A stretch of DNA of 64,000 bases, taken from the NCBI GenBank assembly GCA_021802705.1, contig JAJZRL010000003.1:14142-78141 (forward strand), read 5' to 3'. Each line of letters starts with the position of its first letter. The first letter of the stretch is position 1. The position numbers and the translations under genes are program-made. This DNA comes from a bacterium. GTDB taxonomy: Bacteria; Patescibacteriota; Minisyncoccia; Phycocordibacterales; Phycocordibacteraceae. Positions 1-64,000 of this stretch are shown here, piece after piece. Under the pieces are notes generated by a model that had not been told where the DNA came from, made no database searches, and saw only the letters and a program-made list of their open reading frames with translations.

Positions 1-27
1 ATCTGACGTGCTTTGGGAAGTATTCAT

Positions 28-99
28 TCCGCGGTAGCTCAGTGGTAGAGCGGCTCGCTGTTAACGAGTTGGTCGTAGGTTCGAATCCTACCCGCGGAG
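28..99 (+). tRNA. tRNA-Asn (anticodon GTT)
   Basis: Cloverleaf folds by eye: 7-bp acceptor TCCGCGG/CCGCGGA, D-arm GCTC-AGTGGTA-GAGC, anticodon arm GCTCG-CTGTTAA-CGAGT (GTT), T-arm GTAGG-TTCGAAT-CCTAC, discriminator G; CCA not encoded. Confidence 0.85.
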
Positions 100-111
100 C
101 TGGAACGAAAA

Positions 112-145
112 CGAAAGAGACCCGCAAGGGTCTCTTTCGTTTTAT
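112..145 (+). terminator. Rho-independent terminator after the tRNA
   Basis: Stem CGAAAGAGACCC / GGGTCTCTTTCG with GCAA loop, followed by TTTTAT. Confidence 0.7.
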
Positions 146-255
146 CGGGAGCGACAAACGCTGCGTACTGCCGGAGTACGATTGGACAAAGTCATCATAT
201 GATATGGTGGATAATGGATGGTGAATAGTTCACCATTGTCTTCACAACGTTAGGA

Positions 256-855
256 GTGAGAATCATGCAGATAGTGCAGCGTCAAGACCAAGTGCCACAG
301 GGTAAGACGAGGGGGACGCAAGTCAAATCCTCGTCGGTCATGCAACAACAAATGGCCCTCAGTCAGGGGATTATCCCTGCTGTGCGCGGAGAGTATTACA
401 GCTATGCTTCCGTGTTCACGGAAGAGCGACCACTTTACGCACTGATGAAGTGTAAGTCCAACAAGGCGCGTCTTATTGGCGAGCTTTCCGTCTTGGGTCC
501 GGAGGCCACCGCATTCTTCCAATTTAATGGGGCGGGTCCGCGCATCCTTTCCCTCAAGAAAGCGTTTGCCTCCGGTCTGTTGGAGAGCATGCAGCCAACA
601 GGTGCCTTCGGCGATGTCTGGTTCGCTCCGACCACGCTTACTGCCGAACAGTTCATGAAGCTGTGGACCAGCAAGAAGACGGGAGATCTCGTGAGCGCAT
701 GCCAACACGCGCTCTCGGGTCGCCAAGTCACAACCGAGTTGCGCGAAGAGTTAGTCGTGGCCATGATGACTGATAGCGGGAAATACGGCATGTTTCTCGT
801 CGAAGAGGTCACGATGTCCTCTGTCTTGATCGAGGCGTGCCACATCCAACATTGA
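256..855 (+). CDS. Hypothetical protein (199 aa)
   Basis: Long ORF with AGGAG 6 nt upstream of the ATG (ttaggagtgagaatcATG). No recognisable motif. The antisense ORF 250..726 has no RBS. Confidence 0.5.
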   Translation: MRIMQIVQRQDQVPQGKTRGTQVKSSSVMQQQMALSQGIIPAVRGEYYSYASVFTEERPLYALMKCKSNKARLIGELSVLGPEATAFFQFNGAGPRILSLKKAFASGLLESMQPTGAFGDVWFAPTTLTAEQFMKLWTSKKTGDLVSACQHALSGRQVTTELREELVVAMMTDSGKYGMFLVEEVTMSSVLIEACHIQH

Positions 856-868
856 GTACTATCTGCTC

Positions 869-1442
869 GTGACGGGAGCCGCGATTATCGCGCTATTTGG
901 CATTCTTCTCGACAGCATTCCGGTACTCATCGCCGCCATGATCGTGGCTCCGCTCATTCAGCCAGCCGATCATCGTGGCTGCGTATGGCCTCGTGAGCGG
1001 CAAATACATGTACATCGGGAGGGCAGTAAAAACGTTCGGACTTTCCATACTTGCGGTCGTTATTGTTGCCGTCATCGGGATACAGATTTTTCATTTTGTT
1101 GCCGTTCCGCTTGAGGACAGGGCGTTTATCTCGTTCGTTCCGGAACCGACATCAGCCCTGGTCATCGCCTTCGTCGGCGGGCTTTTTGCCACGCTCGGCA
1201 TTTTCTCCAAACGCATCGATAGCATTATCGTGGGCATCGGCATTGCCGTATCGCTCATGCCGCCGCTGGTCGCTTCGAGCATCGGGATAGTTGTCGGTTT
1301 GGGCGACCTCACGATTCGCGCCGCGACTATCTTTGGTCTCAATGTCGTCGGTATTTTTGCCGGCAGCGCGCTCATGCTTTTCCTCATGCGCAAGAATATT
1401 TTCAATTTCCGCAGATATTTGGAAGAACATCTAGCTGAGTAA
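869..1442 (+). pseudogene. DUF389-family membrane protein, split by an apparent +1 frameshift
   Basis: ORF 869..1114 reads ...AAMIVAPLIQP and ORF 975..1442 continues IIVAAYGLVSGKYMYIGRAV...VGIGIAVSLMPPLVASSIG in another frame. Deleting one G near 960-965 joins them into one DUF389-like protein with two hydrophobic repeats. The frameshift is either genuine or a sequencing error. Confidence 0.5.
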
Positions 1443-1543
1443 TCTATGAAATCGGACAAAATGACGACAGAGCGGTTCTTGCACACCCATGGCGATCGTC
1501 ATCGGCATCGTCTTGGTATGGCGAGGCATCTGGTACGTGGGGT

Positions 1544-1566
1544 GCTTGGCGGTGAAACCGCCAAGC
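1544..1566. repeat. Palindromic hairpin repeat, copy A (GCTTGGCGG-TGAAA-CCGCCAAGC)
   Basis: Perfect 9-bp stem with 5-nt loop in probable intergenic DNA. The same 21-nt core occurs at 33493..33515 and 56034..56072. Confidence 0.7.
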
Positions 1567-1663
1567 AAAAATCTCGATTCTTCGGTTTCGTCTTTATCCG
1601 TCTCACATTTTGCGGGTTTGAGGCGGATTTGAGCTAACCTGTATCGCACACGTAACAAAAACC

Positions 1664-1715
1664 CTCTGTTCCGGACCGCAAAAGCGATATGGAGACAGAG
1701 GGTGGAAGGCTCGAC
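1664..1715 (-). terminator. Putative terminator of the minus-strand gene 1732..2346
   Basis: On the minus strand, CCCTCTGT...ACAGAGGG stem (8 bp, large loop) followed by TTTTTGTT, immediately 3' of the stop. Confidence 0.4.
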
Positions 1716-1731
1716 TCGGAGCCGTAAAGGA

Positions 1732-2346
1732 TCAGTGAGAGATTATGTAGTTGCCGGGACACCACACGCGCGGATACGAAACCGGAGACGCTTTTATATT
1801 CCATCCTTTCCTGAACCAGAAAGCGTTGATGGCATACGCGAGACCTCTTGCATTTTCTACATAGAAAATGAAGTCTTTGGAGCGGTCCGCCACCTTCAAA
1901 AACTCGAAGACATGCGCAAAGGATACGCGAGCTTTCCTTATCTCCGGAAAGTTTCGGTCGCCAAGGTCGGCAAGGATCGATCTGTCCATCGACGACCTGA
2001 GCAGCCTGTGCTGTCTGACTGTCATAGCCGGGACATTCTCCTCAACAAGGTCGGGAAAACCGATCCTGAGTTCGCTGTCGAGGTAGATGATCGGCAATTC
2101 GCTGTTTACATCTATCCTGAGCTTGTCGCGTACCGCGAAGCGCTTGACCGACGGAAGACCGATCGGATCGCCTGTCTCTTTGAGAAAACCCCCAAGAACC
2201 GTATCCGAAGCGGATTTTCCGGTTTCGACTTCAACAGTCGCTTCACCGCACAGAAACGCGCGGACGGGGCTGCCCGCGCAACCGACCGTCCTGACGCTTG
2301 TTCCGTCATTGGTGAGGCCGGCCATTGCAAATCGATTTTGGGACAT
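1732..2346 (-). CDS. Hypothetical protein (204 aa)
   Basis: AGGAG 3 nt upstream of the ATG (ataggagcatATG) and a terminator-like hairpin plus T-run 3' of the stop. Chosen over the overlapping Arg-rich plus-strand ORF 1702..2502, which has no RBS. Family not recognised. Confidence 0.45.
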   Translation of the reverse strand: MSQNRFAMAGLTNDGTSVRTVGCAGSPVRAFLCGEATVEVETGKSASDTVLGGFLKETGDPIGLPSVKRFAVRDKLRIDVNSELPIIYLDSELRIGFPDLVEENVPAMTVRQHRLLRSSMDRSILADLGDRNFPEIRKARVSFAHVFEFLKVADRSKDFIFYVENARGLAYAINAFWFRKGWNIKASPVSYPRVWCPGNYIISH

Positions 2347-2550
2347 GACATATGCTCCTATGGGCTAACGCCCGTGAATGACTCCTCTCTCCCCGAGGCA
2401 TGGGGGCCTGGCGAGTCGTTCGCCACAGCAGGAAATGGCCGCGTTCAAGCCGCCGCTTCCTGCTGTGGCGAATACCTGTTTGTTCAAAGAGCTTCCAACT
2501 GAGAAAATATAGCCCATTTACGTATAAGTGTCAAATTCTCCAAAGTGGAT

Positions 2551-2579
2551 TTGACATCATAGTTCACCTGTGATATAAG
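2551..2579 (+). promoter_or_regulatory. Sigma-70-like promoter (TTGACA-17 nt-TATAAG)
   Basis: Near-consensus -35 and -10 with a 17-nt spacer, ~90 nt upstream of CDS 2668. Downstream, hairpins CGAGCT-TTTCT-AGCTCG and CCTTCACG...CGTGAAGG abut the RBS. Confidence 0.55.
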
Positions 2580-2667
2580 AGGAATCAGGTCGAGCTTTTC
2601 TAGCTCGTTTATGAACATTCACAACGTTCCTTCACGTCCTTCCCCGTGAAGGATGAGGAGAAACAGT

Positions 2668-3252
2668 ATGGACGCAAGCGTGCTGCAAAACCTGAGCATC
2701 GAGCAAATTATCGATGTTCTCAAAGAGAAAGTGGGCAAAGAAGAGACCGTGCGTTTTCTTCTTCGGGAAAAGATGGGCATCAGTACCGTAAGGCTCGGCA
2801 CAGGACCAAGGAACGCACGGGCGTTTTGCGAAGCTCTGAGTTCCGACGGTTTTTCCATCGATAAAGAGATAAGAGATATTCCCGACTCCCCCGCTCTTAT
2901 AGCGCTCGATAGAGGAATAAACGTCGATGTCGTCGATGTCTCGGTAAAAGATCTGGGATGCCCGGCTGGCGCGCGATACAAAGAAGTCTGCATGCGCGGG
3001 CTTGATCTGGGGTACAGACTCTGTCCTCCCGAGCTCGCTTATCAGTTACGCCGGCAATACGTAAACCAGCCGGTCGGCGAGCGCCTTTATCTTGCGATGA
3101 AGAGCGTTGTCGATTCGTATGGCAACCAAAGAATCTTCGCGGTTGGATGCGACGAGAACGGCCCTTATTTCGGGCTTGATCGCGGCGGTCTCGATGAATT
3201 CTGGTTCGCCAGTCGTCGCTTCGTCTTTATCCGCCCGCGTCGAATGAACTGA
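2668..3252 (+). CDS. Hypothetical protein (194 aa)
   Basis: ATG preceded by GGAGAAACAGT RBS (aggatgaggagaaacagtATG); earlier in-frame codons lack an RBS. No recognisable domain. Confidence 0.55.
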   Translation: MDASVLQNLSIEQIIDVLKEKVGKEETVRFLLREKMGISTVRLGTGPRNARAFCEALSSDGFSIDKEIRDIPDSPALIALDRGINVDVVDVSVKDLGCPAGARYKEVCMRGLDLGYRLCPPELAYQLRRQYVNQPVGERLYLAMKSVVDSYGNQRIFAVGCDENGPYFGLDRGGLDEFWFASRRFVFIRPRRMN

Positions 3253-3265
3253 AATCTTAACCAAG

Positions 3266-3304
3266 CCTCGTATCCGTTCTGTGTTTACGGATACGAGGTT
3301 TTTT
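3266..3304 (+). terminator. Rho-independent terminator
   Basis: CCTCGTATCCGT / ACGGATACGAGG 12-bp stem followed by TTTTTTG. Confidence 0.75.
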
Positions 3305-3415
3305 GTATCCTGTCCGCAGAATCCCACAAGGTGCCAATTTCGGATAAATTTGACTTCTATATGACTGTATGGTATTTGAACATCAGACTTGAACTCAACA
3401 AAAAAGGAGGTAGCT

Positions 3416-3676
3416 ATGGAGGAAGCGTTCTTGCAGCCGAGGTACGTAAACGGAGCAGAAATCGAGATCCGATTCAGCGGGGCCTGGTATGCCGCCACTG
3501 TCATCCGGACGCATGCTTATGTCATCGTATACCGTCTCGAAGAAGAGGGAAAGCGGCAAGCCGGCTTCACACGATACGCATTCGGATTGTTCGAGAAGCC
3601 CTGCTTTATCACGTACCCGAAAGGATACGAGGGGCAGATTAGCCGGTTCAGTCCGAATATCCGTCCCAGGAGATAA
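3416..3676 (+). CDS. Hypothetical small protein (86 aa)
   Basis: aaaaaaGGAGGtagctATG, a strong RBS. No recognisable motif. Confidence 0.55.
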   Translation: MEEAFLQPRYVNGAEIEIRFSGAWYAATVIRTHAYVIVYRLEEEGKRQAGFTRYAFGLFEKPCFITYPKGYEGQISRFSPNIRPRR

Positions 3677-3742
3677 TCCGTAATCAGCGATCATTTCATT
3701 TATCGTGCATCCTGCCTTTTGGCAGGAAAGAAAGGAGCTATC

Positions 3743-3931
3743 ATGGGAAACGCGTTGAGAGAATGCCTTGCAGAGCTTCTCGAACACATGGAAAACCTGA
3801 ATTCAACCTTCCCCGATACGGAGGAATTCTTGAGAAGGAGGGGGTTGGAGAATGTACGCGACCTGAACGAAAGGGAGAGAAAAGAGCTCTTCGAGTTTTT
3901 GGAAACAAGGTACAAAAAACTCTTGAATTAA
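3743..3931 (+). CDS. Hypothetical small acidic protein (62 aa)
   Basis: gaaAGGAGctatcATG RBS, with the hairpin TCCTGCC-TTTT-GGCAGGA just upstream. Confidence 0.5.
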   Translation: MGNALRECLAELLEHMENLNSTFPDTEEFLRRRGLENVRDLNERERKELFEFLETRYKKLLN

Positions 3932-3945
3932 AAACGAAACATGGC

Positions 3946-3974
3946 GCCGCCGGATCCTGGACCGGCGGTTTTTT
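3946..3974 (+). terminator. Rho-independent terminator
   Basis: GC-rich stem CCGCCGG...CCGGCGG followed by TTTTTTG. Confidence 0.7.
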
Positions 3975-4021
3975 GTTGCCGGTTGAAAGTAAAAAGAGCC
4001 ACGAGGGCTCTTTTGATGGAA

Positions 4022-4195
4022 TTACCTTTCACTGTTTTCTTTTTCGGCAAGGAATCGCTCTTCCAAGCGCGCGATCACTTGAGCCGGATCATCGCTTTCT
4101 CCTCTGAGGAAACTTCGGAATGATTCCTGCTCTACCGCAATGACAACTTCTTGCGAGCCATTCAATGAGACGGTATCTATGTTGTCTATCAACAT
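4022..4195 (-). CDS. Hypothetical small protein (57 aa), not in the supplied ORF track
   Basis: Own translation of the minus strand gives MLIDNIDTVSLNGSQEVVIAVEQESF...EKENSER with GAGGAG 7 nt upstream of the ATG. A bidirectional hairpin AGAGCC-ACGAG-GGCTCT flanked by A/T runs sits at 3991..4015. Confidence 0.35.
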   Translation of the reverse strand: MLIDNIDTVSLNGSQEVVIAVEQESFRSFLRGESDDPAQVIARLEERFLAEKENSER

Positions 4196-4445
4196 CACTA
4201 TTCTCCTCTAATTTAAAGAACGCATTGCGCTTGACTGTCCGATCTTTCCGGCCAGTCGTTCGGTACCATACACCCTTTATATGCAGGAGGCAATAGTCTC
4301 TGAGGATCAATATGGGGATTCCCCTACGTGACGCCATTCTGCGTTTCCAAACGTTCCGTTATGTTAGAATCAGCTCACCGGACTTCCCGGGGTCTTCAAT
4401 TGATTATACGTACTTATTATTTACAAGTTAAGTTCATCACACACT

Positions 4446-5102
4446 ATGCGCTTCCTTAAAAACCCTCGTTTCCTTTCCCTCGCGGTCGGTTCCGCCGTCG
4501 CGATGAGCCTTGTCGGAAACATTCCTGTCGCACAAGCGGCAACGCTCAGCACTGTCCAGATACAGGCCATCCTCAATCTCTTGCAGGCATTCAATGCGGA
4601 TGCGACGACGATCGCAAACGTACAAGCCGCGCTCGAAAACACCGCAACGTCCACGCAATCAGTGCTTCCACCGACCGGTTCGAGCTCGGAAGGACAAGCT
4701 TCTTCGTCACCGAGCGGAAGCCCTTGTTTCGTGTTTACGAACACGTTTAGCATCGGCTCTACCGACCGATCAACGGAAGGAGAAGTGTCCCGCCTGCAGG
4801 CCTTCCTCGGGAAATACAAGAGCATCTACCCCGAAGACGCCGTTACCGGCTTCTTCGGATCATCGACCCTGGCAGCCGTACAGAAATGGCAGGCCGAACA
4901 TGGCATCGTTTCATCCGGCAGCCCGGACTCTACCGGATTCGGAACTGTCGGACCATTGACCCGCGAAGACATGAATAAAGAGATGGAAAGAGAATGTGAG
5001 AATGGAGACATGTCCTCGTCTTCCTCCGACTCGACCGCATCCTCTTCTGACTCGTCAACGTCTTCTACGACATCCCAGGATTCGAGCTCGGGAGATAATT
5101 AA
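4446..5102 (+). CDS. Secreted peptidoglycan-binding-domain protein with Ser-rich C-terminus
   Basis: N-terminal signal peptide (AVGSAVAMSLVGNIPVAQA). PG_binding_1-like segment VSRLQAFLGKYKSIYPEDAVTGFFGSSTLAAVQKWQAEHGI. Low-complexity Ser/Thr/Asp tail. Confidence 0.65.
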   Translation: MRFLKNPRFLSLAVGSAVAMSLVGNIPVAQAATLSTVQIQAILNLLQAFNADATTIANVQAALENTATSTQSVLPPTGSSSEGQASSSPSGSPCFVFTNTFSIGSTDRSTEGEVSRLQAFLGKYKSIYPEDAVTGFFGSSTLAAVQKWQAEHGIVSSGSPDSTGFGTVGPLTREDMNKEMERECENGDMSSSSSDSTASSSDSSTSSTTSQDSSSGDN

Positions 5103-5121
5103 TCTTCTCTTCACCCTTAAA

Positions 5122-5158
5122 AACACACTCGCGACTATCGCGAGTGTGTTTTTTATTT
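5122..5158. terminator. Bidirectional rho-independent terminator
   Basis: AACACACTCGCG-ACTAT-CGCGAGTGTGTT, a 12-bp stem flanked by AAAA and TTTTTTATTTT. Serves the convergent genes 4446..5102 (+) and 5153..6745 (-). Confidence 0.8.
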
Positions 5159-6745
5159 TCCCGCCGGGATCGGTAACGTAACGACGAAAGTCGAGCCCTT
5201 CCCTTCCCCTTCGCTTTCAGCGTAGATGGTACCGCCATGAGCGATAACGATGTTCTTCGCGATAAAGAGCCCGTAACCGGTCGAATGGGTGTTTACCCTC
5301 TGCGAGTTTCTGCCATGGCCTCCTTCGGTAAAAAGCCGTTTTTTATCTTCGCCCGTGATGCCGACGCCGGTATCCTTTACGGCAAAGACGAAATTGCCGC
5401 TTTCTCGCTTGAGAGAAACGACGATGGAACCGGAGGGGGTGTAATTGATGGCATTGTCGATGAGATTGCGAAATACGTGATCGCCGATTTCTCCCTTATC
5501 ACCAACGAAAACAAAGGAAGCATCCGAACCGTCTGTAACGAAAGAGAGGTCGAGCCCCTTCTCTTCTGCGCTTGATCTTGCTTTTTCGACTTCTTCTGCC
5601 GCGAGTTGTGCGAGATCGAAAGGTTCTTTCTTATATTCCGTCGTCCCCTTCTTCTGATTCGACGCTTTGAGGATATCGGTAACCGCGACCAAATTCTCGC
5701 GCGATTGAGCGAGAGCGCGATCGACAAAAGGCCTCAATGCGTCCGGAAGAGCGCCGAGATCGCCCTCGGAAAGCGCGGCGAAGGCGCCCGTGTCTTTCGT
5801 GAGGAATCCCTTGACCTCATGCCCGATGAAATGAATGAGGCCTTCCTGCCGCTCGTTTATCTCCTTGAGCTCCTCCGCGAGTTTTTCAAGATTCAACGTA
5901 TCTTGCACGATTCTTACACTTCCAATTAAAACAACAGCAAACGCGGTAATGTTGATAACAATTTCGCTTACACTCGTTGAATATAAAACATTTATGAATG
6001 TAAATACCGTGACCATGAAACCCAAGAAGGCTGTTGTCACGACCTTGAGATTGAAAAGATGGTGGCGGTAGATCGCATACGAGGTTGCAACGACAAATGG
6101 GAGAAGAAATATGGCGCCGAGCGGGATGAAGCTTGAATTGTTAAAAATGACTGGGATAAATAAGTTGAAAATGAGAAGAAGTACGAATGTAATAATCGTT
6201 CCTGTGAGCATCATAGAATATGCTTGGCGTTGTTTTTTTGGCGCTTGAATTGTTTTGCGTATCAGTTTCAAAATTGCAAAAATGACAAGCAGCGAAACCA
6301 GTGTGCCGAAGAACGCGACAGCCGGGCCAGTTTGAACAGCGATAATTTCATTGCCTGTCCCAACAGAAGTCACGCGTTCAAATACATACGGAGTAAGTGT
6401 TAAGACGGATACCACACCGGTAATAGGTATAAGAATATAAGTGTGCCACCAAGGTTGATGGTAGTTGTCATCCGGAAATGCCGATGTTAGATGAAAGAAG
6501 GTAAATGCGTGCCACGTCGCAAAGAAAATCACGCCTCGGAGCAGCAAGAATGCGAAATTCCCATTGGGAAATTGGTAATAAGAATAATTCACTATGCTCC
6601 AAAAAATAGAAATGATTGCGAAGTAAAAAAACGAACGGTTCGTCGTCGAACGAGCATTATTAAAAACAATGACAAAACCAAGAAGACCCATGCTGGCAAC
6701 CGCTATACCGACAAAAAGAAGATCGAGATGAGAAGATAGCTGCAT
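5153..6745 (-). CDS. Sensor histidine kinase with multi-pass (about 7 TM) N-terminal domain
   Basis: ~300 aa of hydrophobic helices, then a HisKA-like H-box (FIGHEVKGF) and HATPase_c motifs (NLIDNAINYT, DTGVGI, GYGLFIAKNIVIAHGG). No response regulator adjacent. Last gene of the ThiF-like/nitroreductase operon (3-nt gaps). Confidence 0.8.
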   Translation of the reverse strand: MQLSSHLDLLFVGIAVASMGLLGFVIVFNNARSTTNRSFFYFAIISIFWSIVNYSYYQFPNGNFAFLLLRGVIFFATWHAFTFFHLTSAFPDDNYHQPWWHTYILIPITGVVSVLTLTPYVFERVTSVGTGNEIIAVQTGPAVAFFGTLVSLLVIFAILKLIRKTIQAPKKQRQAYSMMLTGTIITFVLLLIFNLFIPVIFNNSSFIPLGAIFLLPFVVATSYAIYRHHLFNLKVVTTAFLGFMVTVFTFINVLYSTSVSEIVINITAFAVVLIGSVRIVQDTLNLEKLAEELKEINERQEGLIHFIGHEVKGFLTKDTGAFAALSEGDLGALPDALRPFVDRALAQSRENLVAVTDILKASNQKKGTTEYKKEPFDLAQLAAEEVEKARSSAEEKGLDLSFVTDGSDASFVFVGDKGEIGDHVFRNLIDNAINYTPSGSIVVSLKRESGNFVFAVKDTGVGITGEDKKRLFTEGGHGRNSQRVNTHSTGYGLFIAKNIVIAHGGTIYAESEGEGKGSTFVVTLPIPAGK

Positions 6746-6748
6746 AAA

Positions 6749-7816
6749 TTACACGAATACAATATCAGGTGTACGGTGGCGATATGTTACAGCTGTCGGC
6801 TCATTGCCCACACCAATACGAAAGACAAGGACGGGCTCGTGGTCCTGATTGACGTGATTTTTAATGATCATGTAAGCTGCTCGGACACGCTCCTTTTCAC
6901 TCTCGCTGAAGATAGCACTGTTGTTTTCCATAGAACGTACGAGGAACGTGATGCCAGTCACGATTTGCATTGATAGTCCTCGCGCGGTTGCAAGAAGCCA
7001 TATACGCTCAAGCGCTTTACCTATCTCAAGATAGGTAACCCGATCCGTATGTGGCGCAGTGATTACACCCAATGCAGACGCCGCAGCATTTTGTTGCGCA
7101 TTCGTTTTTGCAACAATTTGTGAAAAGCCTATCTTGGTAAATAGCTTTGCAAAACTCCAATGTTTCAGAAGTCGGAATAATATTTGAGCAGGTGGCGGTA
7201 ATTCCAGCGTCTTGATGTAAAGTCCCTGTTTCCCCGATCGATTCTCTTTTTCGGACCAGAAGATGTTTTCAAAAAAAAGTTTGTGCAACGTGTGATTTCC
7301 AAGCGCTACTTCCTCCATTACCGTAAGCGCTTTTGCTACCTCTGACATCGAATCTCGAGACTCAATGAGCGAGAAATCCAATTCTGTACGCTCTGAGAGA
7401 AACGAATCAAGAATAGCGGTCCTCGTTTCTTTTGATAATGGAACCTTTTTATACGGTTTTCTGTTGGTGTGCCGTTTAAATATCGATTTCTGAAGAAACT
7501 CATCAGTTTTATCCAATCTTCCACCAACCTTAAGCTCCATCACAGCAACACAGGACCCATCTTCATGGAGTACAGTATGCGGCACGTATCCTTGTGCGCG
7601 TGCCTCAAGCTCAGCGTTCTGTAAGGCGGCGCCAAGCGCAATGAGAGTCCCTCCTTCTTTATAATTTAAGATCGGATTGTCTTTTTCGGGAAGGGCGTAA
7701 AATTCAATAGAGCTATCCTGTACGACAAAACGCCACGGCTGAGAATTATCTCCTGAAGGAGCGGCGGCTGCGGCAGTAAGTATCTTTGTTACTTTCTCTT
7801 TGTACGCCGTATCCAT
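6749..7816 (-). CDS. Nitroreductase-superfamily protein with a large internal insertion (two-domain, SagB/McbC- or Acg-like), 355 aa
   Basis: N-terminal hallmark AAAPSGDNSQPWRFVV (SxxNxQPW) and a C-terminal nitroreductase-like segment (ALGVITAPHTDRVTYLEIGKALERIWLLATARGLS), separated by ~150 aa. Translationally packed behind the ThiF-like gene. Confidence 0.65.
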   Translation of the reverse strand: MDTAYKEKVTKILTAAAAAPSGDNSQPWRFVVQDSSIEFYALPEKDNPILNYKEGGTLIALGAALQNAELEARAQGYVPHTVLHEDGSCVAVMELKVGGRLDKTDEFLQKSIFKRHTNRKPYKKVPLSKETRTAILDSFLSERTELDFSLIESRDSMSEVAKALTVMEEVALGNHTLHKLFFENIFWSEKENRSGKQGLYIKTLELPPPAQILFRLLKHWSFAKLFTKIGFSQIVAKTNAQQNAAASALGVITAPHTDRVTYLEIGKALERIWLLATARGLSMQIVTGITFLVRSMENNSAIFSESEKERVRAAYMIIKNHVNQDHEPVLVFRIGVGNEPTAVTYRHRTPDIVFV

Positions 7817-7819
7817 ATT

Positions 7820-8941
7820 CTAGAGACCTATTGCGGCAAAGAAACCCGCGCGCGCTTTTTCGCGAGCAATTTTCACGTGCGGTGCATGATATTCCGGATC
7901 AAGGAGCGCATCGAGACTAATCTCGCATTTCTCTTCGTTCACGATCTGCCCAAGCGCGAGCCGCTTCAAGATATAGGAGATGGCAACGCCCGAAAGCGTC
8001 GCGGCATCGCCGAGCTGCGGCCAGGAATAAATCTCGCGGCCGACCTGGAGGAGCGAGCTCATCATGCGTTCGGTCACAAGCTCGGGACCGGCGATCTTCG
8101 TCGCCAGTTTGGGCAAGTCAGACGGTATAAACGATTTGAACATCTCTATGTTTACATCGCCGATGACGCCATTGAAAAGCTGTTTCGTCTTGACCGTATC
8201 AAAGCGTTCCACCTCAACGATAATGTTGTCGCCGTTATCGGTCGCCATAACGACCGGAATGCCGCGCTCGCGAGCCGCGAGCCGCAACCGTATCTTCATC
8301 TCAAGATTGTCAGTCTCCTCAACGAGGACATCAGCATCCTCGAGGAAGGCACTCATGGTTTCTTCCGTAACGCCTGAATCGAATGTTTCGATCTCGGCAT
8401 AGGGATTCAGCTGATAAATATACTCACGCACCAGATCGGTCTTTTTCCGGCCGAGATCGAGAAAGTCAAAGCGAATGCGGTTTAAGTTTGAGGGTGAGAC
8501 CTCGTCCGGATCGGCAATTTTTATATGACGCGCGCCGCCCATGAGCGCGAACGTAAGGGCGCCATGACTGCCAACGCTTAGCCCTGCGTATGCGACCGTT
8601 AGGCCATACAGTTTCTTCTGTTCTTCTTTCGTAATAATGTTTCGGTTACGCGCGGTGCGTATTTCCTGATGCTCGTCGTGTGGCAGATAATGCACGAGGA
8701 TCTTGTTCCACGGAAAGAAAAACCATTCTCCCACTTCTTCAATCGGCTTCTCTCCGCAATACTCTTTCGTGAACGCTTCGACTTCAATCGCATGATCTTT
8801 GATGAATTTAAATCGCGGATTACGGATGAGAAACAAATCCTCCAAAAGGAGATTGTAGCGATCAATTACTTTTGACGGTTGAAGACGGTCGCGAAAGGCT
8901 GAAAACGATTCCTTTAATCGGTCAAGTCGTTCTGGCTGCAT
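7820..8941 (-). CDS. ThiF/MoeB (E1-like) family adenylyltransferase-like protein with N-terminal extension
   Basis: Nucleotide-binding region GLSVGSHGALTFALMGGARHIKIADPDEVSPSNLNRI (the D-x-D-x-V-x-x-SNLNR motif of the E1 superfamily) after a ~120-aa N-terminal region. No ThiS/MoaD-like or YcaO gene nearby. Confidence 0.65.
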   Translation of the reverse strand: MQPERLDRLKESFSAFRDRLQPSKVIDRYNLLLEDLFLIRNPRFKFIKDHAIEVEAFTKEYCGEKPIEEVGEWFFFPWNKILVHYLPHDEHQEIRTARNRNIITKEEQKKLYGLTVAYAGLSVGSHGALTFALMGGARHIKIADPDEVSPSNLNRIRFDFLDLGRKKTDLVREYIYQLNPYAEIETFDSGVTEETMSAFLEDADVLVEETDNLEMKIRLRLAARERGIPVVMATDNGDNIIVEVERFDTVKTKQLFNGVIGDVNIEMFKSFIPSDLPKLATKIAGPELVTERMMSSLLQVGREIYSWPQLGDAATLSGVAISYILKRLALGQIVNEEKCEISLDALLDPEYHAPHVKIAREKARAGFFAAIGL

Positions 8942-9020
8942 GTTGAAATAGTAGCACGGGAACTCACGTTATTAGAACGGAGGCTGAGAAACCCCTTGAA
9001 CTCAGACACCCTGTGCAGTG

Positions 9021-9054
9021 CACGGATAAAGAAACGCCCGACGAATCGGGCGTT
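9021..9054 (-). terminator. Terminator of the ClpP-like gene
   Basis: AACGCCCGA-CGAA-TCGGGCGTT stem followed on the minus strand by TCTTTAT. It separates 9073..9615 from the ThiF-like operon. Confidence 0.65.
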
Positions 9055-9072
9055 ACAAAAAGAACTCAATCA

Positions 9073-9615
9073 TTATGATTTTGGCAACGAGACTATCTCA
9101 TGTGCGAAACCTAACTTGATCGCCTGATCCGCATCGAGAGTCCTCTCGTTGCGAAGAATCAGCTTCGCCTCCTTCTTGCTCGTCTTGCCGCCAGTCCTTT
9201 CTTCAATGATTCGGAAATATTTCCCTTCCTCAACCAGAAGTTCTTTCTGCATCCGTTCGGCATCGAGAGTGTCGATCTTGACTTTTTCGTCAAAACTCTG
9301 ACTCATATGGTGAAACCATAGAGTCGTTTCTGGCGTGATCACTCGATGATCGCCCATTAGATACAACAGAGGCGCGATAGAGGCAAGCCTGCCGAGTGCT
9401 ACTGTTTGAAGCTTTGGGCGAAGAATGTGGCGAACAAGTTCATATATGGCAAAGGCAGGACTTACCTTGCCGCCACCCGAGCATATAAACAAAGAGATCC
9501 AGTTTCCGCGATTTTCAAGCATCGATTTGCTGAGATCCCCGCCGAGTTTCTCCATACTCCTTCCGTTGACTTCATCAAAGAAGGTTGTTATTTGCGACGG
9601 ACTGCATTGGTGCAT
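9073..9615 (-). CDS. ClpP-like (S14 family) serine peptidase homologue, stand-alone, 180 aa
   Basis: ICSGGGKVSPAFAIYELV resembles ClpP INSPGG-SVTAGLAIYDTM. Ser in GRLASIA, His in WFHHM and a candidate Asp are retained. AAGGAG RBS upstream. No clpX nearby. Confidence 0.55.
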   Translation of the reverse strand: MHQCSPSQITTFFDEVNGRSMEKLGGDLSKSMLENRGNWISLFICSGGGKVSPAFAIYELVRHILRPKLQTVALGRLASIAPLLYLMGDHRVITPETTLWFHHMSQSFDEKVKIDTLDAERMQKELLVEEGKYFRIIEERTGGKTSKKEAKLILRNERTLDADQAIKLGFAHEIVSLPKS

Positions 9616-9652
9616 GATTTCTCCTTAATCCGTGAGTGAAAGAACTGGGGAA

Positions 9653-9681
9653 AATATACATTAGATCTTATAATTTGTCCA
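9653..9681 (-). promoter_or_regulatory. Sigma-70-like promoter (TGGACA-17 nt-TATATT) for the ClpP-like gene
   Basis: On the minus strand, ggtaTGGACAaattataagatctaatgTATATTttcc lies ~40 nt upstream of the AAGGAG RBS. The -35 box is 9 bp from the IS30 terminal repeat. Confidence 0.45.
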
Positions 9682-9689
9682 TACCTTGT

Positions 9690-10647
9690 GGTGAATTCAA
9701 CCCGCTAAAGCACCACCCCAAGCTTCTGATGGCGTCTTCCAGCCGAGGCGTTTCCTCGGCCTCGTATTCAAAGCATACCCCACGACAGCGATTTCCTCCT
9801 CGGACACGAGATCGAAGTCAGTGCCCTTGGGAAAGAACCTGTGTACCAAACCGTTCGTATTCTCGTTCGTCCCACGCTCAAAGGAGGAATACGGGTGGGC
9901 GAAGTACACCTTTGCGTTCGTGAGCGCCTGAAGCTCCCGCCAGTATTGGTTCTCGCTTCCATTGTCGAGGGGTCAGTGTGTGCGCGTACGCTCTTGAGAC
10001 GTCGCGCGACCACGGCGGTTGTCGCTTCTGCCGTCTTCGCGGGCAGTTTCGACAGGAACAGGAGCCCGCTTCGGCGGTCGACGAGCGAATTGAGCCCTGG
10101 AGCGTGGTTCTTGCCTTCGATCGAGTCGCCCTCCCGGTCGCCGAGGCGGGTACGTTTCTCGACGACCGTCGGTCGTGTATCGATGCTCGGTCCTTTCGGG
10201 CGCAAAACACGGCGCGCCTTGCGACCGCCCATCCTCTGCCGGCGTGTATCTGCGCGTACACGAATTGGCATATGGCCTCGTGCGATATCGGCTCGGGCGC
10301 GGTGTTCGCGATCTGCTCGGGCGACCAGCCCGCCTTGAGTCGCTCCACGACGTATACCCTCAGCTCGGGGTACTTCAGGCGCTCTTCCGCGTTCCCGGGA
10401 TTTCCGCTTCGCAAGCGCCCGCTTGTGTGCGAGTCGCGGGGTGTACACCCGCCGTTCGGGAGGCAAGTTCTTGTTGATCTCCCGAACGATCGATGAGTGC
10501 GCCCGCCCCAGCCGCTTCACAATCGACCGTACCGATTCTTTTTCCCACAAGCCGCACTGTATTTCCTCCCGTTCCTCGACGCTCAACTGCCGGTATGCCA
10601 TATCCGCTCATGTTAGCGGAGTGGTGCTTTAGCGGGTTGAATTCACC
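9690..10647 (-). mobile_element. IS30-family insertion sequence (958 bp) with perfect 27-bp terminal inverted repeats and a disrupted transposase
   Basis: GGTGAATTCAACCCGCTAAAGCACCAC at 9690..9716 and its exact reverse complement at 10621..10647. IS30-transposase pieces lie in three frames between them. No clear target-site duplication. Confidence 0.8.
9697..10601 (-). pseudogene. IS30-family transposase, frameshifted or degraded
   Basis: N-terminal HTH (MAYRQLSVEEREEIQ...IVKRLGRAHSSIVREINKN) in ORF 9768..10601. Middle (LKAGWSPEQIANTA...HEAICQFVYAQIHAG) in ORF 9878..10414. C-terminus (ENTNGLVHRFFPKGTDFDLV...LNTRPRKRLGWKTPSEAWG) in ORF 9697..9909. No single intact reading frame; the DDE region is garbled. 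Confidence 0.75.
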
Positions 10648-10737
10648 TGAGGCGCGTTTGCCCGCAAGGAGATTTTATGGTAGGATTTCAGTGCACGATA
10701 CACATCGTGCCTCTTACTGCAAATGGAGAAGATACCG

Positions 10738-11949
10738 ATGAGCGAAACCCATAGATTGTCCGCTTTAAAAAGAGCGGAGCTTGAAGTAAATCGCGAGAGA
10801 ACGAGCGAGGGCTTTCTGAGATTTGAGGTCTCTTCTCCGGAAGCCATAGAGCGTGCATTGTCGGTGAGTGATCTCACCGCCGAAGATGCGCCTGAGCACA
10901 TTGTTAACATCATTAAGGATGAGGTAGTAAAAAACCTGCCCAGGTTGGGAATGGGTGAAGTGCGTATCGTCAGAGGCAATCCAATAGTTTCTGTCGAGGA
11001 TAACTTCGACAAGTTGTTATTCCCCGCGGACAACGCCGGCAGATCGTCTACTTACACTCGATATGTGGATGAGGACCATATCTTACGAACACACACTTCT
11101 GCACCTGTACCGGAAACCCTCAAGAGCTTTTATCAAGAATTCAAGGGCGATATTCCCGATACGGTTTTCGTTTTCCCGGGCTTAGTCTATAGAAGGGATG
11201 TCATTGACCGGAAACATCTTGATGTCTTTCATCAGCTGGATATTTGGACTTTACGGAAAAATGGTTCGAGAGAACCGGTCACGAGCGAAGATTTGTTAAG
11301 CTTAGTCAACATCATCTTCGAATCGGCCTTGCCTGGGAAGCGGCCTATCGTCTACCCCGCCGTTCATCCGTATACTCTCAAAGGAATCGAGGTATATGCG
11401 GAGTTCAACGGGGCGGAGCTTGAAGTTCTTGAAGCAGGACTGGCTCATCCCGAAGTGTTGCGCGGGGCAGGTTTTGATCCAGCTTTATATTCAGGACTTG
11501 CCTTGGGGATGGGCCTTGACCGGCTGGCGATGTCACTGAAAGGAATGTCTGACATTAGGTACCTGCGTTCTAAAGATCCGAGAATCTCCGCGCAGTTGTT
11601 GAATAGCGAAAAATTCAAGGAAGTGTCCAACCAGCCTCCCATTGCTCGTGATATGTCCTATTGTGTTCCAGAAAACTACACAGAGGAGGATATTTGCGAG
11701 GAAATAAAGGATGCGTTTGGAAAAGATGCTTACTTGGTCGAGGATGTAAAGATCGCAGCGAGGACGAAGTACAAAGACCTGCCCCAAGTTGCCAAAAATC
11801 GACTTGGCGCACTTGAAGGACAGGATAATGTTCTCGTTAAGATAACTCTCAGGCATCCCGACAAAACGCTGACGAGAAAAGAGGCTGACGGATTATATGA
11901 CCAGGCCTACCCAAAATTAAATAAGGGAACTAGGGGATACGTTCGCTAG
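10738..11949 (+). CDS. Monomeric phenylalanyl-tRNA-synthetase-like protein: PheS-type class II catalytic core fused to C-terminal FDX-ACB anticodon-binding domain (mitochondrial FARS2-like architecture)
   Basis: PheS motif 1 region NFDKLLFPADNAGRSSTYTRYVDEDHILRTHTSAPV. Motif 2 FPGLVYRRDVIDRKHLDVFHQLD. Motif 3 GLALGMGLDRLAM. C-terminal FDX-ACB-like IARDMSYCVPE...VLVKITLRHPDKTLTRKEADGLYD. GGAGAAG RBS before the second ATG (MSETHRL). Local GC (~48 %) is lower than the surrounding core. Confidence 0.7.
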   Translation: MSETHRLSALKRAELEVNRERTSEGFLRFEVSSPEAIERALSVSDLTAEDAPEHIVNIIKDEVVKNLPRLGMGEVRIVRGNPIVSVEDNFDKLLFPADNAGRSSTYTRYVDEDHILRTHTSAPVPETLKSFYQEFKGDIPDTVFVFPGLVYRRDVIDRKHLDVFHQLDIWTLRKNGSREPVTSEDLLSLVNIIFESALPGKRPIVYPAVHPYTLKGIEVYAEFNGAELEVLEAGLAHPEVLRGAGFDPALYSGLALGMGLDRLAMSLKGMSDIRYLRSKDPRISAQLLNSEKFKEVSNQPPIARDMSYCVPENYTEEDICEEIKDAFGKDAYLVEDVKIAARTKYKDLPQVAKNRLGALEGQDNVLVKITLRHPDKTLTRKEADGLYDQAYPKLNKGTRGYVR

Positions 11950-11999
11950 CGCGAACGACGTTGTTACCCTAAGGGAGTGGCAACATGAGCCGCTCCTTT

Positions 12000-13247
12000 T
12001 TATTTTTCTTCACTATCAAAATGCTTTTTTAAGAAAGCCTCTACCTCGAGTGTTTTTATTGGATCCGCGTATTCGCTTACATATAAATCTGACTCTTGTC
12101 GATGCCTAAGCTCAGACCAGTTTTCTTTTTCTCCAAAAATTCTTCGTGCCCCTTGCATGAGTGATAGCCCGAGATTCGGGTAGACATCGTCCACTCCGTG
12201 CGCGAGGTAATACATGAGGTTGCGTTGGAAAGTGCTTTGTTCCTCCGCCCTTTCATCGTAGTTTGACAAACTATATTTCGGGTAACAGGCGTCAAGAAGC
12301 GTTTTGGGGATATCCCACAATGGCATAAGGAGCTTTGTTCCTCCAAAGCTGCGTGTAGGAAATGAGAGCGGTTTTTGCCCATTTATAAGTGAGAACAAAA
12401 GATCGGCGAGAAGATCCTCTCGGTTAAACCCGAGTAGATATTCTGTTGCCCCAATCTCCCTGCATAATCTGCGCGCTACTAATGAAATGAGATATGTGCC
12501 AAAGAAGTGGTTCGTGTTGCTTCCGAATTTCTCACAATACTCTTCGTAAAACTCGCGAGAAGATCGCTTCATGCGAAGCAATCCCTTGAGATCTGTCTCG
12601 CTAAAAATCTTGTGCTCAAGACCATAAGTTTGACAGAGAAGAGCGGCTCGTTCAGCAGCTGAGGACGGCCAAATAGGATCAAAAATGATCGTAAAAAAGG
12701 TAATATTTACGTCCCTAATCTCTGAAAAATCTTTCAATGCCTGCGCCAGAGTATTGCTATCTCCGCCGCCTGAGATACCAACCACGAGTTTATTGCTTCT
12801 ACTCTCTCGTGTCATAAAGGATTGAACCTTTTCTTTTATGATCTCTCTAGCAGATTCCGGATTAAATTCCTGGATGGTCTCGACGCAACCCTTCTCGCCA
12901 AGAGTAACGCTAGGGATGGCGATAACGGAATTCTTCACATTTTTATATATGATCTTTTGCGGCACAATGCTCCGAAGGTCGGTGTTGCGAATGCAACGCA
13001 GTTCTATCTCTTGATCTTCCGGGATGGTGGATATTATGGTCGTTAGCGGAACTGGAGTTACATTTTTTTCTTTTTTCAAATAGCCCTGAAATAAACTGGG
13101 TGGAAGATGTTTGGCTCGCAAAATCTCTTGCAACGTCACGGCATCAGAGGATCGAATATTTATTTCCTCGGAAACTGTCTTTATAATAATACTTCTGACC
13201 ATGGCGAAGAAATTCCAACGGAAGTTGGCAATTTTATCGAGTCTCAA
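12000..13247 (-). CDS. PP-loop superfamily ATPase (N-type ATP pyrophosphatase, TilS/ThiI/TtcA-like) with uncharacterised ~150-aa N-terminal domain
   Basis: SGGxDS P-loop in KLVVGISGGGDSNTLAQAL at residue ~155. The ORF track start is a TTG; the first ATG (MVRSIIIKTV) gives 12000..13202. Very AT-rich (~40 % GC) relative to the core. Confidence 0.65.
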   Translation of the reverse strand: MRLDKIANFRWNFFAMVRSIIIKTVSEEINIRSSDAVTLQEILRAKHLPPSLFQGYLKKEKNVTPVPLTTIISTIPEDQEIELRCIRNTDLRSIVPQKIIYKNVKNSVIAIPSVTLGEKGCVETIQEFNPESAREIIKEKVQSFMTRESRSNKLVVGISGGGDSNTLAQALKDFSEIRDVNITFFTIIFDPIWPSSAAERAALLCQTYGLEHKIFSETDLKGLLRMKRSSREFYEEYCEKFGSNTNHFFGTYLISLVARRLCREIGATEYLLGFNREDLLADLLFSLINGQKPLSFPTRSFGGTKLLMPLWDIPKTLLDACYPKYSLSNYDERAEEQSTFQRNLMYYLAHGVDDVYPNLGLSLMQGARRIFGEKENWSELRHRQESDLYVSEYADPIKTLEVEAFLKKHFDSEEK

Positions 13248-13533
13248 CTGAAACTCTTAATTGAAAGCGCAGAGCGCCGAGGTACACAAAATATGCTCGA
13301 TTCGCGCATTGGTAAGGCAATCGAGACCCATGTCAGATAAAGAAGCAAACATGTTATTTACCACCTCATTAGATATGGTGCCCTGCCAGTCCATAATCGA
13401 ATTCACATGCATTTTGACGGATGCGACGCTAGACATTGTGGTGAGGTTAAGACCAATAAAGCCAGTAGGCTGGCTTAAACATAGTGTACTCTGGGATTTT
13501 TAAAGTGCAATATATCTAGCAAACCTGTGCAGG

Positions 13534-15102
13534 CTATGACGGACGCGCCACCCACGGCTGTTTGATTCCCGGCTTAAAATAAAGGGGGTCCTCGTATGGC
13601 CAAAAAACGAGTCTCGGCTCCGCACGTTTCCCGAGAAAGTCAGAAAGTTCTCTAAATTCTGAATTTTTTTCGCGCAGATTCTTGATGATTTCTGCAAGAA
13701 GCTCCGACGCAAGAACCTTTGCAATATCCTTCTTCGGTTTCTGTTCAAGATTGATCTCTAGGTATTGGTCGTGGTTTTCATCGTACTTCGTGATGAGCGT
13801 GAGCTTACCGGTCAGGCAGTCGACAAAGCTCTTGTTAAGCAAAACTTCCTTGATTGTCTCGGGATACACCTGGAGGCCGTAAATCGTTGTAGCGAGATCG
13901 ATGCGTTCGAAAACATATACGAATGGCAGCTTGTACACGGAATCACTGATGCCGGCAGCTTGCGCTTCTTTCAAGAGATCGACGCCGTGCGTTTTGTATC
14001 GCTCGATAAGTTCGTTAAATGTGTAGACTCCCCCATAGTCTCCGATGGAGTAGCGGAGAAGCGGCAGTGCACTGTCTCCTGACACGAGGATTTCTCCGTT
14101 GGGCGCTTCAAACGAAACGAATTGCGGTATGTACTGCGCAAACGTCGGCGTCTTTGTGATACCACCGAATACATCGGCAAACAGTTTTTTGTCAGACAGC
14201 GCAAGGCGCCGCGCGAGAATGGAGAAAGGGGTCTCGAACGCCATGGTGCCGATATCGGCGCTCCCATAGATATTAATCGCATCGGTAATAGGATTTTTTA
14301 TGCCAACGCGCTTCGCGACGTAATCACGAAAATGCTCCGTAAACGCCTCGGCCGCAAAAAGGAGGAGTGTGCGATTCTTATCAAAACGAATACCCTGCGC
14401 GAGCGCTTCGTCAATAACATCCTTGAGGAAAGGGGGATACCCTGCGAGAATGATTTGTTTGTATTGTGGCGCGATATTTTCGAGTGCTTTCAAGATTTCC
14501 GCTTTATTTATACCGGGCGTGAGAATGGAGACTGGGTATCCGCGACGGCCCATGAGTTCGAAGGCCTGATAGGTAATGACGCCACCGATCCATACGCCCA
14601 TGCCAAAACAAACAATGACTAACGTCGACTCATTCTTCTTCAGGGAGCTTGAGCGGAAAATGAGTTCGTGGATAAGTGACGACTGTTCGTCGATGCTGGG
14701 TGAACGGGCGAAGTATGTCGGCTTCCCCGTCGAGCCGGAGGTTGCGGTAAGGACATACGGTGATTGAACAGAGCCATGCCACAAGAGATCGGGAAACGGG
14801 TTCTTCCAAAGATAGTTCTTCTTTGTTATGACCGGCACAGAAGCAAGATCTTTCGTCGTACGAACGGCGTCATGACGAAGATGATTTGCACGAAGGAAAT
14901 CCCGATAGGCCGGCACATCGAGCGCCATGCGCTTAAAAAGTGAGTGGGCATGCGTCTTTTCAGCGCGAGACCAGTCGACGCCCTGAAAAGCACGCAAGGT
15001 ATTGAAAAAATTAGCTGGGGAGGAAAAGCCCGACTTGAAAGCCGTCGCCGACGTTTTATGGGACGTCGTTTTAACTGAACTCATGAAATTATATAATACC
15101 AT
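13534..15102 (-). CDS. Adenylate-forming enzyme of the phenylacetate-CoA ligase (PaaK)/coenzyme F390 synthetase family
   Basis: ANL-superfamily phosphate-binding loop LTATSGSTGKPTYF with PaaK-type N-terminal region (...DLASVPVITKKNYL...), 522 aa. Alternative start at the second ATG (MSSVKTTS, 15084). No SD upstream; an A/T-rich promoter-like region at 15103..15150. Confidence 0.7.
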   Translation of the reverse strand: MVLYNFMSSVKTTSHKTSATAFKSGFSSPANFFNTLRAFQGVDWSRAEKTHAHSLFKRMALDVPAYRDFLRANHLRHDAVRTTKDLASVPVITKKNYLWKNPFPDLLWHGSVQSPYVLTATSGSTGKPTYFARSPSIDEQSSLIHELIFRSSSLKKNESTLVIVCFGMGVWIGGVITYQAFELMGRRGYPVSILTPGINKAEILKALENIAPQYKQIILAGYPPFLKDVIDEALAQGIRFDKNRTLLLFAAEAFTEHFRDYVAKRVGIKNPITDAINIYGSADIGTMAFETPFSILARRLALSDKKLFADVFGGITKTPTFAQYIPQFVSFEAPNGEILVSGDSALPLLRYSIGDYGGVYTFNELIERYKTHGVDLLKEAQAAGISDSVYKLPFVYVFERIDLATTIYGLQVYPETIKEVLLNKSFVDCLTGKLTLITKYDENHDQYLEINLEQKPKKDIAKVLASELLAEIIKNLREKNSEFRELSDFLGKRAEPRLVFWPYEDPLYFKPGIKQPWVARPS

Positions 15103-15177
15103 ATATTGTGTGCTAATGTAAAGACTTCCGCGGGTATTCAGTGGCCAGAAGTACTTGAGAGGATTAGGATAGATTTG

Positions 15178-15864
15178 CTATTTATCTGATTTGTTTTGCG
15201 CGATTCCGATGAGCCCATAGTCGCGCGGGAAGAGCTTCTGGGCGATCCTGAATATGCCGTAGGCCATGAAAGGCGCCGCGAATACGTCGATCGAATAGTG
15301 GACGTGGGCTAAAAGCACCGCAACGGCGAAAACGAAAGAAAGCGATAGGAGCGTGGTTCGCAAGACGGGCTTCTGCCAGAAAATGAGCGCCATAAGAAAC
15401 GGGAGGCCGGTGTGCCCCGAGAAGAAGAATCCGGTCTGGAAATCGAGGTAGGTATAAATGCTGTCAAGAAAGCCAGACCCGGGATCTATCTGGCCCGGAT
15501 AGATGCCCACGTGCGTGAGGGAGGTGAAAAACGCGCGGGTCGCGATAAAGAGCGCCACAGCCTTGAGCGTAAAGAGGATGTAGCGTGGCTTTGAAAATAC
15601 GAGGATCGTTCCTGCCACGATACTGAAAAGCGCTCCCTCGACAATGATGAGGTTCAAATTGATACTAGGGATGTTATCGAGAAGGATGTCGCCCACGTAG
15701 ACGGATGTCGGGCGCGTAAGATACGAAAGCGCGTAAACGGAAGCGACATGCTCGAACGCAAACGCGATGACGAGAAGAAAGATAGCGACGGCAAACGAGT
15801 AGAGGTTCTCCTTCTTTAAAAGGTCCCGATAGGTGAAAGGATCCTGGTGAGACGGTGTTTCCAT
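15178..15864 (-). CDS. PAP2-superfamily membrane phosphatase-like protein
   Basis: Six TM helices. PAP2 motif 2 (FFFSGHTG) and motif 3 (LLAHVHYSIDV). Confidence 0.6.
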   Translation of the reverse strand: METPSHQDPFTYRDLLKKENLYSFAVAIFLLVIAFAFEHVASVYALSYLTRPTSVYVGDILLDNIPSINLNLIIVEGALFSIVAGTILVFSKPRYILFTLKAVALFIATRAFFTSLTHVGIYPGQIDPGSGFLDSIYTYLDFQTGFFFSGHTGLPFLMALIFWQKPVLRTTLLSLSFVFAVAVLLAHVHYSIDVFAAPFMAYGIFRIAQKLFPRDYGLIGIAQNKSDK

Positions 15865-15877
15865 TTGTTTACGGTGC

Positions 15878-16285
15878 CTACGGATTATTAAAGCATTTCA
15901 CGCAACGACATCCCCGCGGCTTGATGTGCTCGTCGAAATACTCTTCTCCATAGTCGTACGAGAACTCGTCGCCTGCTTTGATATTCCGAATGGCATCGAT
16001 GAAGATACGGCCCCGCACTATTTCCGGCCTGCAATTGGGACGACAGGAATGATTGATATACCGCGCGATATTCTCACGGGTCGCGCCATCGATCGTCTTG
16101 CGAGAGTTCACTTCGAAAAGATATTTGCTGCGGCTCGTATACGCCTCTTTAGCGGATATCGTCCGGCCGAAATATTCGATGATACGCTCGCCCTTCTTGA
16201 AGGGGCGAGCCGCGAAAAGTCCGAGCCCTGCGGTCGAACGCTTCACAATCACTCCCTCCGGATACGCCGGTTTCTTCTTTCGCAT
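15878..16285 (-). CDS. SET-domain protein (putative protein-lysine methyltransferase), 135 aa
   Basis: Hallmark SET motifs NHSCRPNC and EFSYDYG. Post-SET-like Cys pair CRCVKC at the C-terminus. Confidence 0.75.
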   Translation of the reverse strand: MRKKKPAYPEGVIVKRSTAGLGLFAARPFKKGERIIEYFGRTISAKEAYTSRSKYLFEVNSRKTIDGATRENIARYINHSCRPNCRPEIVRGRIFIDAIRNIKAGDEFSYDYGEEYFDEHIKPRGCRCVKCFNNP

Positions 16286-16299
16286 GTTTCTCCCGGCCC

Positions 16300-16689
16300 C
16301 TACGACTCCGTCGTGATGCCGTCGAAGTGCTCTTCGTGTTCATCGGCTTTCGTCGGCTCGACGAGACCGTCCTTATGCTCCGGCGGCGAGTAAACGGTGT
16401 AAAGCTTCAGGTGGTCCGAACCGGTATTGATAACGTTGTGCCGCGTACCCTCCGGTATGACAACCGCGTCATCCGCTCCGATCTCGTGTACGACGCCGTC
16501 AAGCACGACCTTCCCCTTCCCCGCCTCGAAGCGGATGAATTGGTCGAGATGGTGCACTTCCTCGCCTATCTCCTCGCCGGGAGCAAGGCTCATGAGCACG
16601 AGCTGGCTATGCGTAGCGGTATATAAAACACGGCGGTAATCCGTATTCTCTTTCGTCGCTTGTTCGATATTCGTCAGGTATCCTTTCAT
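16300..16689 (-). CDS. Cupin-domain protein
   Basis: Two-His cupin motifs (GEEIGEEVHHLDQFIRFEAG ... GTRHNVINTG) in 129 aa. Confidence 0.6.
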   Translation of the reverse strand: MKGYLTNIEQATKENTDYRRVLYTATHSQLVLMSLAPGEEIGEEVHHLDQFIRFEAGKGKVVLDGVVHEIGADDAVVIPEGTRHNVINTGSDHLKLYTVYSPPEHKDGLVEPTKADEHEEHFDGITTES

Positions 16690-16709
16690 AGTGCCCTTAT
16701 GATATCACG

Positions 16710-17456
16710 CTAGGAGGAGCTGTCGCGGACATCGATATAGGTCATGGTGAGCGGTTTGCCGCGGACGAGGGTATGGAAGTGATTCGCGGCGTATCGCAAC
16801 CCCATCGTGATGACGCCTTCTTTCGCGAGACGGCGACCGGATGCGTACATAGGGAGCCGGAACGTCCACTTTACCCTTCCGACCTTGCTGATACGCCGCG
16901 CGACATCGGTATCCTCGCCATAAAACTCAATCGTCGTATCGAATCCGCCCGCCTGCTCAAGATGCGTCCTGCGTACGATGAAATTGCCGCCCTGAAGCAT
17001 CGCTCCCGTACGGAAAATGTGGTGGCTTATGAGATGCGATATGTAGCCGAAGAAATAAAAGATGCGGACGAGCGCACGCTGCATGAGCGAGAGATCGTAA
17101 TAAATGAAGGGGCCGCTGAGAGCGGCAAGGCGATCGTTGCTTTCAAATTCGACGAGTACCGTATCGAGCCATCCTTCCGGAAGCATGGTGTCGGAATCGA
17201 TGTTCGCGATAATCTCGCCGGTAGCGGCCATAAGTCCGGCATGGCGCGCGCGCACGAGCCCTTTCCGCGGCTCGTCGACGACGCGTACCCACGGGAAACT
17301 CTTTGCGACCTTTCCCGTGCGGTCCGTGCTTGCGTTGTTGACGACGATGACTTCCGCGTCGCACGAAGCACGCGCAAGCTCCCGTTCCACCGCCGAAAGA
17401 CAGGCTGGGAGGCGCTCTTCCTCGTTATAAGCCGGAATAACGATACTGATGCGCAT
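16710..17456 (-). CDS. Family-2 glycosyltransferase (GT-A fold)
   Basis: MRISIVIPAYNEEERLP with DxD (NIDSD) typical of GT2. Start trimmed to the internal ATG that begins the GT2 fold; the ORF extends to 17540. Confidence 0.7.
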   Translation of the reverse strand: MRISIVIPAYNEEERLPACLSAVERELARASCDAEVIVVNNASTDRTGKVAKSFPWVRVVDEPRKGLVRARHAGLMAATGEIIANIDSDTMLPEGWLDTVLVEFESNDRLAALSGPFIYYDLSLMQRALVRIFYFFGYISHLISHHIFRTGAMLQGGNFIVRRTHLEQAGGFDTTIEFYGEDTDVARRISKVGRVKWTFRLPMYASGRRLAKEGVITMGLRYAANHFHTLVRGKPLTMTYIDVRDSSS

Positions 17457-17543
17457 AGGTAGGTCTATACTCGCACAAAAAGGCAAACAAAGAAAGCCGC
17501 GCGAGCGATGCTCGCGCGGCTGAAAGTGGTTTTGATCCACCGG

Positions 17544-18158
17544 TCAGAGAACAATGCGTGCGGTCCATCCGAACGTGAGCACGGCCGTAGCCGCGACAGG
17601 TATCCAGGTATCCCACAAGCTATGGAGCGGGTCTCCCGCGTACCACGTCGGCTTCACGATGCCGAGGACGACATGCGTACCGACCGCGACGTGAATCACG
17701 AGGAGCGCAGACACCATCCAGAGAAACCACGGCGGAGACAGAGGCGAGGTGCCGAAGTACAGCAAGAAGAGTGCGGCAAACGCTGCGGCCATGTAGAAGA
17801 CGTGGAAATATCCCGCAGCCGTCAGCTTTCCGAACTGCACATGCGCTTCAGGGTATTTAGCGCCAAGATATGTCAGATGCATGAGAATGCTACAGACGAA
17901 TCCGGCGAAAGCCGCCATGACAACGTTATATGACGACCATGCTGCACCATAGAGCGCCATAGTCGCTGCGACAAGCGGAGAGATGATGAAGACGTTACCC
18001 CACATGCCGCCATGGCAAAGAAATGGCAATCCCTTATCGTAGCCGGATGCACGCATTTGTGCCGGGGTAAGCATGCCATCGAACCATGAAAACAGTCCCT
18101 GTAACGCAACGAGTGACTCGCCTCCGGCGAGAACCTTCAAGAACGTTGTAGAGAACAC
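17544..18158 (-). CDS. Hypothetical polytopic membrane protein (GTG start)
   Basis: Hydrophobic throughout. GGAGG RBS 6 nt upstream of a GTG start codon, and a strong promoter at 18197..18225. Confidence 0.55.
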   Translation of the reverse strand: MFSTTFLKVLAGGESLVALQGLFSWFDGMLTPAQMRASGYDKGLPFLCHGGMWGNVFIISPLVAATMALYGAAWSSYNVVMAAFAGFVCSILMHLTYLGAKYPEAHVQFGKLTAAGYFHVFYMAAAFAALFLLYFGTSPLSPPWFLWMVSALLVIHVAVGTHVVLGIVKPTWYAGDPLHSLWDTWIPVAATAVLTFGWTARIVL

Positions 18159-18196
18159 GTGCTGCCTCCTTTCGAGGTTGGATCGATCTGAAATAA

Positions 18197-18225
18197 ATCA
18201 TACATCAAATGACTTTAAAAGTCAA
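18197..18225 (-). promoter_or_regulatory. Sigma-70-like promoter (TTGACT-17 nt-TATGAT)
   Basis: On the minus strand, TTGACTtttaaagtcatttgatgTATGAT lies ~45 nt upstream of the GGAGG RBS of 17544..18158. The palindromes TGACTTTAAAAGTCA and TGCACCCGGGTGCA overlap it. Confidence 0.55.
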
Positions 18226-18254
18226 ATGCACCCGGGTGCACCGTAAAACAAGAG

Positions 18255-18977
18255 TCAACGGACCGGCGTCCAATCGTCGGCGACGGCTTTGTCGAAAAGC
18301 GCGACGCTTATCGTGTTTATGGTCCAGATGAACCACAGCCGCGCCCAGCCGATGCGGTGCGCGCGGCGGGCGCCATGATAGATCTTGAGCTCGGGGTCGA
18401 AATACGTGCGGCCGACCTTCGAGATCCGATAGAAAAAATCGCCGTCCTCGCGCGTGACGAGATCCTCGCGGAAACCGCCGATCTTTTCGAAGGCGGTGCG
18501 CCGCACGAGCATGAATTTCCCCGACGCCTCCCCTTTCCGCAGGACGTTGTTCTGAAAGCGCAAGAGCGCGTTCAAGAAGCCGAAAGAAGCGCGATCGGCC
18601 CATGTCTCGACCGACGGCAAGGCATACTGCGGCCCGGTCACGCCGACGAGATCGGGATCCTTTTCAAAATGTGCAAACGCTCGTTCGAAAAAAACGTTCG
18701 GATCCGGAATGCGCGTGTCGGCATCGATGAAGGCGAGAAAGTCGCCATGCGCCGCCTTCGCCCCGTCGTTCCTGCCGATACCGGCGGTATGCTTCTTTCC
18801 CTCGAAAACGACGACCACGTGCGCGTGCTTGCGCGCTATTTCTGCCGTGCGGTCTTTGCTTCGGGCGTCCGAAACGACGACCTCGTGCGGCATCTTGAGC
18901 GCATCGCGCAGCTCGCGCAGGGTCTCGGCGATGGTTTTCTCTTCTTCGCGGGTGGGAATGATGACGGAGAGCAGCAT
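18255..18977 (-). CDS. Family-2 glycosyltransferase, dolichyl/polyprenyl-phosphate sugar synthase-like
   Basis: MLLSVIIPTREEE...AFIDADT... Start trimmed to the internal ATG; the ORF extends to 19025. Confidence 0.65.
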   Translation of the reverse strand: MLLSVIIPTREEEKTIAETLRELRDALKMPHEVVVSDARSKDRTAEIARKHAHVVVVFEGKKHTAGIGRNDGAKAAHGDFLAFIDADTRIPDPNVFFERAFAHFEKDPDLVGVTGPQYALPSVETWADRASFGFLNALLRFQNNVLRKGEASGKFMLVRRTAFEKIGGFREDLVTREDGDFFYRISKVGRTYFDPELKIYHGARRAHRIGWARLWFIWTINTISVALFDKAVADDWTPVR

Positions 18978-19005
18978 GTGCGGAGCGATTTCGGCGAGCG
19001 TACCA

Positions 19006-19590
19006 TTACCAATCGAGCGCCGCAAGCTTCTTGTTGATCGTCTTCAACGCGAAGAAGAAAGCGAACGGGACGGCGATGGCGATGGCGATCTGAAAGTCTT
19101 TCGGCACGTACTGCAGCAAGTTGCCGAAGTAGTAACCGATACCCATGAGGAAAAGGATCCAGACGATGCCCCCGAGCACGTTAATCGTGACGTACCGCAC
19201 GAAGGAGATGCGCAACATGCCGGCAACGGTCAAGATGACCGCCGCAAGCCCGAGTCCCATCGTGAGCTTCGAAATGACCAGGATACGCGTGTGGTAACGG
19301 TGGAAACGGCGCTCTATCCTCCCGATAACTTCGGGCGTCGCGTTGATAAGGTACCCCCAGCGGGCGAAAAACGGACGGGCGGCGAAATATCCGATGGCGT
19401 ACCACATGATATCCGAGAGGATGTCGCCCGCCATAAGAGCGAGGTACGCGGGCCAGAATCTGACGACGCCGATGTGCCAGAGAAGGCCGGTAGTCATCAT
19501 GACCGCCGAGCCTTCGAAGAAAGACCCGAGAAATATGAGGATGTATTTCGAACCCTCGAGAAACGCGATGAATGCGGCAAAGAGGCTCAT
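19006..19590 (-). CDS. DedA/SNARE-associated (TVP38) family membrane protein
   Basis: DedA signature region VMMTTGLL...YLALMAGDILSDIMWYAIGYF. Confidence 0.7.
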   Translation of the reverse strand: MSLFAAFIAFLEGSKYILIFLGSFFEGSAVMMTTGLLWHIGVVRFWPAYLALMAGDILSDIMWYAIGYFAARPFFARWGYLINATPEVIGRIERRFHRYHTRILVISKLTMGLGLAAVILTVAGMLRISFVRYVTINVLGGIVWILFLMGIGYYFGNLLQYVPKDFQIAIAIAVPFAFFFALKTINKKLAALDW

Positions 19591-19696
19591 AGAAACGCAT
19601 TCATCAGTATAGCAAAGGATGCCGTTGCGTTAACCGACGTAAGGCTGAAAGCTTCGGAGCCAAGGCTCGTCCTCTCTCGCCGCTAAGCCATCCGGA

Positions 19697-20266
19697 CTAT
19701 TTAAGAGCGATACCGGAACTGCCGTTCACGATCGCGGCGAGCTGCTCCTGCGTTTTCGGAAGATTGCCCGGATGGCTCAGATCGATGTGTCCGACGACAC
19801 GGATGCTTGTGCCGCCGCAGACGCCGAGGATCGTTCCCGCATTTTTCACGCTGCCGTCCCCCATGATGTAGTTCGATGCCGTGCTGAAAAGGACGTCAAC
19901 ACGGTCGGTGTAGCGCGCGTTCATCGTATCGGCGATGACACGGTAGCCGATGATCGGCTCCACGATGTTATATCCGCAGGGATATTCCGGCGAGGAAGGC
20001 CCGCGTATCTCGATGATGGTCCCGAACGGGAGCTCGCTTGCAAGATCGCGCGAACGCGCCGCGACGACCTCGGGGTTCGAGTAGGCGCCAGAGGCGGTTA
20101 CGAGCGGGTCGCTGTCAGTCTGTGCCGGTACCGCATTGTATGCGGTGAGCGTCACAGTGTAGCTTTTCTGTACGAAGGGAACCATCGGGGCGTCGGCCTG
20201 GGCCGGCAACGCCGCGATGGCGCTCGACAAAAAGAAAAAGCCCATAAGGGCTCCGAGAATAGGCAT
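19697..20266 (-). CDS. Secreted 3D-domain (MltA/YocH-like) cell-wall protein
   Basis: Signal peptide, then VTLTAYNAVPAQTDSDPLVTASGAYSNPEVVAARSRDLASELPFGTIIEI...YRVIADTMNARYTDRVDVLF (3D-domain pattern with conserved Asp residues). Confidence 0.65.
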   Translation of the reverse strand: MPILGALMGFFFLSSAIAALPAQADAPMVPFVQKSYTVTLTAYNAVPAQTDSDPLVTASGAYSNPEVVAARSRDLASELPFGTIIEIRGPSSPEYPCGYNIVEPIIGYRVIADTMNARYTDRVDVLFSTASNYIMGDGSVKNAGTILGVCGGTSIRVVGHIDLSHPGNLPKTQEQLAAIVNGSSGIALK

Positions 20267-20310
20267 TGGTTTTGTTTACCGAAACAGCATGCAACTGCCT
20301 CGTTATTTTC

Positions 20311-20339
20311 ATCTTAGCATACTATGCTTGCGGTGTCAA
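20311..20339 (-). promoter_or_regulatory. Sigma-70-like promoter (TTGACA-17 nt-TAAGAT) for the 3D-domain gene
   Basis: Minus strand: gcaTTGACAccgcaagcatagtatgcTAAGATgaaa, ~45 nt upstream of the ATG. Confidence 0.45.
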
Positions 20340-20354
20340 TGCTTTTCTATGCAA

Positions 20355-20849
20355 TTAGACGACCGGCGCGATAGCGCCGATGAGGACGCCGATGAGTATC
20401 GCCGAGCCTCCGAGAAGCGCCATTCTCGCGCCGCGCCAGATACGGGGAAGGTTGGCGAGCCGCGCGCTTATCATACCGACGACGAAAAGCACCAGGACGG
20501 AGACGGTGATGGAGACAGGAAGCGCGATGTGCGGGGAGAAAAGGAGATACGGGATGAGCGGGACAAAAGAAGAGAGCACGAAGGAAGCGAACATGATGGC
20601 GGCTGCGAATACGGAAGGGCCGTCGGCGACATCCGATCGGTTCGTATACTCCTCTGCCGATTCTTCGGAGAGGAAGTTCCCGACAGCCATCGAAAAGGCC
20701 TCGACGAAAGCATAGATGATGCCGGTAAGCGCGATGATCATGTGCGGAGTTCCGGCGACGGCGATGCCGGCAAGCAACCCGACGGTAGAGACGAGACTGT
20801 CGATGATTCCGAAAACTATCGTGCGCAGGTATAAGGCGCGGGTCTTCAT
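20355..20849 (-). CDS. VIT1/CCC1-family iron/manganese transporter (short form)
   Basis: GIIDSLVSTVGLLAGIAVAG..., five TM helices typical of the VIT family. Confidence 0.6.
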   Translation of the reverse strand: MKTRALYLRTIVFGIIDSLVSTVGLLAGIAVAGTPHMIIALTGIIYAFVEAFSMAVGNFLSEESAEEYTNRSDVADGPSVFAAAIMFASFVLSSFVPLIPYLLFSPHIALPVSITVSVLVLFVVGMISARLANLPRIWRGARMALLGGSAILIGVLIGAIAPVV

Positions 20850-20879
20850 GCGTTCATGGTAACACGCATAACAAAACCC

Positions 20880-20908
20880 CGAACCGTTACGGTTCGGGGC
20901 CTAAACGC
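20880..20908 (-). terminator. Rho-independent terminator of the PLP-enzyme gene
   Basis: CCCCGAACCG-TTA-CGGTTCGGGG, a 10-bp stem followed on the minus strand by TTTTGTT. Confidence 0.75.
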
Positions 20909-20914
20909 ACTCTG

Positions 20915-21904
20915 TCAACGCTCGGTTCCTTCAAATCCCTGATCGGGATCGAGTTCGCCGGTTGTCCGCTCAGTGTAGAAACGACCGTCGTCCGGGCATA
21001 TAAACGCTACGCGCTTCCCACGAAGGCTTTCAAGCGCATCCGGAGTAAGCGATCCAAGATGCTGCTCGAGCCCTCCCCATGCGAGCCCCGAAGTGGGGCC
21101 CGGCTGAGGCTCGACAGCGCTCCAGAGCTGCCGCATCCTGTTGAAAGATTCCTTGCGGCTTATCTCAACGACGGCATCAACCGCCTCCTTCCAGGGAAAG
21201 GTCACGACCTCTTCCATGCGCAGCCGATCGCGAGCTCCTGGAACCTGTTCACCGATAGCAGGCCGGACACCGATGACGACCGTTTCCGGATGTTTTCGCT
21301 TCAGGAAACGGCCGATGCCGGTAACCGTACCCCCGGAACCCATCGCGACGGCGATAACAGCGATGGAATCGCCAACCGAACGCAGCACTTCAGGACCCGT
21401 ATACAGCTCATGCGCGCGTACGTTGCCCATGTGGCTGTACTGGTTCAGGTGATAGTGGCCCGGCTTCTGCGCTTCTTCGAGCGCCTCTTGTGCGACGCTC
21501 TTGCCGCCGCGAACGCTGTGGACGTCTACCGAAGAGAGTGCCGCGAGGATGCCTTTTTTGCTTTCAGGGACATCGGCGGCCATTATCGTCTTGATCTCAC
21601 GGAAACCGAAAGCCGGAGCGATCCGCGCGACGGCATGGGCGGTATTGCCGCTTGAATCGACGACAATGGTGTGTTTGTCGTCATAGAGGCCGTTCTGAAA
21701 GTCCTCGAGCATCATCTGGAATGTCGGTATGCTCTTGATGTGAGGAAATGTTTTGAACGGGATCAATGCAGCGACCTCGATACCGTATGAAGCAAAGAGG
21801 TTAAGACGCGGCGGAAGCCACGCCACGCTTAAGAAGCGCTTTCCCCGTGGATCCAGGCTCTGAAAGATCGGATCCCCATAGACCTGTTCGAGAGTTCGTT
21901 TCAT
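20915..21904 (-). CDS. PLP-dependent enzyme of the cysteine synthase/tryptophan-synthase-beta (fold-type II) family
   Basis: VDSSGNTAHAVA (PLP-lysine region context) and the glycine-rich loop GSGGTVTGIGRF. AAAGGAG RBS before the internal ATG (MKRTLEQ). The upstream in-frame extension to 22012 has no RBS. Confidence 0.6.
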   Translation of the reverse strand: MKRTLEQVYGDPIFQSLDPRGKRFLSVAWLPPRLNLFASYGIEVAALIPFKTFPHIKSIPTFQMMLEDFQNGLYDDKHTIVVDSSGNTAHAVARIAPAFGFREIKTIMAADVPESKKGILAALSSVDVHSVRGGKSVAQEALEEAQKPGHYHLNQYSHMGNVRAHELYTGPEVLRSVGDSIAVIAVAMGSGGTVTGIGRFLKRKHPETVVIGVRPAIGEQVPGARDRLRMEEVVTFPWKEAVDAVVEISRKESFNRMRQLWSAVEPQPGPTSGLAWGGLEQHLGSLTPDALESLRGKRVAFICPDDGRFYTERTTGELDPDQGFEGTER

Positions 21905-22022
21905 CAGTATCTCCTTTCGAAAAAACAGAACAAATGTGCGCTTTTCCTGATACGGAAAAGCTTCTTCTAGGAGCATACGCCGGAAAACAAAAACGGCAAA
22001 TCCGCGCCGCACTGCCGTATGC

Positions 22023-22406
22023 CTACGCTGGCCGCCAACCTTTTTTTACTTCGGTAATCCGGTTCGCGTCGTCCATGAAAACGACGGTGGGGCTCATTTT
22101 TTCCGCTTCCTCCATCGAAACCCATGCTTCGCCGAGGATGATGACCTTGTCTCCTTTCTGAAAGATGCGGGCGGGCGGTCCGTTGAGGATGATCTCACCC
22201 TTCCCCTTCTCTCCCTTCACGATGTACGTCCGCCAAAGAACGGCATTCGAGACGTTCGTTATCTGCACCATCTGCCCCGGAACGAGGCCGGCAGCTTCAA
22301 GGAGCATCTCGTCGATGGTAATCGATCCGACATAATTCAAGTCGGCGTCAGTTACCGTCGCGCGGTGCAGTTTTGCAATACAGACGTTTACCAGCATGCG
22401 GTGCAT
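22023..22406 (-). CDS. panD: Aspartate 1-decarboxylase
   Basis: MHRMLVNVCIAKLHRATVTDADLNYVGSITID...NGPPARIFQKGDKVIILGEA matches the PanD N-terminal and pyruvoyl-processing region (G-S site in YVGSITID). Confidence 0.8.
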   Translation of the reverse strand: MHRMLVNVCIAKLHRATVTDADLNYVGSITIDEMLLEAAGLVPGQMVQITNVSNAVLWRTYIVKGEKGKGEIILNGPPARIFQKGDKVIILGEAWVSMEEAEKMSPTVVFMDDANRITEVKKGWRPA

Positions 22407-22410
22407 GGTA

Positions 22411-22425
22411 ACACACAATGTGTGT
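22411..22425. promoter_or_regulatory. Perfect 15-bp palindrome ACACACAATGTGTGT in the panD/GH130 divergent region (possible operator)
   Basis: Starts 5 bp beyond the panD start codon; the nearby CCCGC-CATA-GCGGG hairpin is followed by TGATATTCT. Confidence 0.3.
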
Positions 22426-22479
22426 ATTTCCCATGTTTTCCCGCCATAGCGGGTGATATTCTAAATAGAGCGTACGCTC

Positions 22480-23643
22480 ATGAGCTTCCTTTTCTTCGTC
22501 AACATCCTTGCACTGCTCTTTTCCTTCTTCGTCATCGGAGCTCTTTTGGGCGCCGCTTTCTCAAAACCTTTCCGGAAAAAGCTGCTCGGGCGCCTGCAAG
22601 AGTACCGTTTCCTCCTTACCCGATCCGTCCGCAACCCGATCCTTATGCCGGGCGCGACGCCATGGACCGCCGAGGCGGTCTTGAATCCGGCGGCTATCGT
22701 TCTCGGAGGCAGGACCCATCTCGTCTATCGTGCCATCGGCATGGACGGCGTATCGCGGCTCGGCTATGCCTCAAGCGGGGAAGGATTCATCTTCGATGAT
22801 CGGCCTCCCTACCCTGTCTATGTCGTTCAGAATCCGCGGAATAGCAAAGGCGGGGTGCGCCGGTATTCCCCCGTCCTTTATCCTTCAGGCGGAAGCTGGG
22901 GCGGCTGCGAAGATCCGCGCATGGTCGCTATAGACGGACAGATTTACGTCACCTACAACGCATTTGACGGATGGGACTTCATCCGCGTCGCTTTCACCTC
23001 CATTTCCGAGGAGGACTTCCTCGCAAAGCGTTTTTCGAGATGGAGCGCGCCAAAACTCCTTTCGCCGGAAGGCGAACGTCATAAGAACTGGGTCTTATTC
23101 CCTGAAAAAATAAACGGAAAGTTCGCCATTCTTCATAACCTGCACACCACTGACCCGAACCATGTTTGCGTCGAATATATCGACGACCTTGCAGCATACG
23201 ATCCGAAACGGAACCCCATCAAGAGCGCCGATCCGGCGGCGACTCCTCCCCGCGCGATCGCGTGGCACCACCGCATGCGCAGCGCCGGACCGCCGCCGGT
23301 AAAGACAGAGTACGGATGGCTCGTCCTCTATCATGCGACAAGCGAGAATGAGGGTCATCGTTACAAGCTCGGTGCGATGCTCCTCGACCTTCAAGACCCG
23401 ACAAAAGTGCGGGCGCGCGCGCAAGCTCCGATCCTCGCTCCGGACGAGCATTACGAGAACAACGGCAAACCGGGTATCGTCTATGCCTGTGGCGCTGTCG
23501 TACGAGACGATACCCTTTTCGTTTATTACGGAGGGGCCGATAAGGTCGTCTGCGTCGCGACTTCGCCGCTCAAGACGTTCCTCGATGCGCTCCTCGAAGA
23601 AGACAGTCCTTCGCTTTCCCCTCAGGCAGCTCGAATCAGCTGA
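22480..23643 (+). CDS. GH130-family (DUF377) glycoside hydrolase/phosphorylase-like protein with N-terminal TM helix
   Basis: GCEDPRMV motif, beta-propeller repeats, and LYHATSENEGHRYKLGAMLLDLQDP typical of GH130. Confidence 0.7.
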   Translation: MSFLFFVNILALLFSFFVIGALLGAAFSKPFRKKLLGRLQEYRFLLTRSVRNPILMPGATPWTAEAVLNPAAIVLGGRTHLVYRAIGMDGVSRLGYASSGEGFIFDDRPPYPVYVVQNPRNSKGGVRRYSPVLYPSGGSWGGCEDPRMVAIDGQIYVTYNAFDGWDFIRVAFTSISEEDFLAKRFSRWSAPKLLSPEGERHKNWVLFPEKINGKFAILHNLHTTDPNHVCVEYIDDLAAYDPKRNPIKSADPAATPPRAIAWHHRMRSAGPPPVKTEYGWLVLYHATSENEGHRYKLGAMLLDLQDPTKVRARAQAPILAPDEHYENNGKPGIVYACGAVVRDDTLFVYYGGADKVVCVATSPLKTFLDALLEEDSPSLSPQAARIS

Positions 23644-23652
23644 TCACGCTAT

Positions 23653-25563
23653 ATGTTCATCGTCCGCCGAGAACCGCATAACCCGATACTCTCCCCTCAG
23701 CACGAGCGGCCGTGGGAAGCTATCGCGACATTCAATCCTTCAGCCGTGAGAACGGGAGAAGGTGTGCGGCTTTATTATCGCGCGCTCGGTAACCCGGACG
23801 CGCTCCAGACGCCGCATGCCGGCCTTTCGACAGTCGGAACGGCTTTTGCCGAAGACGGCGTCCATTTCCACTCGCGACGGCAGGTGCTGGCGCCGGAAAC
23901 CGACTGGGACCGCTTCGGCTGTGAAGACCCGCGCGTGACGTTCTTCGAAGGCCGGTGGTATTGCTTCTATACGGCGCTTGGCGGCTATCCTTTCGGGCCG
24001 GAAAATATCAAGGTCGGTCTTGCTATCGGAGACGCTCCCGAGCATTTCATCGAACGCCACCTCATCACGCCGTTTAACGCGAAAGCGGCGACTCTTTTCC
24101 CCGAGCGCGTAGACGGCGACATCATCCTGCTCCTTACCGCGCACACCGACTGGACAGCCGAACATCCGCGTCCGACCATCGCGCTTGCCCGCGCGAAACG
24201 CATCGAGGACTTCTTCGATCCGAGCTACTGGCAACGCTTTCACGAACGGCTTGCCGAACACGCGCTTCCGGAACTGCGGCGTATCGACGGCGACCACATC
24301 GAGGTCGGCGCGTCGCCGGTCAAGACCGAAAAAGGATGGCTTCTCGTGTATTCCTACATTCAGGATTACTACGATGAACGGAAACGGCTCTTTTCCATCG
24401 AAGCGGCGCTGCTTGACGCGAACGATCCTCAAAAACTCATTTCGCGTACCGAATCGTTTCTCGTCCCCGAAGAGGCATATGAACGTTACGGCATCATACC
24501 GAACATCGTCTTCCCGGCGAGCGCGACCAGCAACGGCGACCGGCTGGATATCTGGTACGGAGCTGCTGATACCGTCTGTGCGAAAGCGAGCGTCCGGCTC
24601 GCCGACCTCTTACGCGCGCTTGATCCGGAGAAGCCGGCGCGCACCTTCACGCGCGCTCCAGAGAATCCCATCCTCAAGCCGCGCGATGGGTTCGAGAGCC
24701 GCGCGGTATTCAATGCCGCGGCGTTTGATCTTGACGGAGCCGTCCATATCCTCTATCGCGCGATGGATGCCGATAACACCTCAACCATAGGCCTTGCCAT
24801 CTCGAAGGACGGGATCACTGTCGACGAACGTCTTCCAAGCCCGATATACGCTCCACGCGCCGATTTCGAACAGAAGAAAGGCAGTCCGACAGGAAACTCC
24901 GGCTGCGAAGATCCGCGGATTGTCCGTATCGACGACACCCTTTATCTTACCTATACCGCGTACGACGGCGTGCATGCGCCCGCCGGGGCGTTTTCATCAA
25001 TAAGCGTGGAGGATTTCCGCGCGAGGCGGTTCGACCGCTGGAGCGCTCCGCTTCTCCTTACGCCAGAGGGGTTCGACGACAAGGACCTCGCCCTGCTTCC
25101 CGCGAAACTGGACGGGAACTATCTGCTCTACCACCGCATCAACAATCAGATTTGCGCCGACCTCGTGCCGGACCTCGCTTCGGGGAAACGCGTAAGCCGC
25201 TGCATCACGATCATCGAGCCTCGGCGCGGCATGTGGGACGGGGTCAAGGTCGGCAGTGCGGCGCCTCCCGTCAAGGTCGGCGACAACTGGCTCATGATCT
25301 ATCACGGGGTTTCGCGCCACGCGACCTACCGCCTCGGCGCGGCATTGCTCGACCCTTCGGGCATAGAAGTCCTCGCGCGTTCCGCCGATCCGCTTTTTGA
25401 ACCGCTCGAGCCTTACGAGAAGGAAGGCGAAGTCGCAAACGTCGTCTTCTCGTGCGGAACCGTCGTCCGGGGCGACGAGCTCCTCCTCTATTATGGCGGC
25501 GCCGACAAGGTTACGGGAGTGGCGACCGCTTCTCTTCATCATATCCTTGCTGCCCTCTCATGA
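23653..25563 (+). CDS. Tandem-duplicated GH130-family protein (two GH130 modules, 636 aa)
   Basis: Two copies of the GH130 signature: FGCEDPRVTFFEGRWY...KTEKGWLLVYSY... and NSGCEDPRIVRIDDTLYL...GDNWLMIYHGVS... Confidence 0.7.
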   Translation: MFIVRREPHNPILSPQHERPWEAIATFNPSAVRTGEGVRLYYRALGNPDALQTPHAGLSTVGTAFAEDGVHFHSRRQVLAPETDWDRFGCEDPRVTFFEGRWYCFYTALGGYPFGPENIKVGLAIGDAPEHFIERHLITPFNAKAATLFPERVDGDIILLLTAHTDWTAEHPRPTIALARAKRIEDFFDPSYWQRFHERLAEHALPELRRIDGDHIEVGASPVKTEKGWLLVYSYIQDYYDERKRLFSIEAALLDANDPQKLISRTESFLVPEEAYERYGIIPNIVFPASATSNGDRLDIWYGAADTVCAKASVRLADLLRALDPEKPARTFTRAPENPILKPRDGFESRAVFNAAAFDLDGAVHILYRAMDADNTSTIGLAISKDGITVDERLPSPIYAPRADFEQKKGSPTGNSGCEDPRIVRIDDTLYLTYTAYDGVHAPAGAFSSISVEDFRARRFDRWSAPLLLTPEGFDDKDLALLPAKLDGNYLLYHRINNQICADLVPDLASGKRVSRCITIIEPRRGMWDGVKVGSAAPPVKVGDNWLMIYHGVSRHATYRLGAALLDPSGIEVLARSADPLFEPLEPYEKEGEVANVVFSCGTVVRGDELLLYYGGADKVTGVATASLHHILAALS

Positions 25564-26309
25564 AGCTCCCGCCGCTCGTCGTCTTCGATCTTGACGGTAC
25601 GCTCGCCGAAAGCAAGCAAGCGCTTACGAACGAGATGGCGACCCTCCTTGCGCGGCTCCTCGAAGTTACGCGCGTTGCCATCGTTTCGGGAGGCGCGCTC
25701 CCGCAGTTCCTAAAACAGGTCGTCGAGCATCTGCCGAAAGACGCGGGACTTGCGCATCTATATCTTCTCCCGACCTCAGGCGGAGCGCTTTACGAATGGT
25801 CGGGGAACGGTTGGAATAAAGTGTACGAAGAACGTCTCTCGGAGAAAGAAACGAGGTCCGCCATGTCCGCAATCGATTCAGCCATGGCAGAAACGAAAGT
25901 GATCGACCTGTCCCGTCCGGCGTACGGAGACCGTGTCGAGCATCGCGGAAGCCAGATAACGCTGTCCGCGCTCGGCCAGCGCGCGCCGCTTACGCTGAAA
26001 AAAGAGTGGGACATCGATCATACGAAACGGCAAGCCCTTCAAGCGGCTCTCTCGGAAAGGCTTCCGGATTTCTCGGTCTCGATGGGCGGAACGACTTCGA
26101 TCGACATAACGAAACGTAATATCGACAAAGCCTACGGCATCCGCAAGCTCTGCGAGCGGCTCCGCGTGAGCGAGTCGGACGCGCTCTACATCGGCGACGA
26201 GCTCATCGCGAACGGCAACGACGAAGCCGTTTTCAAGACCGACGTACGCGTGCGCGCCGTATCGAGCCCGGAAGAAACCGCAGAGATCATACGGTCTCTC
26301 GTGCTCTGA
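25560..26309 (+). CDS. HAD-superfamily hydrolase, subfamily IIB (sugar-phosphate phosphatase-like)
   Basis: VVFDLDGTL (DxDGT motif I) and GDELIANGND (motif IV). ATGA start/stop overlap with the upstream GH130 gene. Confidence 0.7.
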   Translation: MKLPPLVVFDLDGTLAESKQALTNEMATLLARLLEVTRVAIVSGGALPQFLKQVVEHLPKDAGLAHLYLLPTSGGALYEWSGNGWNKVYEERLSEKETRSAMSAIDSAMAETKVIDLSRPAYGDRVEHRGSQITLSALGQRAPLTLKKEWDIDHTKRQALQAALSERLPDFSVSMGGTTSIDITKRNIDKAYGIRKLCERLRVSESDALYIGDELIANGNDEAVFKTDVRVRAVSSPEETAEIIRSLVL

Positions 26310-26329
26310 ACCTCAATCGTATCCCGCAA

Positions 26330-28723
26330 ATGCCCTATCCAACCGCCTCCGGCAATCCGACGAAAAAATCCCAAGGTCTCTCCGAGGACGAGGCGGCGCG
26401 TATCCTTGCGCAAGTCGGTCCGAATATCCTGGGTATACGGAAGAAGAGTTCCGTCGCGAAGTTTTTTCATTGGCTCGTTTCCCCCATCCCGCTCATGTTG
26501 ATAGCGGCTTCGACGCTTTCATACGTAAGCGGTCGAAGAGCGGATGGCGGGCTTATACTCTTCCTCCTCCTCGTCAATTACACGGTCCAGCTTTGGCATG
26601 AGCATAAAGCGGATCAGACGGTGGCAAAGCTCGAGAAACATCTCGCGATATTCGCAACCGCACGGCGCGACGGCGCTTGGAAAAAGGTAAGCGCCGCATC
26701 GCTTGTCCCGGGAGACGTCATCGCGCTGCGCGCCGGCTCGCTCATCGGCGCCGACGCGAAGCTTCTCGAAGCCTCAAACCTTTCGGTCAACGAATCGATG
26801 CTGACCGGAGAGTCGTTGCCGAAAGAGAAGCAGACGGGCGATACCGTCTATTCGGCGGCGTTCGTGACGACCGGCTCCGGTGAAGCGCTCGTCACGGCAA
26901 CCGGATCTCGCACCTATTTCGGAAAGGCGGTAAAGACGCTCGAGCTTGCGAAAAAGCGTTCGGCGCTCGAGACCGACATCCTTTCCATCTCAAAAATGCT
27001 CTCCATCTTTGCGCTCGTCGCGATAGCCGTCATGACGATCGTCCTTTCCCTCGACCACGGCGCGCTTATCGATATCATGACGCTCGGCATTTCCCTCCTC
27101 ATCGCGGGCATTCCGGTCGAACTGCCGACGGTCATGTCGCTCATCATAAGCGTCGGGGTTCTCAATCTCGCGAAAAACGGCGCTATCGTGCGCCGTCTCT
27201 CTGCGCTTGAGGATCTCGCGAACGTCAATCTCCTCCTCTCCGACAAGACCGGGACTTTGACTGAAAACAGGATACATATCGCATCCGTCGCCGCTTTCCC
27301 CGGATGGAGCAACGACGAGGCGTTGCGGCTTGCGGCAAGCGCGACTGACGCAGCGGAGTCGAATCCGCTCGAGACGGCTATCCGCGACGCTGCGGCAGTA
27401 CGCCGTTTTGCGCTCTTCCCGCAAATCTCGCTCGTCCCGGGCGATTCGGAGCGGAAGCGCAGTACCACGATCATCGAACGGGGCGGGACGTCGTGGACGG
27501 TCACTCTCGGAGCGCCGGAGACCGTCGCCGCGCTCTGCCGGTTCACCTCGGCGACGAGCGCCTTTTTCGCGACGATGACCGAGGCGGCGGCACGGCGAGG
27601 GGATCGGACGCTCCTTGTCGCCGTCGCGCGCCGGTCGCGCAAAGAACACAACCTCGAACCGGTCGCGCTCCTCTTCCTCGCGGACGCGCTCCGCGCTGAC
27701 GCGCCGCTTACGGTCGAAACGATGCGCAAGGAAGGCATCGAAGTGAAGATGCTCACCGGTGACGGGCTCCTCATCGCGCAGGAGGTCGCGCACACGCTCG
27801 GACTTCACGGCACCGTTTACAGTCGCGGTATCTTCGACGATCCCGCCGCGCTTGCGAAAGCGCTCCCGCACGCGGCAGGTTTCGCCGACGTCGTCCCGAA
27901 CGATAAATACCTCGCGGTCGAAGCGGCGAAAAGATATGCGCGCGTCGCGGTCACCGGGGACGGTGCGAACGACATTCCGTCCGTTTCGGACGCCGACGTC
28001 GGGATCGCTGTCACCAATTCAGTGGATGCGCTGCGCGAGACAGCCGATATCGTGCTCCTCTCGAACGGTCTCTCGGTCATCGGCGCCGCTATCCGCGAAG
28101 CGCGGACCGTCTTCATGCGCCTCTATCACTACTCTCTGTACCGCATATCAGAAAGCGCGCGCGTCATCCTCACCATCGTCATCATCGGCGTCACGGTCGG
28201 GAATTACCCGCTCGCGCCTATCCAGGTACTTCTCCTTGCCTTCCTCAATGACGTCCCCATCATCTCGACCGCATTCGATCGGGTGAAGATTCCGCGCGCT
28301 CCGGCATCGATCAATGCGAAACGCCGCGCGGCATCAAGCCTCACCTTCGGCTTCGTAGGAGTCCTTAACAGCGTTCTTATGTTCTTCCTCGCCTACAGCT
28401 TCCTTCACTTGCCGTGGGCATGGATCCAGACGCTCTTCTTCCTCAAGCTTGTCATATCGGGCCACATGCTCATCTATGTCGCACATACCGAAGACAGCTG
28501 GTTCCGCTGGTTGCCGAGCTGGCAGGTCATCACCGCGGTAACCGCAACGCAGTTCTTCGTAACCCTGTGGGCAGCCGTCGGCTTCTTCACGGCGCCTATA
28601 CCGCTCTGGATCATCGCATTTGTCTGGGTATGGTCGTTCTTCTGGATGCAAATCACTGCGCTCGGCAAGACGATATCGGCCATTCCCTTCGTAAAAAACG
28701 CGCCCGTACTCGTGCGCGCATGA
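26330..28723 (+). CDS. P-type cation-transporting ATPase (P3/H+- or Mg2+-pump-like)
   Basis: DKTGTLT phosphorylation motif, TGES, MLTGDG, VTGDGANDIPS. N-terminus resembles P3A pumps (GLSEDEAARILAQVGPN). Confidence 0.85.
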   Translation: MPYPTASGNPTKKSQGLSEDEAARILAQVGPNILGIRKKSSVAKFFHWLVSPIPLMLIAASTLSYVSGRRADGGLILFLLLVNYTVQLWHEHKADQTVAKLEKHLAIFATARRDGAWKKVSAASLVPGDVIALRAGSLIGADAKLLEASNLSVNESMLTGESLPKEKQTGDTVYSAAFVTTGSGEALVTATGSRTYFGKAVKTLELAKKRSALETDILSISKMLSIFALVAIAVMTIVLSLDHGALIDIMTLGISLLIAGIPVELPTVMSLIISVGVLNLAKNGAIVRRLSALEDLANVNLLLSDKTGTLTENRIHIASVAAFPGWSNDEALRLAASATDAAESNPLETAIRDAAAVRRFALFPQISLVPGDSERKRSTTIIERGGTSWTVTLGAPETVAALCRFTSATSAFFATMTEAAARRGDRTLLVAVARRSRKEHNLEPVALLFLADALRADAPLTVETMRKEGIEVKMLTGDGLLIAQEVAHTLGLHGTVYSRGIFDDPAALAKALPHAAGFADVVPNDKYLAVEAAKRYARVAVTGDGANDIPSVSDADVGIAVTNSVDALRETADIVLLSNGLSVIGAAIREARTVFMRLYHYSLYRISESARVILTIVIIGVTVGNYPLAPIQVLLLAFLNDVPIISTAFDRVKIPRAPASINAKRRAASSLTFGFVGVLNSVLMFFLAYSFLHLPWAWIQTLFFLKLVISGHMLIYVAHTEDSWFRWLPSWQVITAVTATQFFVTLWAAVGFFTAPIPLWIIAFVWVWSFFWMQITALGKTISAIPFVKNAPVLVRA

Positions 28724-28745
28724 GACTCCGCACGGGAAGCAGGAA

Positions 28746-30149
28746 TCAGAGCGTCAAGACAAAGAGCAGATTGGTCGAACCGCCGACACCGAAATTGAGT
28801 CCGGCGGCCACGACGACCCTGTCACCGCGTTTTGCGAAAGCGTTTTCGAGCAGGAAACACGAGACGAAGGTAACGACGTCGTCAATCGTCCTTCCCGCAT
28901 CGGCACGAAACGGGCAGACGCCGCGCACGAGTGCAAGCTGCTTGACGGTTTCTTCGTGCGGCGTAAACGCGACGATCGGGCAGCTCGGCTTGGCGCGCGC
29001 GACCATACGCGCCGTACTTCCCGACTCGGTAAGGGCGACGATGACCGAGGCACTGATGCGTCCGGCGGTCTGCACGACCGACTGGCTGACCGTATCGACG
29101 ATGCTCGCCGAAGCGGACGGCGGTCGCGGCAGACTCGCTTCGACCGTCTCAGCGATGCGAGCCATCATACGGACCGCCTCGACCGGATATTCCCCAAGCG
29201 CGCTCTCTTCGGAGAGCATTACCGCATCCGCCCCGTCAAAAATCGCATTCGCGACGTCCGATACCTCGGCGCGCGTGGGCACCGGGCTGTGCACCATCGA
29301 TTCGAGCATCTGTGTCGCGATAATGACCGGCTTTCCAAGCGTCGTCGCTTCCCGAACGATCTGTTTCTGAAGGAGCGGCACCTGTTCGGTCGGAACTTCT
29401 ATCGCGAGGTCGCCGCGCGCCACCATCACGCCATCGGCAACGGCGAGGATCGCCGACAGGTTCTCGATCGATTCCTGCGTCTCTATCTTTGCGATCACAG
29501 GAGTGGTCTTCCCTGCTTTCTTGAGAAGCTCCTTGAGCGTCTGCACGTCCTCAAAGCGACGGACGAACGAAAGCGCGATGAGATCGACGCCCTCTGCGAG
29601 GCCAAAGGCGAGATCGCGCTCATCTTTCTCCGTCACGGAAGAAATGGAGAGGTTGGCGCCCGGCAGGTTCACGCCGCGCCGCGGCTTAAGCTCGCCGCCG
29701 ACGACGACGCGGCAGTGCACATCAGAATCCGAAACGCGTTCCACGACGAGCTTCTTTTTCCCGTCATCGAGCATGATGACGGACCCTTCCCGAACCTCTT
29801 TCGGCAAGGCGGCATAATTCACGAAGATGCGCTCGGCTGTCCCTGCGACCTCTTCTGTCGTGAGGATGATCTCTTTCCCCGCTTCGATAGTGATGCGTTC
29901 GGTTGTATATTCGCCGGTCCGTATCTTCGGGCCTGAAAGGTCCTGCAGGATAGCGACGGGTAATGCGAGCTTTTGAGCGGTATTGCGGATGGCCGCAATC
30001 TGGGCGCGGTATTCGTCGTGATTGCCGTGGCTCATATTGATCCGCGCGACATTCATGCCCGCGTTCATGAGCGCTTCGAGCGTCTCCGGAGATTCGCTTC
30101 CGGGACCGATAGTAGCCACGATTTTCGTTCTTTTTGCCGGGAGATTCAT
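28746..30149 (-). CDS. pyk: Pyruvate kinase
   Basis: KIVATIGPGSESPETLEALMNAGMNVARINMSHGNHDEY... (canonical PK N-terminus) and a C-terminal PK domain. Confidence 0.9.
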   Translation of the reverse strand: MNLPAKRTKIVATIGPGSESPETLEALMNAGMNVARINMSHGNHDEYRAQIAAIRNTAQKLALPVAILQDLSGPKIRTGEYTTERITIEAGKEIILTTEEVAGTAERIFVNYAALPKEVREGSVIMLDDGKKKLVVERVSDSDVHCRVVVGGELKPRRGVNLPGANLSISSVTEKDERDLAFGLAEGVDLIALSFVRRFEDVQTLKELLKKAGKTTPVIAKIETQESIENLSAILAVADGVMVARGDLAIEVPTEQVPLLQKQIVREATTLGKPVIIATQMLESMVHSPVPTRAEVSDVANAIFDGADAVMLSEESALGEYPVEAVRMMARIAETVEASLPRPPSASASIVDTVSQSVVQTAGRISASVIVALTESGSTARMVARAKPSCPIVAFTPHEETVKQLALVRGVCPFRADAGRTIDDVVTFVSCFLLENAFAKRGDRVVVAAGLNFGVGGSTNLLFVLTL

Positions 30150-30156
30150 TCACTAT

Positions 30157-31875
30157 TCATGCTAGCGCACCCTGCGATAAAGGCAAACCGTCTATGGAAA
30201 AAGCGAGCCGCACAAGCCGTATCGTCTCAAACGAATACCGGCCGGCAAGCGCATGAAAAACCGGCGAGAGTTTCCCTCCGTTCTGAGCGGCGAGCGCCGT
30301 GCGTATCTTCTCGGCCGCCGCTTGGTCCGGCAAGAGATGGAAAAAATCCTTTCGCGAAAGCTTCCCGAGCATCGCCAATTCTTCAAGATGCTTCACGACG
30401 GTCGATGCCGTGAGCAACCGCATTCGAGCGATGCTAGAAAGCGTTTCCCCGTCCCGAACCGCCTGAAGCGTCCGTGCAAGACGGAGAGGGATGGCTGCCG
30501 AATCTCCGGAGAGATTCACGTCTCCGGATGCTGATCCTTCCTCGGACTCCGGGCGCACGATCGCTCCGCCAAGCGATCGCACGAACGCCTCATGCAGCTT
30601 CCGTACTTCCGGCTCCGGCATCTCCGCAAACGTTTCTCGAACCGCCTCCGAAGCGGCGCGGAATTCGCGGTCTTTTTGCAAGATGACCGGATTCACAAGG
30701 AGCGCACGCTCGTTGAGTCCTGCAAGATAGATGCCGGAGAGCCGCCGGACGCGTGAAAGCGCCACGTAGCCCTGTCCGTACTCAAACGCTCTCGAGAGAT
30801 CGATGACCGCCGCATCCATGCTCATCCCTTGGCTCTTATGCACCGTCATCGCATAAGCGAGCCGCAGCGGCACCTGCGTGATGCTTGCACGTATCACCCC
30901 TTGCTCTTCGAGCACCCATTCCATTCTTTCCGCGACGATCTCCGACCCCGTCCTCGTTTCGACGAGAGGAAGCCCTTCCTTGTCGAAGCCGCGCACGGTG
31001 CCAAGCGTCCCGTTGACGAATCTTCCTTGCGGAGAGTTCTTGGTGAACATCACCGCCGCACCCTCCTTAAGTTCGAGATATTCCGGCGAAAGGCAGCCGC
31101 GCTTTAATCCGTTCACAAGCGTCTCCCTGCCTTTCGCGTCCATGAGGAACGCTCGCGGCGTCCCGGGAAGCTTTTCGAGTTCTTGTGCGTTTATGCGGTC
31201 GACGTCCGCGTTATGCGAAAAAAGCTTCGGCAAGTCCGAAGGGAATGCTGCCAAGCTTACGAAACGCGCACGAAGCATCTCCCGATGCGTGTTCCCGACC
31301 GTTCCTGATCGGATAGCGGAAAGTATGTCGAGAAATTCCGCATCATCCTGCCGGTACTGCTCGGTGAGATAACAGGTAAGGAGGTTGAGGTCGCGCCAAA
31401 GCGTCGAGGCGTATGCGAACTCGGTTCCGGCAGCACGCGAGACCGGCGGCAACTGAAAAAAATCGCCGACAAGGATAACGGTGAGTCCGCCGAAAGGACG
31501 GTCATCGCGGCGGATATTCCGGCATATCCTGTCCGCAAGCTCGAATACCGAAGCTGAAAGCATCGAGACCTCCTCTATGATAAGGATGCTTGCCTTCCCT
31601 ACTCGCCGAGCAACAGGCTCCTTGCTTGCGATATGGTCCACATCGACATCCGATAGCGTTTCGGCAACACCGATACCGCTCCACGCATGGAGCGTCATGC
31701 CAGCGACGTGCGTCGCCGCGATACCCGTCGCCGCCGTTACCGACGGCTCTATGCCGGACGCGCGTAACCATCCTATGAACTCGTTTATGACATGCGTTTT
31801 CCCGCTTCCCGGCTCGCCGGTAAGGAAAACGTTCGCTCCTGTTTTGAGGATCGCAAGCGCTTCGCCCTGGGTCAT
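30157..31875 (-). CDS. PIF1/RecD-like superfamily-1 DNA helicase with C-terminal HTH-like domain
   Basis: Walker A TGEPGSGKTH in an AAA_30-type N-domain. LVGDFFQLPPV. UvrD_C_2-like region. 8-nt gap to pyk. Confidence 0.7.
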   Translation of the reverse strand: MTQGEALAILKTGANVFLTGEPGSGKTHVINEFIGWLRASGIEPSVTAATGIAATHVAGMTLHAWSGIGVAETLSDVDVDHIASKEPVARRVGKASILIIEEVSMLSASVFELADRICRNIRRDDRPFGGLTVILVGDFFQLPPVSRAAGTEFAYASTLWRDLNLLTCYLTEQYRQDDAEFLDILSAIRSGTVGNTHREMLRARFVSLAAFPSDLPKLFSHNADVDRINAQELEKLPGTPRAFLMDAKGRETLVNGLKRGCLSPEYLELKEGAAVMFTKNSPQGRFVNGTLGTVRGFDKEGLPLVETRTGSEIVAERMEWVLEEQGVIRASITQVPLRLAYAMTVHKSQGMSMDAAVIDLSRAFEYGQGYVALSRVRRLSGIYLAGLNERALLVNPVILQKDREFRAASEAVRETFAEMPEPEVRKLHEAFVRSLGGAIVRPESEEGSASGDVNLSGDSAAIPLRLARTLQAVRDGETLSSIARMRLLTASTVVKHLEELAMLGKLSRKDFFHLLPDQAAAEKIRTALAAQNGGKLSPVFHALAGRYSFETIRLVRLAFSIDGLPLSQGALA

Positions 31876-31899
31876 CCAGGAACTGTAGCAGATGGCGAG

Positions 31900-32193
31900 C
31901 TAGTCCGGCACGCAAATACCGCCCTTATCCGCAACTCGACCGAGCTTGCAGTGGAATCCGGAAGCGCAGACAGGCGCGTTCCGTATGAATCCGCCGCACG
32001 GCGCCCCTGATCCGCCGCTCACAGGCTGGCGGCTCGGATTCTCGGGTGAACCGGCCGTTTGGAAGAGCGCCATCTCGATATACGTCTGTTCCCAGAGAAC
32101 GCCGAGATCAAAAGCGATGATGAATGTGGCAAAGAAGACGATGACCGCCAGCAGCTTCGAGTACCACGTCACCTTTCTCCACTCGATCTTCAT
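31900..32193 (-). CDS. Small secreted/membrane-anchored Cys-rich protein
   Basis: Internal ATG (MKIEWRKVTWYSKLLAVIVFF...), one TM/signal helix, four Cys at the C-terminus. No RBS seen. Confidence 0.35.
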   Translation of the reverse strand: MKIEWRKVTWYSKLLAVIVFFATFIIAFDLGVLWEQTYIEMALFQTAGSPENPSRQPVSGGSGAPCGGFIRNAPVCASGFHCKLGRVADKGGICVPD

Positions 32194-32203
32194 GTGAACG
32201 ATG

Positions 32204-32470
32204 TTAGGCGCGCTGGGCTCGGTTCCACACGAGCGCGAAAGCATACCCGACAACATACCCGACAAGCGTCGTCACGACAACGAGCGCGGTAGCGGCAGCG
32301 AGATCGAAAGGCTCCGCCGTAAATGGCATGCTGACCATGTGCGCCCAGAGCGCGAACGAGACGAGAGCCGCAGACCACCCGAGTGCAACGAGAACGGACC
32401 AGACAAGATGAAGGCCGCCGACGAATACGCCGAAGACGAGGGCTGTCGTGCGGGGATTGAGATGAGCCAT
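32204..32470 (-). CDS. Small hydrophobic membrane protein (88 aa)
   Basis: Three predicted TM segments. No clear RBS. Confidence 0.35.
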   Translation of the reverse strand: MAHLNPRTTALVFGVFVGGLHLVWSVLVALGWSAALVSFALWAHMVSMPFTAEPFDLAAATALVVVTTLVGYVVGYAFALVWNRAQRA

Positions 32471-32528
32471 GATGATTGGATTATTTCTTATATACTAGCA
32501 CTTTGGTTTTGGTCTCTCTTGCGAGGAG

Positions 32529-33065
32529 TTACCGAATCCCGGTGTCGCAAGAGATGGTAGTCGAGGCGTACCCGTTTGCGGGAACGACGACATTCGTCTC
32601 GACGCATCGCGGGAATACCTTCCCGCCGACCGCCGCAAGGGTATAGGAACCGGGCGGGAGCTTGAATGCGAACGTCCCGTCTTCGTTTGAATTCCCCACG
32701 ATGAACGCTGAGGATGAACCGGCATGATACACGATTATCGCGGTCGCGTACGGCTTATCGGCACATTGCGGCGATGGCGGCTCGCGCATGACGGGACACG
32801 CCGGACCGAGCGAGACACTCCCGCGCACGCCAGAACCGTGCGAGGAGACGGGGCTGTCGCCGGCGGTGCTCGATGCACTCTCTCCCGCGCACGCGGTAAA
32901 TTCACAATGAGGGCCGGTGCGACCGACCGAAGAACCGTCCGGACAGAGTTCTGTGTCCTGCGGGCAGGCGGCATTCGGCGCGCGCGCGATACGCGTGTCC
33001 CACACCACCAAAACGATGATTATCGCCGCCCCAAGCAGCGCGACGGGCCATGCGTATTTCCTCAT
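32529..33065 (-). CDS. Secreted protein with carboxypeptidase-regulatory-like (Cna-B/PEGA-like) beta-sandwich region
   Basis: Signal peptide MRKYAWPVALLGAAIIIVLVVW. Cys pairs. NEDGTFAFKLPPGSYTL. Confidence 0.45.
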   Translation of the reverse strand: MRKYAWPVALLGAAIIIVLVVWDTRIARAPNAACPQDTELCPDGSSVGRTGPHCEFTACAGESASSTAGDSPVSSHGSGVRGSVSLGPACPVMREPPSPQCADKPYATAIIVYHAGSSSAFIVGNSNEDGTFAFKLPPGSYTLAAVGGKVFPRCVETNVVVPANGYASTTISCDTGIR

Positions 33066-33176
33066 GCTCGTAGCATACTCCGTACATTCGTCAGTCCGGC
33101 GGCTTTCCTTGAGACATGTGGAGAACGGGCCGGCAGCGCCCCTTGTCGCGAAATGCTGCTGCTATACTGGGATGTG

Positions 33177-34871
33177 ATGGACAATGCGGCTTCCCTTAAA
33201 AAAGAACTCGAGGACGTTTTGGCGGGCGAGGTATCGGATGACGAGACCGCACTCAAGAAAGCGAGCCGCGACACCTCTCTCTTCGTGCGGATGCCGAAAC
33301 TTGTGGTATGCCCGAAAGACACGGCGGATGTAAGCGTTCTCGTGAAAAAGGTCCGTGCGGCCGCGGATAACGGCGCAAGCATTGCGCTCGCGGCGCGCGC
33401 GGCCGGAACCGATATGTCGGGCGGACCGCTCACCACCGGTATCGTCGTCTCTTTTACCGAGCATATGAATCGCGTGCTCGAGGTTTCCTCCGACTTGGCG
33501 GTGAAACCGCCAAGTGGCTATGCGGTCACCGAACCCGGCGTCTATTACCGCGATTTCGAGAAGGCGACTCTCGAGAAAGGATATCTCCTGCCTTCCTACC
33601 CCGCGAGCCGCGAGCTCGCGGCGATGGGCGGCATCATCGCGAACAATTCCGGCGGCGAGCGAACGCTCGAATACGGCAAGACCGAAAAATATGTCGAGGA
33701 GCTCGATGTCGTTCTTTCGGACGGTTCGACGTGCACGTTCAAAGCGCTCACGCCGGATGAGCTTTCAGGAAAAAAGAAACTCGAGACGCTCGAAGGCGAT
33801 ATTTACCGGAAAATGGACACGCTGCTTAACGAACATGCCGAACTCATCGAAAAGCATCGCCCGAGCGTTTCAAAGAATTCCGCCGGCTATGCGCTCTGGA
33901 GCATACGGGACCGTGCAAAAGGAACCTTCAATCTCGCGAAGCTCATCTGCGGGTCGCAAGGCACGCTCGCGCTCTGGACAAAAGCGAGGCTCTCTCTGGT
34001 AAAACCGAAAGAACATCGGGCGATGCTGGTCATCTTCCTGTACGATCTCTCGCTTCTGCCTGAAATCGTAAAACGCGTCCTTCCCGAAAATCCCGAGTCG
34101 TTCGAGTCGTACGATAATCACACCTTCGAGCTTGCGGTGAGATTCCTTCCGGAAATGCTCATGCAGATGGGTTTTGCAAAAGCGGCCCGGCTCGGCATCG
34201 ACTTCGTCGCCGAAGCGGCCATGGTCGCGACCGGCGGCGTACCGAAAATGATTCTCATGGCCGAATTCGCCGAAGATACGCTCGAAGAAGCGGACCGGAA
34301 AGCGCTTTTGGCGCAGCAATCGCTTGCCGGCCTCCACGTGCAAACAAGGATAGAAAAAAATGAAAAGGAATCCGAGAAATACTGGATCGTACGCCGTGAA
34401 AGCTTCTCGCTTTTGCGGAAGAATCTTCGTGGCATGTACGCCGCGCCCTTTATTGACGATTTTGTCGTCCCTCCCGAACGCTATCCTGAATTCCTCCCGA
34501 AACTGGACGAGCTGCTCGATGAGTACAAATCGCATTTCGTCTATACGATTGCCGGTCACGTCGGCAACGGCAATTTCCATATCATCCCGCTCATGGATCT
34601 CTCCAAAGAAGAGAACAGGAACGTCATCCTTGAGCTTGCGCCGAAAGTCTACGAGCTTGTGATACGCGAGGGCGGCACGACGACCGGCGAGCACAACGAC
34701 GGGATCATACGTACGCCGTATCTTCCGATGCTTTTCGGGAGCGAGATGGTTGCTCTCTTCGCGGAAACGAAGGAGATCTTCGATCCGCAGAATATCTTCA
34801 ATCCCGGCAAGAAGGTGGGCGGCAGCTTCGCCGCGATAAAAGAAGATATGATTACGACGGTAACGCCATAA
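33177..34871 (+). CDS. FAD-linked oxidase (FAD_binding_4 / GlcD-D-lactate-dehydrogenase-like)
   Basis: PCMH FAD-binding domain (...RAAGTDMSGGPLTTGIVVSF...PSGYAVTEPGVYYRDFEKATLEKGYLLPSYPASRELAAMGGIIANNSGG) and C-terminal FAD-oxidase domain. Start placed at MDNAAS; an alternative MLLLYWDV lies 24 nt upstream. The 5' ORF extension to 32724 overlaps minus-strand genes and is rejected. Confidence 0.75.
   Translation: MDNAASLKKELEDVLAGEVSDDETALKKASRDTSLFVRMPKLVVCPKDTADVSVLVKKVRAAADNGASIALAARAAGTDMSGGPLTTGIVVSFTEHMNRVLEVSSDLAVKPPSGYAVTEPGVYYRDFEKATLEKGYLLPSYPASRELAAMGGIIANNSGGERTLEYGKTEKYVEELDVVLSDGSTCTFKALTPDELSGKKKLETLEGDIYRKMDTLLNEHAELIEKHRPSVSKNSAGYALWSIRDRAKGTFNLAKLICGSQGTLALWTKARLSLVKPKEHRAMLVIFLYDLSLLPEIVKRVLPENPESFESYDNHTFELAVRFLPEMLMQMGFAKAARLGIDFVAEAAMVATGGVPKMILMAEFAEDTLEEADRKALLAQQSLAGLHVQTRIEKNEKESEKYWIVRRESFSLLRKNLRGMYAAPFIDDFVVPPERYPEFLPKLDELLDEYKSHFVYTIAGHVGNGNFHIIPLMDLSKEENRNVILELAPKVYELVIREGGTTTGEHNDGIIRTPYLPMLFGSEMVALFAETKEIFDPQNIFNPGKKVGGSFAAIKEDMITTVTP
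33493..33515. repeat. Palindromic hairpin repeat, copy B (ACTTGGCGG-TGAAA-CCGCCAAGT), in-frame inside the FAD-oxidase CDS
   Basis: Same 21-nt core as 1544..1566 and 56034..56072; encodes LAVKPPS within the FAD-binding domain. Confidence 0.7.
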
Positions 34872-34917
34872 CACAGGCGGCTTCCCTGCTCGAAGTTTTT
34901 TTGCTATCCTTGCCGGA

Positions 34918-35010
34918 ATGAAACGCGTTTTCGCCATCATCGTCGTCGCGCTCCTGGCACTCGGCATGATAGGGCTCTTCTTCCCCGCCTTCGTTTCCGG
35001 CACGCGCTAG
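34918..35010 (+). CDS. Possible 30-aa single-TM micropeptide (MKRVFAIIVVALLALGMIGLFFPAFVSGTR)
   Basis: Own translation of an intergenic ATG-to-TAG frame; not in the ORF track. Weak T-run hairpin upstream, no clear RBS. Confidence 0.25.
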   Translation: MKRVFAIIVVALLALGMIGLFFPAFVSGTR

Positions 35011-35167
35011 AATAGGGCTGGCAATCAGCGCTATCCCCACGGCTTATTGTGTTTTTTCGTTATTCCTGTCATAATGTTTCATACTCGCAGAGTATGAGAG
35101 CTTCGCCCTCCTCAAGAGCAAGCAAAGTGTCCAGTTTCAGCGAGATTAATCAGCTAGACGTGTATTC

Positions 35168-35500
35168 ATGGATAACCAACAGCCCGTGCAGAAAAACAAA
35201 CTCTACGTGGGGGGCATACCCTACCGCTCGACAGAAGACGACCTTAAAAAAGCTTTCGGCGAGGCCGGAACAGTCGTTTCTGCAAGCATTATCAGCGATC
35301 GCATGACGGGCCGCTCACGCGGTTTCGGATTCGTCGAGATGGCTTCTGAAGCGGAGGCCCAGGCGGCTATAAGTCGCTGGGACGGCAAAGAGATGGACGG
35401 GCGTACGCTCTCTGTTTCCTTTGCACGCCCGCAGGGAGAACGCCCCGCGCGGCGCGAAGGAGGTTTCGATAGCGGCGATTACAATCGCGGCGGCTACTAG
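35168..35500 (+). CDS. RRM-type RNA-binding protein (glycine-rich Rbp-like)
   Basis: RNP-2 KLYVGGIPY and RNP-1 RGFGFVEM, with a Gly/Arg-rich tail. The 5' UTR carries the palindrome CATACTC-GCA-GAGTATG. Confidence 0.8.
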   Translation: MDNQQPVQKNKLYVGGIPYRSTEDDLKKAFGEAGTVVSASIISDRMTGRSRGFGFVEMASEAEAQAAISRWDGKEMDGRTLSVSFARPQGERPARREGGFDSGDYNRGGY

Positions 35501-35513
35501 TCTTCGAAACAAG

Positions 35514-35567
35514 CAAAGAAAATGCCCGGCATGAAGCCGGGCATTTTCTTTGCTATTTTATTTTTAT
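35514..35567 (+). terminator. Rho-independent terminator
   Basis: 17-bp stem AAAGAAAATGCCCGGC / GCCGGGCATTTTCTTTG followed by CTATTTTATTTTTAT. Confidence 0.8.
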
Positions 35568-35581
35568 GGTAGCGTTCATCA

Positions 35582-36340
35582 ATGACCAGAGATGAGCGGT
35601 GGCTCCTTGAGGAAAAATACGGCGGGAGAGAAACGGCGGGATTTGGAAAGGACAGACGCCGCCTTGAGCGTGGAGAGCCGCTTGCCTATGTCATCGGATG
35701 GCAACCCTTTCTCGGTTTGAATATCCGCCTTGATTCGAAGCCGCTCATCCCTCGCGGGGAAACGGAGTGGTGGGTCGGAGAAATGCTCGCGGAGATCAAG
35801 GAGGGGATGCTAGCGAAAACCGCCTCTGATTTCCATTTTCTCGATCTGTGTGCCGGCTCGGGCGCCATCGGCTGCGCGGCGCTCGCCCGACTGCCGGATA
35901 TCCATGTCTCTTTTGGCGAGAAAGAGTTACGGCACGAAGCGACGATCCGGGAAAACGTGCGTCAAAACGGCCTTGATGCGGCTCGGGCTCATATCCGTAC
36001 CGGCGATCTCTTCGCACCATTCGGCGGCATCCGGTTCGACGCTATCGCCGCGAATCCTCCGTATATTCCGGAAAGCCGCGGGCTCGCGAGATCCGTAGCG
36101 GCATGGGAGCCCGCCGAGGCATTACGGGCGGGTTCCGACGGCCTTGACCTCATTCGCCGCATCGCGAGCGGATTGCCGTCCTACCTTGCCCCAAGAGGCA
36201 TCGCGTGGATCGAATGCGACAGCGCGCACGCGGAAGACGCAAGAAACCTCTTCATCGCAAACGGGCTACACGCCGAAATACACGTCGACCAGTACGGAGC
36301 GAAACGGGTTATAGCCGCATCACGCGCGTCGTCGAACTGA
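35582..36340 (+). CDS. prmC: Release-factor glutamine N5-methyltransferase (HemK/PrmC family)
   Basis: SAM-binding FLDLCAGSGAIG and catalytic NPPY motif (AIAANPPYIP). Confidence 0.8.
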   Translation: MTRDERWLLEEKYGGRETAGFGKDRRRLERGEPLAYVIGWQPFLGLNIRLDSKPLIPRGETEWWVGEMLAEIKEGMLAKTASDFHFLDLCAGSGAIGCAALARLPDIHVSFGEKELRHEATIRENVRQNGLDAARAHIRTGDLFAPFGGIRFDAIAANPPYIPESRGLARSVAAWEPAEALRAGSDGLDLIRRIASGLPSYLAPRGIAWIECDSAHAEDARNLFIANGLHAEIHVDQYGAKRVIAASRASSN

Positions 36341-36405
36341 GCTTTGGGGCGCGTAAGCCGGAGAGGAGGAAGCGCCGAGAAGCGGTATCTGATACAATCG
36401 GAAAT

Positions 36406-37686
36406 ATGGCGGAGCCCGTTTCTTCCGAACCGTATAAGTATAAGGGGGTACGGGATTTCTATCCCGACGATTTCGCGCGGCAAGAAGCCATGTTCGCGCG
36501 CATAAGGGAAACGCTCAGTGCCTATGGATACGAAGAGTACGACGCTTCCCCTCTTGAACGCGCCGAGCTCTATGAATCAAAAACATCGGAAGAGATCGTA
36601 AACGAACAAACGTATACGTTCGTCGACCGCGGCGAACGACGCGTCACGCTGCGGCCTGAAATGACACCGACCCTGGCGCGAATGGTGGCTGCCAAACGAC
36701 GCGAACTCGTATTCCCGCTCCGATGGTTTTCTATCGGAAACCGTTTCCGCTACGAGCGCCCGCAACGGGGACGTTTGCGCGAATTCTACCAGGCGGATAT
36801 CGACATGGTCGGATTGCCCGAAGGCGAGGCGGATCTGGAAATCATCGCGCTCGCGGCACGCATCATGCGTGATTTCGGCGCAACTGAAAAAGATTTCGTT
36901 ATCCGCACGAATACGCGAACGCTCCTCGACGCCGCGTGCGAAGCGGCAGGGCTTAGCCGCGAAGAGAGCCGCCGCTATCTTCGGCTCCTTGATAAGAAAT
37001 CGAAGATGCCTCCCGAAGATTTCGCGGAAGCGCTCGCTTCAATAACGGCGAAAGACCCTCTCTCGTTCATAGAGAACGGGCAATCTTCGCAGGAAGTGTC
37101 CTCGGAGAAACGCGCGCTTGAAGAGCGTATTGACACGCTCCGGTCCCGCGGTATCCGCAACATCGTCTTCGACCCTTCGATTACGCGCGGTTTCGATTAC
37201 TATACCGGCATGATCTTCGAGGTGTTCGACACAAGCGCAGAGAACACCCGCGCCCTCTTCGGAGGCGGGCGTTATGATCGGCTTCTCGCCCTCTTCGGAG
37301 GCGAACCTATACCCGCGGTCGGTTTCGCGATCGGCGACGTTCCGCTCGCCGACTTTCTCAAGACGCACGGACTCGTGCAGACACCCTCCGCAAAAAGGAA
37401 GGCGCAGGTTTATCTCGGGACCCCGAGCGCGCGCGGTATCCCTTCCGCTCAGTCTTTCGCCGACGCTCTGCGAGATGAGGGGGTGCGGGTCTTTGTCAAT
37501 CTGACCGATAGAACGCTTGGTGAGCAGATCAGGGACGCGGTAAGACGGGATATTCCCCATTTTGTAGCGTACGGAGAGGACGAAATAACGCGCGGTACGG
37601 TCCGCATGAAGACGCTCGCGACAGGGGAAGAATCAGAACTCTCCCTGTCGGACCTTGCCAAACGGCTGCGCACCGACGATCGCTAA
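36406..37686 (+). CDS. hisS: Histidine--tRNA ligase
   Basis: Class II motifs KGVRDFYPDD, RYERPQRGRLREFYQ, FDPSITRGFDYYTGMIFE, GGGRYD. Start trimmed to MAEPVSS; the Arg-rich upstream extension overlaps prmC in another frame. Confidence 0.85.
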   Translation: MAEPVSSEPYKYKGVRDFYPDDFARQEAMFARIRETLSAYGYEEYDASPLERAELYESKTSEEIVNEQTYTFVDRGERRVTLRPEMTPTLARMVAAKRRELVFPLRWFSIGNRFRYERPQRGRLREFYQADIDMVGLPEGEADLEIIALAARIMRDFGATEKDFVIRTNTRTLLDAACEAAGLSREESRRYLRLLDKKSKMPPEDFAEALASITAKDPLSFIENGQSSQEVSSEKRALEERIDTLRSRGIRNIVFDPSITRGFDYYTGMIFEVFDTSAENTRALFGGGRYDRLLALFGGEPIPAVGFAIGDVPLADFLKTHGLVQTPSAKRKAQVYLGTPSARGIPSAQSFADALRDEGVRVFVNLTDRTLGEQIRDAVRRDIPHFVAYGEDEITRGTVRMKTLATGEESELSLSDLAKRLRTDDR

Positions 37687-37700
37687 CGCTTCCCTGTCGT

Positions 37701-38282
37701 ATGCGCGCCATCACGTTCGATATAGAATCCATCTCCGATTCCGTCGTGCGCGGGCGTCTCGATATACACGAGCAGGAGCTGACGGTCGTCGCCATCCATG
37801 ATTCAGAGACCGGTGAATACTCTTCATACACGAAAGAAGAGCTTCCCCGGCTCTGGCACATCCTCGAACGGGCTGACATGCTTATCGGCTTCAACTCCGA
37901 CGTGTTCGACATACCTCTCCTAAATCGCTACTATCCGGGCGATCTTTCGCGGCTACGGTCGCTCGATCTGCTGGTAGAGGTACAGAAAGCGCTCGGACGG
38001 CGTGTACGGCTGCAATCGCTCGCCGAAGCGACGCTCGGTAAAAGCAAATCCGGTGATGGGCTCAAGGCGGTCGAATGGTGGAGAGAAGGGAAAAAGGATA
38101 AAGTCCGGGCATACTGCATCGAAGATGTCCGTATTACGCGAGAACTCTATGAATATGCGCTCCTCAACGGCCTGCTCAAATACAAGGATCTGCGCGATAT
38201 CCGCGATATAAAGCTCGACACTTCCCTCTGGGAAACCAGGACGGGCTTACCCCCCGCCATGACGCACGCGCTCCCGCTATGA
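37701..38282 (+). CDS. DEDD-family 3'-5' exonuclease (RNase D/T-like)
   Basis: Exo I ITFDIES, Exo II-like GFNSDVFDIPLL, Exo III-like YCIEDVRITRELYEY. Confidence 0.55.
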   Translation: MRAITFDIESISDSVVRGRLDIHEQELTVVAIHDSETGEYSSYTKEELPRLWHILERADMLIGFNSDVFDIPLLNRYYPGDLSRLRSLDLLVEVQKALGRRVRLQSLAEATLGKSKSGDGLKAVEWWREGKKDKVRAYCIEDVRITRELYEYALLNGLLKYKDLRDIRDIKLDTSLWETRTGLPPAMTHALPL

Positions 38283-38953
38283 AACTCTCCCTTCCGCTCG
38301 CCATAATGCTCGGAGGCGTCATCGTCGCAAGCGCCGTATATTTTTCGATCGAGGCAAAGAAGCCGGAAACGAACATTCCCCACGGCAATCCGGCGCTCGT
38401 ACGGCCTGTCGGCGCGAGCGACCATATACTCGGGAATCCCAACGCGAGCGTCATGATCGTCGAATACTCCGATTTCGATTGCGCGTTCTGCAAGACGTTC
38501 AATGAGACGCTCCATGAGATCGTCGCGAACGAAGGGGCGACCGGAAAAGTCGCGTGGGTCTACCGCGAATTCCCGCTCATCGAGATACATCCGACAGCGA
38601 TGGCGGATGCCCGCGCGGCTGAATGCGTGGCAGAAACCGCCGGTAATGACGCTTTCTGGAAATTCGCAGACCTGCTTTTCGCGAACCAACCGGCTGATCC
38701 GGCGCGGTACGGCGAATTCGCACAGGCTGCCGGCGTTTCAGGTACCGCATTCGCATCCTGTTACGCCAACGCGTCGACAACCGTCGATGCCCGCATCCTT
38801 GCCGATCGGAAGAATGCTCTTGACATGGGAGCGCGCGGAACGCCGTACTCGCTCATCCTTGTTCCGGACGCCACGCCCGTTGTCATGGACGGAGCGTATC
38901 CTTACGACATCGTTAAGCAGCTTGTCGATCGAGCGCTCCAGAACGCGAAATAG
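38279..38953 (+). CDS. DsbA-like thiol:disulfide oxidoreductase (thioredoxin fold), membrane-anchored
   Basis: N-terminal TM helix, CxxC active site in YSDFDCAFCKTF, DsbA-type helical insertion. ATGA overlap with the upstream gene. Confidence 0.7.
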   Translation: MKLSLPLAIMLGGVIVASAVYFSIEAKKPETNIPHGNPALVRPVGASDHILGNPNASVMIVEYSDFDCAFCKTFNETLHEIVANEGATGKVAWVYREFPLIEIHPTAMADARAAECVAETAGNDAFWKFADLLFANQPADPARYGEFAQAAGVSGTAFASCYANASTTVDARILADRKNALDMGARGTPYSLILVPDATPVVMDGAYPYDIVKQLVDRALQNAK

Positions 38954-38973
38954 CCCCGAGGAAACGACGCTCA

Positions 38974-41895
38974 CTACGCTTCACTGACGATATACCCGAC
39001 AAGATCGCAGTAATCGCAGGCTGCAGGGTCGCAAGACGCGGTAAAAGCGGATCCCTGGACGATGGAGCGCGCCGCATCGGCGAGCTCCGTTTCAAGATCG
39101 GCGACTTCGGCTTCCGTGATGAGGAATCGCCGGGTAATGATATCGCCTTTCTCGTCCGGCTCGACGAAATGGAGCTCGGCCTCGTTCATGACGTAACGCC
39201 CGTCCCTCTCGAGAAGGAGCTTGTAAAAAACGAGCTGGCGATAGTAGTCACCGGTACTCTTTTTCGTAAGACCCTTGATCTCGTTTACGCTTCGTGCCGA
39301 ACCGGTCTTATAGTCAACGACCGTAACGGTTCTTCCATCCGCGTTTGCGTCGATCCGGTCAATTTTTCCGGTAAGCGGGAATTCGCCGACGCCGGGAACG
39401 CCGAAGGGCACCGTTATCGAAAGCTCCGATTCGCGCGTCTCACCGAAAGAATGACCATGCTTGAGAAGGTACGCCGTAAGCGCCGATACGCCGGTCTTTA
39501 TAAGATCGTCTTTTTCCGAAGGAGAGAGCGGCATCCCGGCGATCTCGGAACGGAAAGCGGAAATGGCATCTTCCGCTAAAGCTCCGCCCGCTTTCGCTTT
39601 GTCGGTATACGCTTTCAGACTCGAGTGGATGGCTGTGCCGAAAAGCGCCGGAAGAGAGGGTGTGTCGGGAAGATTGATAAGCGTCCGGAAGTAGTACTGC
39701 CACGGAGAAGCTTTGTAGTTGTTGAAACCGGTCGGAGAGAAACCGCGCGCAAGGAACCGCTCCCTGACGAATTCCGGATCGAGTATGGCGCGCGTCTCGT
39801 AACGAGCAGGCACAAGGCTTTGCGCCGGAGAAAAGTTCCGGGAATTGAGATGGGGCGCGATATCAGCAAGGAAACGCAACGGCGTCTGCACCCGATTTTC
39901 TTCGGTCATTTTCGAATGGATGATAAGAACGCTGTCCTGCGCGCGGGTGAGCGCTACGTACAGAAGCCGCCGGATATCGTGTTCGTCATCCTCCTTCTCA
40001 AGTAAGAGGGAGAATTCGTCGGTCCTCCCGCGCAGCCACTTCTCATCGGTGGCGTGCGCGATAATCACGTGGGGGAACTCGAGACCCTTCGCGGCATGCG
40101 CCGTCATAAGACGGACGCCTGAGTGCCTCGTCCGCGGCCGCTTCACGTCGAGAGAGTGCTTCTCAATGCGTTCGATATGCTCCAGGAAATGAAGCGCGGT
40201 CGCGCTTGGGTCTTCTTTCGCGAGTACGGCAGCTTCGTTCATGAGCCCCTGGTACGCTTCGTAGGCATCTTCGCTTTCCGCCAAGGAGAGGAGACCCTTC
40301 TCGAACCCGCTTACGCGCGCGAGCCGCACAAGCAGAGGAACGAGAGGCGTCGCCGGCGTTTCCTCCGCGATGCCCTTCATATCCCGGATCCATGAACGCA
40401 TCTCCTTATTGCCCTTCTCCGCCAGCACCTCGGCGAGCGGCCTGTCCCTTCTCGGCAACGCGAGGAGCCGCATGCGTTCTTTAAGCGTGCCGGGCATTCC
40501 CGGCATGAAAAGAGCGCGGGCGAGCGGAGCGTCTTCCAGAGAACGGGCGACCGCACGGATAAGTTCGATGAAAAGCAGGGTCGCGGGATGCGAGAGCGCA
40601 TCCATCTCCGCGCTCGCGTGATCTTCGGGGATCCCTGCGGCACGAAGCGCGTCAGCGAGCGCGAGGACGTCGGCGTTCTTCTTGGTCAGAACCGCTATTG
40701 CATCGTACGGCGTTCCGGAAGCGTGCAGCTGGCTTATGTGCGAACCTATCGCTTCCAGCTCTTCGCGGGGCGTAGAGCACTCGACCTCTTCGATCGTCCC
40801 TCCTTCGCCGCGCGCGGCATGAAGCATGGGGCGGAGCGCCGGATCCGGTATCGGGGCGGGCGCAATGAGGTCATGCGCGGCCGCGAGAATACCCGCGGTC
40901 GAACGGTAATTCTCATTGAGAGAGATGACTTTCGCGTCCGGATATTTCTCCTTGAAATAAAAAAACGACGCAAGCGATGCTCCCTGGAAACGATAGATCG
41001 CCTGCTTCTCGTCGCCGACGATAAAAAGGTTGGGCGCGCCGTCAAAATCGGTTACAAGCTCGAGGAGGCGGTTTTGGGCAGGATTCGCATCCTGGTGTTC
41101 GTCGGCAAGGACGAATTGCGACCGCTCGCCCACATACGAGCGGAACTCTTCATCGGTCTCGAGCCCGCGAATGGCCTCGCTGATGAGATCTTCGTAGTCA
41201 TAGAGCGACTCGCGCTCAAGCGCCATCTCGTATGCCGAAAAAAGACGTGCGACTTCGATATGCTTCTCGATGCGTTCGCGCCGGCGGGCATGCTCGCCCT
41301 TTTCCCGGCCTGCGTATTGCCCGGCCGCATGAATGCGGTCGGGGTCGGCAAGCACGCTTTCGTGCTCGCGCGTAAGATCGGAAAGATACCGCTCCGGCGT
41401 GTAGTGCTCTTGTTTGAGCTTGGCCATGAAAGCAAAGAGGCTTTTTGCCGCGCGGTACGGATCTTTCGGGTTGCGTATTTTTGCGTATGATCCCTCGTCA
41501 AGGAGCTTTTCCATAAGCGCGATGCCGCGCACCGGAGAGAGGTGGGTACCGAGCGCGACGCGCGGGAAAAGGTCCGGGCGCAGCTCGAGTATCGAACGGG
41601 CAAAGCCGTGGAACGTGTTGATGCGGACACGGTATGCGGCCGTACCGATAAAATGAACGAGCCGCGCGCGGAGCGCGGCTGCCGCGCCGTCAGTAAAAGT
41701 GAGCGCAAGGATCTCGTCCGGCTTCGCTCCGGTTGCTTTGAGCAGGATATTCCCTATGCGGAGCGCGAGCACCTGCGTTTTCCCCGTACCGGGGCCCGCG
41801 ATGACGAGTACCGGGCCATAGAGAGCGTCTACCGCTTCTTTCTGCTTCGCATTCAGTTTCCGGTATGCTTCTTCGAAAACGGGCGTTGTGATCAT
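38974..41895 (-). CDS. UvrD/PcrA-like SF1 helicase fused to C-terminal PD-(D/E)xK RecB-family nuclease domain (AddA/RecB-like)
   Basis: Walker A AGPGTGKTQ, UvrD motifs (DEHQD, TAHAAKGLEF). C-terminal nuclease GKIDRIDANADGRTVTVVDYKTG and Cys cluster CDPAACDYC. 973 aa. Confidence 0.8.
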   Translation of the reverse strand: MITTPVFEEAYRKLNAKQKEAVDALYGPVLVIAGPGTGKTQVLALRIGNILLKATGAKPDEILALTFTDGAAAALRARLVHFIGTAAYRVRINTFHGFARSILELRPDLFPRVALGTHLSPVRGIALMEKLLDEGSYAKIRNPKDPYRAAKSLFAFMAKLKQEHYTPERYLSDLTREHESVLADPDRIHAAGQYAGREKGEHARRRERIEKHIEVARLFSAYEMALERESLYDYEDLISEAIRGLETDEEFRSYVGERSQFVLADEHQDANPAQNRLLELVTDFDGAPNLFIVGDEKQAIYRFQGASLASFFYFKEKYPDAKVISLNENYRSTAGILAAAHDLIAPAPIPDPALRPMLHAARGEGGTIEEVECSTPREELEAIGSHISQLHASGTPYDAIAVLTKKNADVLALADALRAAGIPEDHASAEMDALSHPATLLFIELIRAVARSLEDAPLARALFMPGMPGTLKERMRLLALPRRDRPLAEVLAEKGNKEMRSWIRDMKGIAEETPATPLVPLLVRLARVSGFEKGLLSLAESEDAYEAYQGLMNEAAVLAKEDPSATALHFLEHIERIEKHSLDVKRPRTRHSGVRLMTAHAAKGLEFPHVIIAHATDEKWLRGRTDEFSLLLEKEDDEHDIRRLLYVALTRAQDSVLIIHSKMTEENRVQTPLRFLADIAPHLNSRNFSPAQSLVPARYETRAILDPEFVRERFLARGFSPTGFNNYKASPWQYYFRTLINLPDTPSLPALFGTAIHSSLKAYTDKAKAGGALAEDAISAFRSEIAGMPLSPSEKDDLIKTGVSALTAYLLKHGHSFGETRESELSITVPFGVPGVGEFPLTGKIDRIDANADGRTVTVVDYKTGSARSVNEIKGLTKKSTGDYYRQLVFYKLLLERDGRYVMNEAELHFVEPDEKGDIITRRFLITEAEVADLETELADAARSIVQGSAFTASCDPAACDYCDLVGYIVSEA

Positions 41896-41981
41896 ATCGT
41901 TAGTCTAACGTATCTCTTTCTTTTAGACGGAGGGGGCAGAACGGCATGCCGCCGCACACGGAAAGGCCGATAGGCAGTTTT

Positions 41982-43241
41982 TTAATATGACTTCAGGTGC
42001 CTCGCCTTGTCATGGAAGCGGATCTTTTCAAGCGCTTTCGATTCGATCTGCCGGATGCGTTCGCGCGTGACACCGAACTCTTTTCCGACTTCTTCGAGAG
42101 TGTGGTAGATGCCGTCCATGAGGCCGTGGCGCATCTCGAGGATCTTACGCTCTTTCGGAGAAAGGTCGTTCAGGATGGAGCGCACCTGTTCCGCGAGGAT
42201 GCGCTCGGAAGACTCCTGTATAGGCGACGGGATCTTGTCGTCGGGGATGAAATCCCCGAGAGTCGACTTCTCGTCGTCGTCGGAGCCGATGGGGTTCTCG
42301 AGAGAAAGCGTGTCCTGGTTGATCTTCTCGATCTGGTAAACCTTCTCGGGCTCCACTCCCATTTCGACGGCGATCTCTTCCGGCTGGGGATCACGGCCGA
42401 GCACCTGAGCGAGACGGCGCGAGACCTGCTTGTATTTTGCGATGGTTTCCACCATATGCACAGGGATGCGGATGGTGCGGGACTGGTCTGCAAGAGCGCG
42501 CGTGATCGCCTGGCGGATCCACCAGGTCGCATAGGTTGAGAATTTGTATCCCTTTTTCCAGTCGAACTTGTCCACTGCGCGGAAAAGACCAAGATTGCCT
42601 TCCTGGATGAGGTCGAGGAGCGTGAGGTCGGGACTGCGGCCGACGTATTTCTTCGCTATAGAAACCACGAGACGGAGATTGCTGCGTGCAAGGATGTTGC
42701 GCGCTTCCGCGTCGCCTTTCTCTATGCGTTTCGCGAGCTCGCGCTCTTCGGCGGCGACAAGGAGCGGGTACTGGCCGATCTCGCGAAGATATATCTGTAT
42801 GGAATCGTAACTTGATGAGTGGCGGTCTTTGATGTTGCGCGCCGCGAGATACTCGTCAGCGGTGTCCTCGAGCATGCCGCCTTCGAGCACGTCAACGCCG
42901 GCTGCGGAAAACCGCTCGTAGAGCGATTCGAGGAAATCGACATCGTTCTCCACATGAGGGAACGATTTCAATATTTCGCTATAGGTTACATATCCGCGCT
43001 CCTTCCCCTTCTCTATGAGCTGCTCCGCCGAGAGGACCTTCTGCGATAATTCTTTCGCTTTCGCGCTTCGCACGGCGGTGCGGACAATGCGCTTCGTCCG
43101 TACGGTTTTCGCTTTTGCCGTCTTCGTCCGTGCGGCACGGACGGTTTTCGTCGCCGTCTTCTTTTTCTTAAGCGGGCGCCGTACAACGGCCTTTTTCAAG
43201 GTCTTCTGAACGCTCTTTTTCTTTTTCGCGTGCATCGTCAT
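41982..43241 (-). CDS. rpoD: RNA polymerase sigma-70 factor with Lys/Ala/Thr-rich histone-like N-terminus
   Basis: Regions 1.2-4.2 conserved ([11 protein letters not shown], rpoD box [33 protein letters not shown], region 4 HTH) after an ~80-aa K-rich tail. Confidence 0.9.
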
Positions 43242-43280
43242 ATAAAAATGAAATGATGGTGATAAAAGGGTACGGAAGTA

Positions 43281-44990
43281 TCAGCGCCCGAGCGCAGCGA
43301 GACGCGTAGAAAGCTTTGCACATGCCGCCTGGGCATCTTCGATCGCGGATGCATCCCTCCCCGTTTCGGCCATGCGCAGGGTTCCCACTGCTTGTTGATA
43401 CGCTTCGCGAACAACCGCTTCTTCAAAAGCGCGAAGAAGCTCGTCCGCAGCATCCTCGTGAGGATCCGCACCGAATGTCTGCTCCGCCATAAAGAGAGCC
43501 GACTCCGGGGGTGTGTCAAGCGGAAATTGGTGAGCTTCGGTAATTCGACAATACTCTGATTCTATGCGATGCGCAAGCGGGGTATCGGGATAGGCGTGGA
43601 AAACGGCGAGGAGCTGCTCGGAACGGATATCCCTGGAGGAGCGTGCGACGGTCGCCGGAGAGACGTCGTATCTCTGCGGTATTTTCGCGGATACCGAGCC
43701 CGACGACTTCCTCAATGATTCTCCGACCGTCTCGCTTGAAAGCCCGAGCGCGCGCGCGGTGATCTGTATGAAATGTTCGCGCTCCATCGGGCTCTGGATA
43801 GCCGAGATGAGCGGGAGCACCGTCTGTTCGACAACGCGCAAAAGCCGGTGAGGATCACGCTCGCTCTCGGTAAGCTCGGCAAGGAAAAACTCGATGATCG
43901 ATTCCGCCGAGGCTATGCAGCGTGAAAAGGATTTCGGATCGTCGGCGACGAGATCCGCGGGATCCTTCCCTTTCGGAAGCCGGGCCGCTTTGACCTGCAG
44001 TCCGTTTCGGAGCGCTAATGCGGCTGATTTCGCTGTCGCGGCAAGACCGGCCTTATCGGCGTCAAGGACAAGCATGAGGTTTCCGCTGTAACGTTTGAAT
44101 ATCGCGATATGCTTCTCGGAAAGCGCCGTTCCGGAGAGCGCGACGACGTTTGAAAATCCGGCCTGATGCGCGAGCAATACGTCCATCTGTCCTTCGACGA
44201 GTATGCCAAAACCGCGAACGCGTATCGCGTCCTTTGCGGTATCCATGCCGAAGAGAATCTCGGACTTCCTGTACAACTCCGTTTCCGGGCTGTTGAGGTA
44301 TTTTGCCGGTTCAGGCTCCGACCCTTCCGGCTCCGGCTTCGGAGAAGGTATGGTGCGGCCGGTAAATCCGACGACACGGCCGGCCGTATCGCGTATCGGA
44401 AACATGAGCCGATTGCGGAACCGGTCATAGAATGTCCCCCGTTTCCCGTCAGCTTCTTTCACGAGCCCCGCCTCCGCGAGTTCGGCTACCGTAAAGCCTT
44501 CTGATGAGAGAGCGGTGAGGAGCTCGCGCCACGCGGGCGGAGCGTAACCGATGCGCCATTGGGCGAGGGTTTCATCGCGGAGCCCTCGCTGCACGGCATA
44601 CGCGTGAGCCGGGCTTCCGGAAAGCCGTCCGGCGTACCACTCGCTCGCCCGGCTGAGCGCTTCACGCAACCGCTCGGCGTGTGAGCGGCTTGCGCTGTCG
44701 AAACCGCTCTTGAGTTCGACACCTGCCTTTTCGGCAAGGATCTTTAAGCTCCCCTTGAAATCGACTCCTTCGATCTTCTCTATGAAAGAGAATCCGTCGC
44801 CGCCAAGCCCGCAACCGAAACAGTGCCACGTGCCGCGCTCGGGACTCACGTGGAAGGACGGGGTTTTCTCCTTATGAAAAGGACAAAGCCCGCGAAGCGA
44901 CTTCCCTGCCCGCGAAAGCTTGACATACGGGCTTATGATATCCTGGATACTCAATCGCTCCTTAATCTCTGTGGCCGTGTCGGTTGCCAT
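43281..44990 (-). CDS. dnaG: DNA primase
   Basis: CHC2 zinc finger CPFHKEKTPSFHVSPERGTWHCFGCGLGGD and TOPRIM motifs (LVEGQMDVL, DADKAG). Start taken at MATDTATE; the classical dnaG-rpoD order is kept. Confidence 0.9.
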   Translation of the reverse strand: MATDTATEIKERLSIQDIISPYVKLSRAGKSLRGLCPFHKEKTPSFHVSPERGTWHCFGCGLGGDGFSFIEKIEGVDFKGSLKILAEKAGVELKSGFDSASRSHAERLREALSRASEWYAGRLSGSPAHAYAVQRGLRDETLAQWRIGYAPPAWRELLTALSSEGFTVAELAEAGLVKEADGKRGTFYDRFRNRLMFPIRDTAGRVVGFTGRTIPSPKPEPEGSEPEPAKYLNSPETELYRKSEILFGMDTAKDAIRVRGFGILVEGQMDVLLAHQAGFSNVVALSGTALSEKHIAIFKRYSGNLMLVLDADKAGLAATAKSAALALRNGLQVKAARLPKGKDPADLVADDPKSFSRCIASAESIIEFFLAELTESERDPHRLLRVVEQTVLPLISAIQSPMEREHFIQITARALGLSSETVGESLRKSSGSVSAKIPQRYDVSPATVARSSRDIRSEQLLAVFHAYPDTPLAHRIESEYCRITEAHQFPLDTPPESALFMAEQTFGADPHEDAADELLRAFEEAVVREAYQQAVGTLRMAETGRDASAIEDAQAACAKLSTRLAALGR

Positions 44991-45354
44991 CCCTTTTATT
45001 CTACCGTCAATAGAGCTTTTTCGTAATAAATGGCGTCCTCGGGGCAATAGACAACGAAATTGACATTGATATCAACTTGTTTCTCTTCAAGAAAATGCCT
45101 TACTGTACCAATCGCAATTTGTGCGGCTTCGGTTTACTGACTAGCTACGATCAAGGAATTTCTGTAGCAATTGGCGGGAACGCGTGACTCCTCACCTGCC
45201 ATTTCCCCCATAAACGGGCCCGACTGTATGAATCACGTATTTTGCAGGCAATCTGTAGCCCTTGGTGATTTTTACCTCGCCAGTCTCATACAAGGAATTG
45301 TTGGCAGCATTATTCTTGATAGTGCGACGCCGAAAGACGAGTGTCGGGGCAAAG

Positions 45355-45380
45355 AAAAACGCCCCGTTAGGGGCATTTTT
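45355..45380. terminator. Bidirectional terminator 3' of rpoC
   Basis: GCCCC-GTTA-GGGGC hairpin flanked by AAAAAC and ATTTTT. Confidence 0.65.
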
Positions 45381-45405
45381 CGCTGTCTGATTTTACTGCG
45401 AGCGA

Positions 45406-49137
<3,732 letters not shown>

Positions 49138-49167
49138 AGGGATGTGAAAAGGTTGCGGATAATAACG

Positions 49168-52100
49168 TTATGCGTCCGACGTATCGGCCGGCGGCAGGTT
49201 CATAGGCTCGACATCGAGCGCGAGGCCTCGGATCTGGTTGGTAAGGACGGAGAACGACGCGGGCGTGCCGGTATGGCTTATCGTCTCGTCTTTCACGATC
49301 GCGTCGAATGCGGCCGAACGGCCCTGTATATCGTCTGATTTTATGGTGAGCATCTCGCGAAGCGTATATGCGGCGCCGTAGCCGAGAAGCGCCCATACTT
49401 CCATTTCGCCGAAGCGCTGGCCTCCGTTTTGCGCCTTCCCTCCCAAGGGCTGCTGGGTGATGAGGCTGTAGGGACCGATGGAACGCATGTGGATCTTGTC
49501 TTCCACCATGTGATGGAGCTTGAGGATGTACATGTAACCGACCGCTATCTCCTGAGCGAACGCGTCGCCCGTGCGGCCATCGTAAAGCTTCATTTTTCCG
49601 CTCCGGGAAAAACCGGCAGCCTGGAGTTCATCGCGTATCTCGTCCGCGGTCGCTCCCGCAAACGGCGGTACGATCGCCTGATAGCCGAGCGTGTGCGCGG
49701 CAAGGCCGAGATGCATCTCGAGAATCTGCCCGAGATTCATACGGGAAGGAACGCCGAGCGGGGTGAGAAGGATATCGACCGGATTGCCGTCCTTGTCATA
49801 GGGCATGTCGGCAACCGGCAGGACGCGGCTGATAACGCCCTTGTTGCCGTGGCGGCCGGCGAGCTTGTCGCCGACAGAGACGTTCCGCACCTGAGCGACC
49901 GTAACGATTATCTTCTTGATGATGCCGCTTTCGAGCTGATCGCCTTTTTCTCTCGAGAAGACGCGTACCCCGATGACGCGTCCGCGCTTCCCGCCTTCCA
50001 TGCGAAGGCTCGTGTCTTTCACGTCTTTCGCCTTATCTCCGAAAATGGAACGGAGAAGACGCTCTTCGGGCGTAAGCTGCGTTTCGCCCTTCGGGGTTAC
50101 CTTGCCGACGAGAATGTCACCCGGACGAACCTCTGCGCCGATGCGGATGACCCCTTCTTCGTCGAGATTCTTCAGCCGCAGTTCGCCGACGTTCGGTATG
50201 TCGTGCGTCGTCGTCTCAGGACCGAGCTTCGTGTCGCGGACGATGCAGTCGAAATCTTCGATATGGACCGTTGTGAATTTTGCGTCCTCGACGAGCCGTT
50301 CGGAGATGACGATAGCGTCCTCGTAATTCGCGCCGTTCCAGCTCATGAACGCTACGCGCACGTTCTGGCCCAAGGCGAGCTGTCCCTGGTCGGTCGAAGA
50401 GTTGTCGGCGAGCACGTCGCCCTTCTTCACCTTCTCGCCTACGCGTACGCTCGGTCGCTGCATGAACGCCGAGTTCTGGTTGGTTTGAGTGAGCCCTTGA
50501 AGCCGGTATTCTTTCGCCTTCTCGTCTTTGTTCTTCACGACGATTGCGCGCGCGTCGACATAGGTGACCTCGCCGGCCTCTTCGGCGAGGATGAGGCGGC
50601 CGGTGCTGCGTGCGGCATGCGCTTCAACGCCTGTCGCGACAAGGGGAGCCTCGGGGATAAGAACCGGCGTCGCCTGCTTCTGCATGTTGCTGCCCATGAG
50701 CGCGCGGTTCGCGTCGTCATGATTGACGAACGGGATCATCGACGTCGCGATAGAGAACATCTGGTATGTGGACGCGTCCATGAGCGTGACGGCCTCGCGC
50801 GCGACGATGACCGGCTCGCCTTTATGGCGCGCCTCGACGGAGTCAGGGACGATGCGACCGTCGTCATCGAGCTTGGTCGCACCGTGCGCGATGATCTCGT
50901 TCTCTTCATCGAGCGCGTTTAGATAAACGATGTCGCCGCTCGCCTTGCCGTTCTTTACCCGGACATACGGCGTTTCGATGACGCCAAAATCGTTCGTACG
51001 CGCATGCGTCGCCATGTGCAGGATAAGGCCGATATTCTGGCCCTCCGGCGTATGGATAGGACAGAGGCGTCCGTAATGAGAGGGATGGACGTCACGCACC
51101 TCGAAACCGGCGCGCTCGCGCGTAAGCCCTCCTGGGCCGAGCGCCGAGAACGTACGCATGTTTTCCAGTTCGGCAAGGATGTTCTGCTGATCCATGAACT
51201 GCGAGAGCTGGTTCGCCGTGAAGAACTCGTGGACTGATGCCTGGAAAGGACGCGGGTTCACGAGCGCCATGGGGAGCGTTGTCTCGCTCTCGATGGTCGA
51301 CATGCGATCCTGGATGTTGCGTTTCATTCGGCTCATGCCGATACGCATGCGCGACTGGAGCAGCTCGCCGACAAACCGCACGCGACGGAAGCCGAGGTGG
51401 TCGATATCGTCGGGACGCGCGGACGGATCCTCGTTCAGCGCCGTGATCTCCTTTATGATGCGTACAAAGTCCGCAAGTGAGAGCGTGCGCTTCTCGAGCG
51501 CCTTCTCTGATGTCGGAAGACCGAATCGCGCATTCAGCCGGTGCCGGCCCACCTTGCCCAGGTCATACCGTTCGGCGGAGAAAAGCGCCTGTACGAAGTT
51601 CTTCGCGTTCTCCGGAGTCGTGAGATCGCCGTCGCGCATGCGGCGGTGGATCTCGATGTACGCCTCTTCGATCGACTTCGCTTCGTCATGCACGAGCGTC
51701 GCCTGCAGTGCCGCGAGCGCGCGCGGATCGTCTTCAAAATGCTTGAGCGCCGCTTCTCTTATGCCGCCGCCGAAAACCGTGAGGAGTTCGGTAATAGGAA
51801 ACTTCCGTTTCCGATCGATCCTCACGAAAATGGCTCCGTCGGCCTCCGAGTCGATCTCGATCCAGACGCCCCGAAGCGGGATGATTTTTGCGCCGAAATA
51901 CTGTCTGCCGCGTATGATCTCGGAAACAAAGAATGCTCCGAAAGAACGGGCGAGCTGCGGCACGATGGCGCGCTCGACGCCCGAGACGATGAAAGAGCCG
52001 TGCGGCGTCATGATTGGCATGTCCGCAAGGAATAATTCTTGTGATTTCTCAGACCCGAGCGTCTTGTTGATGAGTTTGATCGAAGCTTTTATCGGCGCTT

Positions 52101-52350
52101 CATACGTGCGCATGTTTTCGCGGGCAAACCCCTCATCGTACTTCGGCTCGCCCATTTCGAGATTTTCGAAATGAAGCTCGAACTTCCTCCCGGAATAGTC
52201 GGTAATCGGCGAGAACTCTTTCAACAGCTCCTTAAAACCATCCTTGAGGAGCCAGTCGAACGAGACGCGCTGATGTCCCACGAGATCAGGAAATGACACG
52301 AGTGGTGCTCGATAAGCGCCGAACGTTTTTTGGACGAGGTTCTTATGCAT
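49168..52350 (-). CDS. rpoB: DNA-directed RNA polymerase subunit beta
   Basis: ~1060 aa with conserved beta-subunit blocks (GRHGNKGV, rifampicin-cluster region, C-terminal MLTIKSDD). The ORF-track start is a TTG; the first ATG (MHKNLVQ) is at 52350. Confidence 0.95.
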   Translation of the reverse strand: MHKNLVQKTFGAYRAPLVSFPDLVGHQRVSFDWLLKDGFKELLKEFSPITDYSGRKFELHFENLEMGEPKYDEGFARENMRTYEAPIKASIKLINKTLGSEKSQELFLADMPIMTPHGSFIVSGVERAIVPQLARSFGAFFVSEIIRGRQYFGAKIIPLRGVWIEIDSEADGAIFVRIDRKRKFPITELLTVFGGGIREAALKHFEDDPRALAALQATLVHDEAKSIEEAYIEIHRRMRDGDLTTPENAKNFVQALFSAERYDLGKVGRHRLNARFGLPTSEKALEKRTLSLADFVRIIKEITALNEDPSARPDDIDHLGFRRVRFVGELLQSRMRIGMSRMKRNIQDRMSTIESETTLPMALVNPRPFQASVHEFFTANQLSQFMDQQNILAELENMRTFSALGPGGLTRERAGFEVRDVHPSHYGRLCPIHTPEGQNIGLILHMATHARTNDFGVIETPYVRVKNGKASGDIVYLNALDEENEIIAHGATKLDDDGRIVPDSVEARHKGEPVIVAREAVTLMDASTYQMFSIATSMIPFVNHDDANRALMGSNMQKQATPVLIPEAPLVATGVEAHAARSTGRLILAEEAGEVTYVDARAIVVKNKDEKAKEYRLQGLTQTNQNSAFMQRPSVRVGEKVKKGDVLADNSSTDQGQLALGQNVRVAFMSWNGANYEDAIVISERLVEDAKFTTVHIEDFDCIVRDTKLGPETTTHDIPNVGELRLKNLDEEGVIRIGAEVRPGDILVGKVTPKGETQLTPEERLLRSIFGDKAKDVKDTSLRMEGGKRGRVIGVRVFSREKGDQLESGIIKKIIVTVAQVRNVSVGDKLAGRHGNKGVISRVLPVADMPYDKDGNPVDILLTPLGVPSRMNLGQILEMHLGLAAHTLGYQAIVPPFAGATADEIRDELQAAGFSRSGKMKLYDGRTGDAFAQEIAVGYMYILKLHHMVEDKIHMRSIGPYSLITQQPLGGKAQNGGQRFGEMEVWALLGYGAAYTLREMLTIKSDDIQGRSAAFDAIVKDETISHTGTPASFSVLTNQIRGLALDVEPMNLPPADTSDA

Positions 52351-52540
52351 GATCGTTGACGGGTGAAGCAAACCGAATAATGAATGAAAATCTTATATAA
52401 ATACAAACGCACGGACACGAATCCGCTCTCGCGTTTTTCCAGCTCACTTATATGCAAGTTGTCGCCCTCCGTGACTCACTCGTATCTGATGCCTGTAGTG
52501 TACCAGACCACCCCTCCCGAGCGCAAGCGGTTGGGGATAA

Positions 52541-53191
52541 TCACTTCTTGGATCGCCAGGAATCGATCTTCGCGTGATGGCCGGTCTTAAGGACGGCGGG
52601 AATCTTGTACTTTTTCTTTTTATACAAAATAGTTTCGGGGCGGGTGTAGACGGCGGCGGAGGCGATGCGACGCTCTTCGACGGAAGCGTCCTTGCCGAGG
52701 ACGCCCGGGAGGCGGCGGGTCACCGCGTCGACGACCGCCATTGCCGGGAGCTCGCCGCCGGTATAGACAGCTTCGCCGACCGCATATTCTTTCACCGGCG
52801 CGACGGTCTTTAGGATTTTTTTCGCGCGTTCATCGATGCCTTCGTACCGCCCGCAGACAAGCACGATATCGTGATATCGCGCGAGCCTGTCGGCTTCTTT
52901 GTTGGTAAATTGCTTCGCGCTCGGGCTAAACCAGACGATGACGCTCTTTTCTTTCTTCTTGCCTCCAAGCGCCTTTGTGACCGCTCTCACCACCGGCATA
53001 GCCTGCATCACCATGCCCGGCCCGCCGCCATACGGACGTTCATCGACTTTCCCCCACGCGTTATCGACGAAATCGCGCGGATTCCGATACGCTATCGATA
53101 CTTTCTTCCCTTTTCGGGCACGACCGAGAATGGACGCCGAAAGATATGCTTCGCACGCCTCCTCGAAAAGAGTGATGATGTGGAGTTTCAC
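52541..53191 (-). CDS. trmD: tRNA (guanine37-N1)-methyltransferase
   Basis: SPOUT knot motifs (VWFSPSAKQF, LVCGRYEGIDER, YTRPE). Confidence 0.85.
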   Translation of the reverse strand: MKLHIITLFEEACEAYLSASILGRARKGKKVSIAYRNPRDFVDNAWGKVDERPYGGGPGMVMQAMPVVRAVTKALGGKKKEKSVIVWFSPSAKQFTNKEADRLARYHDIVLVCGRYEGIDERAKKILKTVAPVKEYAVGEAVYTGGELPAMAVVDAVTRRLPGVLGKDASVEERRIASAAVYTRPETILYKKKKYKIPAVLKTGHHAKIDSWRSKK

Positions 53192-53193
53192 GC

Positions 53194-53490
53194 TTACAGC
53201 TCGTCGACTACCTGATCGACGGTTTTCTCATGCTCGCGAGGGCTACCGACCGGCTCATTGATCTTCAGATTGACGCGAGCGCTGCTTTTCATCCCGACAA
53301 CCCTCAAGAGGATACGGAGCGCCTCGGCGGTCTTGCCGCTCTTCCCGATGATCTTGCCCATGTCGTCCGGATGCACGGTGAGCGTGAGGAGTACGCCCAT
53401 CTGATCAATGGTGCGAGTCGTCTCGACCGCTTCGGGATGATCGACAAGCGCACGCACTGCGTATTCGAGAAATGCTTGGTCTGGTTCCAT
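53194..53490 (-). CDS. KH-domain RNA-binding protein (YlqC/UPF0109-like)
   Basis: GKIIGKSGKTAEALRILL (KH GxxG loop). Conserved position between rpsP and trmD. Confidence 0.7.
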   Translation of the reverse strand: MEPDQAFLEYAVRALVDHPEAVETTRTIDQMGVLLTLTVHPDDMGKIIGKSGKTAEALRILLRVVGMKSSARVNLKINEPVGSPREHEKTVDQVVDEL

Positions 53491-53556
53491 GGTGAAGATT
53501 TTAACACTTCTGACCTCTCCTCTGTATGCGTGGAGGGGCGGGCGGCCCCTCTCCGC

Positions 53557-54000
53557 TTAAACCGCCTCGGGTTCAACCGGCACCTCTTGTTCGGCCGGAA
53601 CGGGCGCGTCGGCGGTTTCTTGCGACGCTTCCGCAGCTTCCTCTGCCGGAGCCGTTTCCGTTGCGGAAGACGCCTTTTCTGGCATAGGCGCCGGCGCCTG
53701 GGCCGCCGGCTCTTCCTTCTTTTTGAGCGGGGTCTTTTTCGGAAGAGCGTTCACTTTTTTCCCTTCGGTAATCCCCTTGCTTATAAGAAGGTTGTGGATC
53801 GAATCGGTCGGCTGGGCGCCATGAGAAATCAGCTCCTTCACGCGCGCTTCGTTCAAGGTAAGCGCCTTGCTTTTCGGATTGTAGGTGCCAAGCAGCTCGG
53901 TGATGCCGCCGGCCTTCGCCGCCCGCGCTTTTTCCAAAAGCACGATGCGAAACGCCGGATCATTGGTCCGGCCGATGCGTTGAAATCGGATCCTCAACAT
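53557..54000 (-). CDS. rpsP: 30S ribosomal protein S16 with ~65-aa Ala/Pro/Glu-rich C-terminal extension
   Basis: MLRIRFQRIGRTNDPAFRIVLLEKARA...LGTYNP matches the S16 core; low-complexity tail. Confidence 0.85.
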   Translation of the reverse strand: MLRIRFQRIGRTNDPAFRIVLLEKARAAKAGGITELLGTYNPKSKALTLNEARVKELISHGAQPTDSIHNLLISKGITEGKKVNALPKKTPLKKKEEPAAQAPAPMPEKASSATETAPAEEAAEASQETADAPVPAEQEVPVEPEAV

Positions 54001-54083
54001 GGAGGCGACTATAGCAGAAGCTTCGTAATATTGCTAGAGTAGCTATCGTGACAAGCAAACGACTCTACGAAGGACCGATAACG

Positions 54084-56036
54084 ATGACCAAGAAAGGTAT
54101 CGGGTTTTTCTCTTTCGACGAAGAGAAAGAAGACCTCATTATCCCGCCGGAATGGACGAACCATGCTCTCGCGGGCGACATCGTGAAGGTAGAGCCTGTC
54201 GGGGATTACCGCGATCCGTTCGGTCGCATGCCGCCTCGCTCTGCAGGAAAGGTCGTTGCGATAGTCTCCCGCGCCCGTGAGACATTCGTCGGTACGCTCA
54301 TGGAAGAAGCCGGGAAGGCGCTGCTCGCGCCCGATTACAAAAAGATGCATGTTCCGCTCGAAATTCGGGACTGGAAAGTCAGACTTTCCGAACTCGGAAA
54401 GTCTGACTTTCCAGCCGGTTACAAGGTGCTCGTGCGTATGAAAGGCTGGGAAGAGGGCGCGGCGTATCCGTGGGGCGTCATCGAGGATATTATCGGCAAG
54501 GCTGGCGTGCATGAGACCGAGATGCGTGCTCTCGCCTTGGGTCAGGGATTCTCAAGCGACTTCCCTCCTGGCGTTAAGAGCGAAGCAAAACGCCTTGAGG
54601 AAAATGGCGCCGCGTTGCTTGAAGCGGAAATCACGGATGCCGCTCGATCCGGGCGGCGCCGCGATTTCAGAAACGTTACCACCTGCACCATCGACCCCTT
54701 CGATGCGAAGGACTTCGACGATGCGCTTTCGGTCCGGAAACTCGATGCCGACATGGTCGAAGTCGGCGTGCATATCGCCGATGTTTCCTTTTTCGTGAAG
54801 CCCGACAGCGCGCTTGATAAAGAGGCGCGGGAACGCGCGACGAGCGTCTACCTCGTCGACCGCACTATCCCGATGCTCCCTGAAATCCTCTCGAACGATC
54901 TCTGCTCGCTTAAGCCGGAAGAAGACCGGCTCGCCGTCTCCGCCGTCTTCACGCTCGACCGCGACGCCAACATAAAAGAAGCGTGGTTCGGCGAAACCGT
55001 CATTCATTCTGACAAGCGCTTCACCTACGAAAACGCGCAGGAGGTGCTTGATGCCGGTTCCGGTAGTCTCCACGAAGAGCTTGCGACGCTTCTCGATCTC
55101 TCGAAGAAGATCCGTGCGCGACGCCAGGCGAAGGGCGCTATCGAATTCGATACCGCCGAAGTGAAGGTCGAGCTCGACGAGGCGGGCAAGCCCGTCGCTA
55201 TCCGTCTCAAAGAACGCAAGGCGACCAACCTTCTTATCGAAGACTTCATGCTCCTCGCGAATGAAGCCGTGGCGAAGCATCTCTCCGAACTTACCGCAAA
55301 CGGCGGTCCGCACTTCTCGTCGCTCTATCGCGTCCACGACGAACCCGACGCCGACCGTATCGAAAACCTCGCGAACCTCCTGCGCGTTATGGGCTACCGC
55401 TTGGAAACCTCGGGCAGAGGGAAGGTCACCGGAGCCGAGCTGAACAAGCTTCTCGAGACGGTGAGAGGCACGCCTGAGGAATACCTCGTAAAGACAGCGA
55501 CGCTGCGCTCGATGAGCAAGGCTATCTACGCGACACGCAATATAGGCCACTTCGGTCTTGCCTTCGAGTATTACACCCACTTTACCTCGCCGATCCGCCG
55601 CTACCCCGACCTCATCATTCACCGGCTCGTGAAAGCGCACACGGGCGGCAGCCCGATTACTGAACGTGAGATGCGGGAGTTCGATGCGCTTGCGATCCAC
55701 TCCTCCGAACGCGAAGTCGCCGCGGCGGACGCCGAACGCGACTCGGTCAAGATGAAACAAGTCGAATTCCTCGCAGGCCGCATCGGAGAAGAGTTTAATG
55801 CGGTTATCTCCGGCGTCACCGAACGCGGCCTCTATGTCGAAGAGCAAACGACGCATGCCGACGGCATGATCCGCATCAAAGACGTCGGCGACGATTATTT
55901 CGAATACGACGAAAAACATTACCGGCTTGTCGGACGCCGTACGAAAAAAACGTACCGGCTCGGCGACCCTGTCAAAGTGAAGCTCATCGCCGCCCGTATC
56001 CCTGAAAAGGAACTGGATTTCGTGCCGGTGCCGTAA
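54084..56036 (+). CDS. rnr: Ribonuclease R (RNB family 3'-5' exoribonuclease)
   Basis: Cold-shock-like N-domains, RNB catalytic domain (DDALSVRKL..., HFGLAFEYYTHFTSPIRRYPDLIIHR), C-terminal S1 domain. Start at MTKKGIGFF with GAAGGA RBS. Confidence 0.9.
   Translation: MTKKGIGFFSFDEEKEDLIIPPEWTNHALAGDIVKVEPVGDYRDPFGRMPPRSAGKVVAIVSRARETFVGTLMEEAGKALLAPDYKKMHVPLEIRDWKVRLSELGKSDFPAGYKVLVRMKGWEEGAAYPWGVIEDIIGKAGVHETEMRALALGQGFSSDFPPGVKSEAKRLEENGAALLEAEITDAARSGRRRDFRNVTTCTIDPFDAKDFDDALSVRKLDADMVEVGVHIADVSFFVKPDSALDKEARERATSVYLVDRTIPMLPEILSNDLCSLKPEEDRLAVSAVFTLDRDANIKEAWFGETVIHSDKRFTYENAQEVLDAGSGSLHEELATLLDLSKKIRARRQAKGAIEFDTAEVKVELDEAGKPVAIRLKERKATNLLIEDFMLLANEAVAKHLSELTANGGPHFSSLYRVHDEPDADRIENLANLLRVMGYRLETSGRGKVTGAELNKLLETVRGTPEEYLVKTATLRSMSKAIYATRNIGHFGLAFEYYTHFTSPIRRYPDLIIHRLVKAHTGGSPITEREMREFDALAIHSSEREVAAADAERDSVKMKQVEFLAGRIGEEFNAVISGVTERGLYVEEQTTHADGMIRIKDVGDDYFEYDEKHYRLVGRRTKKTYRLGDPVKVKLIAARIPEKELDFVPVP
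54371..54414. repeat. 44-bp perfect palindrome (21-bp arms, 2-nt centre) inside the rnr coding sequence
   Basis: CTGGAAAGTCAGACTTTCCGA-ac-TCGGAAAGTCTGACTTTCCAG. Each arm is itself palindromic. The same peptide WKVRLSE(L/F)GKSDFP is encoded on both strands (see antisense ORF 54009..54512). Confidence 0.8.
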
Positions 56037-56072
56037 ACCCAACTTGGCGGTGAAACCGCCAAGTTGGGTTTA
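56034..56072 (+). repeat. Palindromic hairpin repeat, copy C (17-bp stem AACCCAACTTGGCGG-TGAAA-CCGCCAAGTTGGGTT), overlapping the rnr stop codon
   Basis: Contains the same CTTGGCGGTGAAACCGCCAAG core as copies A and B, extended to a 17-bp stem. No T-run follows. Confidence 0.75.
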
Positions 56073-56078
56073 AGAAAG

Positions 56079-56107
56079 ACCGCTACGCTTTGCGCGTAGC
56101 GGTTTTA
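56079..56107 (+). terminator. Rho-independent terminator of rnr
   Basis: ACCGCTACGC-TTTGC-GCGTAGCGGT followed by TTTTA. Confidence 0.75.
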
Positions 56108-56113
56108 TGAACA

Positions 56114-56371
56114 CTAGACATAAAAATAATTCTTCAGGAGATCCTCTTGCAGGTTGCGGCCCTGTGTAACAGAGAGAACTTTCCCGTCCCGAATACTCAG
56201 GATATCTCCGTCATAGACCCATCCGCCTTTTCTCCATCTGCGTTTCAGCACACAGAGAAAACATGTATACCTGCTGGTGGACATCGACGGGATTTCGTAC
56301 GTGTGCCAAAGCCGGTATTTCGGCTCCGGTCGCGGACTGAATAACTGTTCTACAACATTCGCAAAGAACAT
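56114..56371 (-). CDS. Hypothetical small protein (85 aa) in an AT-rich pocket
   Basis: Excellent RBS (ggaaGAGGAGGtaaaaATG). Basic, with a CxxC pair (YTCFLCVLKRRWRKGGW). No family recognised. Confidence 0.5.
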   Translation of the reverse strand: MFFANVVEQLFSPRPEPKYRLWHTYEIPSMSTSRYTCFLCVLKRRWRKGGWVYDGDILSIRDGKVLSVTQGRNLQEDLLKNYFYV

Positions 56372-56458
56372 TTTTACCTCCTCTTCCTAAAAAGCACGGG
56401 GAACAGCACTCTAGCAAAAAATCCTCGAATACGGAACTGTCCGTTTGCCCTCTTGGCC

Positions 56459-58657
56459 CTATTTCGCCACGGCGACAGCCTCGTCGAATTTGACGGAGAG
56501 GAGCTTGCTCATCCCGTCGCCGCCCATGGTAACGCCGTAGAGAATGCCGGCGCGGCTCATGGTTTCGCGATTATGGGTGATGACGATGAGCTGCGATTTC
56601 CTCGCGAGATTCTCGATCATGTCGCCATAGCGGCGGCTGTTCGCTTCGTCGAGCGCGGCATCGGTCTCATCCAGTATCAGGAAAGGTGGCGGGTTCACCT
56701 GGCTCATCGCAAAGATGAGCGCGATCGACGTAAGCGCGCGCTCCCCGCCTGAGAGCTGCATGAGAGAACGCACTTTCTTCTTCGGAAGATTGACGGTGAT
56801 TTCGATCCCCGACCGTTCTTCTCCCGTTCCGGCGGGCACGCCCTCTTCCCCCTCCTCGATATCGAGCGGTTCCGGTTCTTCAAGCGCGAGTCGCGCCGAA
56901 CCCCCGTCGAACATGAGTGTGAAGTATTCGTTGAACGACGCGTTCACTTGCGCGAGCCCGTCAGAAAAGTGCTTGGCGAGTTCGGCGTTCAGGTCGTCGA
57001 TAAGTTCGTTCAACCCCGTCGCGGATTTCGTCAGATCCTCGAGCTCTTTCGCAAAAAATGCCTCGCGTAAGGCGACCTCCTTGTGTTCTTTCTGGATGTC
57101 CTCGCCCATCCCGCCGGCTTCTTCGAGACGGATCTTCAAACGCTCGATCGCCCGGCTGCGCTCTTCCTGTGCCTGTCGGTCTTCATGAACCGGAGAGGAT
57201 AGGGGCTCATAAGAAAGCGCTTCCGCTCCGCCCACCGCAAACGCCTCGGCTTTGCCGCGTTCGAGCGCCTCTTCGCGGAGCGTCCGTTCGTGTTCGCGCG
57301 CCTCGCTTAACGAGAGTGCGCTTTCCTCATGCGCTTTCGCCTGTGCGAGCTCGAGGATGCGGCGCTGAAGCTCTTTGCCGGTCTCGTCGTGCGCGGTAAG
57401 CGCCTCCCGAGCCCGAGTAAGAGCAGATTTTGCCCGTTCGAGCCGCTCGGCAAGCGCCGTTTCTTTCGCGGCGAGCTCGGTGCGCTCGTTCTCAAGCACG
57501 TAGACGGCATGTTCTTCTTCGGAGAGGACATCGTCGGTCGGAACGATAAAACGATCGATGAACGCCCGAATCGCGGTTCCTATCGCGTGAAGCGCCGCGA
57601 GGACGGCATCGGGATTCTCTGCGTGTGCCGCCTGTTTTTGAGACTCTTCGGCGAGAGCGATAAGGTCTTCGCGAGGCACCTTTACGTACGGCTCATGCGC
57701 CGTTTTCGCGTGATGGTGTTTGGCGGCGGAAAGCGCTCCTTCGATGCGTCCGATTTCCCGCAGGAGCGGGGTTCGTTCGTTTGAGATGCTCTCGACAGCG
57801 GCTTCGGCTGCGCGCGCCGCCTCAAGGCGCTTCATGCCTTCGGCATCGGTCGTCGCGCGCTCTTCTATGAAGGAGAGTTCGGCGGCAACGGTGGCGAGAC
57901 GTTCCGCCGCTTTCCGTTTCTCTTCCGAAGCGGAGCGCTTCTCATGCTCGAGATAAGCGTCTTCGACCGCGAAATAGGTCCGCGCGAGCGTAACGAATTC
58001 TTCTCGGAGCGCACGAGAACGTTCTATTTTCTCGACCTGTCTCTCAAGAAACCGCAGGTGCGGAGCTATCTCCCGCCGGAGCGAGTTCACCTGAGCGATA
58101 TTCTCTTCGGTCTTTACGAGTTTCCGCTGCGCTTCCTGCTTTTTGAATTCGTACACCTTGAGCCCGAGAGCGTCTTCGAGCATCGCCCGGCGTTCGCGCG
58201 GCGAGGAGAGCAGGATGCGATCCGCTTCGCCCTGAGAGATGATGTGATGGCTCGTGCCGCCGATGTTCGCACCGGAGAGCAGCTCCTCGACATCGCGCAG
58301 ACGCACGCGCGACCCGTTGATGGAATACTCGCTCGTTCCGTCGCGAAAGACCGCGCGCTCGATGACGACTTCATCAAAATCGATGTTGAAAGACCGCCGG
58401 GTATTGTCGAACGCGACGGCGACCGAGGCGCGCGAAGCGCGAGGCATCGAGTGCGATCCGCCCCAGATGAGATCTTCGGTACGCTTGCCGCGCATGCTCT
58501 TCATCGACTGTTCTCCGAGCGCGAAGCGAAACGCTTCGGCGAGATTGCTTTTCCCCGAACCGTTCGGCCCCACGATAGCCGTGGTCGCGTTGCCGAAATC
58601 CAAAACCGTCTTCTTGGCGAACGATTTGAATCCGACGATCTCCAATCGTTTGAGCAT
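56459..58657 (-). CDS. smc: SMC-family chromosome-segregation ATPase, short (732 aa) variant
   Basis: N-terminal MLKRLEIVGFKSF...GPNGSGKSN (Walker A), long coiled-coil, C-terminal LSGGERALTSIAL...LILDETDAALD (signature and Walker B). About 450 aa shorter than canonical SMC. Confidence 0.75.
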   Translation of the reverse strand: MLKRLEIVGFKSFAKKTVLDFGNATTAIVGPNGSGKSNLAEAFRFALGEQSMKSMRGKRTEDLIWGGSHSMPRASRASVAVAFDNTRRSFNIDFDEVVIERAVFRDGTSEYSINGSRVRLRDVEELLSGANIGGTSHHIISQGEADRILLSSPRERRAMLEDALGLKVYEFKKQEAQRKLVKTEENIAQVNSLRREIAPHLRFLERQVEKIERSRALREEFVTLARTYFAVEDAYLEHEKRSASEEKRKAAERLATVAAELSFIEERATTDAEGMKRLEAARAAEAAVESISNERTPLLREIGRIEGALSAAKHHHAKTAHEPYVKVPREDLIALAEESQKQAAHAENPDAVLAALHAIGTAIRAFIDRFIVPTDDVLSEEEHAVYVLENERTELAAKETALAERLERAKSALTRAREALTAHDETGKELQRRILELAQAKAHEESALSLSEAREHERTLREEALERGKAEAFAVGGAEALSYEPLSSPVHEDRQAQEERSRAIERLKIRLEEAGGMGEDIQKEHKEVALREAFFAKELEDLTKSATGLNELIDDLNAELAKHFSDGLAQVNASFNEYFTLMFDGGSARLALEEPEPLDIEEGEEGVPAGTGEERSGIEITVNLPKKKVRSLMQLSGGERALTSIALIFAMSQVNPPPFLILDETDAALDEANSRRYGDMIENLARKSQLIVITHNRETMSRAGILYGVTMGGDGMSKLLSVKFDEAVAVAK

Positions 58658-58675
58658 CAGTGCAGATTATAGCGC

Positions 58676-58704
58676 ATATAAAAAGCTCCCCGTGCTTGGG
58701 GAGC
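58676..58704 (-). terminator. Terminator of the small membrane-protein gene
   Basis: AGCTCCCC-GTGCTT-GGGGAGCT followed on the minus strand by TTTTATAT. Confidence 0.6.
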
Positions 58705-58723
58705 TCGAAGGCCGCTTGGCTAT

Positions 58724-58963
58724 TCACCACACATCAACCGCTTCTGAGCACAAGAAATAAATGAGGGCAGCGATGCTGATGAAGACCATGCCGACAAGGG
58801 CGAGGATCGTTGCTAGCGTATAAATGCCGATCGACACGATAAGTACGATTCCAATCAAACAAAGTATGGTGAGGAAACCGGACACTATATCCAGGACGAG
58901 AACAACGTCAGAAGGCAAGGCTCTTTGCAGACGCGATACGCCTTTTTTCAGAAACTTTTTCAC
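58724..58963 (-). CDS. Small two-TM membrane protein (79 aa, GTG start)
   Basis: AGGAGG 8 nt upstream of a GTG start codon; two hydrophobic helices. Confidence 0.5.
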   Translation of the reverse strand: MKKFLKKGVSRLQRALPSDVVLVLDIVSGFLTILCLIGIVLIVSIGIYTLATILALVGMVFISIAALIYFLCSEAVDVW

Positions 58964-59023
58964 GACTATCCTCCTATAAGTAAGGGATTTGGAACGAGCG
59001 GGAACTCTAAAAAAATAATAAAC

Positions 59024-59713
59024 CTATAAACCTAGTTTGTCAAGAGCTGCAACGGCGGCGGCCTGCTCCGCTTCCTGTTTGCTCTGCCCTTCTCCGCGGG
59101 CCGCTTCGTCGTCGCCGACGAAAACGCCGACGGTAAAACGTTTTGCATGATCGGGTCCTTCCTCCGAAAGCGTCTTGTAGAAAGGGGTGAGGCCGCGCCT
59201 TTCTTGTACGACTTCCTGGAAACGGCTCTTGGCGTCCTGGTAGGATCCTTCCGCGATCACTTCGTCGATCTTGCCATAGAGATGTTTTGCGACAAACGCT
59301 TCGGCCGCGTCGTACCCCTGGTCGAGATAGAGAGCGCCGATAATCGCCTCGAACGCGTCTGCGAGAATGACTTCGCGCGCCCGGCCGGTGTCTTTTGCCT
59401 CACCCTTCGAAAGCAGCAGGAAGGTGTTGAGATCAAGCGAACGGGCCGCTTCGGCAAGCGAGACGGTATTCACGAGCGCGGCACGGTAGCTCGTAAGCTC
59501 GCCTTCCGGAGTAATCGGAAATTTCCTGAATAGGAAATCGGTCGCCGCTAACTCAAGGACCGCATCGCCGAGAAATTCGAGCCTCTCGTTATGGTTCCCC
59601 GCATAATCGCGGTGTTCATTCAGATATGAGCGGTGCGTAAGAGCCTCGACGAGGATGCCGAGATCGTTGAACGTGATACCGAGCCTGGAGGCGAGAGAAG
59701 CGAAGTCAGGCAT
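59024..59713 (-). CDS. rnc: Ribonuclease III
   Basis: RNase III signature ERLEFLGDAVLELAAT and a C-terminal dsRBD. Confidence 0.9.
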   Translation of the reverse strand: MPDFASLASRLGITFNDLGILVEALTHRSYLNEHRDYAGNHNERLEFLGDAVLELAATDFLFRKFPITPEGELTSYRAALVNTVSLAEAARSLDLNTFLLLSKGEAKDTGRAREVILADAFEAIIGALYLDQGYDAAEAFVAKHLYGKIDEVIAEGSYQDAKSRFQEVVQERRGLTPFYKTLSEEGPDHAKRFTVGVFVGDDEAARGEGQSKQEAEQAAAVAALDKLGL

Positions 59714-60605
59714 GAACGTGCTCGCCCGTGAGGAGGATCTGGACAGCTTGAGTCACAATGGGGAGCATATCATCATAGAAATTGAGGTCAATGATGTCCT
59801 GGAGACGGAACCATTTCGCATCGTCGAGCCCTCCGCTCTTTTTGAGCGTGATCGGCTCGAAGCTGGTTGAGGCGAGGAAAAACCAGACATGCTTGCGGAT
59901 CTTCCCCTTTTCCGGATGCGATGCGACATACTCGTTTTCTCCCACCTGGCTTTCCACGCGCGCCTCAAGACCGAGTTCCTCCTTGATGATGCGCGCAACG
60001 CCCTCTTCCGGCGTCGCGTCATGCTCGATATGGCCTTTCGAGAGAGTCCATCGCCCGAAAACATCGTGGACGAGCGCAAGGTAGTACTGTCCGTCGTGTT
60101 TGGCGTAGACGATAGCGCCACCCATCTTCTCCAAAGGAAGCTCTTCCTGCTTGAGCTTCTTGGAACCCTGCTCATCCTTCCCCGGCTCGCCAAGCTCCTT
60201 GTATACCGCTCCCAATACGCCGTTCACGAACCGCCCGGAAGAATCGCCTCCGAAAGTCTTCGCGAGCTCGATAGCCTCGTTGATGGCGACCTTGGCTGGC
60301 ACCTGCGTACGGTCGGAAAACAAGAGCTCGAAAAGACCGAGGCGCAAGATGTTGCGGTCGACCGGAGCGATGCGGTCGAGCGGCCATTCGGGAGCGGCTT
60401 TCCCGATGACGAGATCGATATCGTTTCTTTTCGCGAGAACGCCGGAGAGCAGCTGTTCCATGAACGGGTAGTCGGTGTCATCGCTGCCGAATTCCGTCCG
60501 GTTGCGCGCAAGGATAGCGGTGGCATCGTTATCAGATGCATGGGTGGTATCCCACTCGAAAAGCGTCTGTAAAACGATAGAGCGCGCCAAATGTCGATTC
60601 GCCAT
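59706..60605 (-). CDS. nusB: NusB (transcription antitermination) domain fused to C-terminal NUDIX hydrolase domain
   Basis: NusB fold residues 1-150 (ARSIVLQTLFEWD...INEAIELAKTFGGDSSGRFVNGVLGAV), then Nudix box GHIEHDATPEEGVARIIKEELGL (Gx5Ex7REUxEExGU). Overlaps the rnc start by 8 nt. Confidence 0.75.
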   Translation of the reverse strand: MANRHLARSIVLQTLFEWDTTHASDNDATAILARNRTEFGSDDTDYPFMEQLLSGVLAKRNDIDLVIGKAAPEWPLDRIAPVDRNILRLGLFELLFSDRTQVPAKVAINEAIELAKTFGGDSSGRFVNGVLGAVYKELGEPGKDEQGSKKLKQEELPLEKMGGAIVYAKHDGQYYLALVHDVFGRWTLSKGHIEHDATPEEGVARIIKEELGLEARVESQVGENEYVASHPEKGKIRKHVWFFLASTSFEPITLKKSGGLDDAKWFRLQDIIDLNFYDDMLPIVTQAVQILLTGEHVHA

Positions 60606-60693
60606 GGAAAGATCTGTGCGCGTAAGTATAGCAAATATTGCGCTGACGCAATGTTTATATGTGCAAAATAAAAAGAAAACGAGACCTGTCCGC

Positions 60694-61050
60694 TTAGGCG
60701 CCTCCGCCCATGCCCCTCCTTGCTTTAGGGAGAGAAGTACCGGTTATCTTTCCGAGAACGCCTTTCGAACCTTTCAAGCCGGCATGGACATGTTCGGCAG
60801 AAGCGGGTTCGTGCGCGTGCTGTTCATACGGAAGTTCCTGCGAAGGTCCTTTCACTTTCGGCTCATGCGAACGCTTCTCTTTGAGCGAGGAGATCTGCTT
60901 GCCACGATACATGCCGGTCGTCTCATCAAGACGGTGAGGAAGGCGAAGCGCGCCGCTTTCGGCATCCTTGACCGCCTTCACGCCCGAGAGCGCGTGATGC
61001 GACCGGCGATTGCCGGTATGACCTCTGGTATGACGCATGCGAACTGACAT
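60694..61050 (-). CDS. rpmF: 50S ribosomal protein L32 with ~60-aa basic C-terminal extension
   Basis: MSVRMRHTRGHTGNRRSHHALSGVKAV...YRGKQI matches the L32 core (RxxRRSHxAL...GxYRGK). The upstream in-frame extension is rejected. Confidence 0.7.
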   Translation of the reverse strand: MSVRMRHTRGHTGNRRSHHALSGVKAVKDAESGALRLPHRLDETTGMYRGKQISSLKEKRSHEPKVKGPSQELPYEQHAHEPASAEHVHAGLKGSKGVLGKITGTSLPKARRGMGGGA

Positions 61051-61161
61051 GACTTCACCATACCACCGATATCCGAGAAAAGCAAAGCGCCGCTTCCTGT
61101 GGAGCGGCGCAGGCACAAAGAACGACTTTCATGTGCGGTGAGCAAAACCTTTTGGGTACGT

Positions 61162-61181
61162 TTTACGTTAGTTTACGTTAG
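61162..61181. repeat. Tandem direct repeat 2 x TTTACGTTAG
   Basis: Overlaps the stop codon of 61173..61424. Confidence 0.4.
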
Positions 61182-61424
61182 TCCTTGGATGTATTCCTGG
61201 ATACGGCACTCGACGAGTTCAAGCGGTTCCCCGTTGAAATCATAGCGGGCGCAATATCCTTGTTTTTGTTTCTGAGTCCCGTGGTTTGGGCACGCTAGCT
61301 GCCCGTTCCAACGGCAAAACGGACAGAGGGAGTGTTTATCCCAATCTCCGCTTGAAGACAGGATGTCCAGAACGAATTCCGGGTTCTGCATCCCTGTAGA
61401 AAAAAAACTTTGCTCTTTTTCCAT
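61173..61424 (-). CDS. Small Cys-rich (zinc-ribbon-like) protein, 83 aa
   Basis: AGGAG RBS 7 nt upstream of the ATG. Five Cys: CPFC...CPNH...C...C. Confidence 0.5.
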   Translation of the reverse strand: MEKEQSFFSTGMQNPEFVLDILSSSGDWDKHSLCPFCRWNGQLACPNHGTQKQKQGYCARYDFNGEPLELVECRIQEYIQGLT

Positions 61425-61478
61425 TCGTTATCTCCTGAGAACATGTCCGGACCACTTGACCGGACATGAGGAGTACTT

Positions 61479-62078
61479 TTACATCGTTTCGCTGATAAAA
61501 GCAAGATGGAGGAAAGACCGCCGGTGGATAGCACACGGGCCGTGTTCCTGAAGCGCCGCATAGTGAGCTGCCGTACCGTAGCCTTTGTGACGCTCGAAAC
61601 CGTACAGCGGATATCGGTCCGAAAGGTCTACCATAAGCCGGTCGCGCATGACCTTCGCCGCGATAGAAGCAAGCGATATGACAGGAACGCGCTCGTCGCC
61701 TTTCACGATTGTCTCCTGGCGGTACTCGGGCGGAGCGCGAAGCGCCCCGTCAAGCTGCACGAAAACGCGCGACGCGTCCGGTGTAAGCGCACGGAGCGCG
61801 CGCGTAAGCGCCGCGTAAACCGACGGGACAATGCCGTCGCGGTCAATCGCCTCCGCGCTCTCGAACTCCACGACAAAGCGAAGGTCGCCCTGCTTGACGC
61901 GCGTTTCAAGAAGCGCGAAAAGTGCCGCGCGCTTATTGCTCGTGAGCTGTTTGGAATCCGCGACTCCGGGGAATTCGCGTGCGACGTCGAACCCTTCCGC
62001 CACGCTTACGGCGCCAACGGCCACCGGTCCGGCGAGCGGCCCCCGCCCGGCTTCATCAACCCCAAGCACGAATCGCAT
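61479..62078 (-). CDS. rnhB: Ribonuclease HII
   Basis: MRFVLGVDEAGRGPLAGPV (DEAGRG catalytic motif). Confidence 0.9.
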   Translation of the reverse strand: MRFVLGVDEAGRGPLAGPVAVGAVSVAEGFDVAREFPGVADSKQLTSNKRAALFALLETRVKQGDLRFVVEFESAEAIDRDGIVPSVYAALTRALRALTPDASRVFVQLDGALRAPPEYRQETIVKGDERVPVISLASIAAKVMRDRLMVDLSDRYPLYGFERHKGYGTAAHYAALQEHGPCAIHRRSFLHLAFISETM

Positions 62079-62098
62079 ACAGAAAGTATACTAAACCC

Positions 62099-64000
62099 AT
62101 GGCCTCGCGCTTCATCCATCTGCATACGCACAGCCACTATTCATTCCTCCACGCGCTCCCGAAGGTGAGCGAGCTTGTCGAGAAAGCGAAGAAAGAGGGC
62201 ATGGACGCGCTCGCTCTGACCGACGCAGGCAACATGCACGGCGCAATCGAATTCTATAAAGCGGCAAAGGCAGAGGGGGTGAACCCCGTTCTCGGCGTCG
62301 ACGCGTACCTTGCGCCGCGTTCGCGGCACGAACGGGATCGGAACGTCGACGCGAAATATTCGCGTATCGTGCTCCTTGCGGAAACGACTGAAGGATATGA
62401 GAACCTTCTCGCGCTCGTCACCGCCTCGTGGGTGGAAGGTTTTTTCGAACGTCCGCGCATGGATAAGGAGCTGCTCCGCGCAAGAGCGCGGGGCTTGATC
62501 GCGATACTTCCCTCTTTCTCAAGCGACGTCGCGCAGCTGCTCCGCGCCGGGGATGCGAACGGCGCCGCGGCGGCGCTTGCGGAAACCAAGGATATTTTCG
62601 GCGAAGGAAACGTGTTCCTCGAGATTACCCACCACCCGAAGGTCGAAGGACACGAGGCGCTCATGAAAAAGATCGTCGCGCTCTCGCACGAAAGCGCGAC
62701 ACGGCTCGTCGCCCAGCACGACGTTTATTATCTCGAACCGGAAGACCGGGAAGCGACCGAGATCATGCGCCGCATCCAGCAAGGCGGCCGCGGAAGGAAT
62801 GAACGCGAGGACTTCTCATTCATAAGCGAAGCGCGTGCGATCTCTCTGTTCAAGGACCACCCCGAAGCCATAGCGGCGACGCGAGAGATAGCCGACCGCT
62901 GCAAGGTGTCTTTCGAGCTTGGGAAATGGACGTTTCCCGCGGTTCCCGTCTCCCCCGGTTTCACTACTCATGACGAGGAGCTCCGTGCGAAAGCGTATGC
63001 CGGCATGGAGGCGCGCGACATCCGGCCGTCAAAAGACGTCACAGACCGCATCGAGTACGAGCTCGCCATCATCATCAGCAAAGGATTCGCCGTCTACTAT
63101 CTCATCGTCGCCGATCTTCTCGCCTTCGCCCGCGAAGCCGGCATCCTCACGACCACGCGCGGTTCGGCAGCCGGCTCGCTCGTCGCGTACCTTGTCGGGA
63201 TCACGAACGTGAATCCGCTTTTCTACAAGCTTCCTTTCGAGCGGTTCCTCAATCCGGAGCGGCCGAAGGCGCCGGACATCGACATGGATATCGCCGACAA
63301 CCGGCGCGACGAGATGATCGCGTACACGAAGCGGAAATACGGCGAAGACCACGTCGCGCAAATAGGCACCTTCGGCACGATGATGGCGCGCGCGGCGGTG
63401 CGCGATGTCGCGCGTGCGCTCGGACACTCGTACACAACCGGCGATCGCATCGCGAAACTCATCCCTATGGGCGCGCAAGGGTTCCCTATGACCATCGAAC
63501 GGGCGCTCGAGCTCGAGCCCGACCTGAAAGAGCTCTACAACGAGGACGAAGAGGTGCGCGAGATCGTCGATCTCGCGCGACGTATCGAAGGCTGCGTACG
63601 GCATGTCGGCGTTCATGCGGCGGGAGTCGTCGTTGCGCCGACACCGCTTGTCGAATGGGCGCCGATCCAACCGGACCCGAAAGGAACCGGCAAGCTCATC
63701 ACGCAATACGACATGTACTCCATAACCGACGAGTATGGCGGCGTGGGGCTCTTGAAGTTCGATTTCCTCGGTATCAAGAACCTTGCCATCCTCGCTGACG
63801 CGATCGCGCGCGTAAAGGAGACGCGCGGCGTCCTCATCGATATCGAACGCGTCCCCATCGATGACGAGAAGACCTATGCCATGCTCGCTCGAGGCGAAAC
63901 GGAAGGCGTCTTCCAGCTAAACGGATCCGGCATGACCCGTTGGCTTAAAGAGCTCAAACCGTCGACGATTCACGACATAAACGCGATGGTCGCGCTCTAT
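62099..64000 (+). CDS. dnaE: DNA polymerase III alpha subunit, N-terminal ~634 aa (truncated by the window end); not in the ORF track because it has no stop
   Basis: Own translation: MASRFIHLHTHSHYSFLHALPKVSE...ALTDAGNMHGAIEFY (PHP domain), continuing through pol-III alpha palm motifs (GSAAGSLVAYLVGITNVNP, PDIDMD) in frame to position 64000. Only 20 bp (including the palindrome AGTATACT) separate it from divergent rnhB. Confidence 0.85.
   Translation, partial: MASRFIHLHTHSHYSFLHALPKVSELVEKAKKEGMDALALTDAGNMHGAIEFYKAAKAEGVNPVLGVDAYLAPRSRHERDRNVDAKYSRIVLLAETTEGYENLLALVTASWVEGFFERPRMDKELLRARARGLIAILPSFSSDVAQLLRAGDANGAAAALAETKDIFGEGNVFLEITHHPKVEGHEALMKKIVALSHESATRLVAQHDVYYLEPEDREATEIMRRIQQGGRGRNEREDFSFISEARAISLFKDHPEAIAATREIADRCKVSFELGKWTFPAVPVSPGFTTHDEELRAKAYAGMEARDIRPSKDVTDRIEYELAIIISKGFAVYYLIVADLLAFAREAGILTTTRGSAAGSLVAYLVGITNVNPLFYKLPFERFLNPERPKAPDIDMDIADNRRDEMIAYTKRKYGEDHVAQIGTFGTMMARAAVRDVARALGHSYTTGDRIAKLIPMGAQGFPMTIERALELEPDLKELYNEDEEVREIVDLARRIEGCVRHVGVHAAGVVVAPTPLVEWAPIQPDPKGTGKLITQYDMYSITDEYGGVGLLKFDFLGIKNLAILADAIARVKETRGVLIDIERVPIDDEKTYAMLARGETEGVFQLNGSGMTRWLKELKPSTIHDINAMVALY

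What the first reader, a model, noticed from the sequence alone, without database searches (positions are those of the whole stretch)
59024..60605. NusB fused to a NUDIX hydrolase, translationally overlapped with RNase III
A complete NusB domain is followed by a Nudix box (GHIEHDATPEEGVARIIKEELGL). The gene overlaps rnc by 8 nt. An RppH-like RNA pyrophosphohydrolase physically fused to the rRNA antitermination factor and co-transcribed with the rRNA-processing nuclease is a coherent but, to my knowledge, unusual RNA-maturation module.
Basis: partly seen in the sequence, partly recalled or inferred. Interest (0 to 1): 0.55.

Follow-up and report, generated by a model that had tools for sequence, protein, structure and literature searches.

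The report
NusB fused to degenerate Nudix domain
In this ultra-small (Parcubacteria/Kaiserbacteria) bacterium the rRNA antitermination factor NusB carries a second domain descended from Ap4A-type Nudix hydrolases; the domain keeps its nucleotide-binding residues but has lost key catalytic ones, so it probably binds a nucleotide rather than cleaving one, and no paper found describes it.

Summary
A single uninterrupted 299-aa ORF (59706-60605, minus strand) encodes NusB (residues 1-141), a Lys/Glu-rich linker and a Nudix-fold domain (161-295). Its stop overlaps the rnc start by 8 nt.

The fusion is not rare. Close relatives occur in at least 273 species-level genomes. About 45 diverged 50%-identity clusters span Kaiser-, Campbell-, Sung- and Nomurabacteria. 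All named copies are annotated only as "NusB", and no paper was found on it.

The RppH reading is not supported.
- No RppH model matches.
- The domain is closest in sequence and predicted fold to ApnA hydrolases (Aquifex aq_158, Ndx1, NUDT2).
- The Nudix box reads G-x5-A-x7-R-I-I-K-E-E-L-G-L.
- The Glu whose E58A mutation inactivates human NUDT2 is Ile here, and is Glu in only 16 of 66 diverse family members.
- Only 12 of 66 members keep all five key box residues.
- Counterparts of NUDT2's ligand-binding residues (K42, Y82, F128, E130) are 86-98% conserved.

My best reading is a nucleotide or 5'-polyphosphate binding module tethered to the antitermination complex, inside a conserved rpmF-nusB::nudix-rnc gene cluster. 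Residual hydrolase activity is not excluded.

The parts
60694..61050 (-). rpmF (ribosomal protein L32), first gene of the conserved cluster. The true start is probably the ATG at 61050 (118 aa, with a long C-terminal extension), not the GTG at 61116 that opens the longest ORF.
   Evidence: PF01783 and TIGR01031 match residues 28-76 of the long ORF, at model positions 6-54. A terminator-like hairpin at 61087-61110 lies inside the 5' end of the long ORF. rpmF is directly upstream of the fusion in 78 of 80 related loci, and also in L085 and L090.
60606..60693 (-). rpmF-nusB intergenic region. It contains a conserved TGCTATACT (extended -10-like) and a conserved AGATCTTTCC directly before the ATG.
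   Evidence: A consensus of 40 of the 78 extracted upstream regions, plus the window's, keeps TGcTAtaCT and AGaTCTTTcC, with capital letters at 80% or more. The palindrome ATTGCGTCAGCGCAAT (60637-60652) is not conserved: 1 of 78 loci.
60183..60605 (-). NusB domain (residues 1-141).
   Evidence: PF01029 at 1.1e-34 and TIGR01951 at 128 bits, above its cutoff of 88. AF2 pLDDT is about 85-98. Foldseek matches T. maritima NusB at TMt 0.85-0.87, rmsd 1.6-1.7 A, 35% identity. E93, F126 and G129 are invariant across 66 diverse fusions.
60126..60182 (-). Flexible, charged inter-domain linker (residues 142-160: PGKDEQGSKKLKQEELPLE).
   Evidence: pLDDT is below 50 at residues 144-150. Across 66 representatives the linker is 10-28 residues long (one is 43) and rich in K, E and D. 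It is the least conserved part: 38% identity to the window protein, against 57% for the NusB half and 49% for the Nudix half.
59721..60125 (-). Nudix-fold domain (residues 161-295) of the ApnA-hydrolase (NUDT2 / Ndx1 / aq_158) branch.
   Evidence: PF00293 at 8e-12. The AF2 model has pLDDT of about 90. TMt is 0.86 to 3i7u and 0.84 to 1vc8. A profile of 40 fusion Nudix halves hits 3i7u at 6e-20, CT771 at 2e-15, Ndx1 at 7e-13, C. elegans Ap4A hydrolase at 3e-12 and NUDT2 at 3e-11. Within the close clade the domain is 89% identical, against 86% for the NusB half.
59967..60035 (-). Degenerate Nudix box (residues 191-213), G-x5-A197-x7-R205-I206-I207-K-E209-E210-L-G212-L213. Two of the four signature Glu are missing.
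   Evidence: Read directly from the sequence. Alignment to human NUDT2 gives E49->A197, E58->I206, E61->E209 and E62->E210. E58A is the inactive mutant (chains 4ick/4ijx/1xsa read ALRATQEE; PMC8616924). In the close clade position 197 is A/P/T/V/S/K and never E, and position 206 is always V or I.
59775..60050 (-). Span holding the conserved putative ligand-binding residues: W186, T187, K190, Y226, Y277 and D279 (D279 lies just below, at 59769-59771).
   Evidence: Conservation in 66 representatives under 60% identity: W186 100%, K190 98%, T187 97%, Y277 97%, Y226 91%, D279 86%. They align with human K42, Y82, F128 and E130. Those residues bind the P1 phosphate, stack on the adenine, or H-bond it (PMC4734340).
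59706..59713 (-). 8-nt overlap between the fusion's stop (TGA, 59706-59708) and the rnc ATG (59711-59713).
   Evidence: The same -8 arrangement occurs in 33 of 80 related loci.
59024..59713 (-). rnc (RNase III: catalytic domain plus dsRBD).
   Evidence: TIGR02191 at 253 bits (cutoff 166), plus PF14622, PF00636 and PF00035. rnc is directly downstream of the fusion in 79 of 80 Kaiserbacteria loci. It is also downstream in L081, L085 and L090, whose fusions are 31-44% identical to the window protein.
58683..59043 (-). End of the unit. A promoter-like site TTGACA-17-TATTAT (59043-59015) is followed by a 79-aa hydrophobic ORF (58724-58963) and then a terminator-like hairpin (58706-58683), just before the SMC-like gene.
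   Evidence: The 79-aa ORF has no Pfam hit.

Best explanation
**What is shown.** The gene encodes a bona fide NusB. A roughly 20-residue flexible, charged linker joins its C-terminus to a Nudix-fold domain that descends from the diadenosine-polyphosphate (ApnA) hydrolase branch. The gene sits in a conserved same-strand cluster, rpmF - nusB::nudix - rnc. The Nudix half is under purifying selection as strong as the NusB half. Its catalytic and metal-binding glutamates are dispensable across the family. In this clade two are gone, including the one whose loss inactivates human NUDT2. The counterparts of the phosphate-binding Lys, the two adenine-stacking aromatic residues and the adenine-contacting acidic residue of Ap4A hydrolases are among the best-conserved positions of the domain.

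**What is inferred.** The conserved job of the domain is to bind an adenine-nucleotide polyphosphate-type ligand, not to hydrolyse one. Candidate ligands are the 5'-(p)pp or Np4-capped end of the nascent rRNA leader, or a free ApnA/ATP-type nucleotide. NusB, together with S10, clamps boxA RNA at the RNA exit of RNA polymerase. The tethered domain would therefore either hold or recognise the transcript's 5' end, or feed a nucleotide signal into rRNA antitermination. RNase III, made from the same gene cluster, would act downstream on the same transcript. Members that still have a complete box may retain hydrolysis as an ancestral extra.
For: **The fusion is real and selected.**
- The ORF is uninterrupted and both domains are detected.
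- More than 100 full-length homologues are listed at 84-100% identity out of 8000 scored hits, and 273 species genomes carry close relatives.
- About 45 full-length clusters at 50% identity exist, with 27-54% identity in the Nudix half.
- Within the close clade the Nudix half is 89% identical, against 86% for the NusB half.

**The domain comes from ApnA hydrolases.**
- The profile search gives 6e-20 to the Aquifex Ap4A hydrolase, followed by CT771, Ndx1, the C. elegans enzyme and NUDT2.
- TMt is 0.86 and 0.84 to those folds.

**Catalytic residues are relaxed.**
- In 66 representatives under 60% identity, the E58-equivalent is Glu in 16, the E61-equivalent in 35, the E62-equivalent in 50 and the E49-equivalent in 41. 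Arg at the R57-equivalent position is kept in 40.
- All five of these residues are kept in only 12 of 66, and none in 8 of 66.
- On an NJ tree built from the NusB half alone, the state of the E58-equivalent needs at least 11 changes.
- In one clade Pfam no longer detects NUDIX at all.
- The position aligned with human E110 is Gly in 62 of 66 and never Glu, whereas the stand-alone relatives P0224 and P0210 have Glu there.

**The binding pocket is kept.**
- K190 is 98% conserved, Y277 97%, Y226 91%, D279 86% and W186 100%.
- These align with human K42, F128, Y82, E130 and W38.
- The ligand roles of the first four human residues are described in PMC4734340.

**Precedents exist.**
- E58A inactivates NUDT2 (PMC8616924).
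- CF Im25 is a Nudix protein of an RNA-processing complex that lacks two box Glu. It binds Ap4A with Kd 2.4 uM and does not hydrolyse it (PMC2425470).

**The gene cluster is conserved whatever the box state.** L085 has a full box, L090 has 0 of 5, and rnc follows in 79 of 80 Kaiserbacteria loci.
Against: - No binding or activity data exist for any member.
- The window protein still has R205, E209 and E210. E209 or E210 corresponds to the inferred catalytic base of C. elegans Ap4A hydrolase and E. coli RppH (PMC5526541). Reduced or altered hydrolysis therefore cannot be excluded for this clade.
- The conserved Trp and Tyr residues could be kept for fold stability rather than ligand contact. I could not inspect the model coordinates.
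- The Nudix half is acidic (net charge -6 here, mean -4.3). That argues against non-specific RNA-backbone binding.
- The NJ tree from 141 residues is noisy and probably inflates the count of independent losses.
- The rpmF...rnc-smc order resembles the Bacillus arrangement (my own knowledge). Adjacency to rnc may therefore be partly inherited synteny rather than functional coupling.
- I could not check whether this is the only nusB in the genome.
Confidence: 0.45

Rival explanations
1. The Nudix half is an active pyrophosphohydrolase delivered to nascent RNA. Tethered by NusB at the RNA exit, it would convert the 5'-ppp/pp end or an Np4A cap of the rRNA leader to a monophosphate. That would license 5'-end-dependent trimming alongside RNase III.
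For: - ApnA hydrolases are the Nudix branch from which RNA 5'-end enzymes arise. NUDT2 removes 5' phosphates from PPP-RNA (PMC8616924). E. coli RppH was first described as an Ap5A hydrolase, and ApnA and decapping clades are neighbours (PMC5389931).
- Dcp2 is the next-best profile hit at 2e-9.
- 12 of 66 family members keep all five key box residues.
- The window protein keeps R205, E209 and E210, which include the inferred general-base position (PMC5526541).
- The gene sits in a cluster with rnc, and RNase R and RNase HII are nearby.
Against: - The Glu equivalent to NUDT2 E58, whose Ala mutant is inactive, is Ile or Val in every one of 120 close relatives. It is Glu in only 16 of 66 diverse members.
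- 8 of 66 members have none of the five residues, and 16 of 66 have Lys at the last Glu, yet they keep the fusion and the rnc linkage. Hydrolysis therefore cannot be the family's conserved function.
- No RppH model matches.
- BdRppH is a poorer structural match, TMt 0.64, than the ApnA hydrolases.
Confidence: 0.25
2. The Nudix half is a structural or protein-protein adaptor with no small ligand. The ex-enzyme fold would serve as an extra subunit of the antitermination complex, as the inositol-monophosphatase-fold protein SuhB does in the E. coli rrnTAC (my own knowledge). It might compensate for factors missing in reduced Parcubacteria genomes.
For: - Catalytic residues decay while the fold and a set of surface-type residues are conserved.
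- Non-enzymatic Nudix domains that mediate protein interactions are documented (PMC5389931; CF Im25, PMC2425470).
- The domain is acidic. That would suit binding to basic partners such as ribosomal proteins.
Against: The best-conserved residues are precisely the counterparts of the phosphate- and adenine-binding residues of Ap4A hydrolases (PMC4734340). A pure protein-interface role does not predict that pattern. No partner was identified. The presence or absence of SuhB could not be checked.
Confidence: 0.15
3. The fusion is incidental. A housekeeping ApnA or nucleotide hydrolase happens to be fused to NusB, giving co-expression only, and has no role in antitermination.
For: Stand-alone relatives with canonical boxes are ordinary small Nudix proteins in unrelated contexts (P0210 and P0224). 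Gene fusions are frequent in reduced genomes (my own knowledge).
Against: A housekeeping hydrolase should keep its catalytic Glu residues, but most members have lost them. The fusion persists across deep divergence, down to about 28% overall identity, with a linker of conserved length range.
Confidence: 0.1
4. The fusion is an artefact. A frameshift, misassembly or read-through would have joined two separate genes.
For: None found.
Against: The same uninterrupted architecture occurs in hundreds of independent assemblies from NCBI, JGI, ENA and Logan. The AF2 model gives two well-folded domains.
Confidence: 0.01

Closest known systems
NusB (E. coli, T. maritima, M. tuberculosis), the rRNA/lambda antitermination factor that binds boxA RNA together with S10 (NusE)
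   Same: The N-terminal 141 residues score above the NCBIfam equivalog cutoff. They superpose on T. maritima NusB at rmsd 1.6-1.7 A. The core motif VAINEAIELAK.FG...FVNGVLG is conserved.
   Different: Studied NusB proteins are single-domain, about 130-160 aa. This one carries about 160 extra C-terminal residues that form a second folded domain.
ApnA (Ap4A/Ap6A) Nudix hydrolases: Aquifex aq_158 (3I7U), T. thermophilus Ndx1 (1VC8), Chlamydia CT771, C. elegans Ap4A hydrolase, human NUDT2
   Same: These are the best sequence-profile and fold matches. They share the W-T-x-x-K-G motif. The counterparts of K42, Y82, F128 and E130 are conserved.
   Different: - The E58-equivalent is Ile, the E49-equivalent is Ala, and the E110-equivalent is Gly.
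- Most family members have lost further box residues.
- The domain is fused to NusB rather than free-standing.
RppH (E. coli NudH, Bdellovibrio BdRppH), the RNA 5'-pyrophosphohydrolase
   Same: Both have a Nudix fold. RppH historically came from the ApnA-hydrolase group, and both have a link to RNA metabolism.
   Different: There is no match to RppH models. The BdRppH match is local and covers only the box, with TMt 0.64. The metal-binding triad is incomplete.
CF Im25 / NUDT21, a non-catalytic Nudix subunit of the mammalian pre-mRNA 3'-processing factor
   Same: It is a Nudix fold inside an RNA-processing or transcription-coupled complex. Two box glutamates are replaced by hydrophobic residues (L124, I128). 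It binds Ap4A and ATP without hydrolysis (PMC2425470). This is the nearest functional analogy.
   Different: No detectable specific homology: it does not appear among the hits. It is eukaryotic, dimeric, binds UGUA RNA, and is not fused to a transcription factor.
NrtR / AraR, transcription regulators with a Nudix sensor domain
   Same: A mostly non-catalytic Nudix domain acts as an effector sensor and is fused to a nucleic-acid-binding domain. The NrtR Nudix domain gave the lowest Foldseek E-value, 1.8e-9.
   Different: The ligand there is ADP-ribose and the partner is a winged-helix DNA-binding domain. TMt is only 0.68 and the sequence-profile E-value is about 1e-4. The domain order is reversed.
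RsmB/Sun, in which a NusB-like domain is fused to a 16S rRNA m5C methyltransferase
   Same: It is the known example of a NusB-fold domain fused to an enzyme fold that acts on rRNA. RsmB models give weak hits to the NusB half.
   Different: The partner domain and the order are different. The scores are far below the RsmB cutoffs (55 against 319 bits).
SuhB in the E. coli rRNA antitermination complex (my own knowledge, not tested here)
   Same: It is an enzyme-fold protein that serves in rRNA antitermination independently of its catalytic activity.
   Different: It has an unrelated fold (inositol monophosphatase) and is a separate polypeptide. No evidence here links the two.

Membership tests
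NusB (TIGR01951 / PF01029) | Score above the curated family cutoffs | tested here: met
   TIGR01951 scores 128.1 bits against a cutoff of 88.35. PF01029 scores 120.1 bits against 23.1.
NusB (TIGR01951 / PF01029) | All-helical NusB fold superposable on solved NusB | tested here: met
   The AF2 model has seven helices in residues 4-138 with pLDDT of about 85-98. Foldseek matches T. maritima NusB at TMt 0.85-0.87 and rmsd 1.6-1.7 A, and M. tuberculosis NusB at TMt 0.83-0.84.
NusB (TIGR01951 / PF01029) | Binds S10 (NusE) and boxA RNA and promotes rRNA antitermination | not testable with these tools
   The window holds no rRNA operon. No biochemical data exist.
NusB (TIGR01951 / PF01029) | Is the genome's only nusB, i.e. 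the functional orthologue | not tested
Nudix superfamily (PF00293) | Alpha/beta/alpha Nudix fold and a Pfam score above cutoff | tested here: met
   PF00293 scores 45.8 bits against 21.1. TMt is 0.86 to 3i7u.
Nudix superfamily (PF00293) | Complete Nudix box GX5EX7REUXEEXGU | tested here: not met
   The box here is G-x5-A-x7-R-I-I-K-E-E-L-G-L. Two of the four Glu are absent. All five key residues are kept in only 12 of 66 family representatives.
RppH (RNA pyrophosphohydrolase) | Sequence membership in RppH family models | tested here: not met
   No RppH model appears among the NCBIfam hits at E<=0.01. The Nudix-half hits were MutT/NudG-type and isopentenyl-diphosphate isomerase models, all far below their cutoffs.
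RppH (RNA pyrophosphohydrolase) | Closest solved relatives are RppH enzymes | tested here: not met
   BdRppH 3ees scores E=9e-5 over 36 residues of the box, against 6e-20 full-length for the Ap4A hydrolase. TMt is 0.64 against 0.86.
RppH (RNA pyrophosphohydrolase) | Intact RExxEE metal-binding triad | tested here: not met
   The motif is R-I-I-K-E-E. The RExxEE motif binds the required metal (PMC5526541).
RppH (RNA pyrophosphohydrolase) | Removes pyrophosphate or phosphate from 5'-tri- or diphosphorylated RNA | not testable with these tools
   This needs an enzyme assay.
ApnA hydrolase branch (NUDT2 / Ndx1 / aq_158 / CT771) | Best sequence-profile and fold similarity | tested here: met
   with the values given above.
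ApnA hydrolase branch (NUDT2 / Ndx1 / aq_158 / CT771) | Substrate-binding residues (human K42, Y82, F128, E130) | tested here: met
   They align with K190, Y226, Y277 and D279. These are 98%, 91%, 97% and 86% conserved in 66 representatives. Their roles are taken from PMC4734340.
ApnA hydrolase branch (NUDT2 / Ndx1 / aq_158 / CT771) | Catalytic Glu (human E58; the E58A mutant is inactive) | tested here: not met
   E58 aligns with I206. The position is V or I in all 120 close relatives.
ApnA hydrolase branch (NUDT2 / Ndx1 / aq_158 / CT771) | Hydrolyses Ap4A-Ap6A | not testable with these tools
   This needs an enzyme assay.
Non-catalytic Nudix proteins (CF Im25, NrtR type), considered as an analogy only | Loss of box glutamates with retention of the fold and of a ligand pocket | tested here: met
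   The precedent is PMC2425470.
Non-catalytic Nudix proteins (CF Im25, NrtR type), considered as an analogy only | Specific homology to CF Im25 or NrtR | tested here: not met
   CF Im25 is absent from all hit lists. NrtR and AraR are only weak matches: E of about 1e-4 and TMt 0.68.

The most novel reading that the evidence does not exclude
The Nudix half is a catalytically disabled 'reader' of adenine-nucleotide polyphosphates that evolution has wired into the rRNA antitermination complex through NusB. Its ligand would be either a free alarmone such as Ap4A, or the 5'-ppp/Np4A-capped end of the nascent rRNA leader. This would give Parcubacteria a nucleotide-sensing input to rRNA synthesis, or a 5'-end tether for rRNA processing, that no studied bacterium has. 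It would be a bacterial counterpart of CF Im25.
Probability: 0.3. Interest if true: 0.8.

Novelty: new variant of a known kind. Interest (0 to 1): 0.58.

Why it matters
NusB is a universal, well-studied bacterial transcription factor, and every characterised example is a single domain. A major uncultivated lineage, Parcubacteria (class Paceibacteria), appears to have replaced it with a two-domain protein. The second domain is an ex-hydrolase that keeps its nucleotide pocket.

If the inference holds, three things follow.
- It would add a new component to the rRNA antitermination machinery.
- It would provide a bacterial example of a non-catalytic Nudix 'reader' in RNA biogenesis.
- It would give a concrete, testable link between dinucleoside-polyphosphate or 5'-end chemistry and rRNA synthesis in organisms with minimal genomes.

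Practically, thousands of database entries labelled simply 'NusB' hide this architecture. In some clades Pfam no longer recognises the second domain at all.

Tried and rejected
- **Single-sequence AF2** gave an unusable Nudix half, with pLDDT of about 30-50. I repeated it with a 43-sequence alignment and obtained pLDDT 89.8.
- **afdb50 fold search** was intended to obtain organism names. The library was not available.
- **The listing of cluster members** on 10 diverged fusions returned no taxonomy. Taxon names came instead from a second homologue search seeded with the distant member P0240.
- **'Stand-alone' close relatives of the Nudix half** were examined as possible split nusB / nudix gene pairs.
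  - P0135 is a contig-end truncation of a fusion and is followed by rnc.
  - P0156 sits in a phage-like context.
  - P0210 sits in an unrelated metabolic context.
  - P0175 is on a contig too short to judge.
  - No split version was found.
- **The intergenic palindrome ATTGCGTCAGCGCAAT** was considered as a regulatory site. It is not conserved: 1 of 78 loci.
- **Net charge** was examined as a test of RNA binding. The Nudix half is acidic, which is uninformative or mildly against backbone binding.
- **A second Nudix gene in the window:** none found.
- **Literature:** seven searches combining NusB, Nudix, fusion, Patescibacteria, CPR and C-terminal extension found no description of the fusion. 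The Nudix-clan survey PMC5389931 does not mention NusB.
- **The RppH reading** is rejected as a membership claim for the reasons in the membership table. It is kept as a rival mechanism.
Full report
**1. The observation**

The minus strand carries one uninterrupted ORF at 59706-60605 (299 aa, ATG start). It is followed by a 229-aa ORF at 59024-59713. The two share 8 nt: the downstream ATG (59713-59711) lies inside the last codons ...CAT GCC TGA of the upstream gene.

- Pfam finds NusB (residues 7-136, E=1.1e-34) and NUDIX (residues 176-275, E=8e-12, above the gathering score) in the first ORF.
- Pfam finds RNase III catalytic and dsRBD domains in the second ORF.
- NCBIfam places the first above the nusB equivalog cutoff (128 against 88 bits) and the second above the RNase III cutoff.

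There is no frameshift. More than 100 full-length homologues are listed at 84-100% identity, all with both Pfam domains. A scan of one genome per species found 273 genomes with a close relative.

**2. How common the fusion is, and where it occurs**

Named sources are Kaiserbacteria, Paceibacteria/Paceibacterota, Minisyncoccia/Minisyncoccota, Parcubacteria and Nomurabacteria. I searched 1.84 billion 50%-identity representatives with the Nudix half alone. That gave 158 hits at E<=1e-10.

I classified the hits with phmmer. About 45 are full-length NusB+Nudix proteins with only 27-54% identity in the Nudix half. Many more are contig-end fragments of such proteins. The weaker hits are about 140-aa stand-alone Nudix proteins with canonical boxes.

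A second homologue search seeded with a distant member (P0240) returned 1891 proteins at E<=1e-10. These include Campbellbacteria and Sungbacteria entries. In that member's nearest relatives the precomputed Pfam annotation lists only NusB. Direct scans confirm that NUDIX falls below threshold in P0240 and is undetected in P0254.

Every named entry is called just 'NusB'. The architecture is therefore the ordinary NusB of a large part of the Parcubacteria, but it is hidden by annotation. Seven literature searches found no description. The Nudix-clan survey of Srouji et al. does not mention NusB.

**3. Anatomy**

AF2 run with a 43-sequence alignment gives a confident model: mean pLDDT 89.8, with only residues 144-150 and the last four below 50.

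- Residues 1-141 form a seven-helix NusB. It superposes on T. maritima NusB at TMt 0.85-0.87 and rmsd 1.6-1.7 A.
- Residues 142-160 are a Lys/Glu/Asp-rich linker. Its length varies from 10 to 28 residues across the family, and it is the least conserved segment.
- Residues 161-295 form a Nudix fold.

The best structural matches to the Nudix half, by target-normalised TM-score, are:

| Structure | TMt |
|---|---|
| Aquifex Ap4A hydrolase 3I7U | 0.86 (rmsd 2.4 A) |
| T. thermophilus Ap6A hydrolase Ndx1 | 0.84 |
| C. elegans and human Ap4A hydrolases, CT771 | 0.71-0.74 |
| BdRppH | 0.64 |

A profile built from 40 fusion Nudix halves gives the same ranking against PDB sequences:

| Target | E-value |
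|---|---|
| 3I7U | 6e-20 |
| CT771 | 2e-15 |
| Ndx1 | 7e-13 |
| C. elegans Ap4A hydrolase | 3e-12 |
| NUDT2 | 3e-11 |
| Dcp2 | 2e-9 |
| BdRppH | 9e-5, over the box only |

No RppH model matches in NCBIfam. The domain therefore descends from the ApnA-hydrolase branch, not from RppH.

**4. The Nudix box is degenerate, and the family does not protect it**

The box reads G191-x5-A197-x7-R205-I206-I207-K-E209-E210-L-G212-L213.

I confirmed that my copy of the human NUDT2 sequence is identical to chain 3U53. The E58A mutant chains read ALRATQEE, so E58 is the Glu of 'RE'. In a MAFFT alignment the human residues map as follows:

| Human NUDT2 | Window protein |
|---|---|
| E49 | A197 |
| R57 | R205 |
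| E58 | I206 |
| E61 | E209 |
| E62 | E210 |
| E110 | G259 |

NUDT2 E58A is inactive on PPP-RNA (PMC8616924). The RExxEE motif binds the required metal, and the three glutamates superpose among the DHNTPase, the Ap4A hydrolase and RppH (PMC5526541).

Within the close clade of 120 sequences, position 197 is A, P, T, V, S or K and never E. Position 206 is always V or I.

Across 66 representatives sharing less than 60% identity:

| Canonical residue (human numbering) | Retained |
|---|---|
| E58 | 16 of 66 |
| E61 | 35 of 66 |
| E62 | 50 of 66 (the other 16 are Lys) |
| E49 | 41 of 66 |
| R57 | 40 of 66 |
| All five | 12 of 66 |
| None of the five | 8 of 66 |

The position aligned with human E110 is Gly in 62 of 66 and never Glu. 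The stand-alone relatives P0224 and P0210 have Glu there.

On a neighbour-joining tree built from the NusB half only, the state of the E58-equivalent needs at least 11 changes and the all-five state needs at least 10. The tree is noisy, but complete and decayed boxes are clearly interspersed.

**5. What is conserved instead**

The best-conserved positions of the Nudix half are W186 (100%), K190 (98%), T187 and Y277 (97%), G163, Y/F242, G259 and W265 (94%), F183 and Y226 (91%) and D279 (86%).

In the alignment to NUDT2 these positions map as K190=K42, Y226=Y82, Y277=F128, D279=E130 and W186=W38. PMC4734340 describes the ligand roles:

- K42 and Y82 coordinate the P1 phosphate site.
- The adenine ring stacks between the conserved loop-5 Tyr and a second Tyr or Phe, which is F128 in human.
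- E130 hydrogen-bonds the adenine amino group.

The HMM alignment to the C. elegans enzyme independently puts Y277 on Y121 and K190 on K36. The nucleotide and phosphate pocket of an Ap4A hydrolase is therefore protected while the catalytic apparatus is not.

The domain is not decaying as a whole. In the close clade it is 89% identical, against 86% for the NusB half.

**6. Genomic context**

- rnc lies directly downstream in 79 of 80 Kaiserbacteria loci. rpmF lies directly upstream in 78 of 80.
- The exact 8-nt overlap occurs in 33 of 80 loci. Most others have gaps of -1 to about 160 nt, and six have 0.5-1.5 kb inserted.
- The same rpmF-fusion-rnc order is found around distant members whatever their box state: P0138 (full box, L085), P0254 (0 of 5, L090), and the truncated P0135 (L081).
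- It is absent around the most distant member examined, P0264 (L082).

In the window:

- A terminator-like hairpin at 61087-61110 precedes the likely true rpmF start at 61050.
- A TTGACA-17-TATTAT site overlaps the end of rnc.
- A strong terminator-like hairpin (58683-58706) follows a 79-aa hydrophobic ORF.
- An extended -10-like TGCTATACT and the sequence AGATCTTTCC directly before the fusion's ATG are conserved in related loci. The fusion and rnc may therefore also have their own promoter.

The wider window carries rpoB, rpoC, rpoD, dnaG, trmD, RNase R, a short SMC, RNase HII and dnaE. It has no second Nudix gene and no rRNA gene.

From my own knowledge, rpmF ... rnc-smc resembles the Bacillus order. 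Part of the linkage to rnc may therefore be inherited synteny.

**7. Interpretation**

Shown:
- A real, selected NusB::Nudix fusion.
- An ApnA-hydrolase origin for the second domain.
- Loss of two key Glu in this clade.
- Repeated loss of box residues across the family.
- Retention of the counterparts of the ligand-binding residues.
- A conserved gene cluster with rnc.

Inferred: the function shared by the family cannot be hydrolysis, because many members lack the residues for it. It most likely involves binding an adenine-nucleotide polyphosphate-type ligand in the old active site.

NusB with S10 holds boxA RNA at the RNA exit of RNA polymerase (established knowledge). The tethered domain could therefore recognise or hold the 5'-phosphorylated or Np4-capped end of the leader. 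Alternatively it could sense a free nucleotide such as Ap4A.

The closest functional precedent is CF Im25. It is a Nudix subunit of an RNA-processing factor in which two box Glu are replaced by Leu and Ile. It binds Ap4A at 2.4 uM without hydrolysing it (PMC2425470). NrtR-type regulators offer the same logic, with a Nudix sensor joined to a nucleic-acid-binding domain.

I give this reading 0.45.

It is kept alive by four points.
- R205, E209 and E210 are retained, including the inferred base position (PMC5526541).
- 12 of 66 members keep all five key box residues.
- NUDT2 acts on PPP-RNA (PMC8616924).
- ApnA hydrolases and decapping enzymes are evolutionary neighbours (PMC5389931).

A ligand-free scaffold role, analogous to SuhB, gets 0.15. 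An incidental fusion gets 0.1. An artefact is excluded.

**8. Novelty and verdict**

This is not a member of the RppH family. It is a NusB, and a derived member of the ApnA-hydrolase branch of the Nudix superfamily that probably no longer hydrolyses. The combination is widespread in one lineage and unreported in the literature I could search.

I rate it a new variant of a known kind, with interest 0.58. A transcription or CPR specialist would be moderately surprised. The hypothesis is directly testable with recombinant proteins that span the natural series from a complete box to none of its key residues.

Noticed in passing
window 60694-61116 (-): The L32 (rpmF) ORF is 140 aa from its first start, or 118 aa from the likely true ATG at 61050. 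Pfam's L32 model is only 56 positions long. The protein has a roughly 60-residue C-terminal extension rich in His, Pro, Lys and Gly. L32 is 106 aa in L090 and 69 aa in L085.
   Followed up: partly
window 60606-60640 (-), and 78 of the related loci L001-L080: A conserved TGCTATACT (extended -10-like) lies about 19 nt upstream of the fusion's ATG, and a conserved AGATCTTTCC abuts the ATG. There is no obvious Shine-Dalgarno sequence. The UCUUU core faintly recalls boxA, which raises the untested idea that NusB autoregulates its own leader.
   Followed up: partly
window 58724-58963 (-): A 79-aa strongly hydrophobic ORF with no Pfam hit sits between rnc and the SMC-like gene. It is bracketed by its own near-consensus promoter-like site (TTGACA-17-TATTAT, 59043-59015) and a 9-bp-stem terminator-like hairpin (58706-58683).
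   Followed up: no
window 56459-58657 (-): The SMC-like protein is only 732 aa. The SMC_N head profile spans residues 1-717, which implies a much shortened coiled coil compared with typical bacterial SMC of about 1200 aa (the typical length is my own knowledge).
   Followed up: no
window 61173-61424 (-): An 83-aa Cys-rich ORF (CPFCRW...CPNHG...C...C) lies between RNase HII and rpmF. It has no Pfam hit and may be a small zinc-binding protein.
   Followed up: no
window 53230-54042 (+): A 270-aa ORF between trmD and RNase R has no Pfam match at E<=1e-4.
   Followed up: no
L003, L052, L059, L072, L075, L079: In six of 80 Kaiserbacteria loci, 0.5-1.5 kb separates the fusion from rnc. This suggests a gene inserted inside the otherwise tight pair.
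   Followed up: no
P0206, P0225, P0147, P0212: Other architectures use the same Nudix subtype.
- P0206 is a 577-aa protein with about 316 unannotated N-terminal residues ahead of NusB+Nudix.
- P0225 combines Sigma70_r4, a DnaA_C-type HTH and Nudix (379 aa).
- P0212 is a tandem double Nudix.
- P0147 is a fusion with a C-terminal tail that looks like a Rho_N/SAP-type motif. Pfam did not report that motif.
   Followed up: partly
L084 4001-4453: P0156, a 150-aa stand-alone relative of the Nudix half with a canonical box, sits among phage-like genes: an integrase, a DNA methylase and a Phage_rep_O-like gene.
   Followed up: no
window 45406-52371 (-) and 41982-45047 (-): rpoB-rpoC and dnaG-rpoD lie within 15 kb of the fusion. 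With RNase R, RNase HII, trmD and dnaE, the window is a dense information-processing region. It contains one tRNA-Asn (28-100) and no rRNA gene.
   Followed up: partly
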